Shown here: positions 1-64,000 of the stretch, piece by piece | Layout: each line of letters starts with the position of its first letter | Numbering within the stretch: the stretch's first letter is position 1 | The notes under the pieces: generated by a model | The model's database searches: none | What the model was told of the DNA's origin: nothing | Seen by the model: only the letters and a program-made list of their open reading frames with translations | Source: Candidatus Poribacteria bacterium | GTDB taxonomy: Bacteria; Poribacteria; WGA-4E; WGA-3G | DNA: 64,000 bases | NCBI GenBank assembly: GCA_965215265.1 | Contig: OZ244048.1 | Coordinates: 3,488,001-3,552,000, forward strand | Reading direction: 5' to 3' | Program-made: the position numbers and the translations under genes

Positions 1-196
1 TTCCATTTTCCGAGCCGTCAAGGATATCATCACCTTTGAGTGTATCCTCGTTAAAACTGTAATAGATGATTAGGTCCTCATCGCTAAGTAGCTGTGTATG
101 GCCAATGCACGCGGGTCCTATTAACATCAGGATTAATATCAAAAATCTTACATCGAATATGAATTTGCCAGATGCACCGTTGATAAAGATATTCAT
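1..196 (-). CDS. LamG-like jellyroll domain protein, N-terminal part (runs off window edge)
   Basis: Manual translation: MNIFINGASGKFIFDVRFLILILMLIGPACIGHTQLLSDEDLIIYYSFNEDTLKGDDILDGSENG. Signal-like hydrophobic stretch, then the 'YYSFxE...D.S.NG' LamG start; AAAGGAG RBS upstream. Confidence 0.7.
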   Translation of the reverse strand, partial: MNIFINGASGKFIFDVRFLILILMLIGPACIGHTQLLSDEDLIIYYSFNEDTLKGDDILDGSENG

Positions 197-477
197 GGGT
201 TCTCCTTTCATAAAAATTGGAATTGTTGGTATTTCAGAATTTATGAGGCTGCCTTAAGAAACTAGATGGTATAAGCCAAAAAGCCTCTGACGAAATACAA
301 CAACGGGTGTTCATTCAACGCTTTCTAACTTGATCGCTATATGAAGATTTGCTGTGGAAGATCCATTGAACCGTAAGATTTATCTTCGGCTTAGCTTAGA
401 TACCCACTGCAAAACTGCAACCTGTTTTTGGGGAAATATACTCGTATTTTACAAAAGTTAAAATAAAAAAGCAAGAA

Positions 478-840
478 TTATGCAATAACGTTGACTTCTT
501 GGTGCCACGGATGCCCAGCGAAATAGCCACCCAGCATTTCACCATATTCTGGCCAATCGTAGCAGGTATCCGTGGCGTTATGGATACCGAAAAATGCTTT
601 GCCGTCGCGAACGAAGCCAAGCAGTGCTTCTTTCTGGACGTTATCAAAAGGTAAATTGCCCGTTGTTGCAAATGCGACGAGGTCCTGTTTTTGGAGGTTC
701 TCGGCGTTAATCTGCTCACACCGGTGGGTTGTCACCACGTTCCAACCATTTTTTGCACCGATTTGCTTGAGTGCCACTTCACCGTCCGGTAGGTAACTAT
801 GCTCAAAACCAGCGGAATGACGTAACATGAGAATGTTCAT
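478..840 (-). pseudogene. ThuA-like domain protein, C-terminally truncated
   Basis: 'HSAGFEHS', 'GIHNATDT', 'EMLGGYFAGHPW' match the ThuA family. Stops after ~120 aa (family ~220-250 aa) and no continuation is visible downstream. Confidence 0.7.
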
Positions 841-1042
841 AAAACGATCTTTTCCCAAGGAATACAAGAATTGCGAAACAATTTTTTCGTGTTATTATAC
901 AAAAATTCCAAAAAAAGTGGTAACATATTCGCACCGCCTCTCAAAAAGGTTGCCATACCGTCGCGTTTTGTGGCATTATTATCATAAACAGATATAAGGA
1001 GAATACTTGTCTCATGAAATTTTTTAAGAAAGGTGAAGAAAA

Positions 1043-1250
1043 AAGGGGGGAGTTGGCAAATCAACTGTCGCTACAAATCTAGCAATCTCCTTGGCCAAGG
1101 CGGGGGCAAAAGTCGGTTTGATGGACGCGGATGCTTACGGGCCAGTATTCCAACAATGATGGGAATTCAAGAACGTCCATAGACAAGTCCGGCACGGAAA
1201 TTTGTTCCACTTGTTTGACATGATATTAAACTCATGTCAATCGGTTTTTC
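1043..1250 (+). pseudogene. Mrp/ApbC (NBP35) Fe-S cluster carrier ATPase fragment
   Basis: Manual translation [34 protein letters not shown] / frameshift / [33 protein letters not shown]; deviant Walker A and DAD motif; one frameshift, two stops, no start. Confidence 0.85.
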
Positions 1251-1277
1251 GGTGGTTTTAGACGAAAGAATTGATTT

Positions 1278-1300
1278 AAAGGGGGACGCGCAGTCCCCCT
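1278..1300 (-). terminator. Probable intrinsic terminator of MTase-MORC operon
   Basis: AGGGGGAC-gcgca-GTCCCCCT perfect 8-bp stem with a short T run on the minus strand, ~20 nt after the stop at 1320. Confidence 0.6.
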
Positions 1301-1319
1301 AACACATCACTGATGCTTA

Positions 1320-2879
1320 TTATGATGTGCGAGCTGCTCTAAGATACGGATCAGCAGGATCGCAGTTCTCGTCAATATATTCTCTAACTTCAGAGGTATC
1401 CCAGACAAGTTCACAACCGTTCCGTTCTGTATTTGCACGACCAAAGCGATTTAGCAATTCTTGCTCATCTGGTTCTGGATTGTGTCCTACACCAAAGGTT
1501 TTTACACCTAAGAAGATCACATCCTCAACAAAATACGTTTGCGCACTTGATTTGCGTTGGGTAAGTCCTCTAACCGAATTTGTTATACCTATCTTTATAA
1601 CATTTCCTTCTGGTAATTTCATAAAATATATCAAGCAAGTGTCTAAATTAATCTCCCAATTTTCCCCTTGAAATTCTACCGTTACAATACGAGAAACAAT
1701 GTTCGGAGTATCTGGTTGAGGCGCGGAGTCTGTTCCAGGGGTGGGGTCTCCTTCAGAATCAGGGTTTACTTCAGAAGTACGATCTTCTTGAAGGGTGCAG
1801 TTTACTTCAGGAGTAGACGCTGGTCTCGACTTAAGTTTGTTATACGGGAATTTCCGAGCCTGATCACGCAGACGTTCAAGCTTCTCTTCCAATTTTTCCA
1901 CGACAGCGTCTGTTTGGCTCTCATTCCAATTAAAGTTATCCTTTGCGAAACTAACTCCCGCACCTTCAATATGAAGTTCGCCAAACAGGCGTTGAGTTAG
2001 TGCACTATTTAGACTTCCAAAAATTTCAGGAGGACGATAGCTTTCAACTATTAGACGTTTCCTTCTAAAGAGCGAGAATCCAATTCCACTTGCGTCCCCT
2101 TTAGGACGGAGTGCTGCAAAACCATTGACCCGTATCCCTTGTATTTCAAAGTCTATTGGGACTTTCCATACCTTTTTTTTCTCTTGAGGAACATCCTCTA
2201 TATGCTCATAGTTATCCATCTCGCTATGATGAGGTGCTTGTAAAATCTCTGTTGCTTCTGGATAGGATAAAAGCTTATTGAAACAACAGAGTTGTAGTTG
2301 CCCATCACGAAGAAAGAGTCTATAAATGCTTGATAAATAGTCCTGAATCTTCGTGTAACCCCTTCCGTAAGGTTTTTTAAGTAAATCGGAAAGTTTAATG
2401 GTTGTAGAGTGTGAATTAGGGTCAGTTGATTTGGATTCAACATCCACATCATCTGTATCGCTGTTCAAAATTTTAGACATATCACAGGATACTGTTCTTT
2501 GCACAGATTCGCCAAGTGCTGTTGAACAAACGCTCCAATTCTCCGCATACCAGCATGCTGCTGCTTTCATTCCCATTCCAAATTCCGATAATCCAGTTGT
2601 TCTATCCCCTCTCTCTCCAGTTGAGAAGGCTCGTTGGTAATTTTCCTCACTAATACCACCTGCATTATCGGTAATAAACAAAGTATTGTTTTCAAGAGCA
2701 ATCTTAACTGTTAGTCTTGCATCTTCCCCATCAATTGCCTTAATTTGTTCTTCATTATCAAGAAAACTCTGGATTGAATTATCTACAAATTCTGCAAGTG
2801 CAAATGATTGTTCATAATTCATAAAGCGCATATTATAGAGCATCCCGGTAGTAGGACGCATATTGACACTTTTTATCAC
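1320..2879 (-). CDS. MORC-like GHKL (HATPase_c) ATPase with C-terminal T5orf172/GIY-YIG-like domain
   Basis: GHKL motifs 'AEFVDNS', 'DNAGGI', 'SEFGMGMKAA'; C-terminal 'LIYF...KIGIT...R...QT...EQELLNRF'; GGAGG RBS. Confidence 0.85.
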   Translation of the reverse strand: MIKSVNMRPTTGMLYNMRFMNYEQSFALAEFVDNSIQSFLDNEEQIKAIDGEDARLTVKIALENNTLFITDNAGGISEENYQRAFSTGERGDRTTGLSEFGMGMKAAACWYAENWSVCSTALGESVQRTVSCDMSKILNSDTDDVDVESKSTDPNSHSTTIKLSDLLKKPYGRGYTKIQDYLSSIYRLFLRDGQLQLCCFNKLLSYPEATEILQAPHHSEMDNYEHIEDVPQEKKKVWKVPIDFEIQGIRVNGFAALRPKGDASGIGFSLFRRKRLIVESYRPPEIFGSLNSALTQRLFGELHIEGAGVSFAKDNFNWNESQTDAVVEKLEEKLERLRDQARKFPYNKLKSRPASTPEVNCTLQEDRTSEVNPDSEGDPTPGTDSAPQPDTPNIVSRIVTVEFQGENWEINLDTCLIYFMKLPEGNVIKIGITNSVRGLTQRKSSAQTYFVEDVIFLGVKTFGVGHNPEPDEQELLNRFGRANTERNGCELVWDTSEVREYIDENCDPADPYLRAARTS

Positions 2880-2893
2880 TCTAATACCTCCTT

Positions 2894-4156
2894 CTATTTA
2901 ATGAGTGCTTTAGCAACTTCAGAAATAACCTTTACATTCACGGCATTTCCGAGAGCCTTGAAAGCACTCGCTTCTGTTTCAGGTAAAACCACACTATCAT
3001 CTATACTCTGTAAACGCGCACATTCCCTGGGAGTTAAGTAACGTCTTTCCCAACCTATGATTGGAAGGTCTGAAACCCTGACGACTAAGGTGGGAATTTG
3101 CTTTGTTGTGTTAATCCTAACCCCCGAACTTCTGAATTGAATTATATTATCCCATATATCCCTTGTAGAGGATTGAGGATTCCACTCTAATCGCTGCCAA
3201 GTTGAAGGAAATTCTTTAATGTTCTCTTTCCACTCATCTAATAATTCTTTGTGCGCTTCGTAGAACAACCGATTTTTTCTGATATAATTGACTTTCCAAT
3301 TAGGAAATTGTTTTTGCTGGCGTTTCGAATATGTAGGTAAATTCTTCCAAACGTCCTTGTTGGATAAACCTGAAAGCGGGCTTCCGTGGTTCCCGCAACT
3401 TTTTCTCAACTCGGACACACCCAACGCATATGGAGTTGTCGTTTCATAGCTATAGGATGCTCCAAATTCCCTTGACCATAGGGGGCGTGGAATTGTTGTG
3501 GAAGGCGGAAGTAATTCAATAAACGCTTGCCAAACTTCTAAGCAACGGATATGTCTTTCTGAGAGGGGGCGTGCATTTTGAGGATTCTTAAAAAGAAAAC
3601 CGTTGTCTCTAATATCCGATGCAATATTAGGAGATAGTAAAGGTAGGGAAGGAAAATCCGATCGATTCCCTACAATAAACAACCTTTTCCGATTATGTGG
3701 TATTCCAAATTCAGTAGGTGAGTAAATATTGACATCTATTCGATACTTTGCATCTTTCAACTGGGTTACCGTTCTTAACCATGTTTTTCCTTTGTTATGG
3801 TTTAGAAAGTGAGGGGCATTCTCTAAGATAAAATAGTTTGGTTTCTTTTCACTCAAAATATTCACAATAAAATCAAAGAGGTCACCATTCTCTGGGCATT
3901 CAAAACCTTTCATTTTGCGTGTGGGTGCAGCATGAGAAAAGGGTTGACAAGGGAACCCAGCACATAAAATGTCATGCGAGGGGATATCGCCAATGTTAAC
4001 TTGACGTATATCGAAATCAGGGGTAAGTCCCCAGTTCTTCTCGTAAAGTTTATTTAAGATTTTATTAATTTCACAGGCATATACACATTCATGTCCTAAT
4101 TCTGTCAAAGCTTGATGAAAACATCCCAACCCTGCAAAAAGATCGATAAACCTCAT
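2894..4156 (-). CDS. DNA (cytosine-5)-methyltransferase
   Basis: Motif I FAGLG, IV GFPCQPFS, VI ENA, VIII HNRKR, IX RYLTPRECARLQ, X LGNAV. Confidence 0.95.
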   Translation of the reverse strand: MRFIDLFAGLGCFHQALTELGHECVYACEINKILNKLYEKNWGLTPDFDIRQVNIGDIPSHDILCAGFPCQPFSHAAPTRKMKGFECPENGDLFDFIVNILSEKKPNYFILENAPHFLNHNKGKTWLRTVTQLKDAKYRIDVNIYSPTEFGIPHNRKRLFIVGNRSDFPSLPLLSPNIASDIRDNGFLFKNPQNARPLSERHIRCLEVWQAFIELLPPSTTIPRPLWSREFGASYSYETTTPYALGVSELRKSCGNHGSPLSGLSNKDVWKNLPTYSKRQQKQFPNWKVNYIRKNRLFYEAHKELLDEWKENIKEFPSTWQRLEWNPQSSTRDIWDNIIQFRSSGVRINTTKQIPTLVVRVSDLPIIGWERRYLTPRECARLQSIDDSVVLPETEASAFKALGNAVNVKVISEVAKALIK

Positions 4157-4951
4157 AACAACCTATTTATTTCCTCCTTTCAAGGGTTCTGTAGTTGTAG
4201 ACATAACACCGTCGGGGGTGCGTGTGTGTGACAGATCGAAATGCATCAAAAACCCGTTTAAGTATAAGCGTTGTGCTAAAACTAGCATTCAACACGCCGC
4301 CATGCCGTCATGCTCATAGTTGTTGTGCAGACGACGTGATCTGCTCTATAAACGAATTATAGAAAGGGTTAATGCAAAAAATGTTCTTTTGATAATAAAA
4401 AACCTTTCCTTGCGGTTTCGGGCAGTCGGGCTGCCCAGTTCTCACAAATAACAACTGATGCCCCGGCAGAAGCACTCAAAAACATCAACAGTAAACGCAG
4501 CGTTCCACACAAATATAAAAACTCCTGCCCAGACGCAGGCCCTGACACGTTGTCCACCTATACCCCAATAAAGTCGGCACCCACGTTGATTTTTGAATAT
4601 AGGCGGATACAAGGGGCCGGGGTTACCATTGACACGGAAAACACACATCTGGTGCTGCTCGAGGCAACAACAAAAATAGCCCGAGACGCGAAGAAACCGT
4701 TCGGGGTTATCAGCAAAGCAGCGACGAAGGTAGATGCTGCTTGAGTTAATAAATATGTTAACGTACGTAAAGTAGGGGGGGGGGTCGATCGTATTAACAG
4801 AGCGTTTAAACACACGACAGGACGGCATACGCACGCGTTCGCACAAAGACTACAACCCTGCATCACGGGCCGGGCACTCTTGCTCTTCTGGTACACGGAC
4901 TCTCGGTGTTTCATCTGTTTGATTTTCCCTTGTTCTGATTCGAGTTAACAC

Positions 4952-4981
4952 ATTTTAGACGAAAACAACACTTTTTGTCAA
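4952..4981 (-). promoter_or_regulatory. sigma70-like promoter facing the MTase operon
   Basis: Minus strand TTGACA-18 nt-TAAAAT. Confidence 0.5.
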
Positions 4982-5196
4982 TCTTTTTTCTCACATCCGG
5001 ATTATCATCAAAAAACTTTTAGAATTTGCCAAAAACCCGCACGAAGAGCTCCATGAAATTCTGATCGTTCACTTCACCGATTGCACGCTAATCGATGTAT
5101 CGGGCACCGATGTACAGAAAGAGTTGCTTGCGGTATGCGACAAAACTCTTTTCCATCTCCGCCAATAGGACTTGCCGCACAAAATCGTTATCGTCA

Positions 5197-7034
5197 TTAA
5201 TTTAGTGGGTATGCAAGTGGATGGAAGGGCCACCAGAAAAATCTGAGCCGTAAAGCGGTCCCTCCTAATATGAATAAGATGCCGAAAGCAGTCGCGCCGA
5301 GTTGTGCAAAATCCGGGTCTGTCGGCTGTCTCAACAAACGAGCGATAGCATTGTAAGCGAGGTTACCACGCCATGCCCCAGGGCCGCCCCATCGATAACC
5401 GAGTTCTAAAAACGCCCAGAATATTACAACAATTGACATAAATGTTGCCAAAAGGCAGACCTTCCAGAGTTTTCGTGTGTCTATGTTGGCGCGTTCGGCG
5501 AGTTTAAAACTCTCTAAATAGACAGGCATCGGTTTGTTCAGAAACTCTTTGGTGTGTCCAATAAAGTACTGCAACCGTAAGGGTTTGCGGCGAGATGCGA
5601 TGGCTACCCGTTATCGCCACCATAAGTTGGAACGGGCCAAAATAGTGGATCCCATGCATAAGAGGTCCGAGTTCTGCACGCATTCGCGTAAACCCGAACA
5701 AGATAAGGAAATAGATTCCAAAAAACGCAAGCGCAAAACCTATTGACATGCCCGCGTAATAGCAAAATCCAACCAAGAATGCACTGCCGGCTAAGGTCCC
5801 GCACGCTGTGGTTCGATAGTCCATCGGTTCACTAGATTGTAGGCGTAGGTGCTCATGCTTTTGTCTATTAACAACACCTTTCAGGATATCCAATAGATGT
5901 TTTCGCGCAAGTCAGAGCGATACCACCACAATGCCTAAATAACCGCCCAATATCTGTTGATTTGCGAATGGATAGTGTGGAACATTCACCCCAGCCAGGC
6001 TACCGGCTACATATTGGAGTTTCCAAATTAGATAGAAAAACCAGCAGGAAAACAGCAAGCCGAGCGGAATAACGAAAGTCAGTCCAAGGATAAATGGATT
6101 CGCCTGGATAGGCATGCCGGGCCACGCTTGAATTGTGCTCCAAGGGCGTTCCCCGAAGTGGACTGCCAGATTGTAGGAGAGTGGGATTTTCGAAATTATC
6201 GGAAAAAGCGTGTTTAGACCGTTAATGAGATTAATGCCGGCAGCGATACTAAACCCAAGCCATAACAACAGATTTGTCCAAAAAAAATCGCCCGCTCATC
6301 TCAAAAGGAAGATAAATGAGCGGGTAAGTAAGTTTTTCTTGTTCAATCCACTGCTTTCGGATGAGCGTGTTAATGCAGAGCATCACAAAACACAAAACGG
6401 TGAGAAAAAGTCTCCACCAGAATAGGGGCCACAACCATCCCCGGATGTGTTTTAACAGATAGAAGGATGATTCGCCTGAAAAGTAGCCTTCTAATGCTTC
6501 TTTAGAAGGTTCAAGCCAATCCGGGACATAACCCTGGAAAAGTGCTGCCCATTCGTTTTCTGGGGTAGCAAACCATCGAGCATTTCCGAGTGTCCCGAAG
6601 ATGGTATGCGTGAAGTCCTGCCCGTTCACCGAAATAGATACCATCAAAATACTATAAATTGTCAGCAATTCGCCTTGAGATAAAGCAGGACTTGATAGAG
6701 ATGCTGGAAGGCAAGCAGATTTTGACAAGGGATGTGAGAGGTGTTTGATGCGAACGTTGTCTAACCGAACCACGAGGCAAAAAAGCAGGTTCAAGCCAAC
6801 CACGAGGAAGATGCAGAAAATGGCATTGAAAAATATCGTCATTGTGGTGGGGTCACCAAGTCCCCAGACTGTTTCCAAGAGCACGACAAGATAAGCGTTC
6901 ATAGGGATGAACGCTAACCCTATCAACACCGCGCGAATAGATACGTCGCTTCGATTTGCGGCTTGGCTTGACGAAGCGGTTTGCCTTCGGCCGATTTTCT
7001 GATTCCGTTGTGGGAAATTCGGTTTTAGATTCAC
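5197..7034 (-). pseudogene. DUF6785/DUF6784-like multi-TM protein, disrupted
   Basis: Four consecutive ORFs align with the intact paralog at 13904-15862 (WFATPENEWA, RKQWIEQEKLTYPL, RMRAELGP, WWPFHP). Frameshift in a T8 run at ~6280, in-frame TGA at 5912, frameshift at ~5555, C-terminus missing. Confidence 0.85.
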
Positions 7035-7054
7035 ATGATTTCAGTCGCCTCAAA

Positions 7055-7570
7055 TCAAGGATATTCTGTAGCTATGAATTTTTCTAGATAAACCGCATCG
7101 TAGAAATGTCCGTTAAGTTTCACATGTTTTTGGGCGATACCGATATCTTCAAAACCCAGATTGCGGTAAAACCGCAGGGCCCGTGTATTGTTTGCCAAAA
7201 CCTGAATAGAGATTTTCTTATAGCCGTTATCCCTTGCAAATGCGAGAGATGCCTCGGCGAGAAGCTGCCCGATTTTATACCCGCGGAAGTTAGCGTGTAT
7301 GTAGGTACCTACGGTGGCAACATGCTGCATGGAATCTGTATATTGGGCTAAACCATCGGGCTCAATGACCTGCAAACCAACGATTTGATCTTCCACCTCG
7401 GCGACAAACATGGCACTTCGAGGTCCCAAACCAGAAATGAATTCGTGCTCTTCTTCTTCTGTAAATGGATTGATTAAAGCGGTATACTTTCGTTCCAGAA
7501 TAACGGCGTTCATCACGTTTGCGACTGCTGCCGCGTCCGCGGAAGTCGCTTTTCTAATGGTGGTATCCAT
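7055..7570 (-). CDS. GNAT family N-acetyltransferase
   Basis: 'FRGYKIGQLL' acetyl-CoA motif and 'NTRALRFYRNLGF'. Confidence 0.9.
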   Translation of the reverse strand: MDTTIRKATSADAAAVANVMNAVILERKYTALINPFTEEEEHEFISGLGPRSAMFVAEVEDQIVGLQVIEPDGLAQYTDSMQHVATVGTYIHANFRGYKIGQLLAEASLAFARDNGYKKISIQVLANNTRALRFYRNLGFEDIGIAQKHVKLNGHFYDAVYLEKFIATEYP

Positions 7571-7572
7571 AG

Positions 7573-8327
7573 TTAACCATTACCAAAATTCTTGAGTTGT
7601 CCCCATGTTGTCGTCACCTTGTCTGTTGCTTGAACAGACAACTGTATGCCAGTATTCATATCTCGTTGGATATCTTGGGTAGTCAGTGCAACACTCAAAA
7701 TCTGGAGTTCGTCAATAAAGCCGTCGATGCCCTTCCTGATGCGGAGTGGTGCCTCGTTGGTTTCCGGATTTTTGGCGAAATCTCCTGATGCTTCTTCCTT
7801 GCCATTGACGTATAATCGCAACGCTTTTTTATCGTAAGTCAAAGCGACGGGATGCCATTTTTCATCAATGACATCGGTTGTACTTTCCAATTCGACAGCA
7901 TCGGTATTCCCGCCTCTGGCGAAAATCCCGTAAATCTTGCCGCCCACATTTTAAGCGTATAGTTCCGTGTCGCCCTATTATCCCCGACCTGCTTATAGGC
8001 GATGTTCTGTTCACCGCCTCCGGTATCGCTGACAAATTTAATCCACGCGGCAACGGTAAACGTTTCGAGGTTCAATGCATCGGTATGTGCCACCTCAAGA
8101 TAGGTGCCGGGCTTAAAACCGACTGCCTGTCCGATTTTACCTTCATCCCATTCCAATTTGCCTCCAACCACTTTAGCCGTATGTACGTTGCCAGAGCTAT
8201 CGGCTGCTTCGTCGCCGTCGCCCTCATCAAATAACCAGATTCCGACAGCGTCTGGATGTTGTGCATAAATCGGAGAACCGATGGTGAAAAGAGATAACGT
8301 GATAATCAGTAATAAATTGTAATTCAT
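7573..8327 (-). pseudogene. Secreted LamG-domain protein, single frameshift at ~7945
   Basis: Signal peptide plus 'GIWLFDEG...DSSGN' in one frame; 'WHPVALTYD...LYVNG...GFIDEL' and the 'DKVTTTWGQLK' tail in another. One extra G (ATG TGG GGC GGC AAG) restores the frame; could be a sequencing error. Confidence 0.75.
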
Positions 8328-8418
8328 TTACAAAATGCTCCTTATATGCGTGGGTTTCCACCCGTGCATCGATTCCCGAACTCAACGCTGCTTTCAGTTT
8401 AGGTACATTTTTCTATGC

Positions 8419-9255
8419 CTAAGAATAGCCGCCTACCCCCAAAAGCATCCGTTCTTCCAGATCTGCATTTTCGAGGAAGGTGTGGGTTAAGCCGTCTTCA
8501 GGTTGGGGGCCTCCGTGGGGTGATTTCCGCAACCACGTCGGTGTATAACTTAAAATTAACATTCTGCGTTTGGCGTTCAACGTTGGCATGCCTCTATGCC
8601 ACAAATTGCCGTGGATTAAAACCCCGCCTCCAGCTTTGACAGTGACTTCCATTTCACCCTCAATGGGCTCGTAGGTATTGGGCGCTGCCCGGTCAAGCCA
8701 AGCGTGTGACGCTGGCACCACTGCAACTGTGCCAGTGTCAGCGTTCAGATCATCAAGATAAATGAGGCAATCTATACAGTGGGGTTGTGAAAACCAAGGC
8801 GGGAGCGGATTTGAGATCACACGCATATGTTGGTGCCAGGGAGTCTGGTGCTGCCTATCATCACCGGGGTAACTGATACGCGCGCTTAACCCACGCAACC
8901 GTACAAGAGGTCCCATCATTGCTCGTGCAATGGAGAGGGTCGGTTGGAACTTCAGCAGTGCCAGAAACGTTTCATCTTTGTCCATGAGATGCCGCGGAAT
9001 GAAGCCCCAGCCTCGTTTTCCGGCGATTGCCCGATCTCGTCTTTCCCATTCTTGTTCTTCCAACCGATCGAGTGCTCCTTGTAGTTTTTGGAGTGCCTCG
9101 CCCTGAAATAGCCCTTCCCGAATGAGGTAGCCGGTATCCGCAAATTCCTGTAACTCTTTGGGTGTAGCATGTACGTCTATGTTCCAATGTTGCCCTGTTT
9201 CTCCATCCGGATTATGGAAATTCAAGACTTCATAATGAATTGTATGTTGACGCAT
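8419..9255 (-). CDS. Phytanoyl-CoA dioxygenase (PhyH) family protein, HxH variant
   Basis: 'FADTGYLI', 'PWHQH', 'IYLDDL...GTVAVVPASH', 'LWHRG...RRML'. Confidence 0.85.
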   Translation of the reverse strand: MRQHTIHYEVLNFHNPDGETGQHWNIDVHATPKELQEFADTGYLIREGLFQGEALQKLQGALDRLEEQEWERRDRAIAGKRGWGFIPRHLMDKDETFLALLKFQPTLSIARAMMGPLVRLRGLSARISYPGDDRQHQTPWHQHMRVISNPLPPWFSQPHCIDCLIYLDDLNADTGTVAVVPASHAWLDRAAPNTYEPIEGEMEVTVKAGGGVLIHGNLWHRGMPTLNAKRRMLILSYTPTWLRKSPHGGPQPEDGLTHTFLENADLEERMLLGVGGYS

Positions 9256-9350
9256 TTTTCCTCTCTTTGGTGAATGTGCTCAAGAAATTCGTGGCGAACT
9301 TAAGCGTCCGGCACTCGTACCAAGCACTTTTTTGAATCGCAGGGAAAAAA

Positions 9351-10139
9351 TCATTTCAAAAATTCTCCTGGGATTCTGGAACCGGGGTAGTTTGCGTTTT
9401 CATCGCGATTCGCGATAACCTCGGGAATCGCGTCTTCCCAATATTCCGGGACGGTATTCGGCCGACTGTGCCATGCAAGAATCAGGGTTCTACGGGCATC
9501 GGTATAGTTTTTCCGTGCGGCGTGCAGGAGGCGCGCGTCCGCCATGACCAAGGAACCTGCCTTTACGCAGACATCCACCTGATCTGGATGGTTGCTAAAC
9601 ATGATAGAGTGGTTTTCGTCAACAAACCTTGCCCCCTGTTCATGTGCAGGTACCAAGATATCATGCAAATCAATGCGTTTGAGGTGAGTACCAGGAATAA
9701 CTTTCAGACATCCGTTTTCAGGCGCGGTATCGGTGAGATAATAGTTGAGAAAAATAGTTTGCGGCCAGGGGGCGCAGCTGAGCGGATCATTCCAACGCAT
9801 CCAATCTTGGTGCCAATAGAGTGCCGGTGCGCCTGGGTCTTTCGTCAAGATGATAATCCCGCCGGATGAGGTGAAATCCCCAAACCCGATTTGCTCAAGT
9901 GCTACTCGTGCTGGCTGCCACTCCAGCAGCTTCTGAATGTACGGGTTGTCTTCGCCGCGGACATTGACGTGCTGGCCTTGATAGACAACATCGTCTGGTT
10001 GCACATGCCCTGCGATGAGCCGTTCTGATTCATCCCGCAGTTCTTGCACGAACTCCTCTGTCAAAATATCGTCTACAACACAGTAGCCATCGCGAAGCAT
10101 TTGCTCCCTTTTTGCTAAGGCGACTTCAGGTGTCATCAA
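9351..10139 (-). CDS. Phytanoyl-CoA dioxygenase (PhyH) family protein
   Basis: 'RDGYCVV', 'WHQD', 'YLTD...NGCLKVIPGTH', 'LLHAA...RRTL'. Confidence 0.9.
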   Translation of the reverse strand: MMTPEVALAKREQMLRDGYCVVDDILTEEFVQELRDESERLIAGHVQPDDVVYQGQHVNVRGEDNPYIQKLLEWQPARVALEQIGFGDFTSSGGIIILTKDPGAPALYWHQDWMRWNDPLSCAPWPQTIFLNYYLTDTAPENGCLKVIPGTHLKRIDLHDILVPAHEQGARFVDENHSIMFSNHPDQVDVCVKAGSLVMADARLLHAARKNYTDARRTLILAWHSRPNTVPEYWEDAIPEVIANRDENANYPGSRIPGEFLK

Positions 10140-10284
10140 ATTGCTCCTTTATCTTTTGAATTTTGCATTGTTGGTTATAAGGCACCTGTCGGGTGAAATT
10201 GGGGCTGCCATATCGTCACGGATGCCTTACCCATTCAGTGTTAATATGATTTTACACGACTTTGTTTGAGAAATCAACAATTTT

Positions 10285-12594
10285 TTGATGACAATGTGTT
10301 GGAAATATGCTATTATGATGAAAAACAGTAAGGAGGAAAGAACAATTATCACGATATATGTTAAACAGTCTCTTTGTATGCTACTCAAAGATATACGGTG
10401 CGAACATTCAAACTCGTCAGAGAGCTCTTGGTTAGGATTTTTAATACACACTTGTCGAAGACATGCTATATTTCAGCGGTTTAAACAGGGCTTATGCTTC
10501 CTCTATGTGATATTAGTATGCTTTTTCGTGCAGACAGCATTCGGTATGCGCGGGTTCACGACTGAAAACATTCCCAGAGAAAGGGAATACGAGGCTGCTT
10601 TCAAGGAACTCGTTTCACCAGAAATTTGTCGGCGACGATTACGTCAATTGACAGAAGAACCACATCTCGCAGGTACCGAGAATAGTCGTCAGGTAGCGGA
10701 GTATATCCGGGATGAATTTGAAAGTTATGGGTTGACAGTACAAATATATGAATATCAGGTTTACCTGCCGCATCCGCTTGAAGTGAGCGTGGAAATGGTT
10801 TCTCCAACTGAGTATCAAGCAATTGGCAAAGAGGCGAGTTGGGAGTGGGACAAGGATTCTTATGAAACCGAGCTTGTGCCGGGATACAATGCTTATTCGC
10901 CCGATGGAGATGTAACAGCAGAGCTCGTCTATGTAAACAAAGGGTTGCCAGTGGATTACGAGATTCTTAGCGAAAAAGGCATCTCTGTTAAGGGCAAAAT
11001 CTGCATTTCTCGGTATGGAGGCAGTTATCGAGGTGTGAAAGCCAAAGTTGCAGGTGATAACGGGGCAGTCGGCTTAATTCTTTATTCAGATCCTGCAGAC
11101 GATGGCTACATGCATGGTGATGTCTATCCTCGTGGCCCGTGGCGTCCCGCCGATGCGATTCAACGTGGAACGGTTAAATATATCTTTCAACATGCGAGCG
11201 ATCCGTTGACACCCGGCTGGGCGGCGACTGAAGATGCCGAAAGACTCACGATTGATGAAGCTACAGATCTACCAGAGATACCAGTTATCCCGCTCGCTTA
11301 TAGAGATGCCGAACCACTGTTGAAGGCACTTGCAGGGCCAAATGTTCCGAGAAAATGGCAAGGTGGTTTGCCTTTCGCATATCATATCGGTCCCGGCCCC
11401 GCCAGAGTTCGTCTCAAAATTCGGTGTGAGCATAGTCAGCGTCCCATCTATAATGTCATCGCGACTTTAGAAGGCGAGGAGTACCCCGACCAATGGGTAA
11501 TCTTAGGCAACCATCACGATGCGTGGGTTTACGGTGCCGCGGACCCCGGAAGTGGGACAACATCGCTCTTAGAAGTCGCTCGGTGCCTATCGGAATTGGC
11601 GAAAACAGGTGTGCGTCCCAAACGTACAATAGTTTTCGCGGCCTGGGATGCAGAAGAATTTGGCATCATCGGCTCAACCGAATGGGTAGAGGAATTGAAA
11701 ACGACGTTAAAGCAAAATGCAGTGGTGTACCTGAACGTTGATATTGCAGCGACAGGCGGAGACCTCTATGTCGGGGCGATTCCTTCACTGAGCTCACTGA
11801 TTCACGAGGTAACACAAAATGTGACGGATCCAGGGACTCTGAAATCTGTTTATGACAGCTGGAAAACGCGGCAAGGAAAGGAAATTCCTCAGATTGGCAA
11901 TCTTGGTAGCGGTTCCGACCATTCACCCTTTATCGGGCATGTAGGGATTCCTGCTGTGAGTATGGGATTTGACGGACCGTACGGTGTTTACCACGCTATG
12001 CAGGATAATTTTTATTGGATGGAACACTTCGGAGATCCGACGTTTCAATATCAGGCGGCGATGGCGAAAATTTGGGGGCTGCTCGCGCTACGACTTGCAA
12101 ATGCCGATATCTTGCCTTTTGATTACGAAAATTACGCGACAGAACTCATAACCCCGTTAAAACTCTTACAAAATGCCGGTTCAAAAGCGAAGATAGCCTC
12201 AGAGGTAAAAAGGTTAGATGCGTTACTCACAAACTGGCAAGCGGCCGCGGCATCAATGCATCAAACTCTCAATCGGCACCTCACAGCTGGAGACTTGCCT
12301 GCTTCACAAAACACTCTTGAAAGCGGTGTTCTACAATTAGAGAAGATAAATCGCCGTCTATATAACTTAGAACGGAATTTGACGGATGACGCAGGGCTGC
12401 CGCTGCGTCCTTGGTTCAAGCACCTCATCTATGCCCCAGGGCTCAATACAGGCTATGCAGCGGTTATTTTCCCCGGTGTTCACGATGCATTAGAGGCGGA
12501 AGATGATGAAGAACTTCGTGCTCAACTTGACCGGTTGGCGGAAGCATTTGAACGGATGATAGAAGGAATAAATAAGATTCGTGCGTTGCTCTAA
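10285..12594 (+). CDS. M28B glutamate carboxypeptidase II-like metallopeptidase (PA + M28 + TfR-like dimerisation domains)
   Basis: 'PHLAGT', 'GNHHDAWVYGAADPGSG', 'WDAEEFG', 'SGSDH', 'PWFKHLIYAPG'; true start probably downstream of 10285. Confidence 0.92.
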   Translation: MMTMCWKYAIMMKNSKEERTIITIYVKQSLCMLLKDIRCEHSNSSESSWLGFLIHTCRRHAIFQRFKQGLCFLYVILVCFFVQTAFGMRGFTTENIPREREYEAAFKELVSPEICRRRLRQLTEEPHLAGTENSRQVAEYIRDEFESYGLTVQIYEYQVYLPHPLEVSVEMVSPTEYQAIGKEASWEWDKDSYETELVPGYNAYSPDGDVTAELVYVNKGLPVDYEILSEKGISVKGKICISRYGGSYRGVKAKVAGDNGAVGLILYSDPADDGYMHGDVYPRGPWRPADAIQRGTVKYIFQHASDPLTPGWAATEDAERLTIDEATDLPEIPVIPLAYRDAEPLLKALAGPNVPRKWQGGLPFAYHIGPGPARVRLKIRCEHSQRPIYNVIATLEGEEYPDQWVILGNHHDAWVYGAADPGSGTTSLLEVARCLSELAKTGVRPKRTIVFAAWDAEEFGIIGSTEWVEELKTTLKQNAVVYLNVDIAATGGDLYVGAIPSLSSLIHEVTQNVTDPGTLKSVYDSWKTRQGKEIPQIGNLGSGSDHSPFIGHVGIPAVSMGFDGPYGVYHAMQDNFYWMEHFGDPTFQYQAAMAKIWGLLALRLANADILPFDYENYATELITPLKLLQNAGSKAKIASEVKRLDALLTNWQAAAASMHQTLNRHLTAGDLPASQNTLESGVLQLEKINRRLYNLERNLTDDAGLPLRPWFKHLIYAPGLNTGYAAVIFPGVHDALEAEDDEELRAQLDRLAEAFERMIEGINKIRALL

Positions 12595-12689
12595 ACTTAA
12601 CCTGTTTGACAGTTCTAAATGTAGAGCAAGAACGAGAATTTTGTGCGGCTCGCAACCCTTCTTAAAATGTACCGAGGTCGGCATTTAGG

Positions 12690-13775
12690 CTAGAAATCTA
12701 CCGATGCAGAATCGTATAAAGCATTTGTCTCCGTGTCAGGAGCAACCGGGACTGCGGACTTCGCTTTCAATAGAACGTTATCACCAACTCGAAATGTACA
12801 GCAAGGGTCGGTTTGGACGAAGTAGTGCTGCTTGTCTAGTAAAACGTGATAGATTAAATAGTTCCCTTTAAACATTCGTCCGATAATGCGGGCACATTTT
12901 GTATTTTGGTTGGCAGAGTCAGGTGATGTTAAAGTGAAATGCTCTGGGCGAATTGACAAAAGCACTTCACCAGTGGTTGGGTTCTCAAGGTTGACACAGC
13001 CAAACGAGGTTTCAGCTATCCAATCCTTTGCATGCGCGCGGATGAAGTTGGTTCGTCCAAGGAAACCTGCTACATACGCGGTTCTCGGTTGGTGGTACAT
13101 CTCTTCCGGTGTACCTATCTGTTCAAGAGTCCCTTCTTTCATGACAGCTAACCGTTCTGCGAAACTCAAGGCTTCTTCCTGGTCGTGCGTAACCAAAACG
13201 GCACTGATATGCTCGGCTTTTAGGAGGGCGCGGACCTCGTCGCGGGTTGCTTGACGTAAACCAGGGTCAAGCCCCGAGAAGGGTTCATCTAACAGCAGCA
13301 ATTTCGGGCGTGCGACGATGGAACGGGCTAACGCTACCCGTTGTTGTTCACCGCCGGAGAGATGATGGGGTAGTCGATTATGTAGGTTTGCCAGGTCAAC
13401 CATCTCCAGTCCTTCCATGGCTCTAACCTGCCGTGTTTTTTTCGGCATTTTACGCAGTCCAAAAGCAACGTTTTCCAGGACGTTCTTGTGCGGGAAAAGG
13501 GCGTAATCCTGAAATACAAACCCGATGCTGCGCGATTCAGCCGGCACGTGTACGTTGCTATTTACCAGTACACGTTCCGCCATGGTGATCGTTCCGGCAT
13601 CTGTTTTTTCAAAACCAGCGATTAGTCTTAACGTTGTTGTCTTCCCACAGCCGCTGGGCCCCAATAGTGCGAACATTTCGCTTGGATAGACTTCAAAACT
13701 AACAGCGTTAACCACGGCAGGCTGACTGGCGGTGAACCTTTTAGTAATTGCGTCAACAGTGAGTAAGGGTGTCAT
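12690..13775 (-). CDS. ABC transporter ATP-binding protein (FbpC/PotA-like)
   Basis: Walker A GPSGCGKT, 'FQDYALFPH', LSGGEQQR, DEPF, TOBE-like C-terminus. Confidence 0.92.
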   Translation of the reverse strand: MTPLLTVDAITKRFTASQPAVVNAVSFEVYPSEMFALLGPSGCGKTTTLRLIAGFEKTDAGTITMAERVLVNSNVHVPAESRSIGFVFQDYALFPHKNVLENVAFGLRKMPKKTRQVRAMEGLEMVDLANLHNRLPHHLSGGEQQRVALARSIVARPKLLLLDEPFSGLDPGLRQATRDEVRALLKAEHISAVLVTHDQEEALSFAERLAVMKEGTLEQIGTPEEMYHQPRTAYVAGFLGRTNFIRAHAKDWIAETSFGCVNLENPTTGEVLLSIRPEHFTLTSPDSANQNTKCARIIGRMFKGNYLIYHVLLDKQHYFVQTDPCCTFRVGDNVLLKAKSAVPVAPDTETNALYDSASVDF

Positions 13776-13903
13776 GATAATTTTATTTTTTTCTATCCAA
13801 TGCAGAAATGATAAAACAGGTGCCTATTTCGTCTTTAGCAACTAAAGGACACGCGGTGCTTATGTGAGCCGGTGTTGTTCTCTTGATAGGCATCTCTACT
13901 ACT

Positions 13904-15862
13904 TTAAAGCGTATGTCCTGCACCTGATGACGGCATGTAAAGATTTAAAGCGAAACTGATCAGACTCAAGATACTCCGCGGAATGTAATCGCCTAAAACG
14001 AGTCCGAGGAAGAAGGGGATTGCTCGACGGTAAGTCTGCCATCCTGAAAATCGCAAGATCAGGAATTTAACCAACCAACTCACCATAACAGGGAACCAGA
14101 AGTAAATGAGTCCGCCCCACGATGCCCCGGAAAGTACGTAGCCTGATGGGTGAAGCGTCCACCACAATAGGCGGGTGCGCATAAAATTCAGCAGAAATAC
14201 GAACCCAAAGCCGCCGCACATAAACCCGAGTGCACTAATATCAGGTTCTTGTGGATGCTGTAGCCAACTCTGGAGGGGGTTAAAACTTTCCCACCCAAAC
14301 CGTCCGACAACGCCTTGACAGCGTGCCAACACCCCGTAGTGGTACGCCACCTGCAAATATGTCCAGAAAGTGGCGAGTGCACCCACGGCGATAGCGAGTG
14401 CCATTCCTACTATCAATGTTTTGCCGGGCATGCCCACCCGCTCACCGATGCGAAGCGATTCAATCTGATTCGGCATTGGATGCGAACGGTTGCACCGATT
14501 AAAGGCGTACAGAAATGTCATGATAGTGAGATTCGCGGCCCCCAATTGGCGGGTTCCAAACATACTCACCATCATCTGTCGCGGATTGATGCCGATAACC
14601 TCGTGATAGGGAGGCCCGAGCTCAGCGCGTACACGCCCGATGGCCAGTGCAAAAGCGATGAATAGCATGTAAAACACGGCAATCGCCCACAACGACATTC
14701 CTGCTGCATAACAGAACGCGAACACAAGTCCGATGCTGATAATTGTCAGCACAGCCGTAGTCCGATATGTGAAAGGTTCAGTGGTATCGTCGCCCTGTTC
14801 CCGCCCGAAGATATGCCGTGCAAAACGTGCGAAATGCCGCCTTCCCATCCACAACGTCAATACAGCGATGCCTACCCATGCACCGGAGGCTCTGTCGTTG
14901 AGATGTAGAACGCTTATATTTGTGACACCAACAGCACTCGCAATGACGCGTTCTGCACGAGTGAGCCAAAAGAAGAACCACGTCGAAAAGGCAAGATCGA
15001 GCGGCATGAAATATGTTAACCCAACAATCGCCAAATTGAACGACATTGAGGCATAGCCGATGGCATTCCAAGGTCGTTCTGTGAAATGTCTATCTAGACG
15101 ATAATTAGCAGGAAGTGCAGGAATAACGGGGAAAATATCATGCAATCCAGCTAGCACCCGGAGCAACGCCGCAATCCCGAACCCAATCCAGAGAGCGCGT
15201 GAACGAAAGAAGTTGCGGTTGGTTGTCATTTGCAGCGGCAAATGCGTTAGCGGAAAACTCAATTTCTCGCGTTCCATCCACTGCTTGCGCAGCATCATCC
15301 CTAAGCAGAGAAGTGAACCGTAGAGCAGAAAGATAAAACCGGACCAGATGAGTGCAGGCATTATCCAGATACGGAGATGTTCTGCCCAATAAATGCTAGA
15401 TTCGCCTTCATAATAGCCCGCTAACCATTCAAAATCATGTACCGTGAGCCAAGACGGGATATGGTGTAAGAAGAGTTGTGCCCACTCATTTTCAGGACTA
15501 GCGAACCAGAAAGGATGTGCCAATGTTCCCATGAGGATCGCCATCATCGCATGACCAGAAATGGTGGAAACCATCGTTACCATAACATAGATGAGCAACA
15601 ACTCGCTGGCAGTAAAGGGGGCAATTGGCGATCCGAATTTTAAGGCTGTACGAAGTAGTACATTGATTGCGAGTAGTACAACTAACGTAAATACTGCATT
15701 AGAAAATGGTGAGACGAGCGTATAGACAGCGTACCAGAGCTCACTTGCTATTCCTACCCAATACGCGTTGACGATAACTAGGATAATGCCTACAATTATC
15801 GCTTTTTTTGTGATAATTGTAGGCGGGTTTTTAGGATGCGCGTAGGCGGTACTAGAGCTCAT
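13904..15862 (-). CDS. DUF6785/DUF6784-like multi-TM protein (putative transporter)
   Basis: Many hydrophobic segments; 'RKQWMEREKLSFPL', 'RVRAELG', 'WWTLHPSGY', 'PFFLGLVLGD'. Confidence 0.75.
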   Translation of the reverse strand: MSSSTAYAHPKNPPTIITKKAIIVGIILVIVNAYWVGIASELWYAVYTLVSPFSNAVFTLVVLLAINVLLRTALKFGSPIAPFTASELLLIYVMVTMVSTISGHAMMAILMGTLAHPFWFASPENEWAQLFLHHIPSWLTVHDFEWLAGYYEGESSIYWAEHLRIWIMPALIWSGFIFLLYGSLLCLGMMLRKQWMEREKLSFPLTHLPLQMTTNRNFFRSRALWIGFGIAALLRVLAGLHDIFPVIPALPANYRLDRHFTERPWNAIGYASMSFNLAIVGLTYFMPLDLAFSTWFFFWLTRAERVIASAVGVTNISVLHLNDRASGAWVGIAVLTLWMGRRHFARFARHIFGREQGDDTTEPFTYRTTAVLTIISIGLVFAFCYAAGMSLWAIAVFYMLFIAFALAIGRVRAELGPPYHEVIGINPRQMMVSMFGTRQLGAANLTIMTFLYAFNRCNRSHPMPNQIESLRIGERVGMPGKTLIVGMALAIAVGALATFWTYLQVAYHYGVLARCQGVVGRFGWESFNPLQSWLQHPQEPDISALGFMCGGFGFVFLLNFMRTRLLWWTLHPSGYVLSGASWGGLIYFWFPVMVSWLVKFLILRFSGWQTYRRAIPFFLGLVLGDYIPRSILSLISFALNLYMPSSGAGHTL

Positions 15863-16026
15863 ATTTAAAATCGCGGGCAGCTTACAACTTCTTGGGCTTT
15901 CCTAGTAGTGGCGAGTACCTGACAGAAATCTTCTAAATTCTGGATTAGAAATTTCCGAGGAACTCAATAGTGTGATACTCCGTCCTCGGTACGTAATTGG
16001 GACAGATAAAAAACCTTGTTTTCAGG

Positions 16027-17637
16027 CTATTCTTCAGCCGGTGCTTCCTCTTCAGGTATCTCAGGGATTTCGGTAGTGGAAAGCGATTCGGCATCTTCTG
16101 TTGCATTGCTTAGGTACTTTTCAATTTCGCCTGCTTTGATAATGCGGACCGCCTCCTGCAATTCCCTGTCGTATTCTAAATTCACTACTTTTTCAATGCC
16201 AACATTCCGGTTAAAGAGTTGCTCAGTACGCAGTTTTAACCACTGCATATTAACGCCGATGCTAGTCTCGGCGAGGACTTCGCTGAGTTTCGGAAAATCC
16301 GTTTCTGCAATTTTGAGTGTAGTAAGCCAAAGAGATAATACGGCGTGTTTTAACTTCGGCAGCGCTGCCTCTAGTTTTGTAAAATCTTTCGGCAATTCAC
16401 CTGTACGCTTAAGTTCCTCCTCAATCCATTTTGTGACAAAATCTTCAACGATATCTTTCTCGCGAACCATTCTCTGCATCGTCTGTTCTATGAGTTCAAG
16501 TTTTTCTGGGGTAACATAGACATGGGGCGTAATTCCTTCTTTATCAATAGAGGTGCCATTAGGTGTATAGTATGAAGAGATAGTCAACGACATAGCCCCG
16601 ATTTTTCCGAGCGGATATCGCTTTTGGACGACTCCCTTCCCGAAAGTTTTTTGACCGACAAGAATGCCGCGGCGGGTATCTTTAATCGCGCCAGCCACGA
16701 TTTCGGAAGCACTTGCACTGTATTGATTCACGAGCACGACGAGCGGAATAGTTGGATCGCAGAGCAGCTGGGAGGTTGCAGGGTACGTCTGATCAAATTG
16801 GCTTCTGAGTCCTTTGGTTGAAACGATAAGTCCTTCATCAATAAAAGCATCGGCGATGTGGTATGCTGCATTAAGCAGCCCCCCTTGATTGCTCCGTAAA
16901 TCTAAAATCAGTGCTTGCATGCCGGCGGCTTTATGTGCTTCTAAGGCGCTCCTAAATTTTTCTTCAGTTCCGTCCTTTCTGCCACTCCCGATAAATTCAG
17001 TGATACGGATATAGCCGATTCCATCATCAAGCATCGTTGACGTGACACTACTAATTGCAATTCTTGCCCGGGTCAGTGTTACCTCAAATGGTTCCAAAAG
17101 TCCGCGTTGTATGGTAATTGTTACCGATGTTCCAATTTCGCCTCTGAGTAAATCAACAACATCGTCTTCTGTCATGCCAGTTTTTTCACTCAGATGAATT
17201 GGTTCTCCGTTGACTTTTATAATGTAATCGCCAGCTTGCAGTTCAGCGGCTTCTGCAGGTGTTTTTGGAAGTGGTTTGGAAATCTTGATGAATCCGCGGT
17301 GGTCTCTGTAGATACGGACACCGAGCCCACCAAATTCAGCATTATAGAGGTTTTCGACGGAACGTTGGTGATCGCGGCGGGATAAGAGGTACGTGTAAGG
17401 GTCATGGATAGCCGCGAGTGCCCCCTTAATCGCTCCGACGTACATTGCATCACTGTCTATCGGTTTATAATAATTCTGTTCGGCAATATAGATGGCTGAT
17501 GTGAGAGCAGTATTTAGCATTGCACGCGTGATTCGTTCTTCGCCGCTGAGCGCATCTTTTTCACCGGAATGGATAAGTAGAAACGGAATACCAACAGCAA
17601 CGACTAAGACAATGAAAGATAAAGTGTATCTTTTCAT
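16027..17637 (-). CDS. ctpA: Carboxyl-terminal processing protease, S41A family
   Basis: 'DPYT', PDZ 'FGGLGV', 'LDLRSNQGG', 'SASASEIVAGA', 'TFGKGVVQ'. Confidence 0.92.
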   Translation of the reverse strand: MKRYTLSFIVLVVAVGIPFLLIHSGEKDALSGEERITRAMLNTALTSAIYIAEQNYYKPIDSDAMYVGAIKGALAAIHDPYTYLLSRRDHQRSVENLYNAEFGGLGVRIYRDHRGFIKISKPLPKTPAEAAELQAGDYIIKVNGEPIHLSEKTGMTEDDVVDLLRGEIGTSVTITIQRGLLEPFEVTLTRARIAISSVTSTMLDDGIGYIRITEFIGSGRKDGTEEKFRSALEAHKAAGMQALILDLRSNQGGLLNAAYHIADAFIDEGLIVSTKGLRSQFDQTYPATSQLLCDPTIPLVVLVNQYSASASEIVAGAIKDTRRGILVGQKTFGKGVVQKRYPLGKIGAMSLTISSYYTPNGTSIDKEGITPHVYVTPEKLELIEQTMQRMVREKDIVEDFVTKWIEEELKRTGELPKDFTKLEAALPKLKHAVLSLWLTTLKIAETDFPKLSEVLAETSIGVNMQWLKLRTEQLFNRNVGIEKVVNLEYDRELQEAVRIIKAGEIEKYLSNATEDAESLSTTEIPEIPEEEAPAEE

Positions 17638-17801
17638 GATTTTCCCTCTTTTTTAAAGTGTCACATTTTCAGAATATTTTTTAAGCTCTTCTATTATAAC
17701 ATTATAACATTATTTCAACGTTTATACAACGCTATTCGCGTAGATTTAGCACGTAGATACCGTTCGGTTCAGTCAACGAAGGCTTTTTGATGCACGCGTT
17801 A

Positions 17802-18746
17802 CTATTTGGTGAGCCGATTTTGACGTTTTGCTTGCCACTCTGGTAGTGGTTGTGTCTTCCATCTGTTATGCAGCCATAACCACTGCTCAGGATATTTGCG
17901 AATGTACGTTTCTAGTTGTCTGAGCAGGCGTGTCGTCCACTTCTGAACATCGTGCTCGAAATTGGGGGAGGTTTCTAAGTGCATGGGTGGCAAAATATGA
18001 ACATGGTGGCGATCATCGGGTTGTCGGATATCTAATGAAAAAAGGACCGGTGCTCCAGTTTTAAGCGCGAGTACAACGGGGCCACGTGCTGCTGAAGCCT
18101 GCTTTCCGAAAAACTTGACAGCCACGCCTTCCGGTCCGGCGTTCTGATCTGCGAAGAACCCAACAGCATGATTGCTTTTTAGTGCCCGTAAAGTTTCGCG
18201 GACTGCACGTCGCCGAGGAATTAATTCTAAACCCAGCTGCTCTCGATGTTGCCAGACATAAGCATTAAGTGGCTCATTTTTTAATGGAAAAGCGATCGCT
18301 TTCGCTTGATTGGGGATGAGCGCTCCGTAGACAAGTGCCAGCAGTTCCCAATTTCCGAAATGTGGCAGGAATACAATCGCGCCTTTTCCGTGTGCTAAAG
18401 CGTTATGAAGGTTTCCCGCGCCCACCACGGTGACATCACGCCAGATATTCTCAACGTTGAATTGCGGAAATCTGAGAAATTCAATGCAGGTTTTACACAC
18501 GTTGATAAAAGATGCTCTGCCAATTTCTCGTCTCTGTGCTTCTGTTAATTCTTTGCCGAATGCAATCTCTAGATTGTCAAGCGCAATTTGTCGACGGTGT
18601 TTCCATAAGCGATAGAGAAGTTTACCTATGCCACTCCCAAGATGCCGCGTGCAGGATTTGGGAATTCGGCGGCAGAACCAGCCAAAACTCCTAACGAACT
18701 GATACACTATTTTATCCTTCAATTGACTGTGCGTCATACACCTCAC
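17802..18746 (-). CDS. Lipid A lauroyl/myristoyl acyltransferase (LpxL/HtrB family)
   Basis: 'HFGNWE', 'DQ', 'VKFFG', 'IRKYPEQWLWLHNRWK'. Confidence 0.88.
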   Translation of the reverse strand: MRCMTHSQLKDKIVYQFVRSFGWFCRRIPKSCTRHLGSGIGKLLYRLWKHRRQIALDNLEIAFGKELTEAQRREIGRASFINVCKTCIEFLRFPQFNVENIWRDVTVVGAGNLHNALAHGKGAIVFLPHFGNWELLALVYGALIPNQAKAIAFPLKNEPLNAYVWQHREQLGLELIPRRRAVRETLRALKSNHAVGFFADQNAGPEGVAVKFFGKQASAARGPVVLALKTGAPVLFSLDIRQPDDRHHVHILPPMHLETSPNFEHDVQKWTTRLLRQLETYIRKYPEQWLWLHNRWKTQPLPEWQAKRQNRLTK

Positions 18747-18873
18747 CTTTTTTAAACTATCATGTCATTGAGTATACCATAATAAACCCGTCACATGCAA
18801 AACGTTATCGGATGGTTTGACGTAAAATAGGGCATCCTATAAAATAACTGCTAAATAAACGGAGGAAAACATA

Positions 18874-19941
18874 ATGTTGGGTAAAACAATAAGTGGGGCT
18901 GTGCAGCTCAGCAGAACAGTAGCAGCATCGTATTTTAAGCATTTTGGACTGTTGTGGCGTATCATGATGCCGGTAGTTATCGTCGTAATTGTAGTTGATA
19001 TCGGGCTGTTTTTCTATAACCACACCAGATTTGAGAAATTTGCAGAAGAAAATAAATTTGAAGTTCATTGGACAGCCAATACAGTCAGAGGTATTGAACC
19101 TACAGTGTCTCCAAGGCCTAAACTTGAGTCTGAGAGGAGTTGGATTTGGATATTTAGCACAAACGATTTCATATTCACTGGTGACGACGATAGCAGTTGG
19201 AGATGGAATTTTACTTTTCGGCATTTCGAGTACAGTCTGCTACTGTTAACGCTTTGTCCGCTCGCCTTCGCTGTTGCTCAACTTTCTCGGTACCCGAAAA
19301 TGATCGCGCGGGATGCCTGGCGGCAAACTCGCACGAAGTTCTGGTCAGTTTTAGGTGCGAATCTCCTCTTAATACTGATTCATGAAGCGATTCACTTACT
19401 TATGTATTCGGTAACATTTCAATTTATTCACATTTCCTCCGTGATGATGAATATTATACCTATGGGCGACACTGTGGTAATGTTCTTTTTGAGGATTATA
19501 ACTATTGTACCCATGTGCTATATTCTGGTAACTTTCAGTCTTTACAATCCGTGTCTTATGCTTGAGAAGCAATCGGTAATATCGGTTTTTCGCCGGAGCC
19601 ATGCATTAGTAAAGGGGGTGCGCTGGCGGTTTTTCTTGATATATATGGTGACTTCATGGGTAGCATCAATTATAACCTCAATTTTCCTTGGTTGCACATT
19701 TTTGGCATTTTCTATTTTTATACCAGAAGTCGCCCCGGTTCGCGATGCATTGCTGCAGTTTCGATTTTTCACGCTATTCCTCGGGGCCAATGCTGCAGTT
19801 ATCTTAGAGGCTTTTCCGAGCGTTTGGGCGAAGGTCCCGATAATTGTAGTCAGAGGATTAATACTAACATTTTTGGTGCCCATCTGGGCAATTTTAACGA
19901 CACATCTCTATATGGTGCGCGTAGATGGACTCTCATCATAA
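18874..19941 (+). CDS. Hypothetical integral membrane protein
   Basis: 355-aa ORF, GGAGG RBS, several TM helices, 'RRSHALVKG' motif common in uncharacterised membrane proteins. Confidence 0.7.
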   Translation: MLGKTISGAVQLSRTVAASYFKHFGLLWRIMMPVVIVVIVVDIGLFFYNHTRFEKFAEENKFEVHWTANTVRGIEPTVSPRPKLESERSWIWIFSTNDFIFTGDDDSSWRWNFTFRHFEYSLLLLTLCPLAFAVAQLSRYPKMIARDAWRQTRTKFWSVLGANLLLILIHEAIHLLMYSVTFQFIHISSVMMNIIPMGDTVVMFFLRIITIVPMCYILVTFSLYNPCLMLEKQSVISVFRRSHALVKGVRWRFFLIYMVTSWVASIITSIFLGCTFLAFSIFIPEVAPVRDALLQFRFFTLFLGANAAVILEAFPSVWAKVPIIVVRGLILTFLVPIWAILTTHLYMVRVDGLSS

Positions 19942-19962
19942 CACTGTAGACACACAATTAAA

Positions 19963-20925
19963 GTGAAACTTGGTAGCCCTGAGTGGCTAATTTTAACTTC
20001 ATGCTGTTTTCGAATTAGAAAATGCCTGACGTTGTTAATACTGCTTTTTCTATGGCCCCCAGAAGTTGAGGCTGCGTTTGAAAGCATTGGGTTGACAGCA
20101 AGGGCAATGGGGATGGGAGGCGTGCATTCTGCAGTTGCCAGTGATACGAGCGCACTGATATGGAATCCAGCGGGATTAACTCAACTCGGTACCCCTGAGA
20201 TTGGGCTAAGTTATACAGAACTGTACGGAATGCTCGGTTATAGTTTTATTGGATGGGCACACCCCACTCGGTTTGGGCAGCACACGCTAGGGAGCAGACA
20301 AACAATTGGTGCGGCCGTGCTCAGTTCACGCGATACTGAAGGCTTATCGCAAGAACGGATTGTTCTGCTGTCAGGTGCAACCCGCGTCCCGCGTCTTCCG
20401 ATTCATGTCGGTGCTAACATCAAGTACCTTTCCACTTCAGTCAACCTACCTAGTGCCGATGCGCGGGCTCCAATCTTTTCATTGGGACATGGAACTGGAT
20501 GGGCAGTAGACCTCGGTCTTCATTATAGGTTAGGCGCGCAACTGGCAGTCCGTAACTTGGATGAGGTTACGATCGGTGCGATGTTCCCAAATCTGTTATC
20601 GCAGCTCTATTATCGCCGTGAGGCAGGACGTTACAACGAGGAACTTTTACCGGAATGGCGCGTTGGTTGTGCATTAACCTTAGATTCCATCCTAGCGGCT
20701 TTTGAATTGGAAAACGGAGACCCGCTGATCGGATGTGAGTATCGGTTCAATTCAGATAACGGTATCGTCTCTGTGCGATTGGGCTGGCGTTTCACAGACG
20801 GTGTGTCACATGGATTCACGTTCGGATTTGGCTATCAAGACAATAACATTGTGTTAGATTACGCTTTTGTTAACGGCCGCTATGATGTACAGCCTTCACG
20901 TTTCTCGGTGCGGCTTTTCTACTGA
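19963..20925 (+). CDS. PorV/PorQ (UPF0164)-like outer-membrane beta-barrel
   Basis: 'ARAMGMGG...A...D.SAL.WNPAGL' signature; beta-strand pattern ending 'LDYAF...FSVRLFY'. Confidence 0.75.
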   Translation: MKLGSPEWLILTSCCFRIRKCLTLLILLFLWPPEVEAAFESIGLTARAMGMGGVHSAVASDTSALIWNPAGLTQLGTPEIGLSYTELYGMLGYSFIGWAHPTRFGQHTLGSRQTIGAAVLSSRDTEGLSQERIVLLSGATRVPRLPIHVGANIKYLSTSVNLPSADARAPIFSLGHGTGWAVDLGLHYRLGAQLAVRNLDEVTIGAMFPNLLSQLYYRREAGRYNEELLPEWRVGCALTLDSILAAFELENGDPLIGCEYRFNSDNGIVSVRLGWRFTDGVSHGFTFGFGYQDNNIVLDYAFVNGRYDVQPSRFSVRLFY

Positions 20926-21144
20926 TTTTTCTCAAAAAGGGAGACATAGACGAGTTTCTAAAATTTACCTGCAGGTATGCTCGGTGGCGTAAGGTAAGAA
21001 AATTGCCACATTTCTCACCTTATCGCCTCAATTTGAAATATGTACGTTGTCCGGAGACGGATGCACTCTTTTTCACATCAATCTCCGGTCTCACTTTGAA
21101 AGTGATGAAACGTGTAGCTTAGCCGAGGTAGATGTAAATCGGAC

Positions 21145-22185
21145 CTAATTGCTTTGCCGATACTCTTGTAAGAGTGCGTTAATTTTGTCAAGAAACGCCT
21201 GTGAGTAGATTTCACCAACGAGATCTTTGTGGGTTTTCGCAGCGATTTTATCCAATTCTTCCCAAGCATCCTTATTAAATTCAACCATCTTAATTCCAGC
21301 TTTCTTTTGAAGTGCTTCAACTGCGATGTCATTATCCTTCCGAATTTTCTGAACTAACTCTGCGTGATGCTTGGTGGCAACTTCGCGCAAAATTTTCTGT
21401 TGTGTCGTAGAAAGTCGGTCAAACTTTTCCTTAGTCATGACAGTTGCACCGAGACCAATGTTAACCGGCACATCGGTCATGTATTTAAGTTTGGGGTACC
21501 ATTGCAACGAGACACACACGTAAGGCGATGAGACGACAGTGTTGATTTGTCCGGAATAGAGTGCAGACAGGACCTGCGAAACCTCTTTAGGTACGTCTGC
21601 GACTTCTAGATTCTCGGCAAATGCCAGCCCGATTCGATCGGTGGTGCGAGTCCACATTTTAACCTTCGGAGTCCGGAGGGCATCAATAGAATCAATTGGT
21701 TGATTGCTAAAAACGTAATAGTAACCAATATCACCCCAACCAAGGAGAATATACCCGGCATCAGCAAAAGCCTGATCAAGTTCATTACGAAGATAGTCTC
21801 GGACGTAATCGAGCTCCTGATATGTTCTGAACATCCGAGGCAGCTGAAGAATCAACACCTCTTTGTGAATTTCACCGAGTCCTGTAGCCGTTATCGCTCC
21901 GGCATGGAGCAGCCCTGCCCGCATTTTGCGAATGACATCTAATTCGTCGCCTTGCACTGCGTTTGGATAGAAACGGAATTTGACTTCACCGGTGGTTTTA
22001 TCACCAATTTCCTTGGCCATGGCACTGAAACTGTTCATCCACGAGGAGCCTTTCGGTGCGAGTGTTGCGAACTTAACTGTTTCAGCGGCAACGGAATGTC
22101 CGGTGAAAGAAAGTTCCGTAAAAATCAATAGCGTTAAAAGTGCAGCCAAAGCACCCGTTAATTGATACGTTTTGGTTTTCATCAT
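21145..22185 (-). CDS. TRAP transporter substrate-binding protein (DctP/TatP type)
   Basis: 'KFATLAPKGSSW', 'QGDELDVIRKMRAGLLHAG'; signal peptide; overlaps the TatT stop. Confidence 0.88.
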   Translation of the reverse strand: MMKTKTYQLTGALAALLTLLIFTELSFTGHSVAAETVKFATLAPKGSSWMNSFSAMAKEIGDKTTGEVKFRFYPNAVQGDELDVIRKMRAGLLHAGAITATGLGEIHKEVLILQLPRMFRTYQELDYVRDYLRNELDQAFADAGYILLGWGDIGYYYVFSNQPIDSIDALRTPKVKMWTRTTDRIGLAFAENLEVADVPKEVSQVLSALYSGQINTVVSSPYVCVSLQWYPKLKYMTDVPVNIGLGATVMTKEKFDRLSTTQQKILREVATKHHAELVQKIRKDNDIAVEALQKKAGIKMVEFNKDAWEELDKIAAKTHKDLVGEIYSQAFLDKINALLQEYRQSN

Positions 22186-23132
22186 TCGGTTTCTCCTTCT
22201 TCCATGTCTGTATCAAACAGTGTATCCGCTTGAGCTAGCCAGCGTTTTGCACGAGCTTTTGCGATGGCAGTAGCGGCTTCTTGCCCTGGGAAAATGTCTG
22301 ACGGGGCATCAATAACTTCTTGTAAGGCTTGCTTGTAGAGCTTCAGATTTTGGGTTGGATAGGCATAATACCGGGCGAGATAACATTTACTGAGCAAGAA
22401 CCGCCCATTATTGATTCTATCCACGTGCGCAAGATGCTCTCTCGCCTTTTCAGAGTCACCGCCAATTGATGGGGACCGGTCCCCGTAGTAAACGGTAAAG
22501 AAGAGGTGCGCGCCGCCGTAATAGAAAGTCTCATCCAATTCAAGGATGCGTTGCATCATGAGTTCTACCCGGGGTAAATCGATTACCAGCATCGGGTCGT
22601 CCTTCTGGAGACTGATGCCGCGCGCCAATGCATAAGCTGCCCAGAATAGAGGTTCGGTATCTTCTTTTTTTAGTTTCTGGAGTGCTTTTTCAAACATTTC
22701 AACATCGACAGTCATGGCTTGATCTAAGGTTTTATTAGTTTGCGCTAGGGCTCTGAATGCGTAGCGTTGGGAACGTCCATAGTAGTCAATTGCACGCATG
22801 CGCAGTTCCGCGGCAATGGCAGTGGCACCTGCAATTTCAGCGTCCTCCATCTTATCTTCGATAAAACCTGCGTAAGATGAAAAGGCACGGGATGTCATCA
22901 TTAAGAGGGTAGTATTCTCTGGCACAATCTCAAGCATCCCCTCAAAAGTCTTGAGATTCCCTCTAATGCTGGCTTCTACTAAAGTTAGGTCGCCTTCTTT
23001 TTGAAGTGCAGCACCTGCCTTGGAGTAGACAATAACGGTTCTGCCGACTGTCAATTTGGTGAGACTACACCCGGCGAGACATATCGGCAAGAGCAGTAAA
23101 AATATTTGAATTCTCAATAGGTTCCGTACCAT
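22182..23132 (-). CDS. TRAP-T associated TatT lipoprotein (TPAT system)
   Basis: Lipobox LAGC; helical repeat-like sequence; 'ELDETFYYGGAH', 'GGDSEKAREH'; directly upstream of a DctP-like gene. Confidence 0.8.
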   Translation of the reverse strand: MVRNLLRIQIFLLLLPICLAGCSLTKLTVGRTVIVYSKAGAALQKEGDLTLVEASIRGNLKTFEGMLEIVPENTTLLMMTSRAFSSYAGFIEDKMEDAEIAGATAIAAELRMRAIDYYGRSQRYAFRALAQTNKTLDQAMTVDVEMFEKALQKLKKEDTEPLFWAAYALARGISLQKDDPMLVIDLPRVELMMQRILELDETFYYGGAHLFFTVYYGDRSPSIGGDSEKAREHLAHVDRINNGRFLLSKCYLARYYAYPTQNLKLYKQALQEVIDAPSDIFPGQEAATAIAKARAKRWLAQADTLFDTDMEEGETE

Positions 23133-23308
23133 AGTAACAGATTCCTCCTTTTGTTACGGAATTGATTTTACATAATTTGCTGTGAAGGTATATTTGCGTT
23201 AAATTACATGTTTTGCTCTCTCATGATAGTGCAAGCTGCAGTGATAAATTCGGTTCGCTCTCGCCAGGGGCTTCTGATGCAATTTCAATCTTGTCGTTAA
23301 AGTCAATC

Positions 23309-24487
23309 TCATACGACGGAATAGAAAGGCAAAAGTCGTATTGTACCATTGACGCGCCCATTTGGCATCTCGATCTGTACGCGACTGCCCGGTTCCGTGA
23401 CAGCCATCCGGACGTAGCCAAGAGCAATCATTTTGTTGAGGATAGGCGAATAGGCTGTACTGGTAATCCAACCGACCTCTTTTTGTTCGCTATAAACTTT
23501 CTTTGTACGGTGCTCAAATACGGCTGTGCTTGCATACCGCTCGTGGAGGCCTTTTGGTTCGGATACAGCGAATTCGATTTCAATGCCGCGTAATAGCCTG
23601 TTGGGATGCCCACGGTAGTTCATTCGTGCGACAATCTCTTGTCCGATATAGCACCCCTTCTCGAAATCAATAGCATGCGTTAGCTCTGCTTCGAGCGGAA
23701 TAATCGCTTCTGTTAATTCGGCACCATATTTTGGGGTACCAGCCTCAATTCGCAGCAGCTCCGCTGCCTCCCAACCGATAGGTGTAGGATGGATAGATTG
23801 GGATATTAGACGGTCCCACAGCCATTGCAATGATTCTGCTGCAGTATACAGATTATAACCGATTTCGCCGGTTTGGTGCGTTCGAGCGTACATTATCCGG
23901 TGCGAACTGGTGCCGCCATCAACCTCATAGTAACCGTTGTGATGCTCCGCGATTTCCGGGAGGGCTGGTTCTTCCAAAACGGCGCAGAGAAGATGATGTG
24001 CTTGTGTTCCACAGATGGTAATGGCACCGGTTTGTGTGGTGATGTTCTCCAATTCGACATCGTCTGCAATGATGTATTTGTCCAATTCTTTGAAAAGGGA
24101 TTCCGTAGCCTCCGGATTGGTGTCAATATAGATAGCATCATCGCGTACATAAACGTGCATATCGGAAATAATTTTACCACGATTCGTTAAAAGCGTGGTA
24201 TAATTTCCTTGTCCGGCCTGGAGTCCTTCAACATCATTGGAGAGGATGCGGTGCAGAAATTTTGCCCGGTCTGCTCCTGTTACCCGGTATCTACCACGGT
24301 GTGACATGTCAGCGAGCCCTACGCTATTTCTAACGGCGTGGTGCTCGGTAACCGTATCTGTGAAATGCACGGGAACTTTCCAACCGTGGTGCCTTTCAGC
24401 AAAAGTTGCACCGAGTTGACAGTGGATGTGATAAAGCGGTGTCGTTCTCATGTTTCTATGTGAGTGTGTTCCTTTAATCTGTGTCAA
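23309..24487 (-). CDS. Folate-binding aminomethyltransferase-like protein (YgfZ/GcvT family)
   Basis: 'TPLYHIH', 'EHHAVR', 'LRIEAG', YgfZ signature 'KGCYIGQE'. Confidence 0.88.
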   Translation of the reverse strand: MTQIKGTHSHRNMRTTPLYHIHCQLGATFAERHHGWKVPVHFTDTVTEHHAVRNSVGLADMSHRGRYRVTGADRAKFLHRILSNDVEGLQAGQGNYTTLLTNRGKIISDMHVYVRDDAIYIDTNPEATESLFKELDKYIIADDVELENITTQTGAITICGTQAHHLLCAVLEEPALPEIAEHHNGYYEVDGGTSSHRIMYARTHQTGEIGYNLYTAAESLQWLWDRLISQSIHPTPIGWEAAELLRIEAGTPKYGAELTEAIIPLEAELTHAIDFEKGCYIGQEIVARMNYRGHPNRLLRGIEIEFAVSEPKGLHERYASTAVFEHRTKKVYSEQKEVGWITSTAYSPILNKMIALGYVRMAVTEPGSRVQIEMPNGRVNGTIRLLPFYSVV

Positions 24488-24499
24488 TTCCTATTTGGG

Positions 24500-27400
24500 T
24501 TAAAACATTCGCTCCAGTCGCCAGATAATTTGTGCATCTTGTAGGCGTGAAGGGAGTTTGGGGAAATCCTTTAACGGGACAGCTATCTCAACTGCAAGGC
24601 TTCGCGGTGTTCGATCTCCAAGTGGGTCTACGAAAACCGAGAATCCGATACCGACAGCGGTCTTTAACCGTTCTCGTATGGAAAAGTCGGAGAAGGGTTG
24701 TTCATCAAACCACCACACTTGTCCGGCATCAAAAAAAGAGTTAAACGCCCATCCGAGAACAACATCAGTGTCACTTCCCGTGGGAATCATTGTCTCTTTA
24801 ATAATTCGGTATTCAATGTTGAGCAGTACTCGCCTATCGCCCGCGAAGGTATTGAAATCGTAGCCGCGCAGCGTGGCTGTACCGCCGAGATAGAGAAGTA
24901 GCTGCCGAGGTAATGGCGTATCCGAAAAATCGCCTGCGAGGCGGATGTTTAAGTGATGCGGTCCGAAAATCGGTGTGTAACGTGATAGTTCAAATTTGTA
25001 AAAATTAAAAGCGTGAGCTCCACCGAGGCGTTCGCCAGCCATTTCAACTGCAAAGTGTCCTCGCCAGCCGCGCCGGGTACGTTCATGTGGCATAGAGATT
25101 CTCTCTCCCATATTGTGGAAAGGTTGGCTGCTATATTTCTCATCCCGGGTATCAAATGTGTAACTGAGAGAGAGTCTTCTCAATTGCCCAGGTTCAATCC
25201 GAGGATTGCCTCGTTTGAGGAGTCCTCTGTTAAAGTAACTCCAATCTGTTGATTTGGATAGGTTATCGTGGTTCTCTTGTGTGAATCTAAACCTGAGTTG
25301 TGCTGATGTTCCAAAGACATGTGTTATCCAGATTTGATACCCATGTCGTTGATAATAGTCCTCGAAATCGAAGCCATAAAATGCAGCACTCAGGTTGGCT
25401 CGGGTAGGGAGCAAAGCGTTGTTGTAACTGACATCCGTTAGTTTGTAGTAACCTGCACCGAGTTTTATATCGCCAATATAGCTGCTCCCGATGGTGTTAA
25501 AGAAACGTTTTTCGATTCCGATGTCATAATTCCATATCCGACTGGAAAACCCACGTCCGAGTGAACCGAAAAACAGTTCTTCATCGGTTAGTCGTGCTAA
25601 GAGCCCCCCACTTGCACCCAGTACTAGGCCGTGAACTCTATTAAAGCCCAGGATTGGAAAAACACCCGGTTTGACGATAGGCTGCTCCTCAATATCAATA
25701 ATCATGATGTTTTTCCCTGCCTCTCGTTGGACTCGCCAGTCGCGAATAGATTTGAAGCGTTCGTTGTTTTGACTGAGACGCTCGTGCATCTGTCTTATTT
25801 TTACCTGACCGAGGGTTTGGTAATATACGTCGTCGGTTCGTAAATCAAGGGCCTCTACAAGTTCTGTGGACGATATTCGGTTATTGCCGGTGAAACGAAT
25901 TTCATCTAATGAACCCTCGTTAATGGAAAATTGGAGGACATCGTTGAGAAATTCATACGTGACTGTAGCCAATTCGTAACCGCGATTCCAATAAAAATTG
26001 GCAATCAATTGCTGCTTCAACTTTACAGTTGCAATCGCGAGATATCCCGGCACTAAATCAAACCATTCCTTTATAAATTGTACTGGGAAACTCCGGTTTC
26101 CTATGATATCAATGTGGCGCGCAAATCGAACAGGTGCTTCTGTTACGTGAATGCGTAAAGCGTAGTCTGAACTTGCAAATTGATTGCTACCGATTTTTTC
26201 GGATAGTGGATGCTGTTCAATTTTAGTCGTTGGCAATTGTGATGAGGCTGCTATTGCTTCAGTCTCCAAACGTGCTGCTTGAAACCAGTCATGATTTTCT
26301 AATCCAGCAATTAGCCAAGAGAGTTGTGAGTTTGTGATAACATCACCGTGCTTGATAAGGATATGGTTCTGCACAATTTCGGTTGGAATCCTTGTATTCC
26401 CTTCAATTTCAAGGGTGGTAACATGCAGTTTTTCCTCAGTTCCAAAATTTTCGGCAAGTTGTGGTTGAGCGGTTACAAGTTTTAGAGCCCCCATGGCTTC
26501 TTTCCAATGTGGCCACCACGGATGCTCAACATCATAAGTAGGTAACCAATAACTGTACTCCCGTTGTGTATCAAACTCTAGAAACTCAAGGTTCGCGATT
26601 TGTCCTTGTGCCTTTCGGTGTATGTTGAAGTACCATGTATCTTTCGCTTGTTGTTCGAGCCTACGCCGTGATATGGCGAGTTCGAGGCTCCAAAATGTGG
26701 CATTGATTCGTGTAGCCACGTTGGCATCTGAGTTCCACTTGCTATCCGCTTTAAATGTTTGTGCAGCGTTGTTTTGTGTTTCCCATTGAACGTCAGCCGG
26801 GGCAAAACGAAGAATAGGTGGCCCGGTCGCCTTAACCTTCTGATCTAAAAGTGCTCCAATCGGGTTGACAATGAAATGATAGTAAGGTTCTGTCTGTGGA
26901 TCCGGGTCAAGCAGGATTTCAACAGCTTCATCCTCCCAGATAGGGGAATCTTGTTGGGTTTGCGAGGTACGGAAAATTCGTATGTTGGGAAAGTACGCCT
27001 TGACACCGATATAGAAGTTTTGTGCGTCCCACATCAAAAGTACCTCGGTCGGATTTTCTGGGGCTTCGGTTCCATCTGTATTGTGAAATGGCTGAAGACG
27101 CGCGGCGACCATCCACGCTTTTTCAAAGAGATTTCCATCAATAACAGGCGTTAGCACCGTTTGGGGGACAAGTTGTACAGTTTCAACTGGCACCGGCTGT
27201 GGTGCAGATTCGGCTCCGATCGGTAGAATAGAGATTGTATTTTTGGCTCTCAAGCGGAGCAGCGGTCCGCCGTCGTTCAGTATCATGCGAGAGTCATCTT
27301 CAATTTGGACAGGTAGATTGACGACTACTTGCTGCTTCTGACTTTCAACTTCAACATCAGCTGGATAATTTTCAGGGAGCCGCAATTGGAGGCGGCCTCC

Positions 27401-28174
27401 GTGTGCTGTTAAATCCAGCGGTGCTGCGACAGCATCAAGTACCTCCAATTCAATTGAACCATTTTGTGTGTTTATCACGTTTTGCCCTCGGGTTAACAAA
27501 ATTTTGCCGGAGATGTCTCCTTTGGTGACTTTGATAGAATAGGTTCCTTGGGTTTCACCTAAATGTACATCCCCTGTGTGAGCGACAAGTTCCATTTTCC
27601 CGCGGAGGCGCTGAAGTCGAATATCTCCGTCTTTCGTTTCAAGTTTAACAGAGATATCCGGCGGCGTTCCAATTGTACAGCTCAGTTGAACCTGTTTTTC
27701 TATAGAAGATTGAATTTGGGGGTATTCTCTGCTGGGCAGAACAGATTCCGGTGGTGGTTCAAAAAAGGTTGTTTGCGGGGGTGCAAGCGCATCGTTTGGA
27801 AATTGGACTTTTAATTGAAGTGTACCCTTCTGACGTGTTTCCGTTAAGGAAATGTTATCCAGATAGTTTTTTACAGCATCCGCCGGCAATTGAAAATTAT
27901 CAGCGCTTTGCGGCGGCGCGTAAAGTTTCGTGAATGTCACGCGTATCATATTGCTATCTGTACTTACCAACTCAATGTTTCCACGCGCTTGTAAATTGAG
28001 GGCTAGCTGATCGACATCATCAAGATCAAAAGTGTGAGTTGAGATTGCTTCCACTCCGTTTGTTAACTGGACAGCAGGTGGCATGTCCTCTTTACTTTCA
28101 GGTTGGGCGTACAGATTCAGCACCGCCAAACTTGAATACAATAGTACAGTATAAAAAACGATATAGAGGAACAT
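24500..28174 (-). CDS. Omp85/BamA-family outer-membrane protein with N-terminal DUF4097-like and CBM9-like domains plus POTRA repeats
   Basis: Signal peptide from ATG 28174; GDI/GSI beta repeats; 'PVIDGNL.E.AW...WDAQNFYI...DEAVEILLDP...W.LELAI'; POTRA 'IEGNTRI', 'IIGNRSF', 'FTGNNRI'; 'LRGYDF' loop-6 motif; terminal Phe. ORF is open from 28354. Confidence 0.8.
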   Translation of the reverse strand: MFLYIVFYTVLLYSSLAVLNLYAQPESKEDMPPAVQLTNGVEAISTHTFDLDDVDQLALNLQARGNIELVSTDSNMIRVTFTKLYAPPQSADNFQLPADAVKNYLDNISLTETRQKGTLQLKVQFPNDALAPPQTTFFEPPPESVLPSREYPQIQSSIEKQVQLSCTIGTPPDISVKLETKDGDIRLQRLRGKMELVAHTGDVHLGETQGTYSIKVTKGDISGKILLTRGQNVINTQNGSIELEVLDAVAAPLDLTAHGGRLQLRLPENYPADVEVESQKQQVVVNLPVQIEDDSRMILNDGGPLLRLRAKNTISILPIGAESAPQPVPVETVQLVPQTVLTPVIDGNLFEKAWMVAARLQPFHNTDGTEAPENPTEVLLMWDAQNFYIGVKAYFPNIRIFRTSQTQQDSPIWEDEAVEILLDPDPQTEPYYHFIVNPIGALLDQKVKATGPPILRFAPADVQWETQNNAAQTFKADSKWNSDANVATRINATFWSLELAISRRRLEQQAKDTWYFNIHRKAQGQIANLEFLEFDTQREYSYWLPTYDVEHPWWPHWKEAMGALKLVTAQPQLAENFGTEEKLHVTTLEIEGNTRIPTEIVQNHILIKHGDVITNSQLSWLIAGLENHDWFQAARLETEAIAASSQLPTTKIEQHPLSEKIGSNQFASSDYALRIHVTEAPVRFARHIDIIGNRSFPVQFIKEWFDLVPGYLAIATVKLKQQLIANFYWNRGYELATVTYEFLNDVLQFSINEGSLDEIRFTGNNRISSTELVEALDLRTDDVYYQTLGQVKIRQMHERLSQNNERFKSIRDWRVQREAGKNIMIIDIEEQPIVKPGVFPILGFNRVHGLVLGASGGLLARLTDEELFFGSLGRGFSSRIWNYDIGIEKRFFNTIGSSYIGDIKLGAGYYKLTDVSYNNALLPTRANLSAAFYGFDFEDYYQRHGYQIWITHVFGTSAQLRFRFTQENHDNLSKSTDWSYFNRGLLKRGNPRIEPGQLRRLSLSYTFDTRDEKYSSQPFHNMGERISMPHERTRRGWRGHFAVEMAGERLGGAHAFNFYKFELSRYTPIFGPHHLNIRLAGDFSDTPLPRQLLLYLGGTATLRGYDFNTFAGDRRVLLNIEYRIIKETMIPTGSDTDVVLGWAFNSFFDAGQVWWFDEQPFSDFSIRERLKTAVGIGFSVFVDPLGDRTPRSLAVEIAVPLKDFPKLPSRLQDAQIIWRLERMF

Positions 28175-28403
28175 AGCTCGAGCAAAGGCAACGTGGTGTT
28201 TGCAGGAGACAAACGGATTAAAATTCTGCACCGTGCTATGCCAATGACTTTGGTCTGTCTGTCCGCAATTCAATATTTGATAAGAGGTTTGGAATCCGTG
28301 GCGTAGCCAACCCAATCTCTCTTTAATGCTAAAGGTTGCTGTCTGAAAAATCATACAAAACGTTTAGAGTTTCTTTTTTTTTGGTGGTGCGTGTGATAAT
28401 TAC

Positions 28404-28447
28404 TTGACATGTTTTAAATAATACCTTATACTTACTATAGAAGTCAA
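28404..28447. promoter_or_regulatory. Overlapping divergent sigma70 promoters (xylA / Omp85 fusion)
   Basis: Plus strand TTGACA(28404)-17-TATACT; minus strand TTGACT(28447)-18-TATTAT. Confidence 0.6.
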
Positions 28448-28500
28448 GCAGTTTATTTTTCCAAAATGTGCAACGCGTACCGTTATCGGAGAAAAATTAA

Positions 28501-29544
28501 ATGAACCAAGAACATACAGAATACTGTTTCTCTTTTGGTCCTTGGAATATACAAGAAGGAGCAGACCCTTTTGGACCGCCCGTTCGAGATGGGTTTACTT
28601 TTGATAAGAAAGTCGGATTCTATAGAGAACTCGGTTTTGTTGGGATTCAATTCCATGATGACGATATTGTGCCGGATATTGACGACAAGACGCATGCGCA
28701 GCTGATATCAAGGGCAAAAGCGGTCAAAAAGCAGATCTATAACAACGGTTTAACAGCAGAGGTCGTTGCACCACGGCTATGGGAATCACCGCAGACGATT
28801 GATGGTGCTTACACATCCAATTGTGCAGCGGAGCGGGCCTACGCGCTTGAACGTTCAAAACGGTGTATTGATATTGCTAATGAAATCGGATGCCAAAACC
28901 TTGTGTTATGGCTTGCCCGCGAAGGGACTTATATTCGGGAAACAAAGAGTGCCTCCGACGCGGTAGGCTACATTTTGGATGCAATCAATACGTTGCTGGA
29001 ATACGACTCGGAAATCCGCATCCTGATTGAGCCGAAGCCGAATGAGCCCATGGATATTGCTTATATTCCAACAATTGGGCATGCTATTGGGCTGGCTTAT
29101 GCGAGCCGGGCACCGGAACGCGTCGGAGGTCTTATCGAAAGTGCACACGCCATCCTTGCAGGGTTAGAACCCTCAGATGAAATGGGATACGCCCTCTATC
29201 ACAAGAAACTGTGGAGCGTCCATCTCAACGATCAGAACGGGCTCAAATTCGACCAGGACAAGGCATTCGGTTCCGTCAATCTGCGACGTGCTTTTAATCA
29301 AGTCCGGGTGCTTGAGAAGAACGGTTACGGCAGAAACGGGGAGTTTGTAGGCTTAGACGTTAAAGTTATGCGCACACAACCGCGCGAGTTATCAACTAAA
29401 CATCTTTTGAGTAGCCGCCGGACGTTCCTGAACCTATTAGAAAAGGTTCGCAGCTATGACAAAAAGGTAGAGCAAGAATTTATTGCAGCAAGAGACTACG
29501 AAGGGTTGGATTTCTATATCCTAACACATCTTCTTGGAAATTAA
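28501..29544 (+). CDS. xylA: Xylose isomerase-like protein
   Basis: 'FHDDD', 'WLAREG', 'EPKPNEP', 'E.AH', 'HLNDQ..LKFDQD'. Confidence 0.82.
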   Translation: MNQEHTEYCFSFGPWNIQEGADPFGPPVRDGFTFDKKVGFYRELGFVGIQFHDDDIVPDIDDKTHAQLISRAKAVKKQIYNNGLTAEVVAPRLWESPQTIDGAYTSNCAAERAYALERSKRCIDIANEIGCQNLVLWLAREGTYIRETKSASDAVGYILDAINTLLEYDSEIRILIEPKPNEPMDIAYIPTIGHAIGLAYASRAPERVGGLIESAHAILAGLEPSDEMGYALYHKKLWSVHLNDQNGLKFDQDKAFGSVNLRRAFNQVRVLEKNGYGRNGEFVGLDVKVMRTQPRELSTKHLLSSRRTFLNLLEKVRSYDKKVEQEFIAARDYEGLDFYILTHLLGN

Positions 29545-29779
29545 CAGGAGTAACATGGACACGGGGTTTTAAGTAACAGTCGGATGTGCTTTCCGTTTTC
29601 TTTAGAAGCACGTTGCGAAAGTGCTGTTTAGATCTGCAAGAAGCCGCTGGCAAGGTTTCCCGCCTCGGAAACCCTTGGCATTGATTTTTTGTAAGGTTAT
29701 TTTGGCGTACATGTCATCGGAGATATCTTCGCCAAATTGTAGAAACGCATTTTGCAAAACCCTGCATTTTAAAACGAGA

Positions 29780-30463
29780 ATGAGAACAGATAAGAATTTT
29801 CCGCATGCGGCAAAGGAGCCGCTTGCCAATAAACCCATAGCTGATGAAACACAAAAGTATCAATCCGTTCTGCTGGTAGGTCCCCCTGGTGTCGGCAAAG
29901 GCACACAAGGTGAGCTGCTGTCAAGGATTCCGGGGATTTACCACCTTTCTAGTGGTAATATGTTTCGGCAGCTTGATCCTAATTCCGCCCCAGGGAAACT
30001 CTTTCATAAGTATGCAACACGCGGCGATCTGGTACCGGATGAAATTACGGTGAAAATATGGAAAGACTATATACAAACGCAAGTATTGGAAAAAACGTTC
30101 AATCCAGGTCATGATCTGCTGATTCTTGATGGCATACCGAGGAATATAAAGCAAGCGAGCTTGATCAAGCCTTATGTTAAAGTGCTTAAAATTCTCTATA
30201 TGATTTGCACGAATCCGGAGGTGATGTTCCAGCGCATCCGAGGGCGCGCAGCAAAAGAACATCGCTTGGACGACGCGCAAGAGTCCATAGTCCGGTATCG
30301 ATGGGAAATCTACAAACAGGAAACGGAACCGCTGATTGATTGTTATCCTCAGGAACTCGTCCGAATTGTGGATGCAGAGACGATTCCGGTAGAGGTACTG
30401 CAACAAATTTTAGAGGCAGTGGTCCCTATTCAAAAAAAACATTTTTCACCACCTCTCATGTAG
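29780..30463 (+). CDS. adk: Adenylate kinase (short LID)
   Basis: P-loop GPPGVGKGTQ, 'HLSSGNMFR', 'GDLVPD', 'LDGIPR', 'RLDD'; ORF is open from 29621 but the likely start is later. Confidence 0.88.
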   Translation: MRTDKNFPHAAKEPLANKPIADETQKYQSVLLVGPPGVGKGTQGELLSRIPGIYHLSSGNMFRQLDPNSAPGKLFHKYATRGDLVPDEITVKIWKDYIQTQVLEKTFNPGHDLLILDGIPRNIKQASLIKPYVKVLKILYMICTNPEVMFQRIRGRAAKEHRLDDAQESIVRYRWEIYKQETEPLIDCYPQELVRIVDAETIPVEVLQQILEAVVPIQKKHFSPPLM

Positions 30464-30601
30464 CGTCCTCTCCGTCCGTTCCAAGCGGAAGGCATTCAAA
30501 TTAGATAAGTCCGTTTGACCTATCTGTTTTTTTGTATAGAATTTAGACGAGGCAGGTTCTGCAGACGATGCAGCTCTCTGTCTCGCCTATGGTTTTATGT
30601 T

Positions 30602-32341
30602 TCAATGACGTTGACGATAGAGACGTATCTCAGGATGCACGAGGGCACGCATCGGAAACGGTGCACCGGTATCGGATATGTGGATGCCTAAAAATTGCGG
30701 GGTTCGACGAAAAACGCGACGCAATTCGTATTTATTTTGTGACTTCCCGGGTTTCTCCAGTAACGAAAGATCTTTGCCTAAAATTGGCGCGTAAAACGCT
30801 AAATTGTGCTCCAACTCAATTCCTTCCAAAGGATACCAATCAGGGTTTTCTAGCCTCTGCCCGGAGTGTGAGCCCTGTTGCCCTGGCACGTATTTTTGAA
30901 AAACTTCAACGTTAGGTATCAGAATCAGAATCCAGTCTGCATCAGTATGTATCAGTTCCCGATCTAATTCAGGGAGGAGCCAGTCGAACAAGATTTCCGG
31001 TGCACATGAAATAGACTCCTCTTGCGGTATATTGGCAGTTATCCACTCAGATGCCTCAACCCGAGTCGGTGATGATAGTAAAACAGAAGCAAAAGCGGCT
31101 GTGTAAATCACTGAGTAAATTGCTACTGCACCTCCGAAGAGCAACCCAAACAAAGATATGGCTCGGATGGATGTGTTTTGTAATTGTGCAAGCATCGCCC
31201 CAGTAAGCACAGCGAGTACAGGATAGAGTATAAGTAGGTGTCGCGTAAATTTGACTTTGTAGGCACCAATGAATAGCAGATACGGGATAATGAAAACGAG
31301 CAACGCCCTTGTTGAACGTTTGTGTTTTTCATATTTTTCTCGGTTAAATTGATTAATATGAGATTTCCATGGGCTTGCAATGACAAGCGCATATAAGATA
31401 CTAACGCTGACAAGAAACGCAAGTGGCCAGCCCATACCCCATTTGAGAAGTGTCCACAAATAGGTAAATCGCTGTAGTCCGTTAGTTTCGGTTGTAGTAA
31501 ATAATCCGAAATGTCCACGTTGATAGTGCGTGGTTTCATACCAAAAATCCTCAAAGAAGAGGTTCCACACCGGCGACAACAAATCAATGAGCCAATACGG
31601 ACAGCTCAGCGTAAAGGTAATAATAGCTGCACTAATCAGTGTGGTGATTGATTTCTTTATTTTTTTTTTCAACATGGGTTGTGTTGAGGTGAGTGTCTGC
31701 CTATTCGAATCGCTACGTAGGTGGGTGTGGGAGAGAAAAAATAGGGCAGATAAAACCGCAAAGGCAGTTGTAAATTTAACAGCGAAACCGATGCCAGAGA
31801 CAACACCGAGGGACACGAGCGTTTTACGTTGTAACTGTGCCCCGTCGCGTATCAAAAGCCAGAGAAATAACGTCACACAAAAGGTAGCAGGAATGTCAAC
31901 AAGTGCGAAACGGGATTCGTTTGTCGCGTGTAGCATCGTGACAGCGAGAAGTCCAGCCGCAATTTGTCCGGTCCGTTTATTGTAACAGGAGGCACCAAGA
32001 CGATAGGTGAACCAAAGCGTGGCTGTTGATAAAAGTGTATTTACGAAACGCGCCAGCAAAATGACACGAGATTCTGTGAGATGAAAGCCTACAATTGAGA
32101 GTAGTTTCCCTATCAGCGCGATAAGATAGAACCAGGCTGTTCCGGGCCAGTTATAGATTTCGGGGGGTGCGGTAAAGTTGATCAAATTCAGAACTTCGTG
32201 CGAGATTAGCACTTCGCGCGGGTCCGGTGAGTCAGGGAGCCCGACACCTAAGCCGAGGATGCGAATCCCGAAGCCGAAGGTGAGAATGCAGGCTATCACA
32301 AAGGTCTGTTTCAACTTTAGACATTTTCTTAGACTTTGCAA
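30602..32341 (-). CDS. GT-C fold glycosyltransferase (ArnT/PMT, family 39-like)
   Basis: Multi-TM; 'PDPRE', 'SRFALVD', 'AVKF', 'RHLLILYP'. Confidence 0.8.
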   Translation of the reverse strand: MQSLRKCLKLKQTFVIACILTFGFGIRILGLGVGLPDSPDPREVLISHEVLNLINFTAPPEIYNWPGTAWFYLIALIGKLLSIVGFHLTESRVILLARFVNTLLSTATLWFTYRLGASCYNKRTGQIAAGLLAVTMLHATNESRFALVDIPATFCVTLFLWLLIRDGAQLQRKTLVSLGVVSGIGFAVKFTTAFAVLSALFFLSHTHLRSDSNRQTLTSTQPMLKKKIKKSITTLISAAIITFTLSCPYWLIDLLSPVWNLFFEDFWYETTHYQRGHFGLFTTTETNGLQRFTYLWTLLKWGMGWPLAFLVSVSILYALVIASPWKSHINQFNREKYEKHKRSTRALLVFIIPYLLFIGAYKVKFTRHLLILYPVLAVLTGAMLAQLQNTSIRAISLFGLLFGGAVAIYSVIYTAAFASVLLSSPTRVEASEWITANIPQEESISCAPEILFDWLLPELDRELIHTDADWILILIPNVEVFQKYVPGQQGSHSGQRLENPDWYPLEGIELEHNLAFYAPILGKDLSLLEKPGKSQNKYELRRVFRRTPQFLGIHISDTGAPFPMRALVHPEIRLYRQRH

Positions 32342-32352
32342 CTTTGTTTCCG

Positions 32353-32949
32353 TTAGCGCGAGACTTTAGTCCACAGTGCTTCAGGGAGGGTTTCTTGGAC
32401 GTTCGCGATTTGCTCTATTGTCACTGGAAGGTTGAGTTTATTAAAAATGGCTTGCCACCGTTCGGGCTGTGTATATTCAACGTATACAGGCACGAATCCT
32501 AAATTCAGATAAGTTTTAATTGCCGGAATGCGAAAATCGTCTGTGTCAAGCATGGCGCATTTGAATCCGTGTTTCGAGAAATAGTAGAGAACAGCCAAGG
32601 ATACCCATTTTCCCAGTTTTAGACCCGTGTGTTCAGATACGACACCTACCATATGGACGTATCCGACATCCGTTTCGTCAACAGATTGCCGCCAAGCACA
32701 AGCGGTGCCGACGGGTATGCTGCGATATGTTGCGAAATAGAGTCCATCACGTACAAAAACAGCTTGCCCTGTGATCTCATTGCATGCATCTTGGGCAGTG
32801 CGTTGCTTCCCGCCAAAAGAGTCACTGATGATATTCGCCCAATGCTTCTCATCGCCATCTTGGTAGGTTCGCATCTCATAGTCGGTGGGAAGTTGAATTT
32901 CCGGAAGTCTTTCTAAATTAGGACGTACCATTCTGAGTTGTCGTGCCAT
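32353..32949 (-). CDS. GNAT family N-acetyltransferase
   Basis: 'GYVHMVGVVSEHTGLKLG', 'TDDFRIPAIKTYLNLGF'; AGGA RBS before ATG 32949. Confidence 0.85.
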   Translation of the reverse strand: MARQLRMVRPNLERLPEIQLPTDYEMRTYQDGDEKHWANIISDSFGGKQRTAQDACNEITGQAVFVRDGLYFATYRSIPVGTACAWRQSVDETDVGYVHMVGVVSEHTGLKLGKWVSLAVLYYFSKHGFKCAMLDTDDFRIPAIKTYLNLGFVPVYVEYTQPERWQAIFNKLNLPVTIEQIANVQETLPEALWTKVSR

Positions 32950-33131
32950 TTTCCTATCCTTTTTTTCGTAGGAAGCAATAAAGTAGACAAAGCATGAAGG
33001 TTCTGATGCTCGTCTCGTCAGTGAAGTCTGGTAATTTCCTTTCCGGTCCCGCCTTCCAGCGTGCAATTCAATTTGTGGACTTAACTGTCAGCATCATGAT
33101 ACCATATTCCGAAATTTCTCGCAAAAAAGAC

Positions 33132-33161
33132 TTTACAATTATTGGGGCAATTTGGTATAAT
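33132..33161 (+). promoter_or_regulatory. sigma70 promoter of aroKB
   Basis: TTTACA-18-TATAAT with extended -10 TG. Confidence 0.6.
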
Positions 33162-33206
33162 AAATACACTTAAAAGCGGAAGCACATCGTGTAAGGTAGA
33201 ACACGC

Positions 33207-33749
33207 GTGAATAGAACGCTAGGCAAAAAGCCAAATATTATCCTTGTAGGGTTCATGGGAACCGGTAAAACGTCAGTTGGTAGAAGGCTTTCTACGCACC
33301 TACGGATGCGTTACGTTGATACAGATACTTTGATTGAACAAGAAAGCAGGCGAAGTATCAGCGACATTTTCGCGCAAAACGGTGAGGCTACATTTCGACA
33401 GTTAGAGAATGAAGTTGTTCGCAAAGTATCGCGGTTGCACAACCATGTTATTTCCAGCGGTGGCGGTGTTGTTTTGAAAGAAGAAAACATGGCAAATCTC
33501 AAGCGGAACGGTATCATCTTCTGCTTGACAGCCACGGCAGAAGAAATTTATCGACGCGTTGGCAGCCAAACGTTCCGACCGTTGCTTCAAACGCCTGAGC
33601 CATTGGATAAAATACGGGCGATGTTGGCAGAACGTCAGCCGTATTATGCTCAAGCGGATTATATGGTAAAAACGACGGGGTGCCCCTTTAACGAGATTGT
33701 CGCACACATCAAATCTATTTTTTACGGTGTTGTTAAGCGAAAACCGTAA
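33207..33749 (+). CDS. aroK: Shikimate kinase
   Basis: GFMGTGKT, 'DTD', 'GEATFR..E', 'SGGG', 'RPLL'. Confidence 0.95.
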   Translation: MNRTLGKKPNIILVGFMGTGKTSVGRRLSTHLRMRYVDTDTLIEQESRRSISDIFAQNGEATFRQLENEVVRKVSRLHNHVISSGGGVVLKEENMANLKRNGIIFCLTATAEEIYRRVGSQTFRPLLQTPEPLDKIRAMLAERQPYYAQADYMVKTTGCPFNEIVAHIKSIFYGVVKRKP

Positions 33750-34957
33750 TGCTTATTTTATCTCAGGATTGGGTCGCCAGAATCGTTGCAGGATGGTTGG
33801 CTAACTATTTTTTAATTCCCCACGAGGTCAAAGAAGCGATATTGCTATGGTTGGCTAATTATGCTATGAAAACAAAAACGCTAAATGTTGCGCTGGGCAC
33901 AAACAGTTATTCCATCATCGTAGGTCAGGGAATTCTCGACAGAGTTGGAGAATATCTTACTGCTCATGTCAAATCAGACAAGGTCCTTATTGTTTCTGAT
34001 GCTTATGTTAACCAATGCTATTCTCCTATTGTCGAGGCAAGTTTAACGGATGCTGGATTTGCCGTAAACAGTGTTGAGGTTCCTGCTGGTGAAAGGAGCA
34101 AATCGTTGGCCCAGTTTGCTCGGATACAAGATAGCCTTGTGGAGCATCGGCTTGATCGGGGTTCCGTGCTCGTAGCATTGGGTGGAGGAGTAGTTGGCGA
34201 TTTAGGCGGCTTCGCTGCGTCGACTTACATGCGGGGGATTGGTTATGTACAAATTCCAACAACGCTACAAGCCCAAGTCGATGCCAGCGTAGGTGGAAAA
34301 ACGGCGATTAACCATCCGAAAGGTAAAAACCTGATTGGCGCGTTCCATCAGCCGAAATTAGTTTTAATCGATGTAGATACGTTGAAAACCTTGCCGCAAC
34401 GAGACATACGCGCAGGGCTAATTGAAGTGATTAAAATGGGAGTTATCCGAGACGAACTGCTCTTCAAAATGGTAGAGGATAACCTCAATGCGATTTTCGA
34501 CTTAGATGCGGCAACGTTGATGGCAATAATTGCACGCGCGTGTGCCAATAAAGCGGATGTAGTGACGAAAGATGAAAAGGAGAGCCGGTTGCGAATGGTG
34601 CTTAACTATGGGCATACATTTGGACATGCCCTGGAAGCACTGACAGATTACAGCACCTATCGGCATGGTGAGGCGGTTTCAATTGGAATGAATTGCGCAG
34701 CACAATTAGCAGTCAATTTGTCTCTGTTTTCCGAAACGGATTTCCAACGTCAACGCCAATTATTAAAGCGTGCAAAACTACCAATTAATTTCCCATCGGA
34801 GGTTTCACCGAAACGGTTATGTGATGCAATCTATTTAGACAAAAAAAATGTGGGAGGCATGCTTTGTCTAATTTTACCGACGCGCATTGGCGAAGTGGTT
34901 ATAGAAGATAACGTGGATATAAAAAAGGTTTTGAATGCCATTTCACAATGCTTTTAA
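33749..34957 (+). CDS. aroB: 3-dehydroquinate synthase
   Basis: 'GGGVVGDLGGF', 'PTTL.AQVDASVGGKT', 'KNLIGAFHQP', 'LNYGHTFGHALE', 'HGEAV'; alternative start at 33866. Confidence 0.95.
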   Translation: MLILSQDWVARIVAGWLANYFLIPHEVKEAILLWLANYAMKTKTLNVALGTNSYSIIVGQGILDRVGEYLTAHVKSDKVLIVSDAYVNQCYSPIVEASLTDAGFAVNSVEVPAGERSKSLAQFARIQDSLVEHRLDRGSVLVALGGGVVGDLGGFAASTYMRGIGYVQIPTTLQAQVDASVGGKTAINHPKGKNLIGAFHQPKLVLIDVDTLKTLPQRDIRAGLIEVIKMGVIRDELLFKMVEDNLNAIFDLDAATLMAIIARACANKADVVTKDEKESRLRMVLNYGHTFGHALEALTDYSTYRHGEAVSIGMNCAAQLAVNLSLFSETDFQRQRQLLKRAKLPINFPSEVSPKRLCDAIYLDKKNVGGMLCLILPTRIGEVVIEDNVDIKKVLNAISQCF

Positions 34958-35104
34958 GCCATACAACGCGAAAGACAGTAGGGACTCCGTCCTTTTTAAG
35001 GATCAGAAAACTCCCTTACAAAAATTGTAGGAGAAAGTGCTGCTTCTTATCCCAGCTGTTGTTAGTCCGTGATGCAATCAGGTGCGGACTTTGAAGGAAA
35101 ATAT

Positions 35105-36256
35105 ATGAGATTTAACAAAACTATTCTATCAATAATAAGCTGCGTGCTTTTATGCTTATTTGCTGCTACGGTGTTAGCTCAGGGGCTCGCTCCACCTACA
35201 AATGTTAAGGCAGTAGATACACCAAATGACGATGGCAAAAGCATTACCATCACGTGGGATGTGGCTGACGAAGCAAGCAGCATCAGAGGTTACCAAATTC
35301 TACGGAGTTTAGTGATAGACGAATTTGAGGAAATCGGGGGCCTGCTCCCTGCTGATACAACAGTATACACAGATTCATCCGTTGAAGAGGGAACCGCTTA
35401 TACCTATATTGTCCGCGCGGTTAGTGAAACAGAGGCAACAGTAGATTCTGAACAAACCGTGCCAGTTAAAGGGACCGGCGAATGGTTTCATACCGGCAAG
35501 TTGCCGCTGTTTATCGCCATGCTGCTTTTTTCTGCAGCGATTGTTTGGAATACCTACCATGCACGAAGTGGAAAAGAAATATTTGTTCGCCGCATTCCTG
35601 GCTTAGAAGCGGTGGATGAAGCTATCGGCAGGGCCACAGAGATGGGACGCTCGATTCTATACGTATTAGGGTTAGGGGGTGTTAGTGGAGTCGCGACAGT
35701 TGCCAGTATGACAATTCTGGCGCAAGTAGCACGGCGGACTGCCGATTATGAAACGCCCTTACGTGTGCCGTGCAATGATCCTATCGTGATGAACGTGGTA
35801 CGAGAGATGGTGAAAACCGCGTATCTTGAAGAGGGGCACCCGGATGCCTACAATGAAGATAATATCTTTTTTCTGACAGAGGACCAGTTCGCCTACGCAG
35901 CAGGCGTTGACGGTATCATGGTGCGTGAGAAACCGGCTACAGTATTTCTGCAGGGGGCTTTTGCTGCAGAATCCCTCATCCTTGCTGAAACCGGGAATTC
36001 TATCGGTGCTATTCAGATTGCGGGGACAGACTCTGAGCACCAGCTTCCATTTTTTATCGCCGCTTGTGATTACACTCTAATTGGCGAAGAGCTCTACGCC
36101 GCGAGTGCTTACCTTTCTAAAGAGCCAATGCTCCTCGGAAGTCTTAGAGGGCAAGACTGGGGGAAAGTCCTTATTTTCGCCGCTATCGCCCTCGGTGTCA
36201 TTCTTGAACTATCCGGTATTACTTGGATAACAACACTTTTACAACGGGTTAATTAG
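35105..36256 (+). CDS. FN3 domain + DUF6754-like membrane protein (four-gene cluster, gene A)
   Basis: Signal peptide, FN3-like 'PTNVKA.D.PND.G..ITITW...YTD...YTYIVRAV', TM, 'RRIPGLEAVDEAIGRATEMGR', 'QLPFFIAACDYTLIGEELYAASAYL'. Confidence 0.8.
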   Translation: MRFNKTILSIISCVLLCLFAATVLAQGLAPPTNVKAVDTPNDDGKSITITWDVADEASSIRGYQILRSLVIDEFEEIGGLLPADTTVYTDSSVEEGTAYTYIVRAVSETEATVDSEQTVPVKGTGEWFHTGKLPLFIAMLLFSAAIVWNTYHARSGKEIFVRRIPGLEAVDEAIGRATEMGRSILYVLGLGGVSGVATVASMTILAQVARRTADYETPLRVPCNDPIVMNVVREMVKTAYLEEGHPDAYNEDNIFFLTEDQFAYAAGVDGIMVREKPATVFLQGAFAAESLILAETGNSIGAIQIAGTDSEHQLPFFIAACDYTLIGEELYAASAYLSKEPMLLGSLRGQDWGKVLIFAAIALGVILELSGITWITTLLQRVN

Positions 36257-36323
36257 GGAGTCTTATGAAGAATCAATTACAAGTGTGTCGGATTTTTAAT
36301 TGGGCAACACTGAGGAGATGTAT

Positions 36324-36974
36324 ATGAAACGACAAGTACCTTTAGTGCTCTGCTTTCTTTTCGGCGTTGTGATGTGCTTCACCCAGTTTAGTCCGCATTC
36401 ATATTCGCAAGCAATTTACAACGAGGTAGTTTATTGGGCATTGATTATGTCGCCCTTTGCTCTTGCAGTAGGAACGATAACGCTTATTCAAACCCATGTG
36501 ACACGCATTCGCCGCCGCACAGAGCATTGGCAATACAGTTTTGTTGTCTTTGCTGGACTTCTCGCAATGGTAGCTATAGGACTTCCCTTTGGACCGCAAT
36601 ATCCTATGTTTGAATGGTTATTTAACAACATCCAAGTACCGCTGGATGCTACAATGTTCTCACTTCTTGCTTTTTTAATTGCATCTGCGGCATTTCGCGC
36701 GTTCCGTGCTCGGACGTTTGAGGCATCTCTTCTCTTGATTACTGCTATGATTGTAGTAATCGGAAATGTTCCTGTTGGGGATCTGATCTGGAATACGGTC
36801 TTATCCTGGTTACCTTGGGACGACGGGGCCTCAGGGACAAGGCAATGGATTTTGGAAAATCCCAATCTCTCAGCACGGCGTGGAATCATCCTCGGTGTCA
36901 GTTTGGGCGTGATTTCACAAGCCATACGCCTCATCCTCGGGATTGAGCGCTCTTACATAGGTGGAGGAGATTAA
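36324..36974 (+). CDS. Uncharacterised ~6-TM membrane protein (gene B)
   Basis: GAGGAG RBS; 'ATMFSLLAFLIASAAFRAFRART', 'RLILGIERSY'. Confidence 0.8.
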   Translation: MKRQVPLVLCFLFGVVMCFTQFSPHSYSQAIYNEVVYWALIMSPFALAVGTITLIQTHVTRIRRRTEHWQYSFVVFAGLLAMVAIGLPFGPQYPMFEWLFNNIQVPLDATMFSLLAFLIASAAFRAFRARTFEASLLLITAMIVVIGNVPVGDLIWNTVLSWLPWDDGASGTRQWILENPNLSARRGIILGVSLGVISQAIRLILGIERSYIGGGD

Positions 36975-36978
36975 CAAA

Positions 36979-37794
36979 ATGCTTAGTAAACTGATGAATC
37001 TCGACCGGCGCATTGTTTTTATTCTCGTCGCGTTAGCAGTCATCATTCCAACACTCTTGCCACTCAATTTGCCAATCACAGTCTCTGGACCGACAGAGAG
37101 AATCTACGATTACATTGATGCTCTTCCAGCTGGGGCAACTATCATGATCTCTTTCGATTATGGACCCTCTTCCTTACCTGAGCTCAACCCCATGGCAAAA
37201 GCTGTTTTAAGACATTGCTTCGATAAAGATGTCCGCGTTATTGGAATGACACTTTACCCCTTTGCTCCAACTCTCGCCGATACTTTGATGAAAGAGGTTG
37301 CCGATGAGGCTGGTGCGGTACGTGGTGAAGATTATGTTTTTCTTGGATTCCGACCTGGATATGAACAAGTTATGCTTCGTATGGGAACGAGTATCGCAAG
37401 CACCTTTGAGAAGGATTACACAAACACTCCACTCACAGAGATTCCGATGATGAAGAATATCACCAATTACGACCAAATTGACCTTATCTTAGACCTCGCG
37501 TCCGGAAGTACTGTTGAACTTTGGATCACCTATGTCAACGTGAAATATAGCCAAGAGGTTGCCGCTGGAGTTACTGGTGTGATTGTTTCCCAAATGTATC
37601 CTTATTTACAAACCAAGCAGTTAGTCGGATTAATGCCCGGATTTCTAGGAGCCGCCGAGTATGAGAAACTCGTCGGTGTAACTGAAAAGGGAACAGAAGG
37701 CATAAACAGTGCCTCTCTAGTACATATGTTAATTCTGGGATTAGTCGTTATGGGCAACGTCATATTCTTTATTCAGCGTAGACAGAAGGAGTAA
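36979..37794 (+). CDS. Uncharacterised membrane-anchored protein (gene A')
   Basis: GGAGGA RBS; TM-soluble domain-TM topology; 'SFDYGP', 'GEDYVFLGF', 'YPYL...QLVGL..G..GAAEYE'. Confidence 0.8.
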   Translation: MLSKLMNLDRRIVFILVALAVIIPTLLPLNLPITVSGPTERIYDYIDALPAGATIMISFDYGPSSLPELNPMAKAVLRHCFDKDVRVIGMTLYPFAPTLADTLMKEVADEAGAVRGEDYVFLGFRPGYEQVMLRMGTSIASTFEKDYTNTPLTEIPMMKNITNYDQIDLILDLASGSTVELWITYVNVKYSQEVAAGVTGVIVSQMYPYLQTKQLVGLMPGFLGAAEYEKLVGVTEKGTEGINSASLVHMLILGLVVMGNVIFFIQRRQKE

Positions 37795-37798
37795 ATTT

Positions 37799-38482
37799 AT
37801 GGAAATTATAGATATTGTAGGGATCTGGATTGCAGCAGCTTTGACACTCTGTATTTATAGTTTTCTTTATCGAGATAATCCATTTTATCGATTCGCAGAG
37901 CACCTCTTTGTAGGCATGTCTGTTGGCTATAGCATTGTTATCTCTGTTCACCAAGGATTCATACCGTTCGCGTGGGAACCGTTCTGGGCAGCTGTGAAAC
38001 CGTTTTGGCCAGGGGTGCCCCGAGAAGCAGGCTGGAGCGGGTTGTGGAAACTGATCCCAATCGGAATTGGCTTACTATTTTTGGGTGGAGTGTCGCCCCG
38101 TAACACATGGTTGATTCGCTACCCTAGCTCTATCTTAATTGGGTTTGGGGCAGGTCTTTCAATCCCGAATGTATTAAGAGCAAATATTTTTGAGCAGACG
38201 CGGGGAACAGTTGAACCGTTTGCAGCTGCACATGCAGGAACTCTTTCTGGATGGGGTATTTTCGAAGCAGTCCTTATGGTTGTTGGAGTCGTTTGCACAC
38301 TTACCTATTTCTTCTTTTCTGTTGAACACCGAGGTCCCATCAAGTGGCTGTCAAAGGTCGGAATCGCTTTTTTGATGATTGGATTCGGTTCTGCATTCGG
38401 CAACACGGTGATGGGACGTGTTGCTCTCTTAATCCAACGCGTTGATTTTCTCTTAAACGATTGGCTCGGAATGCTTTTTTGA
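37799..38482 (+). CDS. Uncharacterised ~6-TM membrane protein (gene B')
   Basis: AAGGAG RBS; 'YSFLYRDNPFYRFAEHLFVG', 'TYFFFS', 'FLMIGFG..FGNTVMGR'. Confidence 0.8.
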   Translation: MEIIDIVGIWIAAALTLCIYSFLYRDNPFYRFAEHLFVGMSVGYSIVISVHQGFIPFAWEPFWAAVKPFWPGVPREAGWSGLWKLIPIGIGLLFLGGVSPRNTWLIRYPSSILIGFGAGLSIPNVLRANIFEQTRGTVEPFAAAHAGTLSGWGIFEAVLMVVGVVCTLTYFFFSVEHRGPIKWLSKVGIAFLMIGFGSAFGNTVMGRVALLIQRVDFLLNDWLGMLF

Positions 38483-38628
38483 ACGCCGCATGTGCAACTG
38501 GACAATATATCACAAGGCCGCAAATCGTGTGAGATTCATTATTATATTCAGAGATGTCCGTTGCCGAGGCCTAGACCGCTACAAAAAATCAGGTTTATTT
38601 TTTTAGATAAGAAGGAGCGGAAAATCTC

Positions 38629-39471
38629 ATGAAACTCGGATATAGTACCTGGGGGATGCCCACAGTGCCGGTAGATGTTGCTATTCAACATCTTGCCTTC
38701 CTCGGCTTCGATGGTATAGAACTAACCATCATACCACGTTTCACAACGGAGCTTAGCACCCTTGATACCACAGAACGGAAACGAATTGCAGGTCTGCTGA
38801 AACAGCATAACTTAGCCTTACCGGCAATTGCGGCGCATTCCAGTTTGATGGAAACTGATGTTGAGATACACGAACGGAATATGTGGCGGTTAAAAGGTGG
38901 CGTAGATTTGGCGGTGGAACTCGCACAAGGTGGTGAATTGCCTGCAGTCAATACCACCCCCGGTGGAAAACCGGAACAGTGGGAATCAAAGAAACATTTC
39001 CTTGCTGACCGGGTGGGTGAATTAGTCGATTATGCTGCGACATCCGGTGTAACTATCGCTATGGAGCCGCACATTGGCGCGATTATTGATACACCGGATA
39101 AGGTACTTGAACTGCTGAACATTGTCGATTCTCCATATCTCAAAGTGAATTTTGACATCAGCCACTTTGATATAGTGGGGCTGACAATTGAGGAGACGGT
39201 CTCTGCGTTAGCGTCTGTTTCAGCACACACGCACGTCAAAGATCAGCGCGGGCTTGCCCCGGATTTTGAGTTTCTCATCCCAGGTGAAGGGCCTTTTGAT
39301 TACGTTGCCTATCTGAAGTCGATGGAGACACACGGTTATGATGGCTTCATAACGGCAGAGGTCAGTTTCATGGTGCAGGCGCGTGAAGATTACGATGCGC
39401 TTGCCGCCGCAACTTTGTCTTATGAAACATTATCGCAGGCGTTTATTGATGCCGGCATTGAAAGGGTGTAA
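38629..39471 (+). CDS. Sugar phosphate isomerase/epimerase (IolE/AP endonuclease 2 TIM barrel)
   Basis: 'GFDGIEL', 'MEPH', 'NFDISH', 'HTHVKD', 'PGEG', 'GYDG...E'. Confidence 0.88.
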   Translation: MKLGYSTWGMPTVPVDVAIQHLAFLGFDGIELTIIPRFTTELSTLDTTERKRIAGLLKQHNLALPAIAAHSSLMETDVEIHERNMWRLKGGVDLAVELAQGGELPAVNTTPGGKPEQWESKKHFLADRVGELVDYAATSGVTIAMEPHIGAIIDTPDKVLELLNIVDSPYLKVNFDISHFDIVGLTIEETVSALASVSAHTHVKDQRGLAPDFEFLIPGEGPFDYVAYLKSMETHGYDGFITAEVSFMVQAREDYDALAAATLSYETLSQAFIDAGIERV

Positions 39472-39473
39472 CG

Positions 39474-40853
39474 ATGCAGCCAAATATCCTCTTGCTCATG
39501 ACAGATCAGCAACGTTGGGACGCGATGGGATGCAGTAGCGACTGGGTTAAAACCCCGAACTTAGATCGAATTGCCAGCGAAGGGGTACGCTTCACTCATT
39601 GCGTTACCACATCGCCTGTCTGTATTCCGACTCGGCTCAGCTTAGCAACAGGATTGTACCCGCACAACACCGGCGTTTGGAACAACATGAATCATCAACT
39701 AGCACCGGAAACGCAGACGTGGATGCAGGCAGTGCGTGATGCCGGCTACCGGACCAGTCTCTTCGGCAAAACTCACCTGCACCCGCACCACGGAGATTTG
39801 CGTGAACGGGAAGGTTTGATGAATGCCTACGGATTGGACGATGTCAATGAAATCGGTGGACCGCGCGCGAGTGCGAATGTGCTATCACACATGACATCGA
39901 AATGGGAGGCAAAGGGGTTATGGGATGCTTATCGCGCAGATTATAGAGAACGTTTCAGTACGAAACCCTACCTCGTCCGGCCATCTGTGCTTGGACTAGA
40001 AAACTATGCGGATGTCTACGTTGGGCAACAAGCGAAGCGGTATCTTGAACGCTACGATCGGGCACAGCCCTGGTGCTGTTGGGTGAGTTTCGGTGGGCCG
40101 CATGAGCCGTGGGATACCCCGGAGCCCTACGCCAGCATGTACGATCCGGATGCAATGCCATCGGCAATACCGCGTCCGGTCACCGGAGAGAGGCCACGTG
40201 GGTACTTAGATCAACTCTTGGAACGCGTTAATCCCTCCTTTGAAGAGGGTGAAATCGGAAGGCTACGTGCGAACTACGCCGGCAATGTCACACTGATTGA
40301 CGCACAAATTGGCGAAATCTTGGATACCATTCAGGCTCGCGGCGAATTGGATAAGACTATAATCGTTCATACCTCCGACCATGGCGAGATGAACGGGGAC
40401 TATGGGTTAATTTACAAAAGCAATTTCCTGAATGGCGCGGTGCGAGTGCCTCTGTTGGTTAGAACCCCTGAAACATTAAAAACTAAAATTGCAGGAAGTC
40501 TCTGTGATAGTCTTGTTGAATGGATTGATATCGGCCCAACGCTTGTTGACTCCGCAGGTGGCGAGCTAAAACACCGTCAATTTGGCAAGTCACTATGTCC
40601 GGTTTTGGACAGTCCAGAGGTAACACACAGGGACTTCGCTATCTCTGAAATAGAAGGCGAAGTGATGTTGTTAAATCGCGAATGGAAAATCGCACTCAAT
40701 GCAAACGGAGAAACATACCTCCTCTTTGACGTTCAAAAAGACCCGGCGGAGACGCATAACCTTGCTGGCTCTACCGACATGACAGATGTCGAAACGGAAC
40801 TCCGGCTGCAAATTTTAGAACGGCTTGTGCAGACACAAACGAGACATGCTTGA
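39474..40853 (+). CDS. Sulfatase (formylglycine-dependent)
   Basis: 'PNILLLMTDQQR', CxPxR motif 'CIPTR', 'GKTH', 'PHEP', 'SDHGE'. Confidence 0.93.
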   Translation: MQPNILLLMTDQQRWDAMGCSSDWVKTPNLDRIASEGVRFTHCVTTSPVCIPTRLSLATGLYPHNTGVWNNMNHQLAPETQTWMQAVRDAGYRTSLFGKTHLHPHHGDLREREGLMNAYGLDDVNEIGGPRASANVLSHMTSKWEAKGLWDAYRADYRERFSTKPYLVRPSVLGLENYADVYVGQQAKRYLERYDRAQPWCCWVSFGGPHEPWDTPEPYASMYDPDAMPSAIPRPVTGERPRGYLDQLLERVNPSFEEGEIGRLRANYAGNVTLIDAQIGEILDTIQARGELDKTIIVHTSDHGEMNGDYGLIYKSNFLNGAVRVPLLVRTPETLKTKIAGSLCDSLVEWIDIGPTLVDSAGGELKHRQFGKSLCPVLDSPEVTHRDFAISEIEGEVMLLNREWKIALNANGETYLLFDVQKDPAETHNLAGSTDMTDVETELRLQILERLVQTQTRHA

Positions 40854-41175
40854 TTGGAAATCGCACTCCTTAAATAGTTCAACGAGAATTAAGAAGAATA
40901 TGAACGTTGAAGGATGGCTGTCAAACTGACATGCGCGAACCTTTGAAAATGTTCGCTACGGTTCCATCTCCGGTTATTCAAGATGTGTGCCGGAAAACAG
41001 ATTAACAGAACGGCCACTTATGAGGTGCTCGCCCTAAGCTGCGAGAATTGGAGCCGTTGAATAGAAATTTTTGGGGTGAGGATAATGGTTAGTGAATTAT
41101 CGAATCTCCGTAGGCAAGGAGTGGTACGCTCGCCTACGGAGATTTTTATATCCAATAGAACAGAGACCGGCGACT

Positions 41176-42959
41176 TTATATGGATGCGGTATCGTTCAGT
41201 TGTTTCAGGTGGTTTGCATGACGTACCAACTCGATCAATTCATCCAGCTGTGGCGTTTGCAAGTTGAGACCTTTCAGCATCTTCTGGACAGTTTCTAAGG
41301 AGCCTTTCCTTGCCCAATAACTGTCTCGAAGGATTTCCGCGTAGTGAGCAACAGCGGTAGCGAGTTGAAAAGCGGGTGATGCCTCCTCAAAAGTGCGATG
41401 TAGGGCTTCTAGGGAGAGAGCCTCCTGAATCTCCGTCACCTGCTCGGTGTCCGGATCTTCGTGCCGGATGAATACAGTTGCGAGGGTACCGACAGCATTT
41501 TCATGAAGTTTAATCTCATAGAGTGCGGTGACACTATGGCCTGCACCGACTTCGCCAGCATCCACTGCGTCATTGCGGAAGTCTTTATGCGCAAGCCACC
41601 GGTTCTCATAGCCGAGGAGCCGGAACCGGCTGACTGTCTTAGGATTGAACTCAACCTGAATTTTGGAATCTTTGGCGATGAGCTGCAACGTGCCGGTCAA
41701 ATTTTCGACAAAGATGCGCTTCGCCTCCTTCAAGGTATCAACATAGGCGTACATACCGTTGCCTTTATTGGCAAGTTGCTCCATGAGCTCGTCGTTGTAG
41801 TTACCCATGCCGAAACCGACGGTCGTCAGCATAATCCCTTCCTTGACATAGGTTTCAATCTCTTTGAGAATACCCGAGGCACTCGTAATCCCTTCATTTG
41901 CAACGCCATCGGAGCAGAGAATCACGCGGTTGATGCAATCCTTTTGGAAATTCTGAAGTGCGAGCTCGTATCCCTTCCGGAGGCCATCCTCGGCATTTGT
42001 CACGCCAGAGGTGTGAAGGGATTCAATTGTTTCTAAGATATGCTCACGGTTGCTAATGCGGGTATGGGGTAGCACGACCTCGGCATCGGTGCCATAAATG
42101 ACGATACCGACTTCGTCTTTCGGTCGCAGCTGCTCAACTAAAAGTCTCAAAGCGCGTTTGACTAACCCTAACCGGCTTTCCATAGACATAGAGCCGGAAA
42201 CATCAATCACGAACGTCAGGATTGCGTTCTTCCGTTCATCCGCTTCAACAACGCGCCCTTGAATACCGATGCGCAGCAATTGAAGCCGCTTGCCCTCCCC
42301 GAACTTGGAAGGCGCGGCTTCAAGATGAATAGCGAATGCCTCTTCCATTGGAGGAGTGTAACCGTAATCAAAGGCGTTCACAAATTCCTCAACGCGCACT
42401 GCATCTTTCGGGGGTAAGTGTCCATCTCGGAAGTAGCGTCGCGCCACAGCATAGGACGCAGTATCCACGTCCATAGCGAATGTCGAAAAGGGGTCATCTT
42501 CTGTATCGATAAACGGATTGGTGCCGTGATGCTGAAAATAGACATCAGGATAGGCGGCATCGTTAGGGGGTTCAAACCTTGGGCTTGAGGGTTTGCAACA
42601 TCAAAGGATGCCGCTGCTCCCGCGTATTTTGCTTTGATGGAGCGGCGTTGCACATGTCTGTTTTCAACGACAGTGCTGCTATGCAAAGTCCCCTTAATGA
42701 CAGGTTTTCGTACCATCGGTTCCGGGGGTGCCAAGGGGTTAATAATATCAGCAGTTACTAAATTCCGATTCGTATATTGATGCTGAGTGTTCCCGGGATA
42801 ATAAAGCCCGGCAATAACCGCAACGATTAAGTGGAACGTCAGCGAAATTACAAGGGATCCTGGAAGTTTTTGTCTCCTAAAACGTTCAAGTGTTTTTGAC
42901 GTGAAAGGGAGTGTGCCCATCTCGCCAGAGATTTTTTTGTGAGTTCCTTTAATACGCAT
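41176..42959 (-). pseudogene. YfbK-like vWA domain protein, frameshifted near 42575-42600
   Basis: C-terminal frame 'GTNPFIDT...STFAMDVDTASY...DVSGSM...SDGVAN...RLLGYENR' begins just after a TGA at ~42600; the N-terminal TM-anchored part is in another frame. Confidence 0.75.
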
Positions 42960-43189
42960 TGCTTTATACCTCCAAAAAATTTTACCTGTTTTGGACAGTA
43001 TAGCGCAATTTTCGTGCCACTTTCGGAAACGCGATAAATGGACAGATATCGGGTATTCGCGGAGAGGTCCTGCACGAAAAAGGGCAAATCTGTTTTCAAA
43101 TTGTACAAAATCGTGCAGCGCGGTGTACGCCTTTTACGGCAGCTCAGAGGCTATGTTCTCTGATATTCCGGGCATCCGTTAGACAGTGC

Positions 43190-45862
43190 TTATCCATCTG
43201 TCTGCTGTAAGAACTGTCGAAGTCCGTGTAACGATTGCCCACTGAAAAATCGCCACTCGTTTTGGTGAACGAAGAGGTAGTGCCACGGCACAGCGGATTC
43301 GGACGCTGCACGACACCATGAACGTCCTGCGATCGCTTTTTGCCCGGCGTTCTCATCAGGCATTCCCTTCGTCTCGATGAGGAAATGCGCACCGCGGCTG
43401 TCACAAACGACGAAGTCGGGGATATAACGTGCAATGCGCCCTTTTTCTGTTAGATAGTCAATCCGGAGGGCTTCAGGTCCTGCATTCTTCGCGAAGGCTT
43501 TAACATCAGTAGCAGCGTCCAGCCACCGGGTGAACTCTGCCTCAAAATGGCGATGACATGGTACTAAATTGAACATCGTCTTATTTGCAGTAACGACGGG
43601 GTTTCGTTCACTCGCCGTGAACGGGTACGGTTGCCATGTAGACAACCGCATCGGTGCCGTTTCAAAGGCACGCCTCTTGCGCGTCTCCGTTAGTCGCTCT
43701 AAAATTAAGGGGGCAAACACAGCATGGATACGTTGGACAACATCGTCATCGCTGAGGCGCTGAATGAGGCGCGCGTCAGTCAGTGTTACTTTTTCTTCAA
43801 AGAGCATCTCTGTGAGAAATTGTGCCAAGAGCGGTGCAATAATCGGGTGTAGTATCGGCGGGAGACAACAGACACGCTCTAACTGTTTGACGAAATAAGA
43901 GATGGCTGTCCAACCGTTTTCAAGGAGCGGCAGGTGAAACGGCATCCATTCAACGAGCTGATTGGTGATGAGGTGGCGCCCTATGTATTCAGCGGTTTGT
44001 GGGTTTGCTAATGAGAGTTTGGGCAGCTCAGCACACCGCCCTTCAACATCCCGGCGGTTGATAGCGTCAAGTGCGACAAGATTTAGCCAGTGTGCATCGG
44101 AGATGCACGGGATTTCGATATCAAGTGCAGGAATCTGTTCCGGGTAGATTGAAACAACGGTGGATTTGATGGTAGTCGGCTCTTGGATAATTGGGGTGAC
44201 TCCTTCTATTCCGAGTGCCTCTTGATATAAAGTGTTAAACGCCGGATGCTCAATGACGACAACTGTCTCAGCGACTTCCGTCGTGTCGGGGTGTGTGATT
44301 CTGCGTAAGCCTCTACCGAGTGTCTGTTCCGGCAAGATTTTGGAGTCGGCTGTAAACGGCCGAAGCGGCACAATTACTGTGACGTTTTTGACATCCCATC
44401 CTTCTCGTAACATGAGTACAGAGACGATGCAAGCATAGGGGTTCTGATTGCTATCCAGTTCTCTGCTCAGCTTGCGGAGGGCCTTCAAATCCGCGTTGCT
44501 CATCTGTTTTTCGTTTTCAATGAACTCGCCGTGCTTGTTGATTTTTCCTTTTAGGTTTGTATGGAGATTAAGCGTCTTCCCGTTGAGTTTCTCAAAGTGT
44601 GGGTCGGTGTTGAGAAGTTTTGTAATTTGATCTGCGGCTTGCGTATTCTCACACATGACAAACAGCAACACTTTTTTTCCAACCTTTTCCCATTCAAAAA
44701 AACTCGCCTTCCATCTTTTGTAACCGAGTTCCAAATGTGCACGATACTTTTCGGCAGCGTTATCGGAAGAGTTTTGTTGCAGCGCCGCAGAACCGATAAC
44801 TGGGACTTTCACAATGCCTGCATCGACAGCTTCGCCCAAGGGTGTGTCGCAGACGATATGTTTTAGGGGGGTGCCGCTTCTGTCGCGCGGGGTAGCAGAG
44901 AAGTCGAGCTGCGCCACAAGGCCGCTCCTGTGCCGGTTCTCCGCTTCCTGATGGAAGAATTGGATGGCTTGACTCCACGCCAGATCCGGGTGCCAGATGT
45001 GATGTGCCTCATCGTTCAGGACCATCAGCCGCGATTCACTGGCGATGCGCTCGCGGAGTGCTGCCCCGATGTCTATGGACGAAGTAGGGGTGACAGCCGG
45101 GCCCATAAATGTATAATACTGATTCGCCTTTTCCTGTTGCTTCGGATACAACTTTTGGATGTTGGTGAGGTAAAGCACACCATTCCCTGCACCACCGGGT
45201 TCGTTTTGATGGATGACGTTGAGGTGCCAGTCCTTTTTCCACGCTGGAGGGATTAATGGATCGTTATCAAAGATTTCTCCGTCTCCGAAATCTTCTAAAA
45301 GCCGCTCTGTAACAGTAAGTCCTGGGGCGATTACTAGAAATCGTGTTGTTAGTTCAGAATTGGGCTCTCGGCGTGCGTGGAAGTAACTCCAGACAATGGC
45401 GAGACTCATGCACTTCGTTTTGCCGGTGCCGGTTGCGAGTTTAAAGGCGTACTTCGGCCACGCATTGTCCGTGCGCGGCACCCCCGCCGCTACCAATTCG
45501 GCATTAAGCGAATAATCATATTTGGCGATGAGGCCAGAAACGCTCCGAATCTGCGCAACTTCATACAAGTAAATGAGCGTTTCGATGGCTTCTTGTTGAC
45601 AAAAGTAGTATCGGAATTCACGTTCGCCGATTAGATGCTCGCCGCCGAACCAGTGCGTTAGTAGTACACGCGATGTCTCGCTCGCACCCTCATACCCGGC
45701 TTCACGCCACGTTCCAACGGCACGGCGCAGCGCGTTAGGCACAGCAAGGTGCGATGGGCGGCGCCCCGCTGCTATATTGCCTGCTTGACGATGCCGATTC
45801 GGTTCTTCCCATGGTGCGTGCAGTCGCGAAAGTTCTTGTCGGTCAACATGCAATGTTGTCAT
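43190..45862 (-). CDS. Type III restriction enzyme Res subunit (SF2 helicase + PD-(D/E)xK nuclease)
   Basis: Walker A 'ATGTGKT', Walker B 'NDEAHH', 'SATP', 'LREGWDV', 'EQTLGRGLR', 'YIPDFVV...IETKG'. Confidence 0.93.
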   Translation of the reverse strand: MTTLHVDRQELSRLHAPWEEPNRHRQAGNIAAGRRPSHLAVPNALRRAVGTWREAGYEGASETSRVLLTHWFGGEHLIGEREFRYYFCQQEAIETLIYLYEVAQIRSVSGLIAKYDYSLNAELVAAGVPRTDNAWPKYAFKLATGTGKTKCMSLAIVWSYFHARREPNSELTTRFLVIAPGLTVTERLLEDFGDGEIFDNDPLIPPAWKKDWHLNVIHQNEPGGAGNGVLYLTNIQKLYPKQQEKANQYYTFMGPAVTPTSSIDIGAALRERIASESRLMVLNDEAHHIWHPDLAWSQAIQFFHQEAENRHRSGLVAQLDFSATPRDRSGTPLKHIVCDTPLGEAVDAGIVKVPVIGSAALQQNSSDNAAEKYRAHLELGYKRWKASFFEWEKVGKKVLLFVMCENTQAADQITKLLNTDPHFEKLNGKTLNLHTNLKGKINKHGEFIENEKQMSNADLKALRKLSRELDSNQNPYACIVSVLMLREGWDVKNVTVIVPLRPFTADSKILPEQTLGRGLRRITHPDTTEVAETVVVIEHPAFNTLYQEALGIEGVTPIIQEPTTIKSTVVSIYPEQIPALDIEIPCISDAHWLNLVALDAINRRDVEGRCAELPKLSLANPQTAEYIGRHLITNQLVEWMPFHLPLLENGWTAISYFVKQLERVCCLPPILHPIIAPLLAQFLTEMLFEEKVTLTDARLIQRLSDDDVVQRIHAVFAPLILERLTETRKRRAFETAPMRLSTWQPYPFTASERNPVVTANKTMFNLVPCHRHFEAEFTRWLDAATDVKAFAKNAGPEALRIDYLTEKGRIARYIPDFVVCDSRGAHFLIETKGMPDENAGQKAIAGRSWCRAASESAVPWHYLFVHQNEWRFFSGQSLHGLRQFLQQTDG

Positions 45863-47777
45863 CAGGACACCTCCACTCGGACGGTAATATCGGTATCGCA
45901 GCCGAACACGTCCACGACACGCACGCAGGCAAAGTGCTCACCCGGTGCCGCGTATTTGTGGCACGCAGTGCTGACGGGGCTGAGGGACCTGTCTTTGTTG
46001 GTGCGATAGTCCTGCCAGTGATGCGTAAACGGCTTATCGCAGGCCCATTCAAAATCCACCGCCCAAAAGTCTATAAAGTCAAACGGCTTTTTGGCGGCAA
46101 GGTCCTTATTTTTTTCTAATTGGTTGGCTGGGATTTCCGCAAAATCTGGGACGAAGTCGGTGAGGCGGATGTCAACGGTGCCGTCTTTGTGATAGACGGG
46201 CTCAGCTTGCAAATAGGCGGGGGCAAGAAACAGCGCGGATGTCCGGTTTTTCTCCATCACCTCGCGCGGGATGCGGATGGGTTGTAAGGTGATACCGTGC
46301 GAGGCTTTGATCGCTTCCACCGTTTGGTGGAATTCCATCTCGAACTCCCAAGCGAGACAGTATAATTTCTGATTTACCCCCCCCCTTGATTGTTGTTAAG
46401 TATAGTTCCCATCATTTCTGCCACGGTCGCCTTGCCGAAGATGGTATCTATCGGAGCAACGTAACAGTAGGCACCGTCCTTGATACCGTGCAGGTCCGGA
46501 GAGGGTTGGTGTTTTGGTGCGAGCACTTCTGCCCCGAAGAGTTCCAAGACGACGCGGCGGTGTTCGGTTTCTGCACCTTTGAGGTGTGCCTTCTGCCACC
46601 ACTGCCGTTCATATCTACCGGCATTATAGACATCGAAGGAACGGTACGGTTTCTCCGCAGTGTGCAGTTCGCGTTGCAGCTCAATCATCCGTTTGCGGGT
46701 GGTGTGGATGGCAAACCGGCCTAAATCCGACAGAATCCACCGTCTGCCCAGCTGCTCAGCAACGGCTCCGGTGGTGCCGCTGCCACAGAAGGGATCTAGC
46801 ACAATATCGCCTTCGTTAGAGGACACTTTAATGATACGTTCAAGCAGCTTCACCGGTTTTTGCGTAGGATAACCAAGACGTTCTTTTGATTGTGTTGCGG
46901 TGCCGAATCCTTTTATATCTGTCCACCATGAAAGAACAGGTACACCTTTAGCTTCATCCAAATAGATTCGTCGTTCCGAGCCATCAGCTCTTTTTGAATG
47001 CTTACGGTACAACCGTCCATCTTCGTCTGTATGACGGTACGCTGTTGCGATACGTTCTTGTGAATACGGAGTGTATTGTGGATTAAAAACTGCGTCGGTT
47101 CCAGAGTAGAACAGAATTACGTCATGTTTTCGCGGAAATCTGTTAGTTATCGGACTATTGCTTGCCTTATAACTCCAAACCAACTCATTCCTAAAATACT
47201 GCACACCAAAAATCTCATCCATAAGCAACTTCAGATAGTGGCTCATCGTCGGGTCGCAGTGGAGATAGATGGAGCCGTCTTCTGCGAGTAGGTCCCGCAT
47301 TAGGGTTAAGCGTTCGGACATAAAGTGGAGATAGGAGGCCGTGCCTTTTCCCCACATATCGCAATACGCGACGGTTTCCAACGGAGACTGCCCTTTGGCA
47401 ACCTTTGTTTTTTCCTCGCCTATTGGCAATGCCATTTTAAAGTTAGCCCCGACGTTGAAGGGCGGGTCTGCGTAGATGAGGTTCACCTTCCCGCGGAACT
47501 CCGAGAGCAGACTTGCCATCACCACCTTATTATCGCCCCATATCAGTCGGTTTCGGAAGTCATCTTGACGCTGGGTTTGCCTCTCAAAGAGTTCAATTTG
47601 TCCACTGGCGAATGCCTCGCTGCGTGGCTGGTCAACCTGTTCGATGTGTTGGAGGGGTAGCGTTGCGGCGTTGATGTCAATGGGCCGTCTGTTGCCCTGT
47701 TCGTCGTATTTGCCCTCCCAGATCAGCTCGGTTTTGCGAGTGGAGAGCGGATGCGGGTGGTCTGCGGTGTATTTCAT
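45862..47777 (-). CDS. Type III R-M Mod subunit (beta-class N6-adenine MTase), frameshifted at a G9 tract
   Basis: 'NRLIWGDN', 'YADPPF', 'YPTQKP', 'DPFCGSGT'. ORF 46374-47777 ends GGG GGG GGG TAA; the shifted frame continues VNQKLYCLAWEFEMEFHQ into ORF 45862-46338, whose stop overlaps the res start. Confidence 0.88.
46377..46385 (-). repeat. G9 homopolymer in mod (C9 on + strand)
   Basis: 'ttta CCCCCCCCC ttga'; G10 or G7 would restore the frame. Confidence 0.9.
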
Positions 47778-47936
47778 GCATGGTGCCTTTCTGTTGTGGG
47801 TTGATGTATTATACCATTTTTCAGATATTGTATTTCATAAGCAGGTTTTATGGAATATGAGAATGCCGTGTGCCGGACGATAAATTGCTCTGTTCCAAGT
47901 TGGTTATTTCTGCAGAGAAAGCAAAAATAAGTCGTT

Positions 47937-48638
47937 TTACGCTCTGCCGTAAACTGGTATTGCGGCACCGTTGATGACAGAGGCCTCTTCTGAGGTAAGA
48001 AAGCAGATGACTTTAGCGATGTCTGCGGGTGCGACCCACCGGGAGTGGTCTTCGTCTGGCATGGATTCGCGATTAGCGGGGGTGTCGATGACGCTGGGCA
48101 TGATGGCGTTAACGTTGACCCCGGCATCCATAACTTCTGCGGCTAAAGCTTCGGTCAAGGTTCGGACTCCGCCTTTTGAGACGCAGTATGCACTGAGTCC
48201 GGCTTCGCCTTTTAGGCCGGCACGTGCAGAAACGTTGACAATTTTGCCGTTGCCGCGCGCGGTCATCTGTGGGAGTGCGGTTTTGCAGCAGAGGAAAACG
48301 GATTTGAGATTCAGGTTCATCATGAAATCCCATTTCTCTATGTCTAGTTCAGCGGCAGGGGTTCCGCCGACGAAGCCGCCGACGATGTTCACCAGTACGT
48401 CGATCTGTCCGAATGTTGAGAAGCATTTCTTAACGTTGGCTTCCTCGGTAACGTCTGCGAACAAGAAAGTAACATCTTCGCTGATGTCCGGGTTGTAGTG
48501 TTTGAAACGTTCGACCTCATTTTCAAAGAGGTAGGTAACGGCGACATTGTCGCCTTGGGCGATGTATGCTTTTGTGACAGCACTGCCTAGGATGCCGGTG
48601 CCGCCGGTGATAAGGACGTTACGTTTTTGTTCAGCCAT
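47937..48638 (-). CDS. SDR family oxidoreductase
   Basis: TGGTGILG, 'NVSA', YxxxK 'YCVSK', 'DTPANR'. Confidence 0.92.
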   Translation of the reverse strand: MAEQKRNVLITGGTGILGSAVTKAYIAQGDNVAVTYLFENEVERFKHYNPDISEDVTFLFADVTEEANVKKCFSTFGQIDVLVNIVGGFVGGTPAAELDIEKWDFMMNLNLKSVFLCCKTALPQMTARGNGKIVNVSARAGLKGEAGLSAYCVSKGGVRTLTEALAAEVMDAGVNVNAIMPSVIDTPANRESMPDEDHSRWVAPADIAKVICFLTSEEASVINGAAIPVYGRA

Positions 48639-48686
48639 TTTTTAGGCTCCTCCTCGGTTTTTCAATTAGTGTGTTAGTTTAGTGCA

Positions 48687-48715
48687 ATGATAACACGTAT
48701 CGGAAAAGGTGTCAA
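48687..48715 (-). promoter_or_regulatory. sigma70 promoter of the SDR gene
   Basis: Minus strand TTGACA-17-TATCAT with TG extension. Confidence 0.55.
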
Positions 48716-49728
48716 GCGAATTTCGTGTCAGCGGGTAGTACCCCGATGCCGGGGCGGTTGGGCAAAATGAGTTTTCCTTTATCGAGCGTAACGCCGGCGT
48801 ACGGGTCATCTTCGATGAGCAGGTTCCCATCCAGATCTGCGTAATCAACGAGCGGGGTCAGGTGCGCGGCGGCGGTAATAGCGAGCGAGCTCTCTATCAT
48901 ACACCCGATCATGACAAGTAAGCCGTGTGCACGAGCAACGTGTATCATCTTGAGAGCCTCAATCAAGCCGCCACACTTTACCAGTTTGATGTTGATGCCG
49001 TCGACGCATTCAGCGAGCGCTGGGATATCAGCTGCCCGTTTGACGGATTCATCGGCAATGATAGGGAGTTCGGTATGTTCTTGAACGAATTTGAGTGCGT
49101 TCAAGTCGTTAGGGTTTGTGGGTTGTTCAATCAGTTCAATGTTGTATTGTGTGAGTTGTTGAATTTTTTTTACAGCTTCTTTGGGTTTCCATGCGGTGTT
49201 TGCATCGACATAGATGGGTTTGTCCGTAATCTGACGGATTGCTTGGATGATCTCGATATCGCGCGGTGTCCCGAGTTTTACCTTTAGAATGGGAAATGCT
49301 TGTGCATGGCGTGTTTTCTTGGCCATCACTTCGGGCTCGTCCAGTCCGATGGTGAAGGAAGTATTGGGTGTTTTCTCTGGGTTAAGTCCGCAGAGTTGAT
49401 AGAGTGGGGCCCCCAATTTTTTGCCGAGCCGGTCGTGCAGTGCGATATCAATGGCGGCTTTGGCGGCGTAATTTCCACCGAGTGTTGTTTCGAGGCGTGC
49501 CATGACATCATGAATTGCGTCAAGATTGCCATCAAGCTGAGGCTCCAGGATTTCCAATGCGGTTGTGACTGTCTGGACAGTTTCTCCGTAGAATTGCGCA
49601 GGTGCTGCTTCACCGATGCCGCCATCGATTTGTACAGACAGTATTTCTCTATATGTATCCACGGTGCGGCGGGCAATTTTGAAAGGATGCTGTAGTTTGA
49701 GTTGCGTGATCGTTGTAGCGATATGCAT
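48712..49728 (-). CDS. Dipeptide epimerase (L-Ala-D/L-Glu epimerase, enolase superfamily)
   Basis: 'KVKLG', 'VDAN', 'IEQP', 'ADES', 'NIKLVKCGG', 'GCMIES', 'DLDG'. Confidence 0.9.
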   Translation of the reverse strand: MHIATTITQLKLQHPFKIARRTVDTYREILSVQIDGGIGEAAPAQFYGETVQTVTTALEILEPQLDGNLDAIHDVMARLETTLGGNYAAKAAIDIALHDRLGKKLGAPLYQLCGLNPEKTPNTSFTIGLDEPEVMAKKTRHAQAFPILKVKLGTPRDIEIIQAIRQITDKPIYVDANTAWKPKEAVKKIQQLTQYNIELIEQPTNPNDLNALKFVQEHTELPIIADESVKRAADIPALAECVDGINIKLVKCGGLIEALKMIHVARAHGLLVMIGCMIESSLAITAAAHLTPLVDYADLDGNLLIEDDPYAGVTLDKGKLILPNRPGIGVLPADTKFA

Positions 49729-49743
49729 GTTGTTCTATTGCAT

Positions 49744-51933
49744 CTATCTCTTTCTCTGTAAGTAGTCCAGGAAACGTTTCTGTTTTTCCGCGTCGATTTG
49801 CCGTTCGCCATTTAAAGCTGCCCATGCACCGAAGAAAATGGCGGATGCCTCTTGTGCGTGGGATGCCTTGGCGTGATTTAGTGACGTAATTTCGAGAGTC
49901 ATCGCGATTTTGTTAGTCTGTTGGATTTCCGGTGTTATCCTATCGTGGATGGTTTCGATGGGTGTCTTAAAAAGGGTAGCGTTAAATTGCTGGAGTATCT
50001 GCTTTAGAAAAGTTTCGGCTGTGTGATTTCCTCGGTAATGTGCGGCGATAACGGTGGGTTCAGTTTTCCGCGCCGGTGTGTGGTGAATTCGCAGGTAGTA
50101 TCCATCTTCAGGAATCGCATTAACGTTGGCGATGCGTTTTTCGAGGGGTAGTTTTTGTCCGGGTGGCTGAATCAGATAGACCTTTGCGCCTGCGAGTGTT
50201 AGCATCTCTTTCAGTGTTGCAATGAGTTTTGCAGTGGCGTGTTCGTTGCCTTGTGAATCCAGAACAAAGACGTTTTCAGCGAATATGCCGTCCGCTATCG
50301 CTTGTAGTTTAGGATGGACAACCGTCGCGCTACTGAGGTGGAGAGAAATCTGACGTTTGTATGGATAATATCCGGCTGCAGTGAGGTGGAGTATTACTTC
50401 GCCCTCAAATTCTGTCATCAAGAAGAAATGGCCGGCGGCATCGGTGACAGCGGTTAATGCGGGTTGGGCGTGTAATTGGACGTTCGGAATCGGTTCGCCG
50501 GTATCAGCATCAGTGACGTGTCCTTGGAGGAGTGCGCTGTCGATTTCTGCAAAACGGATTTTAACCGATTTGCGTTTCTGTCGGTAGGCAGCCTGCACCG
50601 TTGCTGTGCCAGGTTGTGTGGTTGCATGTAGATAGAAGCGTGCGGTCCCATTTTTGGAGGATCCGACAGTTTGGTATGGTTTATGCGGGGAGCGCGCAGA
50701 TGATAGAGAAAAAGCGTTTGCTGCGACGATGTGGCCTTCTGATGTTGTGGCGTGGATCGGCTCCCCGTCGGCAATTGGCATTCCTTCCGCATCTAGTGCT
50801 GTAACGGTAATACGGGCGTAACTTTTCCCGTCAAATGGTAGGGTATCCGTCCATGTGTTCATGCTGAGTTTGGCTGCAGGTGGTGCCACCTTAAACCATT
50901 GCATGAAAGGTAGGCTGTGATTTCCGTAGTAGTTGACGAGTTCGGTTTCGACAAAATGGATGCCGTTTGATAGCGGTGCTTTGATGAGAATGTCAATTAA
51001 ATCCTCGTCACGGCGATAGTGGAAGGGAACGTCCACGTTATCAATTTTGACTCGTATAGAGTTTGTGAAAACTTGTTGTCGTTTTAGCATCCATGCGCCT
51101 CGTTCGTGGAGTCCATCTGTGATTTGGATTTGGATATTGGGGGTTTTGGTTTCGATAACGGCCTCGTGTAGGGGTTTGACGAGTGTGCCTTTAGGGAATC
51201 CGGCGGCGACGTACCGTGCGATGCCGAGAAAATAGCCGTAAGCTTCCTGTTTGAGGTACTCTGCAGATTTGAGTCTGGCTTCTTCCTCAGGATTAGAGTA
51301 GAAAGATGCCTCGCACACAACTGCAGGGCATTTGGTTAAGCGCAAAACGCCAAAGCCTGTGGAGACAACTAACTTATCAGAATAGAGTCCGGTTGCAGGG
51401 GCTGTGGGCAGACGGAGTGCGTCGGCGACAGCTTGTTGGATATATCGTCCGAGGTCGAGACTGGTGCGCGATTCGTCTGCATCGCCGTGGTACCACGTGG
51501 AGGTATAGTTGGTTTCAGAGTTACTAATTGCGTTATGGTGTAGGGAGATGAAAAAATCGGCACCGTTTTCATTGGCAATCCGGCTACGTTCAGGTAGACT
51601 GACGTAGGAATCATCGATGCGTGTCATGATGACTGTAGCACCGACCTGCTGCAAGAGTTCGCGGAGGTAAAGCGCAACCTGTAGGTTGACCTCTGCTTCG
51701 CGAAGTCCGGTTGGACCTCGCTTATAATTGGGGACGTGTGCTTGTCCGCCGTGTCCCGGGTCTAGGCAAATTGTGAATTCCTTGAGATGGCGAGCGTAGG
51801 GTGGGACTTCAGGCGCAGCAGATTCTTCTTGTTGCTCAATAACGTCTGGATATTGGGTACAGTTGCTAAACAACAAAAGGAATAGCGTGACGGCGGCAAA
51901 TTGATAAAAAAGTTTTTTTGTATAGTTCAGCAT
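49744..51933 (-). CDS. N-acetylmuramoyl-L-alanine amidase (Amidase_3) lipoprotein with Ig-like domains and a degenerate second amidase domain
   Basis: Lipobox-like 'FSNC'; 'LDPGHGG', 'EAEVN', 'SLHHNA', 'E' in VVCEASF; Ig-like 'DGKS..ITVTALD..G.PI'; 'GHVTDADTGEPI'; AGGA RBS at ATG 51933. Confidence 0.88.
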   Translation of the reverse strand: MLNYTKKLFYQFAAVTLFLLLFSNCTQYPDVIEQQEESAAPEVPPYARHLKEFTICLDPGHGGQAHVPNYKRGPTGLREAEVNLQVALYLRELLQQVGATVIMTRIDDSYVSLPERSRIANENGADFFISLHHNAISNSETNYTSTWYHGDADESRTSLDLGRYIQQAVADALRLPTAPATGLYSDKLVVSTGFGVLRLTKCPAVVCEASFYSNPEEEARLKSAEYLKQEAYGYFLGIARYVAAGFPKGTLVKPLHEAVIETKTPNIQIQITDGLHERGAWMLKRQQVFTNSIRVKIDNVDVPFHYRRDEDLIDILIKAPLSNGIHFVETELVNYYGNHSLPFMQWFKVAPPAAKLSMNTWTDTLPFDGKSYARITVTALDAEGMPIADGEPIHATTSEGHIVAANAFSLSSARSPHKPYQTVGSSKNGTARFYLHATTQPGTATVQAAYRQKRKSVKIRFAEIDSALLQGHVTDADTGEPIPNVQLHAQPALTAVTDAAGHFFLMTEFEGEVILHLTAAGYYPYKRQISLHLSSATVVHPKLQAIADGIFAENVFVLDSQGNEHATAKLIATLKEMLTLAGAKVYLIQPPGQKLPLEKRIANVNAIPEDGYYLRIHHTPARKTEPTVIAAHYRGNHTAETFLKQILQQFNATLFKTPIETIHDRITPEIQQTNKIAMTLEITSLNHAKASHAQEASAIFFGAWAALNGERQIDAEKQKRFLDYLQRKR

Positions 51934-52052
51934 GGTCGATTTCCTGACACAATGCCGCTGCATGCTTGTGCTGGTTGCAAAGGCGTGCGTTCCGGAATTT
52001 GCCTCTACAAATTGAGTGGTCTGCAATCTCATCTGACTTTTTTCAGAATCGT

Positions 52053-52514
52053 TTAGCGTTCTTCTGGGTTATACCTTTGCCGCGCTCTGCGTGACTTTGG
52101 GGGCCCGAGAATTTCTGCGAGAATGATGCCTTGTCGGAATGTTTGTGAGGAAAAATCGCCAATTGAAATTGCTGGTATCGGCTTCGGTGCAGGTCTGCGC
52201 GTTGGACGTGAGCTGTCAACCGGAACCGGCGATGGTTCTGCAGGTGGCTCTTTAGGCGTTTCTGCAGCGATCGGTGCCTCCATTTGTTCTTCGGTTTGTG
52301 CTTCTTCAGTGCCAAGAAAGTCAGGCATCGTCTCTGTATCAAACGGAAAATTTTCCATGAAGGGCGGTAAGGCTGTTTCACTGCTTGCGTGATCCGTTGT
52401 ATGGCTTTCGTCTTGAGTTTTTCGTTGTTCAGGTTTTTTCCGGCGGACGTTACCGAGAAAGAGCGTTGCAATAACAATAATAAGCGCGATAATTGGCTGG
52501 ATAAGTTCGTCCAT
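52053..52514 (-). CDS. YqfB-like small membrane-anchored protein
   Basis: N-terminal TM, low-complexity middle, C-terminal 'RQGIILAEILGPPKS' typical of the gene following floA; AAGGAG RBS. Confidence 0.7.
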   Translation of the reverse strand: MDELIQPIIALIIVIATLFLGNVRRKKPEQRKTQDESHTTDHASSETALPPFMENFPFDTETMPDFLGTEEAQTEEQMEAPIAAETPKEPPAEPSPVPVDSSRPTRRPAPKPIPAISIGDFSSQTFRQGIILAEILGPPKSRRARQRYNPEER

Positions 52515-52638
52515 CAATTTTCTCCTTTTTCTGTTTGTTTCATCACCGTCTTCTGCGTTAAGCAAAAGGTAGCCGGGGGCTCGTTTGGACACTCGTCAGT
52601 AAAACTGTAGATGAGTCAGTTTTTCTGTGCGGGCGTGT

Positions 52639-53667
52639 TTACGAGAACCCGAGTGAATGTGCGGAGCGTGTTGTGTCAACTTCTTGTGTCCCGCCGGGTG
52701 ATGCGATGGATTGGCGCATCTCGGTATCCGCGAGGATATTCCGGAGTTCGTAATATGCCATGACCGCCATTGTTTGAGAATCGAAAGCATCTGCGATAGC
52801 GAGTGGTACTTCTGCTTCAGCTTCAATGAGTTTGATAGTCATCTCTTCGACAAGTGCTTTGTTCTCTTCTTCTTCTGCTTCAGCGCGTGCACGTCGTTCT
52901 TCGGCCTTGGCACGTGCGATTTTGAGTTCTGCTTCCGCCTGGTCGGTTTGGAGTTTTGCGCCGACGTTTTCTCCGACATTGATATCGGCGATATCAATGG
53001 AGAGTATCTCAAAGGCAGTTCCCGCTGAGAGTCCTTTTGCAAGTACTGTCTCAGAAATGAGAACAGGGTTTTCGAGAACCTGTTTGTGACTTACTGATGA
53101 GCCGATAGTTGTGATAATTCCTTCTCCGACTCTGGCGCGGATGGTATCCTCTGTAGCACCGCCGACGAGGCGGTCAATGTCGGCTCTGACGGTGACGCGT
53201 GCTTTGACAATGAGTTGGATTCCGTCACGTGCAACGGCGGTGATGCCGCTAGTAGAATCACTGCCTTCGGGTATATCAATAATTTTGGGTGTTACACTGA
53301 CTTGTACGGCTTGTAGTACATCTCGCCCGGCGAGGTCAATGGCGGCGGCTTGTGCGAATCCGAGTTCAATATTGGCTTTATCCGCTGCGATGAGTGCTGC
53401 AACGACACTTGCGACGCGCCCCCCGGCGAGGTAGTGTGCCTCAAGTTCGTCCAAGGAAAGGGTTAATCCTGCTTTAGTAGCGTTAATCTGTGGTTCGACG
53501 ATGGCTTTGGGTGGTACACGTCTGAGGCGCATTGCGACAAGATCAAAAATTCCGACCTTTACGCCTGCAGCGATAGCGGTAATCCAGAGTCCTATTGGGA
53601 CGAGCCATGAGATGATGATGATAAATAGGACGATACAGACAGCAATAATTGCAATAATTGGTTGCAT
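52639..53667 (-). CDS. floA: Flotillin-like protein FloA (YqfA), copy 2
   Basis: 'LWITA..AGV', 'LEAHYLAGG', 'AIDLAGRDV', '[13 protein letters not shown]', 'EAEVPLA'. Confidence 0.9.
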
Positions 53668-53677
53668 TGGATTCTCC

Positions 53678-54571
53678 TTAGTTTTCAGTATTTAGATTTC
53701 CGGTTCGGAATGCGCCTGCGAGTGCGCGTGGTACATTGGCTTCGGCTTCAACGACTCCGGCACGTTTTTCTTGAACGCTGGCGGTCATTTCTTGTTTTCG
53801 TGCAACTGCCATAGCACGGCGTTCTTCTGCTTTAGCTTGTGCTACGACGAGGTCTGCTTCGGCTTGTTCGGCTTGCAATTCGGCACCGATATTTTTTCCG
53901 ACGTTGACATCGGCGATATCAATAGAGAGGATTTCAAAAGCAGTGCCTGCATCGAGTCCGCGATCCAGCACGGTTTTAGAGATAATGTCCGGGTTTTCCA
54001 GCACATCTTCGTATGTTTCAGATGCACCGATTGCACTAATAATACCTTCCCCGACGCGTGCGATGATCGTTTCTTCCCCTGCACCGCCGACGAGGCGGTT
54101 AATATTTGTGCGCACGGTAATCCGGACAGTGGTGATTAATTCGACACCATCTAATGCGAGCGCGCTGATGCGTGGCGTTGTAATGACACGTGGGTTAACG
54201 CTCACCTGTACAGCTTCAAAGACATCTCGCCCAGCTAAATCGATTGCAGATGAGCGTTGGAAGCTGAGCTCAATTCGTGCTTTATCAGCGGCAATGAGAG
54301 CACTGACAACGTTAAGTACGTTCCCGCCGGCGAGATAGTGTGCTTCTAATTCAGCAGTTGCGACTTTCAATCCAGCCTTGTGGGCACTGATGAGCCCTTT
54401 GACAATGATGTTGGGATCGACCCTGCGGAGGCGCATTCCAATCAGGTCTAAAATTCGGAGAGGGACCCCCGCGGCGATAGCGGCAATCCAGAGTCCGACT
54501 GGGACGAACCAAAAGAAAGCGATTAGAACAATTAAAATCGCGAGAGCAATAATACCTGTAAAGGCATCCAT
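53678..54571 (-). CDS. floA: Flotillin-like protein FloA (YqfA), copy 1
   Basis: Same motifs; ends at 'AFRTGNL'. Confidence 0.9.
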
Positions 54572-54650
54572 AAGTTCCTTCCTTCTTCAAATGTTGTGAT
54601 GAGTCCTCGGCTAGCCTTTATGAGTGTGGCTTGCGAGGCTATATTGCGAG

Positions 54651-55130
54651 TTACAAACTTCGAACGACGACACGATTTCCTTCAACCAAAATGACTTCGA
54701 CCTCTGCTTCTGCTTCAATAAATTCACCGCGTGTGACGATATCGATGCGGTGGCCATTGATGATGGCAATGCCGGCTGGACGTAATGGCGTGACGGTCTT
54801 CCCAGATTTGCCAACCAGAGTTGTTAGTTCTTGGGGCATCGCTTGGAATCCTGCTTCGCTCCTTTGGGTAGTTCTGAGGATAAAAGCGTCGCCGACACGG
54901 GTGTCACGAATCATTGATAGGCCGATAATAGCAATAGGTATAACAAAAACGAGCACGACACTTCCATAGATAAGTGCTATGTAAAAACCGAGTTTCCACC
55001 AGATAATACCTAGCCCGGTTAGAAGCAGCACGATTCCGGGGGCACCAGCGGCTCCGAACCCCGGTAGAATTAGGATTTCAATGAACACCAATAGCACGCC
55101 AAGTACTATGAGAACAGTTGGAAACCACAT
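54651..55130 (-). CDS. NfeD family protein (short form)
   Basis: 'EILILPGFG', OB-fold 'G.TVTPLRPAG...IDIVT.GEFI'. Confidence 0.88.
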   Translation of the reverse strand: MWFPTVLIVLGVLLVFIEILILPGFGAAGAPGIVLLLTGLGIIWWKLGFYIALIYGSVVLVFVIPIAIIGLSMIRDTRVGDAFILRTTQRSEAGFQAMPQELTTLVGKSGKTVTPLRPAGIAIINGHRIDIVTRGEFIEAEAEVEVILVEGNRVVVRSL

Positions 55131-55193
55131 AACTCTTCTCCCAAATTTCCGACAAAGTCGGATTGGACTGTTGTTTCGCCCGTAATTATTGCA

Positions 55194-56726
55194 TTAATCC
55201 TCGATGGCCTCTACAAAAATCTTAGAACCTTCAACTTCTAGAACTTTAATAGTGGTGTTGCTTGCAATAAAATCGCCCTCAGTGATGACATCGACGCGTT
55301 TGTTATTAATGCGGGCAGTGCCTGCTGGCCGGAGCGGTGTCAAGGCGATACCAGTTTCTCCAAGGTAGTTCTGAAAATCTTCAGAGCCTGCGGAATGGTA
55401 GCCCATATTAGTGTCCATCACTATAGGGAGCGCAAACCGCTGAAAGCTTTCTGTCTTAGGTAGCATCCATACGGCGAGGATTGCTAAGGTGCAGGTTAAA
55501 ATGACAGAAATGGAGAGCCATTGGACAGCGGTGCCGAGCTCGTATGCTCCTTTAAATACGAAAAACACACTGCCAATCATGAGTGTGATACCGAGTATCC
55601 CGGAGACCCCGAACCCGGGTATGACGAACACTTCCAAGACGATTAAAGCCAGCCCGAGGACAAAAGCGAGTGCTGCCCATTCTGCTTCAAGTTGATTGAG
55701 CATGTGTCCTCCAAAAAACAGCCCGATGCACAAGAGCCCAAGGAAACCGGGGATGCCGAATCCCGGTGTCCGAATTTCGATAAAGATGCCCAATACACCT
55801 AACGAAAGGAGGAGTGAACTGATGATGGGGCTGGTAAGAAAAAAGACTATACGATCTGCGAGGGTTACAGCGAACGCTTGGACAGTGGCATCCGCCAATG
55901 ATTTAATGCGCGTAACTTGGTTTACGCCTAATTCACTCTGTTTCTGTAGGATTTTCTCTTCCAATAAAGCCATTTTGATTCCGTCAATTTCAACAATCTG
56001 ATATTGGGCTAAAAGTGCCGTCAAGTTTTCAGCGCGAGCGTCAACGAATTCGTATTCAAGTGCTTGTTGGGTTGTCATAGTGAGCAATTTCCCTTGTGCA
56101 CAAAGAATTTCCATTTGTTCTCCGGCTTCTTCTTGAACGATGTATTCTTCGGGTAGGAGTTTAACGATCTGTCCATCAGGGTATCTGACGAGAACGAGTT
56201 CTTTGTCAACCATCGCTTCGGCAATATCGGGGTTTCTGTTTTGACGTTCGGCAGTAGCTCGGATGGTAGCTCGGATGTAAGAAATGGCTTTTTCGCCAGC
56301 TTCATTTCCTTGAATGTCGACGGGTGCGGAATCCCCGATGGTTCCGCCGGATGTCATGGCGATCTGTGTACATGCAGCGGATATCATGGCCCCAGCAGAG
56401 ATGGCTTGTCGATTGACAAACGCGATGGTAGGGATGTCTGTTTCCTGAATGGAGCGAATAATTTGAACGGCCGAGTCAACGCGGCCACCAGGGGTATCCA
56501 CATCAAAAACGATTGCATCGGCTTTGGCATTTTCAGCATTCTCAATACCTTGGCTGATATAAGAGCTGACACCACTTCCAATTTCGGTCCGGATGTCAAT
56601 GACGTACACCAATGCGTCATCTTGTGCAGTTGCATTCAGGATTATGAAAAGGCTTGCAATTAGAATAGAGACGTGGTAGAGTCTTGCCTTCCTTGCGGGC
56701 GGGTCTGAAAATATAGCGCGTTTCAT
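55194..56726 (-). CDS. NfeD long form, ClpP-class membrane serine protease (YqeZ-like)
   Basis: 'DTPGGRVD', 'AISAGA', 'EK', 'EIRTPGFG', 'TPLRPAG'. Confidence 0.9.
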   Translation of the reverse strand: MKRAIFSDPPARKARLYHVSILIASLFIILNATAQDDALVYVIDIRTEIGSGVSSYISQGIENAENAKADAIVFDVDTPGGRVDSAVQIIRSIQETDIPTIAFVNRQAISAGAMISAACTQIAMTSGGTIGDSAPVDIQGNEAGEKAISYIRATIRATAERQNRNPDIAEAMVDKELVLVRYPDGQIVKLLPEEYIVQEEAGEQMEILCAQGKLLTMTTQQALEYEFVDARAENLTALLAQYQIVEIDGIKMALLEEKILQKQSELGVNQVTRIKSLADATVQAFAVTLADRIVFFLTSPIISSLLLSLGVLGIFIEIRTPGFGIPGFLGLLCIGLFFGGHMLNQLEAEWAALAFVLGLALIVLEVFVIPGFGVSGILGITLMIGSVFFVFKGAYELGTAVQWLSISVILTCTLAILAVWMLPKTESFQRFALPIVMDTNMGYHSAGSEDFQNYLGETGIALTPLRPAGTARINNKRVDVITEGDFIASNTTIKVLEVEGSKIFVEAIED

Positions 56727-56806
56727 GACAAATGCTCCTTTTTAGCACTGCTGCGGCAGGCAGCATATCCGATTCAAGTCTTTTTAAGGTAGAAAGTATC
56801 TTAATT

Positions 56807-56836
56807 ATTATATACCGAGGTAGCCCTGTGTGTCAA
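56807..56836 (-). promoter_or_regulatory. sigma70 promoter of the nfeD-floA operon
   Basis: Minus strand TTGACA-18-TATAAT. Confidence 0.65.
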
Positions 56837-56926
56837 GCCAATTTCGCTTTTTACAAGGAGAATTCTGTTTTTCGTTTACAACTATTAAAGAATCTAAAAA
56901 AACGCAATAGTTCTATTTTGGGAGCA

Positions 56927-57496
56927 TCATTTTTGCTCGGTATTGAATTCGGCTTTAATCCATGCATGAAGCACATGGTTTAAAATGAGATGTACATCTT
57001 CAACCGGTCCGTACTCGTTGCTATCGACAACAACAGAGACATCACAGATTTCGGATAATTTTCCACCGCCGAACCCACACCATCCGACTGTTTTGCATCC
57101 GATTTCAGTGGCGTACTGCATGGCACGGAGGACATTTTCAGAATTACCACTTGCGCTGATACCGAGAACCAGATCACCAGGGCTGACAAGGTTTTTGAGT
57201 TGTTCAAGAAAAACATCTTCGTAAGAGACATCGTTCGACCATGCTGTGATGGTTGCCACGTTATCGGTTAAGCTGATAACCCGGAAACGTGGTTTTCCAG
57301 GTGTGCTGGTGCCTTTGCCTAAGTCACAAGCGATGTGTGAGGCGGTTGATGCACTGCCGCCATTCCCGATGACAAAAATCTGCTTTTCGTGGTAATAGGC
57401 ATCCATAATGGCATCGATGGAGCGGCGTACTTCTGTCAAAGGTAAACGTGCCAAGGTGTCTTGTAGGTGTGAAATATAGTGTTGAATTCTTTCCAA
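56927..57496 (-). CDS. SIS-domain phosphosugar isomerase (GmhA-like)
   Basis: 'GNGGSASTASH', 'ND', 'ISASGNSENV', 'EDVH'. Confidence 0.88.
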   Translation of the reverse strand: MERIQHYISHLQDTLARLPLTEVRRSIDAIMDAYYHEKQIFVIGNGGSASTASHIACDLGKGTSTPGKPRFRVISLTDNVATITAWSNDVSYEDVFLEQLKNLVSPGDLVLGISASGNSENVLRAMQYATEIGCKTVGWCGFGGGKLSEICDVSVVVDSNEYGPVEDVHLILNHVLHAWIKAEFNTEQK

Positions 57497-57516
57497 AACA
57501 GGTATTCTCCTTTTTC

Positions 57517-58470
57517 CTATACGACTAAAGCAACGGCGGCGAGATCTCCTAAATTTTCGCCGAGCTGCGCAGGCTGAATTTTAACGATTTCTGCGGGGCG
57601 TGTCATTGCCATCTGCCTCACCGTTTTCCGCAGTGGCTGAAGCAACAAATCGCCGGCGGCGATAGCAATTGTGCCAATTAAAATGATGTCAGGATTCAAA
57701 ATGTTAACCAGATTTGCGATGCCCCATCCCATGTAATAAGCGGTTTCTTGAACCAATTGCAGTGCCACGGCATCACCTGTCTGTGCTGCTTCAAACACAT
57801 GTTCTGATTTAATAGCGTCAATGTTGCCATCAACGAGGGTTAGGAGCGTAGTGTGTGGATGAGTTTGTAATGCTTTTTTCGCTCTTCGTGCAATTGCAGG
57901 TCCGGAGCAGAGCGCCTCAAGACATCCGCGCTTACCGCATCCACAAGGCGGTCCACCTGGGAGCAGTATCTGATGTCCGACTTCGCCTGCACTGTCATTA
58001 GCCCCGTGATAGATTTTTCCATTAAGCACCAGTCCACCGCCGATGCCGGTGCTCATGGTGATATAAAGTAAATTTTGGTAGCCGCGCCCACCGCCGAATC
58101 GCCATTCGGCGAGAGCAGATGCATTGGCATCGTTTTCAATAGTTACCGGCATTTCGAATTCTGCGACAAGGACATCTTTGAGTGGGAGAGCATCCCATCC
58201 CGGCAGATTTGGTGGCGAATAGACAATGCCGGTATTGGTGTCCACTGGTCCGCCGCAGCTGACACCGATTGCTGATATTTCTTGGCGTTTCAATCCAGCG
58301 GCAGCAATAGTTTCATTCACCATGTCCAAAAGGAGCTGAATGGCGTAATCAGGACCTTTTTCAGCGTGCGTGAGTCTGCGTGTCTTGTAGAGAATATTTG
58401 CGTTCTCATCAGCCACAACGGTTGCAAGTTTCGTGCCGCCAATGTCAATGCCAACAACGTGTCTGTTCAT
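57517..58470 (-). CDS. ROK family sugar kinase
   Basis: 'DIGGTK', 'ENDAN', 'STGIGGG', 'GEVGH', 'CGCGKRGCLE'. Confidence 0.92.
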   Translation of the reverse strand: MNRHVVGIDIGGTKLATVVADENANILYKTRRLTHAEKGPDYAIQLLLDMVNETIAAAGLKRQEISAIGVSCGGPVDTNTGIVYSPPNLPGWDALPLKDVLVAEFEMPVTIENDANASALAEWRFGGGRGYQNLLYITMSTGIGGGLVLNGKIYHGANDSAGEVGHQILLPGGPPCGCGKRGCLEALCSGPAIARRAKKALQTHPHTTLLTLVDGNIDAIKSEHVFEAAQTGDAVALQLVQETAYYMGWGIANLVNILNPDIILIGTIAIAAGDLLLQPLRKTVRQMAMTRPAEIVKIQPAQLGENLGDLAAVALVV

Positions 58471-58514
58471 ATTTTTCTATCATATCCAAAAGGCGTTGTC
58501 GTCTCGAGTCCGCC

Positions 58515-60023
58515 TTAACCAATTTTGTAATTAAGTGGACGTAGTGCCTGATAAATTTGGGCGTACGTTGATAGTTTTTCATCGTAATGCTGTGCGATAT
58601 CCGGGCGCGGGTAGTAAATCGCCCCCGGTGTAACCAATTGTTCAACAGCTTGGGCGACAGAATGGTATTTACCAATGGCAGTGCCGGATAAAATGGCGGT
58701 GCCGAGGCAAACACCTTCGGAGATGTCAAGTGCGACGACTTTTTTTCCAAACATATCCGCTTTAAGTTGCAACCATTTTTCAGATTTTGCGCCGCCGCCT
58801 ATAGCTCGAATTTCGTTTATGGCGACTCCTGCATCCTGTAACATAGCGAGATTCTGTTTTATTTCGTAACTAATACCTTCCAGAATCGCTTTGACAAATT
58901 CGCCTTTTGTAGTTGAAAGCGTTAATCCGACAAGTGCCCCTTTTGATTCTAGGTCTAAGTGGGGTGTTCCTGATCCGGTGAAATGCGGGAGTAGCATGGC
59001 GGTGGCGGGCGTGTTTGGCATCTCATCAAGTAGGATATCATAAACATCGCGTTGGGTTGCTTCCGCTTGCGCGATTTCTGCTTGCGCGAACGTATCCCGA
59101 AACCATCGCAGTACAACACCGCCACTGGAGACAAAACCTAGGGTTACGTATAAGCCATTCACCACATGCGGGTAACATGCAAAATTGCCATCTATCATCT
59201 GTTGATTGATAACAGGTTGCGTGAAGGCCGGGGCAATACACTCAACGGTGCCGGTTGCATCCATTACTTCGCCGCTGCGAATGATGCCTGCCCCTAACGC
59301 GCCACACGGCTGATCGTGTCCCCCAGTCACACCGACTACGTCGTGGGGCAGGCCGAGTTCGTCGGCGACCTGTGAAGAAAGTTTTCCGATGATAGTTCCG
59401 GAGGGTGCAGTCTCTGGGAAGAGGTCGGCATCAATGTTTCCCAGACTAAGCATTTTTTCGGACCAGGTTTTGTGAATAATATCAAAGGCCATGGTGCGAG
59501 CAGCGAGGGAATAGTCAACGACAGGTGGCAGGCCGAGTTTGAAATAGACGAAATCCTCAAACCCGAGGAATTTCCACACGTGCCGATAAATATCGGGTTG
59601 ATTCCGTTGCATCCAGATGAGTTTTGGCAGTGTGTGAATATCACTGAGTGGCATGCCGGTAATCTGCATCACTTCCAAAGGACTAACGTGTTGCTTTAGT
59701 TCTTCACAGATTCCGGATGTCCTATCGTCAAAAGTGGTAATTGCGTTTGATAAGATGTTCCCGTTAGAGGTAACCGGTGTCACGGCCTCGCCTTGTGACG
59801 CAACGCTGATGGCTTCAACCGGATCTGTTTGTGTTTGTGCCGCGACCTGTTGAATGCCAATTGCTATTTTATCCCAAACGACCTGGGCATTGAGCTCCGA
59901 CCGGCCGGGTTGTGGATGTATCAACGGGTATTCGCCATAAGCTTGTGCGAGAATCTCACCATCCTCGCGAAAGGCGATGACTTTGCATCCAGTTGTGCCG
60001 ACATCGATACCTAAAAGACTCAT
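58515..60023 (-). CDS. FGGY family carbohydrate kinase
   Basis: 'GIDVGTTGCK', 'DDR', 'GGHDQ', 'GGGAKS..WLQ..AD'. Confidence 0.92.
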   Translation of the reverse strand: MSLLGIDVGTTGCKVIAFREDGEILAQAYGEYPLIHPQPGRSELNAQVVWDKIAIGIQQVAAQTQTDPVEAISVASQGEAVTPVTSNGNILSNAITTFDDRTSGICEELKQHVSPLEVMQITGMPLSDIHTLPKLIWMQRNQPDIYRHVWKFLGFEDFVYFKLGLPPVVDYSLAARTMAFDIIHKTWSEKMLSLGNIDADLFPETAPSGTIIGKLSSQVADELGLPHDVVGVTGGHDQPCGALGAGIIRSGEVMDATGTVECIAPAFTQPVINQQMIDGNFACYPHVVNGLYVTLGFVSSGGVVLRWFRDTFAQAEIAQAEATQRDVYDILLDEMPNTPATAMLLPHFTGSGTPHLDLESKGALVGLTLSTTKGEFVKAILEGISYEIKQNLAMLQDAGVAINEIRAIGGGAKSEKWLQLKADMFGKKVVALDISEGVCLGTAILSGTAIGKYHSVAQAVEQLVTPGAIYYPRPDIAQHYDEKLSTYAQIYQALRPLNYKIG

Positions 60024-60163
60024 TGTTTGTTTTCTCCTTGATACATGATGCTAAGATATTACAACAAATCACGTTTTAACGCAACAAACTTATAAATGCA
60101 GGTGGTTTTGAGGTTGGAGTAGAAAAAGTCGTATCGGAATCTGGAGATTTTTCAGAAACGGGG

Positions 60164-61024
60164 TTAGAGTATTTCACGTGTGAAGGTATAGACATGTCTT
60201 AGCCACGATGCGTAATAGATGCCATGCGCGTAACAGAAATAGAGAGTCTTTAAGATGACGATGCTGATGAGGCATGTGGCGAGCCCTGCAAGGATAATAA
60301 CATCCAACGTGCGGCATTTTGTGGTATGAAGAGAGGTGCGCGTTACAGCGGTGTCCGGGGAAAAGCCGCGGCTTTCTACGGATTCGCCCAAGTGAGTTGC
60401 CCGGCGGATGTTACTGGCTAAGATTGGACGGAAACTATTGAGGATACCCCGTGCAGTGGTTAAAAGATTGAGACGGAGGTAGCGGAAGCCGCGCAATCTC
60501 TGTGAACGGAGCACGATGGCGGTTTCATTAGCGATACCGGGGAGGAAATGAAGGGCAGTTGTTACCATGAATGCTAAAGGGGCAGGGACGCGGAGCTGCC
60601 CGAGTGCGATGAGCAGCTCACGTGGTGCGGTACTCCAGACGATGAAACAGCCGACGGTTAACGTGGTGTTAAAACGGATGGATTGGAGAATACCGTGGAA
60701 TAAACCTTCGCGGTAAAGCCGGATGCCTCCCGTCAGTTTCCCTAAAAATGGGAATTCTGGGGAAATGAAGGTAAGCAGCACGGTGCGCGGCGATTCGTTG
60801 TAGAAAATGCCTTGGCTGTAAACGATACCCCAGGTCGTAAAAAAGAGGATGCCGAATAGGAATTTCAATTGGCGGCGTGTCGGTTTTGAGACAGCGATGA
60901 GTGTTAAGCTAGCAAGGAAACCGGTGAGCAGTGCACTGGGGCTGTCGAGTATAATGACAACGCATCCTGTTATCGTCATGATGCCGATTTTTGTACGGGC
61001 ATCGAGCGTTGTTTTTTTGTGCAT
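60164..61024 (-). CDS. ECF transporter transmembrane T component
   Basis: 'LDARTK', 'SQRLRG', 'ESRGF' motifs. Confidence 0.85.
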   Translation of the reverse strand: MHKKTTLDARTKIGIMTITGCVVIILDSPSALLTGFLASLTLIAVSKPTRRQLKFLFGILFFTTWGIVYSQGIFYNESPRTVLLTFISPEFPFLGKLTGGIRLYREGLFHGILQSIRFNTTLTVGCFIVWSTAPRELLIALGQLRVPAPLAFMVTTALHFLPGIANETAIVLRSQRLRGFRYLRLNLLTTARGILNSFRPILASNIRRATHLGESVESRGFSPDTAVTRTSLHTTKCRTLDVIILAGLATCLISIVILKTLYFCYAHGIYYASWLRHVYTFTREIL

Positions 61025-61187
61025 AGTGTTTTTTTTACCTCCTGTTGCATGCTATAACTGTGGGAATGGACTGCTGAGCACAATACCTAAAAGCCTCCGG
61101 TAGACGAGGTGCCAACCTCACCGGTCACAAGATTTAAATCATAGTAACTCTACTATAATCCCATAAGATGAGCGATAAGTCGTCCGC

Positions 61188-62756
61188 CTATAAATTCTGT
61201 AGTTTGTGATGTTCAGGGGTGCCGTCAAAAATTAATTGTCCTTTGTGTAGGCATAGTACCCGGTGTGCATATTTCAGAGTAAGTTCCGGATCGTGTGTTG
61301 TGAAGATTAGCGTTCTCTTATCTCGTTGGATGTGTTGGCAGAGCTCGTTCATTAATTGGTGGCTGTGCTGGGTGTCCTGCCCGGTTGTGGGTTCGTCAAG
61401 CAGCAAAAGGTCTGGCTGTAGTGCAGAAATTGCGGCGACGGCGACGCGTTGGCGTTGCCCGCGTGAGAGCGCGTATGGTGGTTCGTAGGCGAAAGTGTAT
61501 ATGTCAAATTGAGAGAGTGTGTCCTTGAGGCGGTGTTGGACAGTTTTGGGGTGTAATTTTAGGTTTTTGAGTCCAAATGCGACTTCATCGCCGACGGTTT
61601 CGGCTTGTAACAGGAGATCAGGATTCTGAAAGACAATGCCGACTTTCCCTACGAATTGGTGGAGTTTGTTAGTCTTTATAGTTTCGCCGTTCAGTAGAAT
61701 TTCACCGGCTGTTGGGCGTAGGAGTCCTGTGATGAGGTGGATTAACGTTGTCTTACCGGAGCCGTTTTCACCCATGATGGCGATAACTTCCGCGCGGTTG
61801 ACTTCGCAAGAGATTGACTTTAGCACCTCAGATTTAGCATTCGGGTAGGTGAAGGTGAGATTTTGGGTTTTGAGGATGGTTGCTTGCGTAGTGGACTTAA
61901 CGCCGCCATCCTCACTTGTCAAGCCGGAATGTACTTTAATCTTACTATGCTTCGTTGTCAGCGGGGGGCTCACGGCATCCGTGCTATCCTGCCTTATTAG
62001 AGGTGTGGATTGAGGTGGTTGTACACCTAGACGGCGGTATGGTTCTAGGTAGAGAAATGCCTTCCGTCTGGGTAGATTCAATGTGAGCGTCCCGTTGTGG
62101 AGGAGCCAGACACGGTTACATAGAGACGCGACTGCGGCGGTTCTGTGGGTTGCAAGGAGGACAGTGATTCCGCGTTGAAGGTTCAATTTTTTGACAATAT
62201 CGAGAATGTTTTTGGCAGCGCGAGGGTTAAGGTAGCTTGTAGGTTCGTCAAGGAGAAGTACCCTCGGTTGCATTGCGCAGAGGCATGCGAGAGCGACTCG
62301 CTGTTTTTCGCCGCTGGAAATTTCTGCGGTGCGCCGGTTACGGAATCCGGGTAAGCCGACCTGTTGCAGTGCTGCGTCGATGCGATGCGAAATTTGCGCA
62401 GGTGCGGTGCCGAGGTTTTCGAGTCCAAAGGCGATTTCATCTTCAACGTGCGTGCAAAATAGCTGCCGGTCGGGTTCTTGGAATAAGAGGCTGACGTGTC
62501 TGCAAGTTTGCACGAGGGGTTGTTCAGAGACGTTTTGTCCGTCTACCTGCACGTTGCCGGTGAGAGAGCCTGCGGATGCATGGGGTATTAATCCGTTGAT
62601 GGTTCGCAAGAGTGTGGATTTGCCTGAGCCAGTCGGTCCGGTGAGCAGCACGAAGTCTCCGGGCGCGACGGTGGCGGTGATGTTCCGGAGCGTGGGGCTG
62701 TCGCGGCTCGGGTAGGTAAAAGAGAGATTATCTAAGCGTATTTCTCCCATAGACAT
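61188..62756 (-). CDS. ECF transporter duplicated ATPase
   Basis: Two NBDs: GPTGSGKS/ISSGEKQR/DEPT and GENGSGKT/LSRGQRQR/DEPTTGQD. Confidence 0.92.
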   Translation of the reverse strand: MSMGEIRLDNLSFTYPSRDSPTLRNITATVAPGDFVLLTGPTGSGKSTLLRTINGLIPHASAGSLTGNVQVDGQNVSEQPLVQTCRHVSLLFQEPDRQLFCTHVEDEIAFGLENLGTAPAQISHRIDAALQQVGLPGFRNRRTAEISSGEKQRVALACLCAMQPRVLLLDEPTSYLNPRAAKNILDIVKKLNLQRGITVLLATHRTAAVASLCNRVWLLHNGTLTLNLPRRKAFLYLEPYRRLGVQPPQSTPLIRQDSTDAVSPPLTTKHSKIKVHSGLTSEDGGVKSTTQATILKTQNLTFTYPNAKSEVLKSISCEVNRAEVIAIMGENGSGKTTLIHLITGLLRPTAGEILLNGETIKTNKLHQFVGKVGIVFQNPDLLLQAETVGDEVAFGLKNLKLHPKTVQHRLKDTLSQFDIYTFAYEPPYALSRGQRQRVAVAAISALQPDLLLLDEPTTGQDTQHSHQLMNELCQHIQRDKRTLIFTTHDPELTLKYAHRVLCLHKGQLIFDGTPEHHKLQNL

Positions 62757-62971
62757 GTTAAGATGCTGCCGCGTATCGTGCTCGCGAGCTCATTGCCGAC
62801 GCACGGAGAGTGTACTAAAGTGCCTAAAGTTGTTTGATGTCTGCGACCTGTCTGTTCGTAGTAGCGCGATTGATTGTGCGTCTCTATAAACAAACCGGCC
62901 GCGTGCGGCACACTAAGTGGGTGGACGGCTACAAACCTTTGCAGCGGATATCGCGAACTAGAGATGCATTG

Positions 62972-64000
62972 CTATTCTAATCCTTCGATGCGGACTGGTA
63001 CAGATCCGAAGAGCTGCTCCAAGTGTCGCGTAACGGCATCTTGGAATGCTGCGAAGGTGTCTTGGGCACCGTGCTTGAAATCGTCATGAAGCTGCGCGTG
63101 CTGGGCTCGGACTCTGTTGAAGAGGTTTTGCACGTAGTTCTGTACTTCATTGAGCCGGTCACTCTGTGCCTTGGCGAATTTGGCGATAGCGGTTTTGAAG
63201 GCATCCAGTTCGGCGGCGAGGTATTGCTTGAAGACGGAATTCTGGAATCCGGCTAATGCCTCGTATGCGGCGTACTTGAAATCTTCGTGAATTTTGTCGT
63301 ACTCTGCCTTCACCCGTTTAAAGAGTTGATGGGCGTACTGATTGATATCAGCGATGCGTTCGCCCTGGGTTGTTGCAAACTGCTCGACGCGTGCTTTAAA
63401 GGCATCCATCTCTTGGTTTAAGAGGTTTCTGAAATCGGCAACAGCGACGGTGTAGCGGGTTGTCTTCTCCAAGTGGTATCCCATGACAGCGAGGCGTACG
63501 GCTTCAGGGAACATGCTTCGGTGATTCTTGAGGACTTTGACGAGATATCGGAAGTATGCTGGCCCCTGTTTAGAAAAGAGCTGCCGTTGCATTGATCGGA
63601 AGAAAGCGAAGAGTTCTTCGGTGCCGACGCTCCTGACGTTGTGGCCTGTGGGGCGCATGTGCTGTAAAAGCGTTAAGCAGCGTTCAAAATAGTTTTCCAA
63701 TTTGGAATCGTAAAGGGTTGAGACGACGCGGCGGTATTCTGCCATGAGTTTGTCACGTGGCATTTCTGGTATGAAATTGAGGCTCATATCGGTATTGTTG
63801 CCGCTGGATTCCTCTAAGAGTCGATTTTCGCGCTTTAATCGGTACCAGAGATCAGTCTCCTTTAAGGCAGTGAGGAGTCCTGCCATTGCCATAGGAATGC
63901 CTGCATCCTGAATAAATTTGATGTGCGAATCGAATTCGGTGTCTCCATCTAATCCGACAATAAAGCCGCCTGTGACTTCTAGGCCTTTGTTCTGTATCTT
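62972..64000 (-). CDS. Radical SAM protein (B12-binding/DUF4070 type), C-terminal part; 5' end outside window
   Basis: Frame is open to the window edge: KIQNKGLEVTGGFIVGLDGD...FIQDAGIPMAMAGLLTAL..T.L..RL..E.RL...NFIP. Confidence 0.8.
   Translation of the reverse strand, partial: KIQNKGLEVTGGFIVGLDGDTEFDSHIKFIQDAGIPMAMAGLLTALKETDLWYRLKRENRLLEESSGNNTDMSLNFIPEMPRDKLMAEYRRVVSTLYDSKLENYFERCLTLLQHMRPTGHNVRSVGTEELFAFFRSMQRQLFSKQGPAYFRYLVKVLKNHRSMFPEAVRLAVMGYHLEKTTRYTVAVADFRNLLNQEMDAFKARVEQFATTQGERIADINQYAHQLFKRVKAEYDKIHEDFKYAAYEALAGFQNSVFKQYLAAELDAFKTAIAKFAKAQSDRLNEVQNYVQNLFNRVRAQHAQLHDDFKHGAQDTFAAFQDAVTRHLEQLFGSVPVRIEGLE

Follow-up and report, generated by a model that had tools for sequence, protein, structure and literature searches.

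What do four tightly packed membrane-protein genes of a Poribacteria genome do, and with which partners? The question is raised by positions 35105-38482 of the window, the 64,000-nucleotide stretch of Candidatus Poribacteria DNA that was analysed, where the ORF list shows four co-directional, translationally coupled genes on the + strand, here called A-B-C-D after the subunits that they encode. An earlier note had read them as an A-B-A'-B' complex, a pseudo-symmetric transporter or channel of an undescribed class. The analysis below points to another arrangement, in which the four proteins form one conserved module that is partnered with an ATPase pair encoded elsewhere in the genome.

The four genes and their products

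The listed ORFs run from 35069-36256, 36300-36974, 36961-37794 and 37799-38482 (all + strand), and likely starts were chosen within them from orthologue alignments and Shine-Dalgarno-like motifs. Gene 1 starts at ATG 35105 and encodes subunit A (383 residues, 35105..36256). Gene 2 has its ORF beginning at TTG 36300 and its start at ATG 36324 behind GAGGAG, which gives subunit B (216 residues, 36324..36974); gene 3 starts at ATG 36979 behind GGAGGAG (subunit C, 271 residues, 36979..37794) and gene 4 at ATG 37799 behind AGGAG (subunit D, 227 residues, 37799..38482). The gap between genes 1 and 2 is 67 nt. Genes 2/3 and 3/4 are each separated by 4 nt, and these gaps, together with the motifs before genes 2-4, bear out the tight operon with good ribosome-binding sites described earlier; both terminal strings quoted in that description were found in ORF translations of the window.

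Subunit A was characterized through Pfam, PDB profile matches, an AF2 model and hydropathy. It is a full-length member of DUF6754 (PF20539), a Pfam family of unknown function, with a match at residues 125-378 (35477..36238, + strand) that covers profile positions 3-256 of 257 and scores 403 bits (E 5.4e-121) against a gathering score of 27 bits; a profile search found one DUF6754 match in the host genome. Hydropathy places a hydrophobic signal-like segment at residues 7-23, which suggests a signal peptide at the N-terminus, followed by an FN3 domain at residues 30-109 and by membrane helices at about residues 131-147 and 356-372. The fn3 match itself (PF00041) is marginal, at 25.2 bits against a gathering score of 25 (E 1.9e-05), and the exported FN3 domain proposed for gene 1 by the earlier note is backed by matches of the gene 1 profile to titin FN3 domains in the PDB (E 1.8e-15). 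Sidedness was read from hydropathy and K+R counts (the positive-inside pattern): the DUF6754 domain between the membrane helices is predicted to be cytoplasmic, and the short C-terminus to lie outside. The AF2 model of residues 125-383 (pLDDT 93.3) consists of a membrane helix, a six-stranded Rossmann-like domain and a second membrane helix. No other part of the module is as well conserved as the DUF6754 region, which shares 50-88% identity with 77 relatives of many phyla (alignment A6). Its conserved residues, read against the model, group after strands 4-6; in the same alignment no His is invariant and a conserved glycine-rich dinucleotide loop is absent. VIA-align gave generic Rossmann-like matches only, the best being 2cun_B (Z 10.0, rmsd 3.4, 145 aligned), with 1kjn_B at Z 9.7 (rmsd 3.3, 132 aligned); Foldseek returned no PDB match to the model at E <= 0.001.

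Genes 2-4 matched no Pfam family at E <= 0.01, with noise only up to E <= 10. The description of subunit C rests on its AF2 model, alignment and topology. Two hydrophobic segments stand either side of a 218-residue domain, and the model (pLDDT 95.6) again has a six-stranded Rossmann-like domain between two membrane helices, in agreement with the TM-soluble alpha/beta-TM layout claimed for both gene 1 and gene 3. From its short basic N-terminus and basic C-terminus, the Rossmann-like domain of C is predicted to be periplasmic. His249 and Asn260 in the last membrane helix are invariant (alignment A5). The best VIA-align neighbour of C was 1kjn_B (Z 9.7, rmsd 3.9, 140 aligned), and the single Foldseek match in the PDB at E <= 0.001 was 5i45 (E 3.6e-04, TM 0.33).

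Subunits B and D, described from hydropathy and alignments, had no relative by Pfam or NCBIfam; their profiles gave no match at E <= 1 in a sequence search of the PDB, and a protein atlas search retrieved only unnamed clusters. Hydropathy shows six hydrophobic segments in B, with both termini predicted to be inside, and segment 4 carries at its cytoplasmic end an invariant motif around AAxRAFRAR, with invariant Arg residues (alignments A3 and A8). Subunit D is a polytopic membrane protein with four hydrophobic segments above threshold and weaker extra ones judged by eye. Both are of the size given in the earlier description, about 220 residues. Conserved motifs in D are SFLYxDNPxYxFAEH and YFFFSxEHxG, and natural C-D fusions, with D behind C, occur in three other sequences (L107 ORF, P0246 and P0257).

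Spread and variation of the module

We define the module as the A, B, C and D genes adjacent, on one strand and in that order, as they are in the window. This order is kept in 19 of 20 poribacterial loci. Among 79 loci of other genomes, from many phyla, 66 have at least one complete set; the rest comprise one with a split gene 3, eight cut by a contig end and four with gene 1 alone. The arrangement is far beyond chance, and the cluster is syntenic across taxa, as had been surmised when it was called a DUF6754-like cluster that recurs without functional assignment. Tandem arrays were seen among the 79 loci, with two sets in seven and three sets in four. In 21 of the 26 sets from multi-set loci, at least three of the four subunits have their best outside match in one foreign set, so the sets are inherited as units. 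Subunit A can also serve in another context, because gene 1 occurs without B-D in four loci, in one of which A carries an S49 peptidase (SppA-like) joined to its predicted outer end by gene fusion.

At the level of genomes, nearly all Poribacteria carry DUF6754, in single copy (172 of 176 genomes), and in a second phylum, that of genome G179, each of the 151 genomes sampled had it, mostly with five matches per genome. Titles of matching contigs and proteins name Zixibacteria, WOR-3, Eisenbacteria, Latescibacterota, Fermentibacteria, Armatimonadetes, Eremiobacterota and Dependentiae. At E <= 0.001, 2342 longer proteins match subunit A, the best 120 of which are 56-65% identical to it and carry titles naming many phyla; the profile of subunit C matches 5434 representative proteins among 1.84 billion at the same threshold.

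Inward parts of the module are conserved and outward parts vary. When paralogous sets within the same locus are compared, median identity is highest for the DUF6754 domain of A (52.5%, 11 pairs), followed by D (48.0%, 16 pairs), B (44.4%, 16 pairs) and C (38.5%, 16 pairs), and is lowest for the N-terminal ectodomain of A (33.1%, seven pairs). Outward binding-type domains are interchangeable: FN3 or PQQ beta-propellers on A, FG-GAP within a loop of B, and inserted CARDB or HEAT repeats in C.

The partner proteins p600 and p375

Pfam and NCBIfam detect no ATPase, binding-protein or redox family within the four-gene cluster. The claim that there is no ATPase stands for the cluster and fails for the system, as two proteins encoded outside it, p600 and p375, co-occur strictly with the module in a sample of 151 genomes and are both present in the host genome. 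p600 is a GlmL/MutL-type actin-fold (ASKHA) ATPase of 600-630 residues, and p375 is a 375-residue protein with a weakly barrel-sandwich-like N-terminus. In 13 loci, with titles of several phyla, p375 lies directly upstream of A, and in 10 of these 13 p600 lies ahead of p375. The co-occurrence sample was drawn around a Nitrospirota-labelled MAG. Within it, DUF6754 was found in 25 of the 151 genomes, p375 in exactly those 25, and PF13941 in 26, namely the same 25 and one with a 66-position fragment at a contig end. On one contig p375 stands between p600 and DUF6754 in 24 of the 25, which may be one clade and are not 25 independent events. PF13941 was also found in 169 of 176 Poribacteria genomes and in 149 of the 151 genomes of the phylum of G179, mostly once per genome.

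The host chromosome (4.83 Mb) carries p600, p375 and the module in dispersed positions, with neither partner adjoining the module: the p600 match lies at G000:C1:400949-402379, about 0.40 Mb (E 4.7e-128), and the p375 match at G000:C1:4507508-4508635, about 4.51 Mb (E 3.9e-141). Because the three loci are dispersed, co-regulation is not readable from the host DNA. Scanned against Pfam, the host p600 covers all 450 positions of PF13941 (E 1.2e-127). Seven homologues from related loci are 62-75% identical to it, and the canonical ASKHA nucleotide-binding (phosphate-binding) motifs are kept in all eight aligned sequences. Equivalog scoring, performed on the homologue from locus L089, rejected both named assignments: it gave 232 bits against the NCBIfam cut-off of 475 for GlmL and 220 bits against 600 for Or-4. 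On this distribution and gene order we are confident that the conserved A-B-C-D module is partnered with the ATPase pair p600/p375.

A putative ATP-driven machine and its alternatives

Pfam, NCBIfam and PDB sequence searches, as well as fold searches with the A and C models, turned up no characterized relative of the module, and the expectation that no known transporter family would match held in the first three. Our literature search for DUF6754, PF20539 and PF13941 found no paper on the four-gene set, the ATPase pair or a function, and the Pfam entry for DUF6754 describes the domain only, leaving the four-gene set and the ATPase pair outside. By analogy, its logic is like that of ABC importers in which one ATPase serves several membrane units: two different polytopic subunits are combined with an outward part for binding and, on the cytoplasmic side, a conserved surface for coupling. 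The module differs from these in that genes 1-4 contain no ABC ATPase or ABC membrane domain (Pfam, NCBIfam), the partner ATPase has the actin (ASKHA) rather than the P-loop fold, and the domain on the binding side is held in the membrane by both of its ends; membership among ABC transporters was rejected on the first two of these grounds. Members of the GlmL/MutL family (PF13941) are accessory to glutamate mutase and to ornithine degradation. p600 resembles them over the whole family profile and in its phosphate-binding motifs, but has a C-terminal extension of about 150 residues, and its link is with a membrane module and p375 rather than with a mutase. Among known structures, the soluble domains of A and C match generic Rossmann-like domains (PGK, sirtuins, SDRs, RCK/KTN, and MT0777, which is 1kjn) in flat score lists with none outstanding and sequence identities of 4-16%, and none of those proteins is clamped between two membrane helices as A and C are.

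Our preferred reading is a membrane machine that is modular, driven by ATP and probably used for import. The C-D fusions and the joint inheritance of the sets give indirect support to a putative four-subunit complex. In the proposed mechanism p600/p375 would bind the conserved cytoplasmic domain of A, and ATP-driven movement would be relayed through the B/D membrane core to the outward parts, C and the A ectodomain, which would bind the ligand. The module would thereby work across the inner membrane, most likely in the uptake of a periplasmic substrate, and different modules would lend different specificities to one common motor, as in ABC importers with one ATPase in common. Several modules do occur per ATPase in the phylum of G179 (mostly five DUF6754 matches against mostly one of PF13941), and polar residues are found in membrane segments, with the invariant Arg at the end of segment 4 in B and His249/Asn260 in C. 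Counted against an importer are the outward domains: FN3, CARDB, FG-GAP and PQQ propellers are scaffolds for contacts with proteins or glycans rather than solute-binding proteins of the classical kind. No actin-fold ATPase is known to power a transporter. We offer the whole reading, an inner-membrane module with p600/p375 and ATP-driven uptake included, as tentative. A new class of primary active transporter, with an ASKHA rather than a P-loop motor and one p600/p375 pair serving several interchangeable four-subunit units with their own outward-facing binding domains, is a possibility that we hold with more doubt.

The four proteins are one copy of a very widespread inner-membrane set without prior study, which probably belongs to an ATP-driven envelope machine of a new kind. 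Subunit A (56-65% in the best 120 of 2342) and p600 (62-75%) are highly conserved, yet no function is known and no structure solved for any member. If the module is a transporter or force transducer powered by an actin-fold protein, it would be a new kind of energized membrane machine for cell biology, and would account for a sizeable group of genes listed as "hypothetical" in uncultured bacteria, sponge symbionts among them. The six-gene operon form (p600, p375, A-D) is a compact construct for expression and cryo-EM.

The same proteins could instead convey ATP-driven force or a signal, without transport, from the actin-fold protein in the cytoplasm to partners in the periplasm or at the surface. 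Such a machine might anchor, assemble or remodel envelope structures, possibly like FtsEX-type mechanotransmission or the integrin-like link between cytoskeleton and outside ligand. The interaction-scaffold nature of the outward domains, the S49 fusion at the predicted outer end of an A that lacks B-D, the actin fold of p600 and the near-universal single copy in Poribacteria, as for a housekeeping envelope function, agree with it; but two extra polytopic subunits with invariant charged or polar membrane residues exceed the needs of an anchor, some five diverged sets per genome in some phyla suit specificity variants better than one structural role, and no envelope-biogenesis gene is recurrent beside the module. 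We regard it as rather doubtful. A membrane-bound enzyme or cofactor-handling complex, whose Rossmann-like domains bind a nucleotide or cofactor and are acted on by p600, is unlikely. Actin-fold reactivases of the GlmL type and their relatives presumably act on Rossmann-like cobalamin-binding mutase subunits, p600 belongs to their family (E 1.2e-127), the best structural neighbours of A and C are nucleotide-binding proteins (PGK, sirtuins, SDRs, RCK/KTN), and the conserved residues of A cluster behind strands 4-6. Against this, A has neither the invariant His nor the dinucleotide loop, the L089 homologue of p600 is not a true GlmL (232 against 475 bits), no mutase or other enzyme gene recurs nearby, and the domain of C is predicted to lie outside the cytoplasm, where nucleotides are scarce.

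Less likely again is a self-contained A-B-A'-B' heterotetramer, the secondary transporter or channel of the earlier note, which would need no ATPase. It accords with the lack of an ATPase gene in the cluster, the similar sizes of B and D, and the like order of structural elements in A and C, which have 11 of their 50 best structural neighbours in common. The duplication that it presupposes found no support in sequence or profile: BLASTP of gene 1 against gene 3 and of gene 2 against gene 4 gave nothing meaningful, the hhalign comparison that had been proposed as a check gave probabilities of 0.2-1.3% for the A/C pair and 0.2-1.0% for the B/D pair, and the halves of B and D, compared by profile, reached 10.6% at best. 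The positive-inside pattern also predicts that the domain of A faces the cytoplasm and that of C the periplasm, and the module co-occurs strictly with p600 and p375. A and C may share a very old common descent, as their models have the same order of helices and strands.

A functional tie of the module to its downstream neighbours, for example in uptake of sulfated sugars, is highly improbable. A TIM-barrel gene (the supposed epimerase of the earlier note) and then a sulfatase gene do follow gene 4 on the same strand. The gap after gene 4 is 146 nt, the sulfatase follows the cluster in 2 of 20 poribacterial loci and is missing downstream of the remaining 18, and the 25 neighbour clusters that recur most often at the analysed loci include neither family. 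Judging from gene order, both are lineage-local passengers, and the suggested link is not supported. The two loci with the sulfatase after the cluster (L040 and L041) are of the window's own family and repeat the arrangement, the TIM-barrel/sulfatase pair being 80-84% identical there; a TIM-barrel gene of 23% identity follows the cluster in L022.

Gene order and spread of the DUF6754 module

Four forward-strand ORFs lie within 35069-38482 of the window, and they carry the DUF6754 module (35105-38482, +), whose genes 1 to 4 encode subunits A to D. Alignment of orthologues, together with the upstream sequence, places the likely starts at ATG 35105 (+) for gene 1, at ATG 36324 (+) for gene 2, preceded by GAGGAG, at ATG 36979 (+) for gene 3, preceded by GGAGGAG inside the end of gene 2, and at ATG 37799 (+) for gene 4, preceded by AGGAG inside the end of gene 3. 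The spacing is 4 nt between genes 2 and 3, and again between genes 3 and 4. On each side the module is flanked by a gap of about 146 nt, with a 3-dehydroquinate synthase gene upstream and a gene for a xylose-isomerase-like TIM-barrel protein downstream. A consensus scan of 34800-38800 for promoters and terminators gave sites no commoner than in shuffled sequence. The four-gene set seen by the earlier note is confirmed, and both of the strings that it quoted are found within the translations; its interpretation as a whole is supported in part.

The DUF6754 module is a fixed four-subunit membrane gene set that is very widely spread. Of 176 genomes from the window's phylum, 172 have the family, against none of 14 control genomes. 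In 20 regions fetched from across this phylum, tblastn finds the order 1-2-3-4 in 19, the exception being a second copy of gene 1. A pattern scan over one genome per species gave at least 625 confirmed stretches, and the 79 loci analysed were sorted with HMMs built from the four poribacterial alignments. One or more complete 1-2-3-4 sets occur in 66 of these loci (two tandem sets in 7, three in 4), so the recurrence anticipated in the earlier note is borne out. Gene 3 is split in two pieces in one of the 79 loci, a contig end cuts the module in 8, and gene 1 stands alone in 4, where a search to E <= 10 gave no neighbour resembling B, C or D. The C profile matches 5434 representative proteins at E <= 0.001, of which 1516 still match at E <= 1e-30.

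For the 26 sets in multi-set loci, we asked whether the best outside match of each subunit falls in the same foreign set. All four subunits agree in 11 sets, three of four in 10, two of four in 4 and one of four in a single set; by this comparison the sets behave as units. Subunits C and D also occur as natural fusions in a single reading frame (n=3: L107:12616-14328 (+), P0246 and P0257). The L107 fusion may be a sequencing error; P0246 and P0257 are separate 50%-identity cluster representatives. Comparison of C with longer proteins through a word index, a weak search, gave nothing at E <= 0.001, and the exhaustive search gave two fusions. The L107 fusion protein carries an extra C-terminal hydrophobic segment.

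The cross-phylum alignments of C, A, B and D (A5, A6, A8 and A9, respectively) exclude partial matches and any sequence that exceeds 80% identity to a retained one, and omit several insert-bearing, fused or X-containing rows, for example L086, L106 and L114 (gene 1), L079:8130-9905 and L119 (gene 2), the L107 fusion (gene 3), and L058 and L092:4634-5383 (gene 4). Gene 2 of L029 was excluded for a stop between its two tblastn pieces, and L056, L063, L067 and L073 were excluded as duplicates of L035, L038, L024 and L026, respectively.

Predicted topology and architecture of the subunits

Subunit A (gene 1, 383 aa) belongs to DUF6754 (PF20539, E 5.4e-121) and matches fn3 marginally over the cut-off, the latter assignment being supported by profile matches to titin FN3 domains. 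Pfam assigns no family to subunits B (216 aa), C (271 aa) or D (227 aa) at E <= 0.01, and relaxing the threshold to E 10 adds noise only. Among NCBIfam models gene 2 alone gives matches, all sub-threshold (17-20 bits vs cut-offs of 125-151 bits). A PDB sequence search returned 0 matches for B and D at E <= 1 and a best E of 0.11 for C, and the protein atlas places B and D in unnamed "hypothetical protein" clusters only.

Topology was read from hydropathy and charge counts, with orientations and the signal peptide assigned by the positive-inside rule and not by a dedicated predictor. On this basis A is predicted to run from a signal-like segment through an acidic exported FN3 domain to a helix and then a basic stretch, and on through a DUF6754 domain inside and a second helix to 11 residues outside. 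B shows six hydrophobic segments with both ends predicted inside. C shows two helices flanked by basic ends predicted inside, and because these ends flank both helices its 218-aa domain is placed outside. Between paralogous sets within one locus, the parts predicted inside are conserved and those predicted outside variable, with median identities of 52.5% for the DUF6754 domain of A (11 pairs), 48.0% for D, 44.4% for B and 38.5% for C (16 pairs each), and 33.1% for the N-terminal ectodomain of A (7 pairs).

Accessory domains are found on several subunits: FN3 or PQQ-type beta-propellers on longer forms of A, FG-GAP repeats in the third outside loop of one B, and CARDB or HEAT-repeat inserts in some C proteins. 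In poribacterial gene 2, inserts of about 100-150 aa lie in the third outside loop (L026, L028, L030, L031 and L032), and in gene 4 inserts of 45-137 aa lie ahead of the fifth segment (L031 and L032); a Pfam scan of the two insert-bearing L031 proteins gave no family. An A without B-D, at L086:6992-9193 (+), is fused C-terminally to Peptidase_S49 (SppA-like, E 8.1e-44) in a genome with six DUF6754 matches in total; the position of the peptidase, at the predicted outer end of this A, agrees with the predicted topology.

AlphaFold2 models of A and C were built on alignments of 77-78 sequences. C was modelled alone: the C-D fusion L107:12616-14328 was dropped as query, as 63 of 127 rows were misaligned with the trimmed query, and the MAFFT alignment on that query (A7) gave the C rows a misplaced C-terminal helix. 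The models are confident (A residues 125-383, pLDDT 93.3, pTM 0.86; C, pLDDT 95.6, pTM 0.91) and have a common layout of membrane helix, helix, six strand-helix units and long membrane helix. Since the elements follow in the same order in both models, the common architecture that the earlier note had seen in A and C is real. The closest structures are 2cun_B for A (Z 10.0, rmsd 3.4, 145 aligned) and 1kjn_B for C (Z 9.7, rmsd 3.9, 140 aligned), in flat lists of generic Rossmann-like neighbours of which 11 of 50 entries are common to both. Against the PDB at E <= 0.001, Foldseek finds nothing for A and a single match for C, a glycosyltransferase half-domain with a TM of 0.33.

Actin-fold partners and the putative function

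Clustering of neighbouring genes reveals two that lie immediately before gene 1 and encode a MutL/GlmL protein of about 600 aa (p600; PF13941, E 5.6e-126) and a 375-aa protein (p375). The latter has no family at standard thresholds and shows weak barrel-sandwich/biotinyl-like matches (best E 7.5e-04); a PDB sequence search with either protein gave 0 matches. p375 directly precedes gene 1 in 13 loci (L022, L029, L033, L072, L082, L084, L089, L097, L104, L108, L111, L115 and L118), and p600 precedes p375 in 10 of the 13.

The module is strictly partnered with this ATP-binding actin-fold protein and the second soluble protein. A sample of 151 genomes around a Nitrospirota-labelled MAG has 25 with DUF6754. 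PF13941 occurs in the same 25 and once more as a 66-position fragment where a contig ends, and p375 occurs in exactly the 25 DUF6754 genomes; these carriers are possibly close kin and so do not count as 25 independent events. In 24 of them p600, p375 and A lie on one contig in that order. PF13941 is found in 169 of 176 poribacterial genomes. In the window's own genome the partners lie apart, with the module at about 3.52 Mb, p600 (630 aa, PF13941 E 1.2e-127) at 0.40 Mb and p375 at 4.51 Mb. In some phyla a single ATPase goes with several modules. All 151 genomes sampled from the phylum of G179 have DUF6754, with 2-10 matches each and mostly 5, and 149 of the 151 have PF13941, mostly once. The phylum of G178 is uninformative on co-occurrence because it comprises 14 genomes only, all with DUF6754. 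Certain members of the G179 phylum encode a further PF13941 paralogue, which is longer (933-954-aa frames, E 1e-103 to 1e-107; G450:C204:1524-2903, G466:C32:69622-71004, G468:C146:3644-5023 and G360:C15:48638-50014).

The ASKHA phosphate-1, phosphate-2 and adenosine motifs of p600 are kept in 8 of 8 aligned sequences, and the homologues are 62-75% identical to the copy of the window's genome. A p600 homologue scores well under both the GlmL and the Or-4 equivalog cut-offs, so that p600 is a distinct kind of GlmL-like ATPase. In the reading that we favor, the conserved cytoplasmic domain of A would be the docking site of the ATPase pair, which would drive work across the membrane. This work would most likely be uptake: C and the ectodomains would catch a ligand, and B/D would let it through.

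Several rival readings bear on this proposal. The earlier note had proposed an ATPase-free, pseudo-symmetric A-B-A'-B' transporter or channel. No ATPase gene lies inside the cluster, as it stated, but p600 and p375 accompany the module in 25 of 25 carriers of the sample around the Nitrospirota-labelled MAG. The shared architecture of A and C favors a duplication, and the two may share a very old common descent. Against it, BLASTP among the module's proteins gave no match; profile-profile comparison gave probabilities of 0.2% (poribacterial alignments) and 1.3% (cross-phylum) for A vs C and of 0.2% and 1.0% for B vs D; and the search for internal repeats in B or D, with cross-matches of their halves, reached 10.6% at best. 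Moreover, the soluble domains of A and C are predicted to lie across the membrane from each other, and the module is thus not detectably a pseudo-symmetric duplication.

A functional tie to the downstream epimerase and sulfatase had also been suggested. Among 20 poribacterial loci, only L040 and L041, from the same family as the window, have a sulfatase after the module; these two also have a close TIM-barrel homologue there, and L022 has a TIM-barrel gene of 23% identity. The 25 most recurrent neighbor clusters of the 68 loci clustered include neither family, a result that speaks against such a tie, and we treat both genes as local passengers. Two further rivals to ATPase-driven uptake keep the partners and change the work: the module could be a non-transport transducer of force or signal for envelope structures, or an enzyme complex that handles a cofactor, in which p600 would serve as a reactivase-like chaperone. 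Full-text literature, with subscription journals mostly outside its coverage, yielded no publication on DUF6754, PF20539 or PF13941. As no characterised system detectably matches the module, we class it as categorically new in kind, with a putative function.

Other genes around the module

A shikimate kinase (PF01202, E 7.1e-46) and the 3-dehydroquinate synthase are encoded just upstream of the module (33207-34957, +). L040 and L041 have the pair in the same place, and in L030 it is found near the module on the opposite strand; this looks like lineage-local synteny. After their last module, L079, L081, L087, L091 and L092, all from MAGs labelled Ignavibacteria or Zixibacteria, encode a basic protein of about 103 aa without family and a pyruvate phosphate dikinase, and this too is probably lineage synteny.

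Elsewhere in the window, an adenylate-kinase-like ORF (29621-30463, +) has its ADK domain from residue 85 of 280, so that either its true start is further downstream or it bears an N-terminal extension. A 579-aa polytopic PMT_2-type glycosyltransferase (E 7.2e-13) is encoded at 30602-32341 (-). Downstream lie a vWA/YfbK-type protein gene (41176-42474, -; VWA E 7.7e-19, YfbK_C E 1.5e-41) and, upstream of this gene and overlapping its start, a 193-aa ORF without family (42378-42959, -). The gene at 43190-45862 (-) encodes an 890-aa protein whose helicase domain is of the type III restriction enzyme res-subunit type (ResIII, E 2.7e-14), and it may be a component of a restriction or defence locus.
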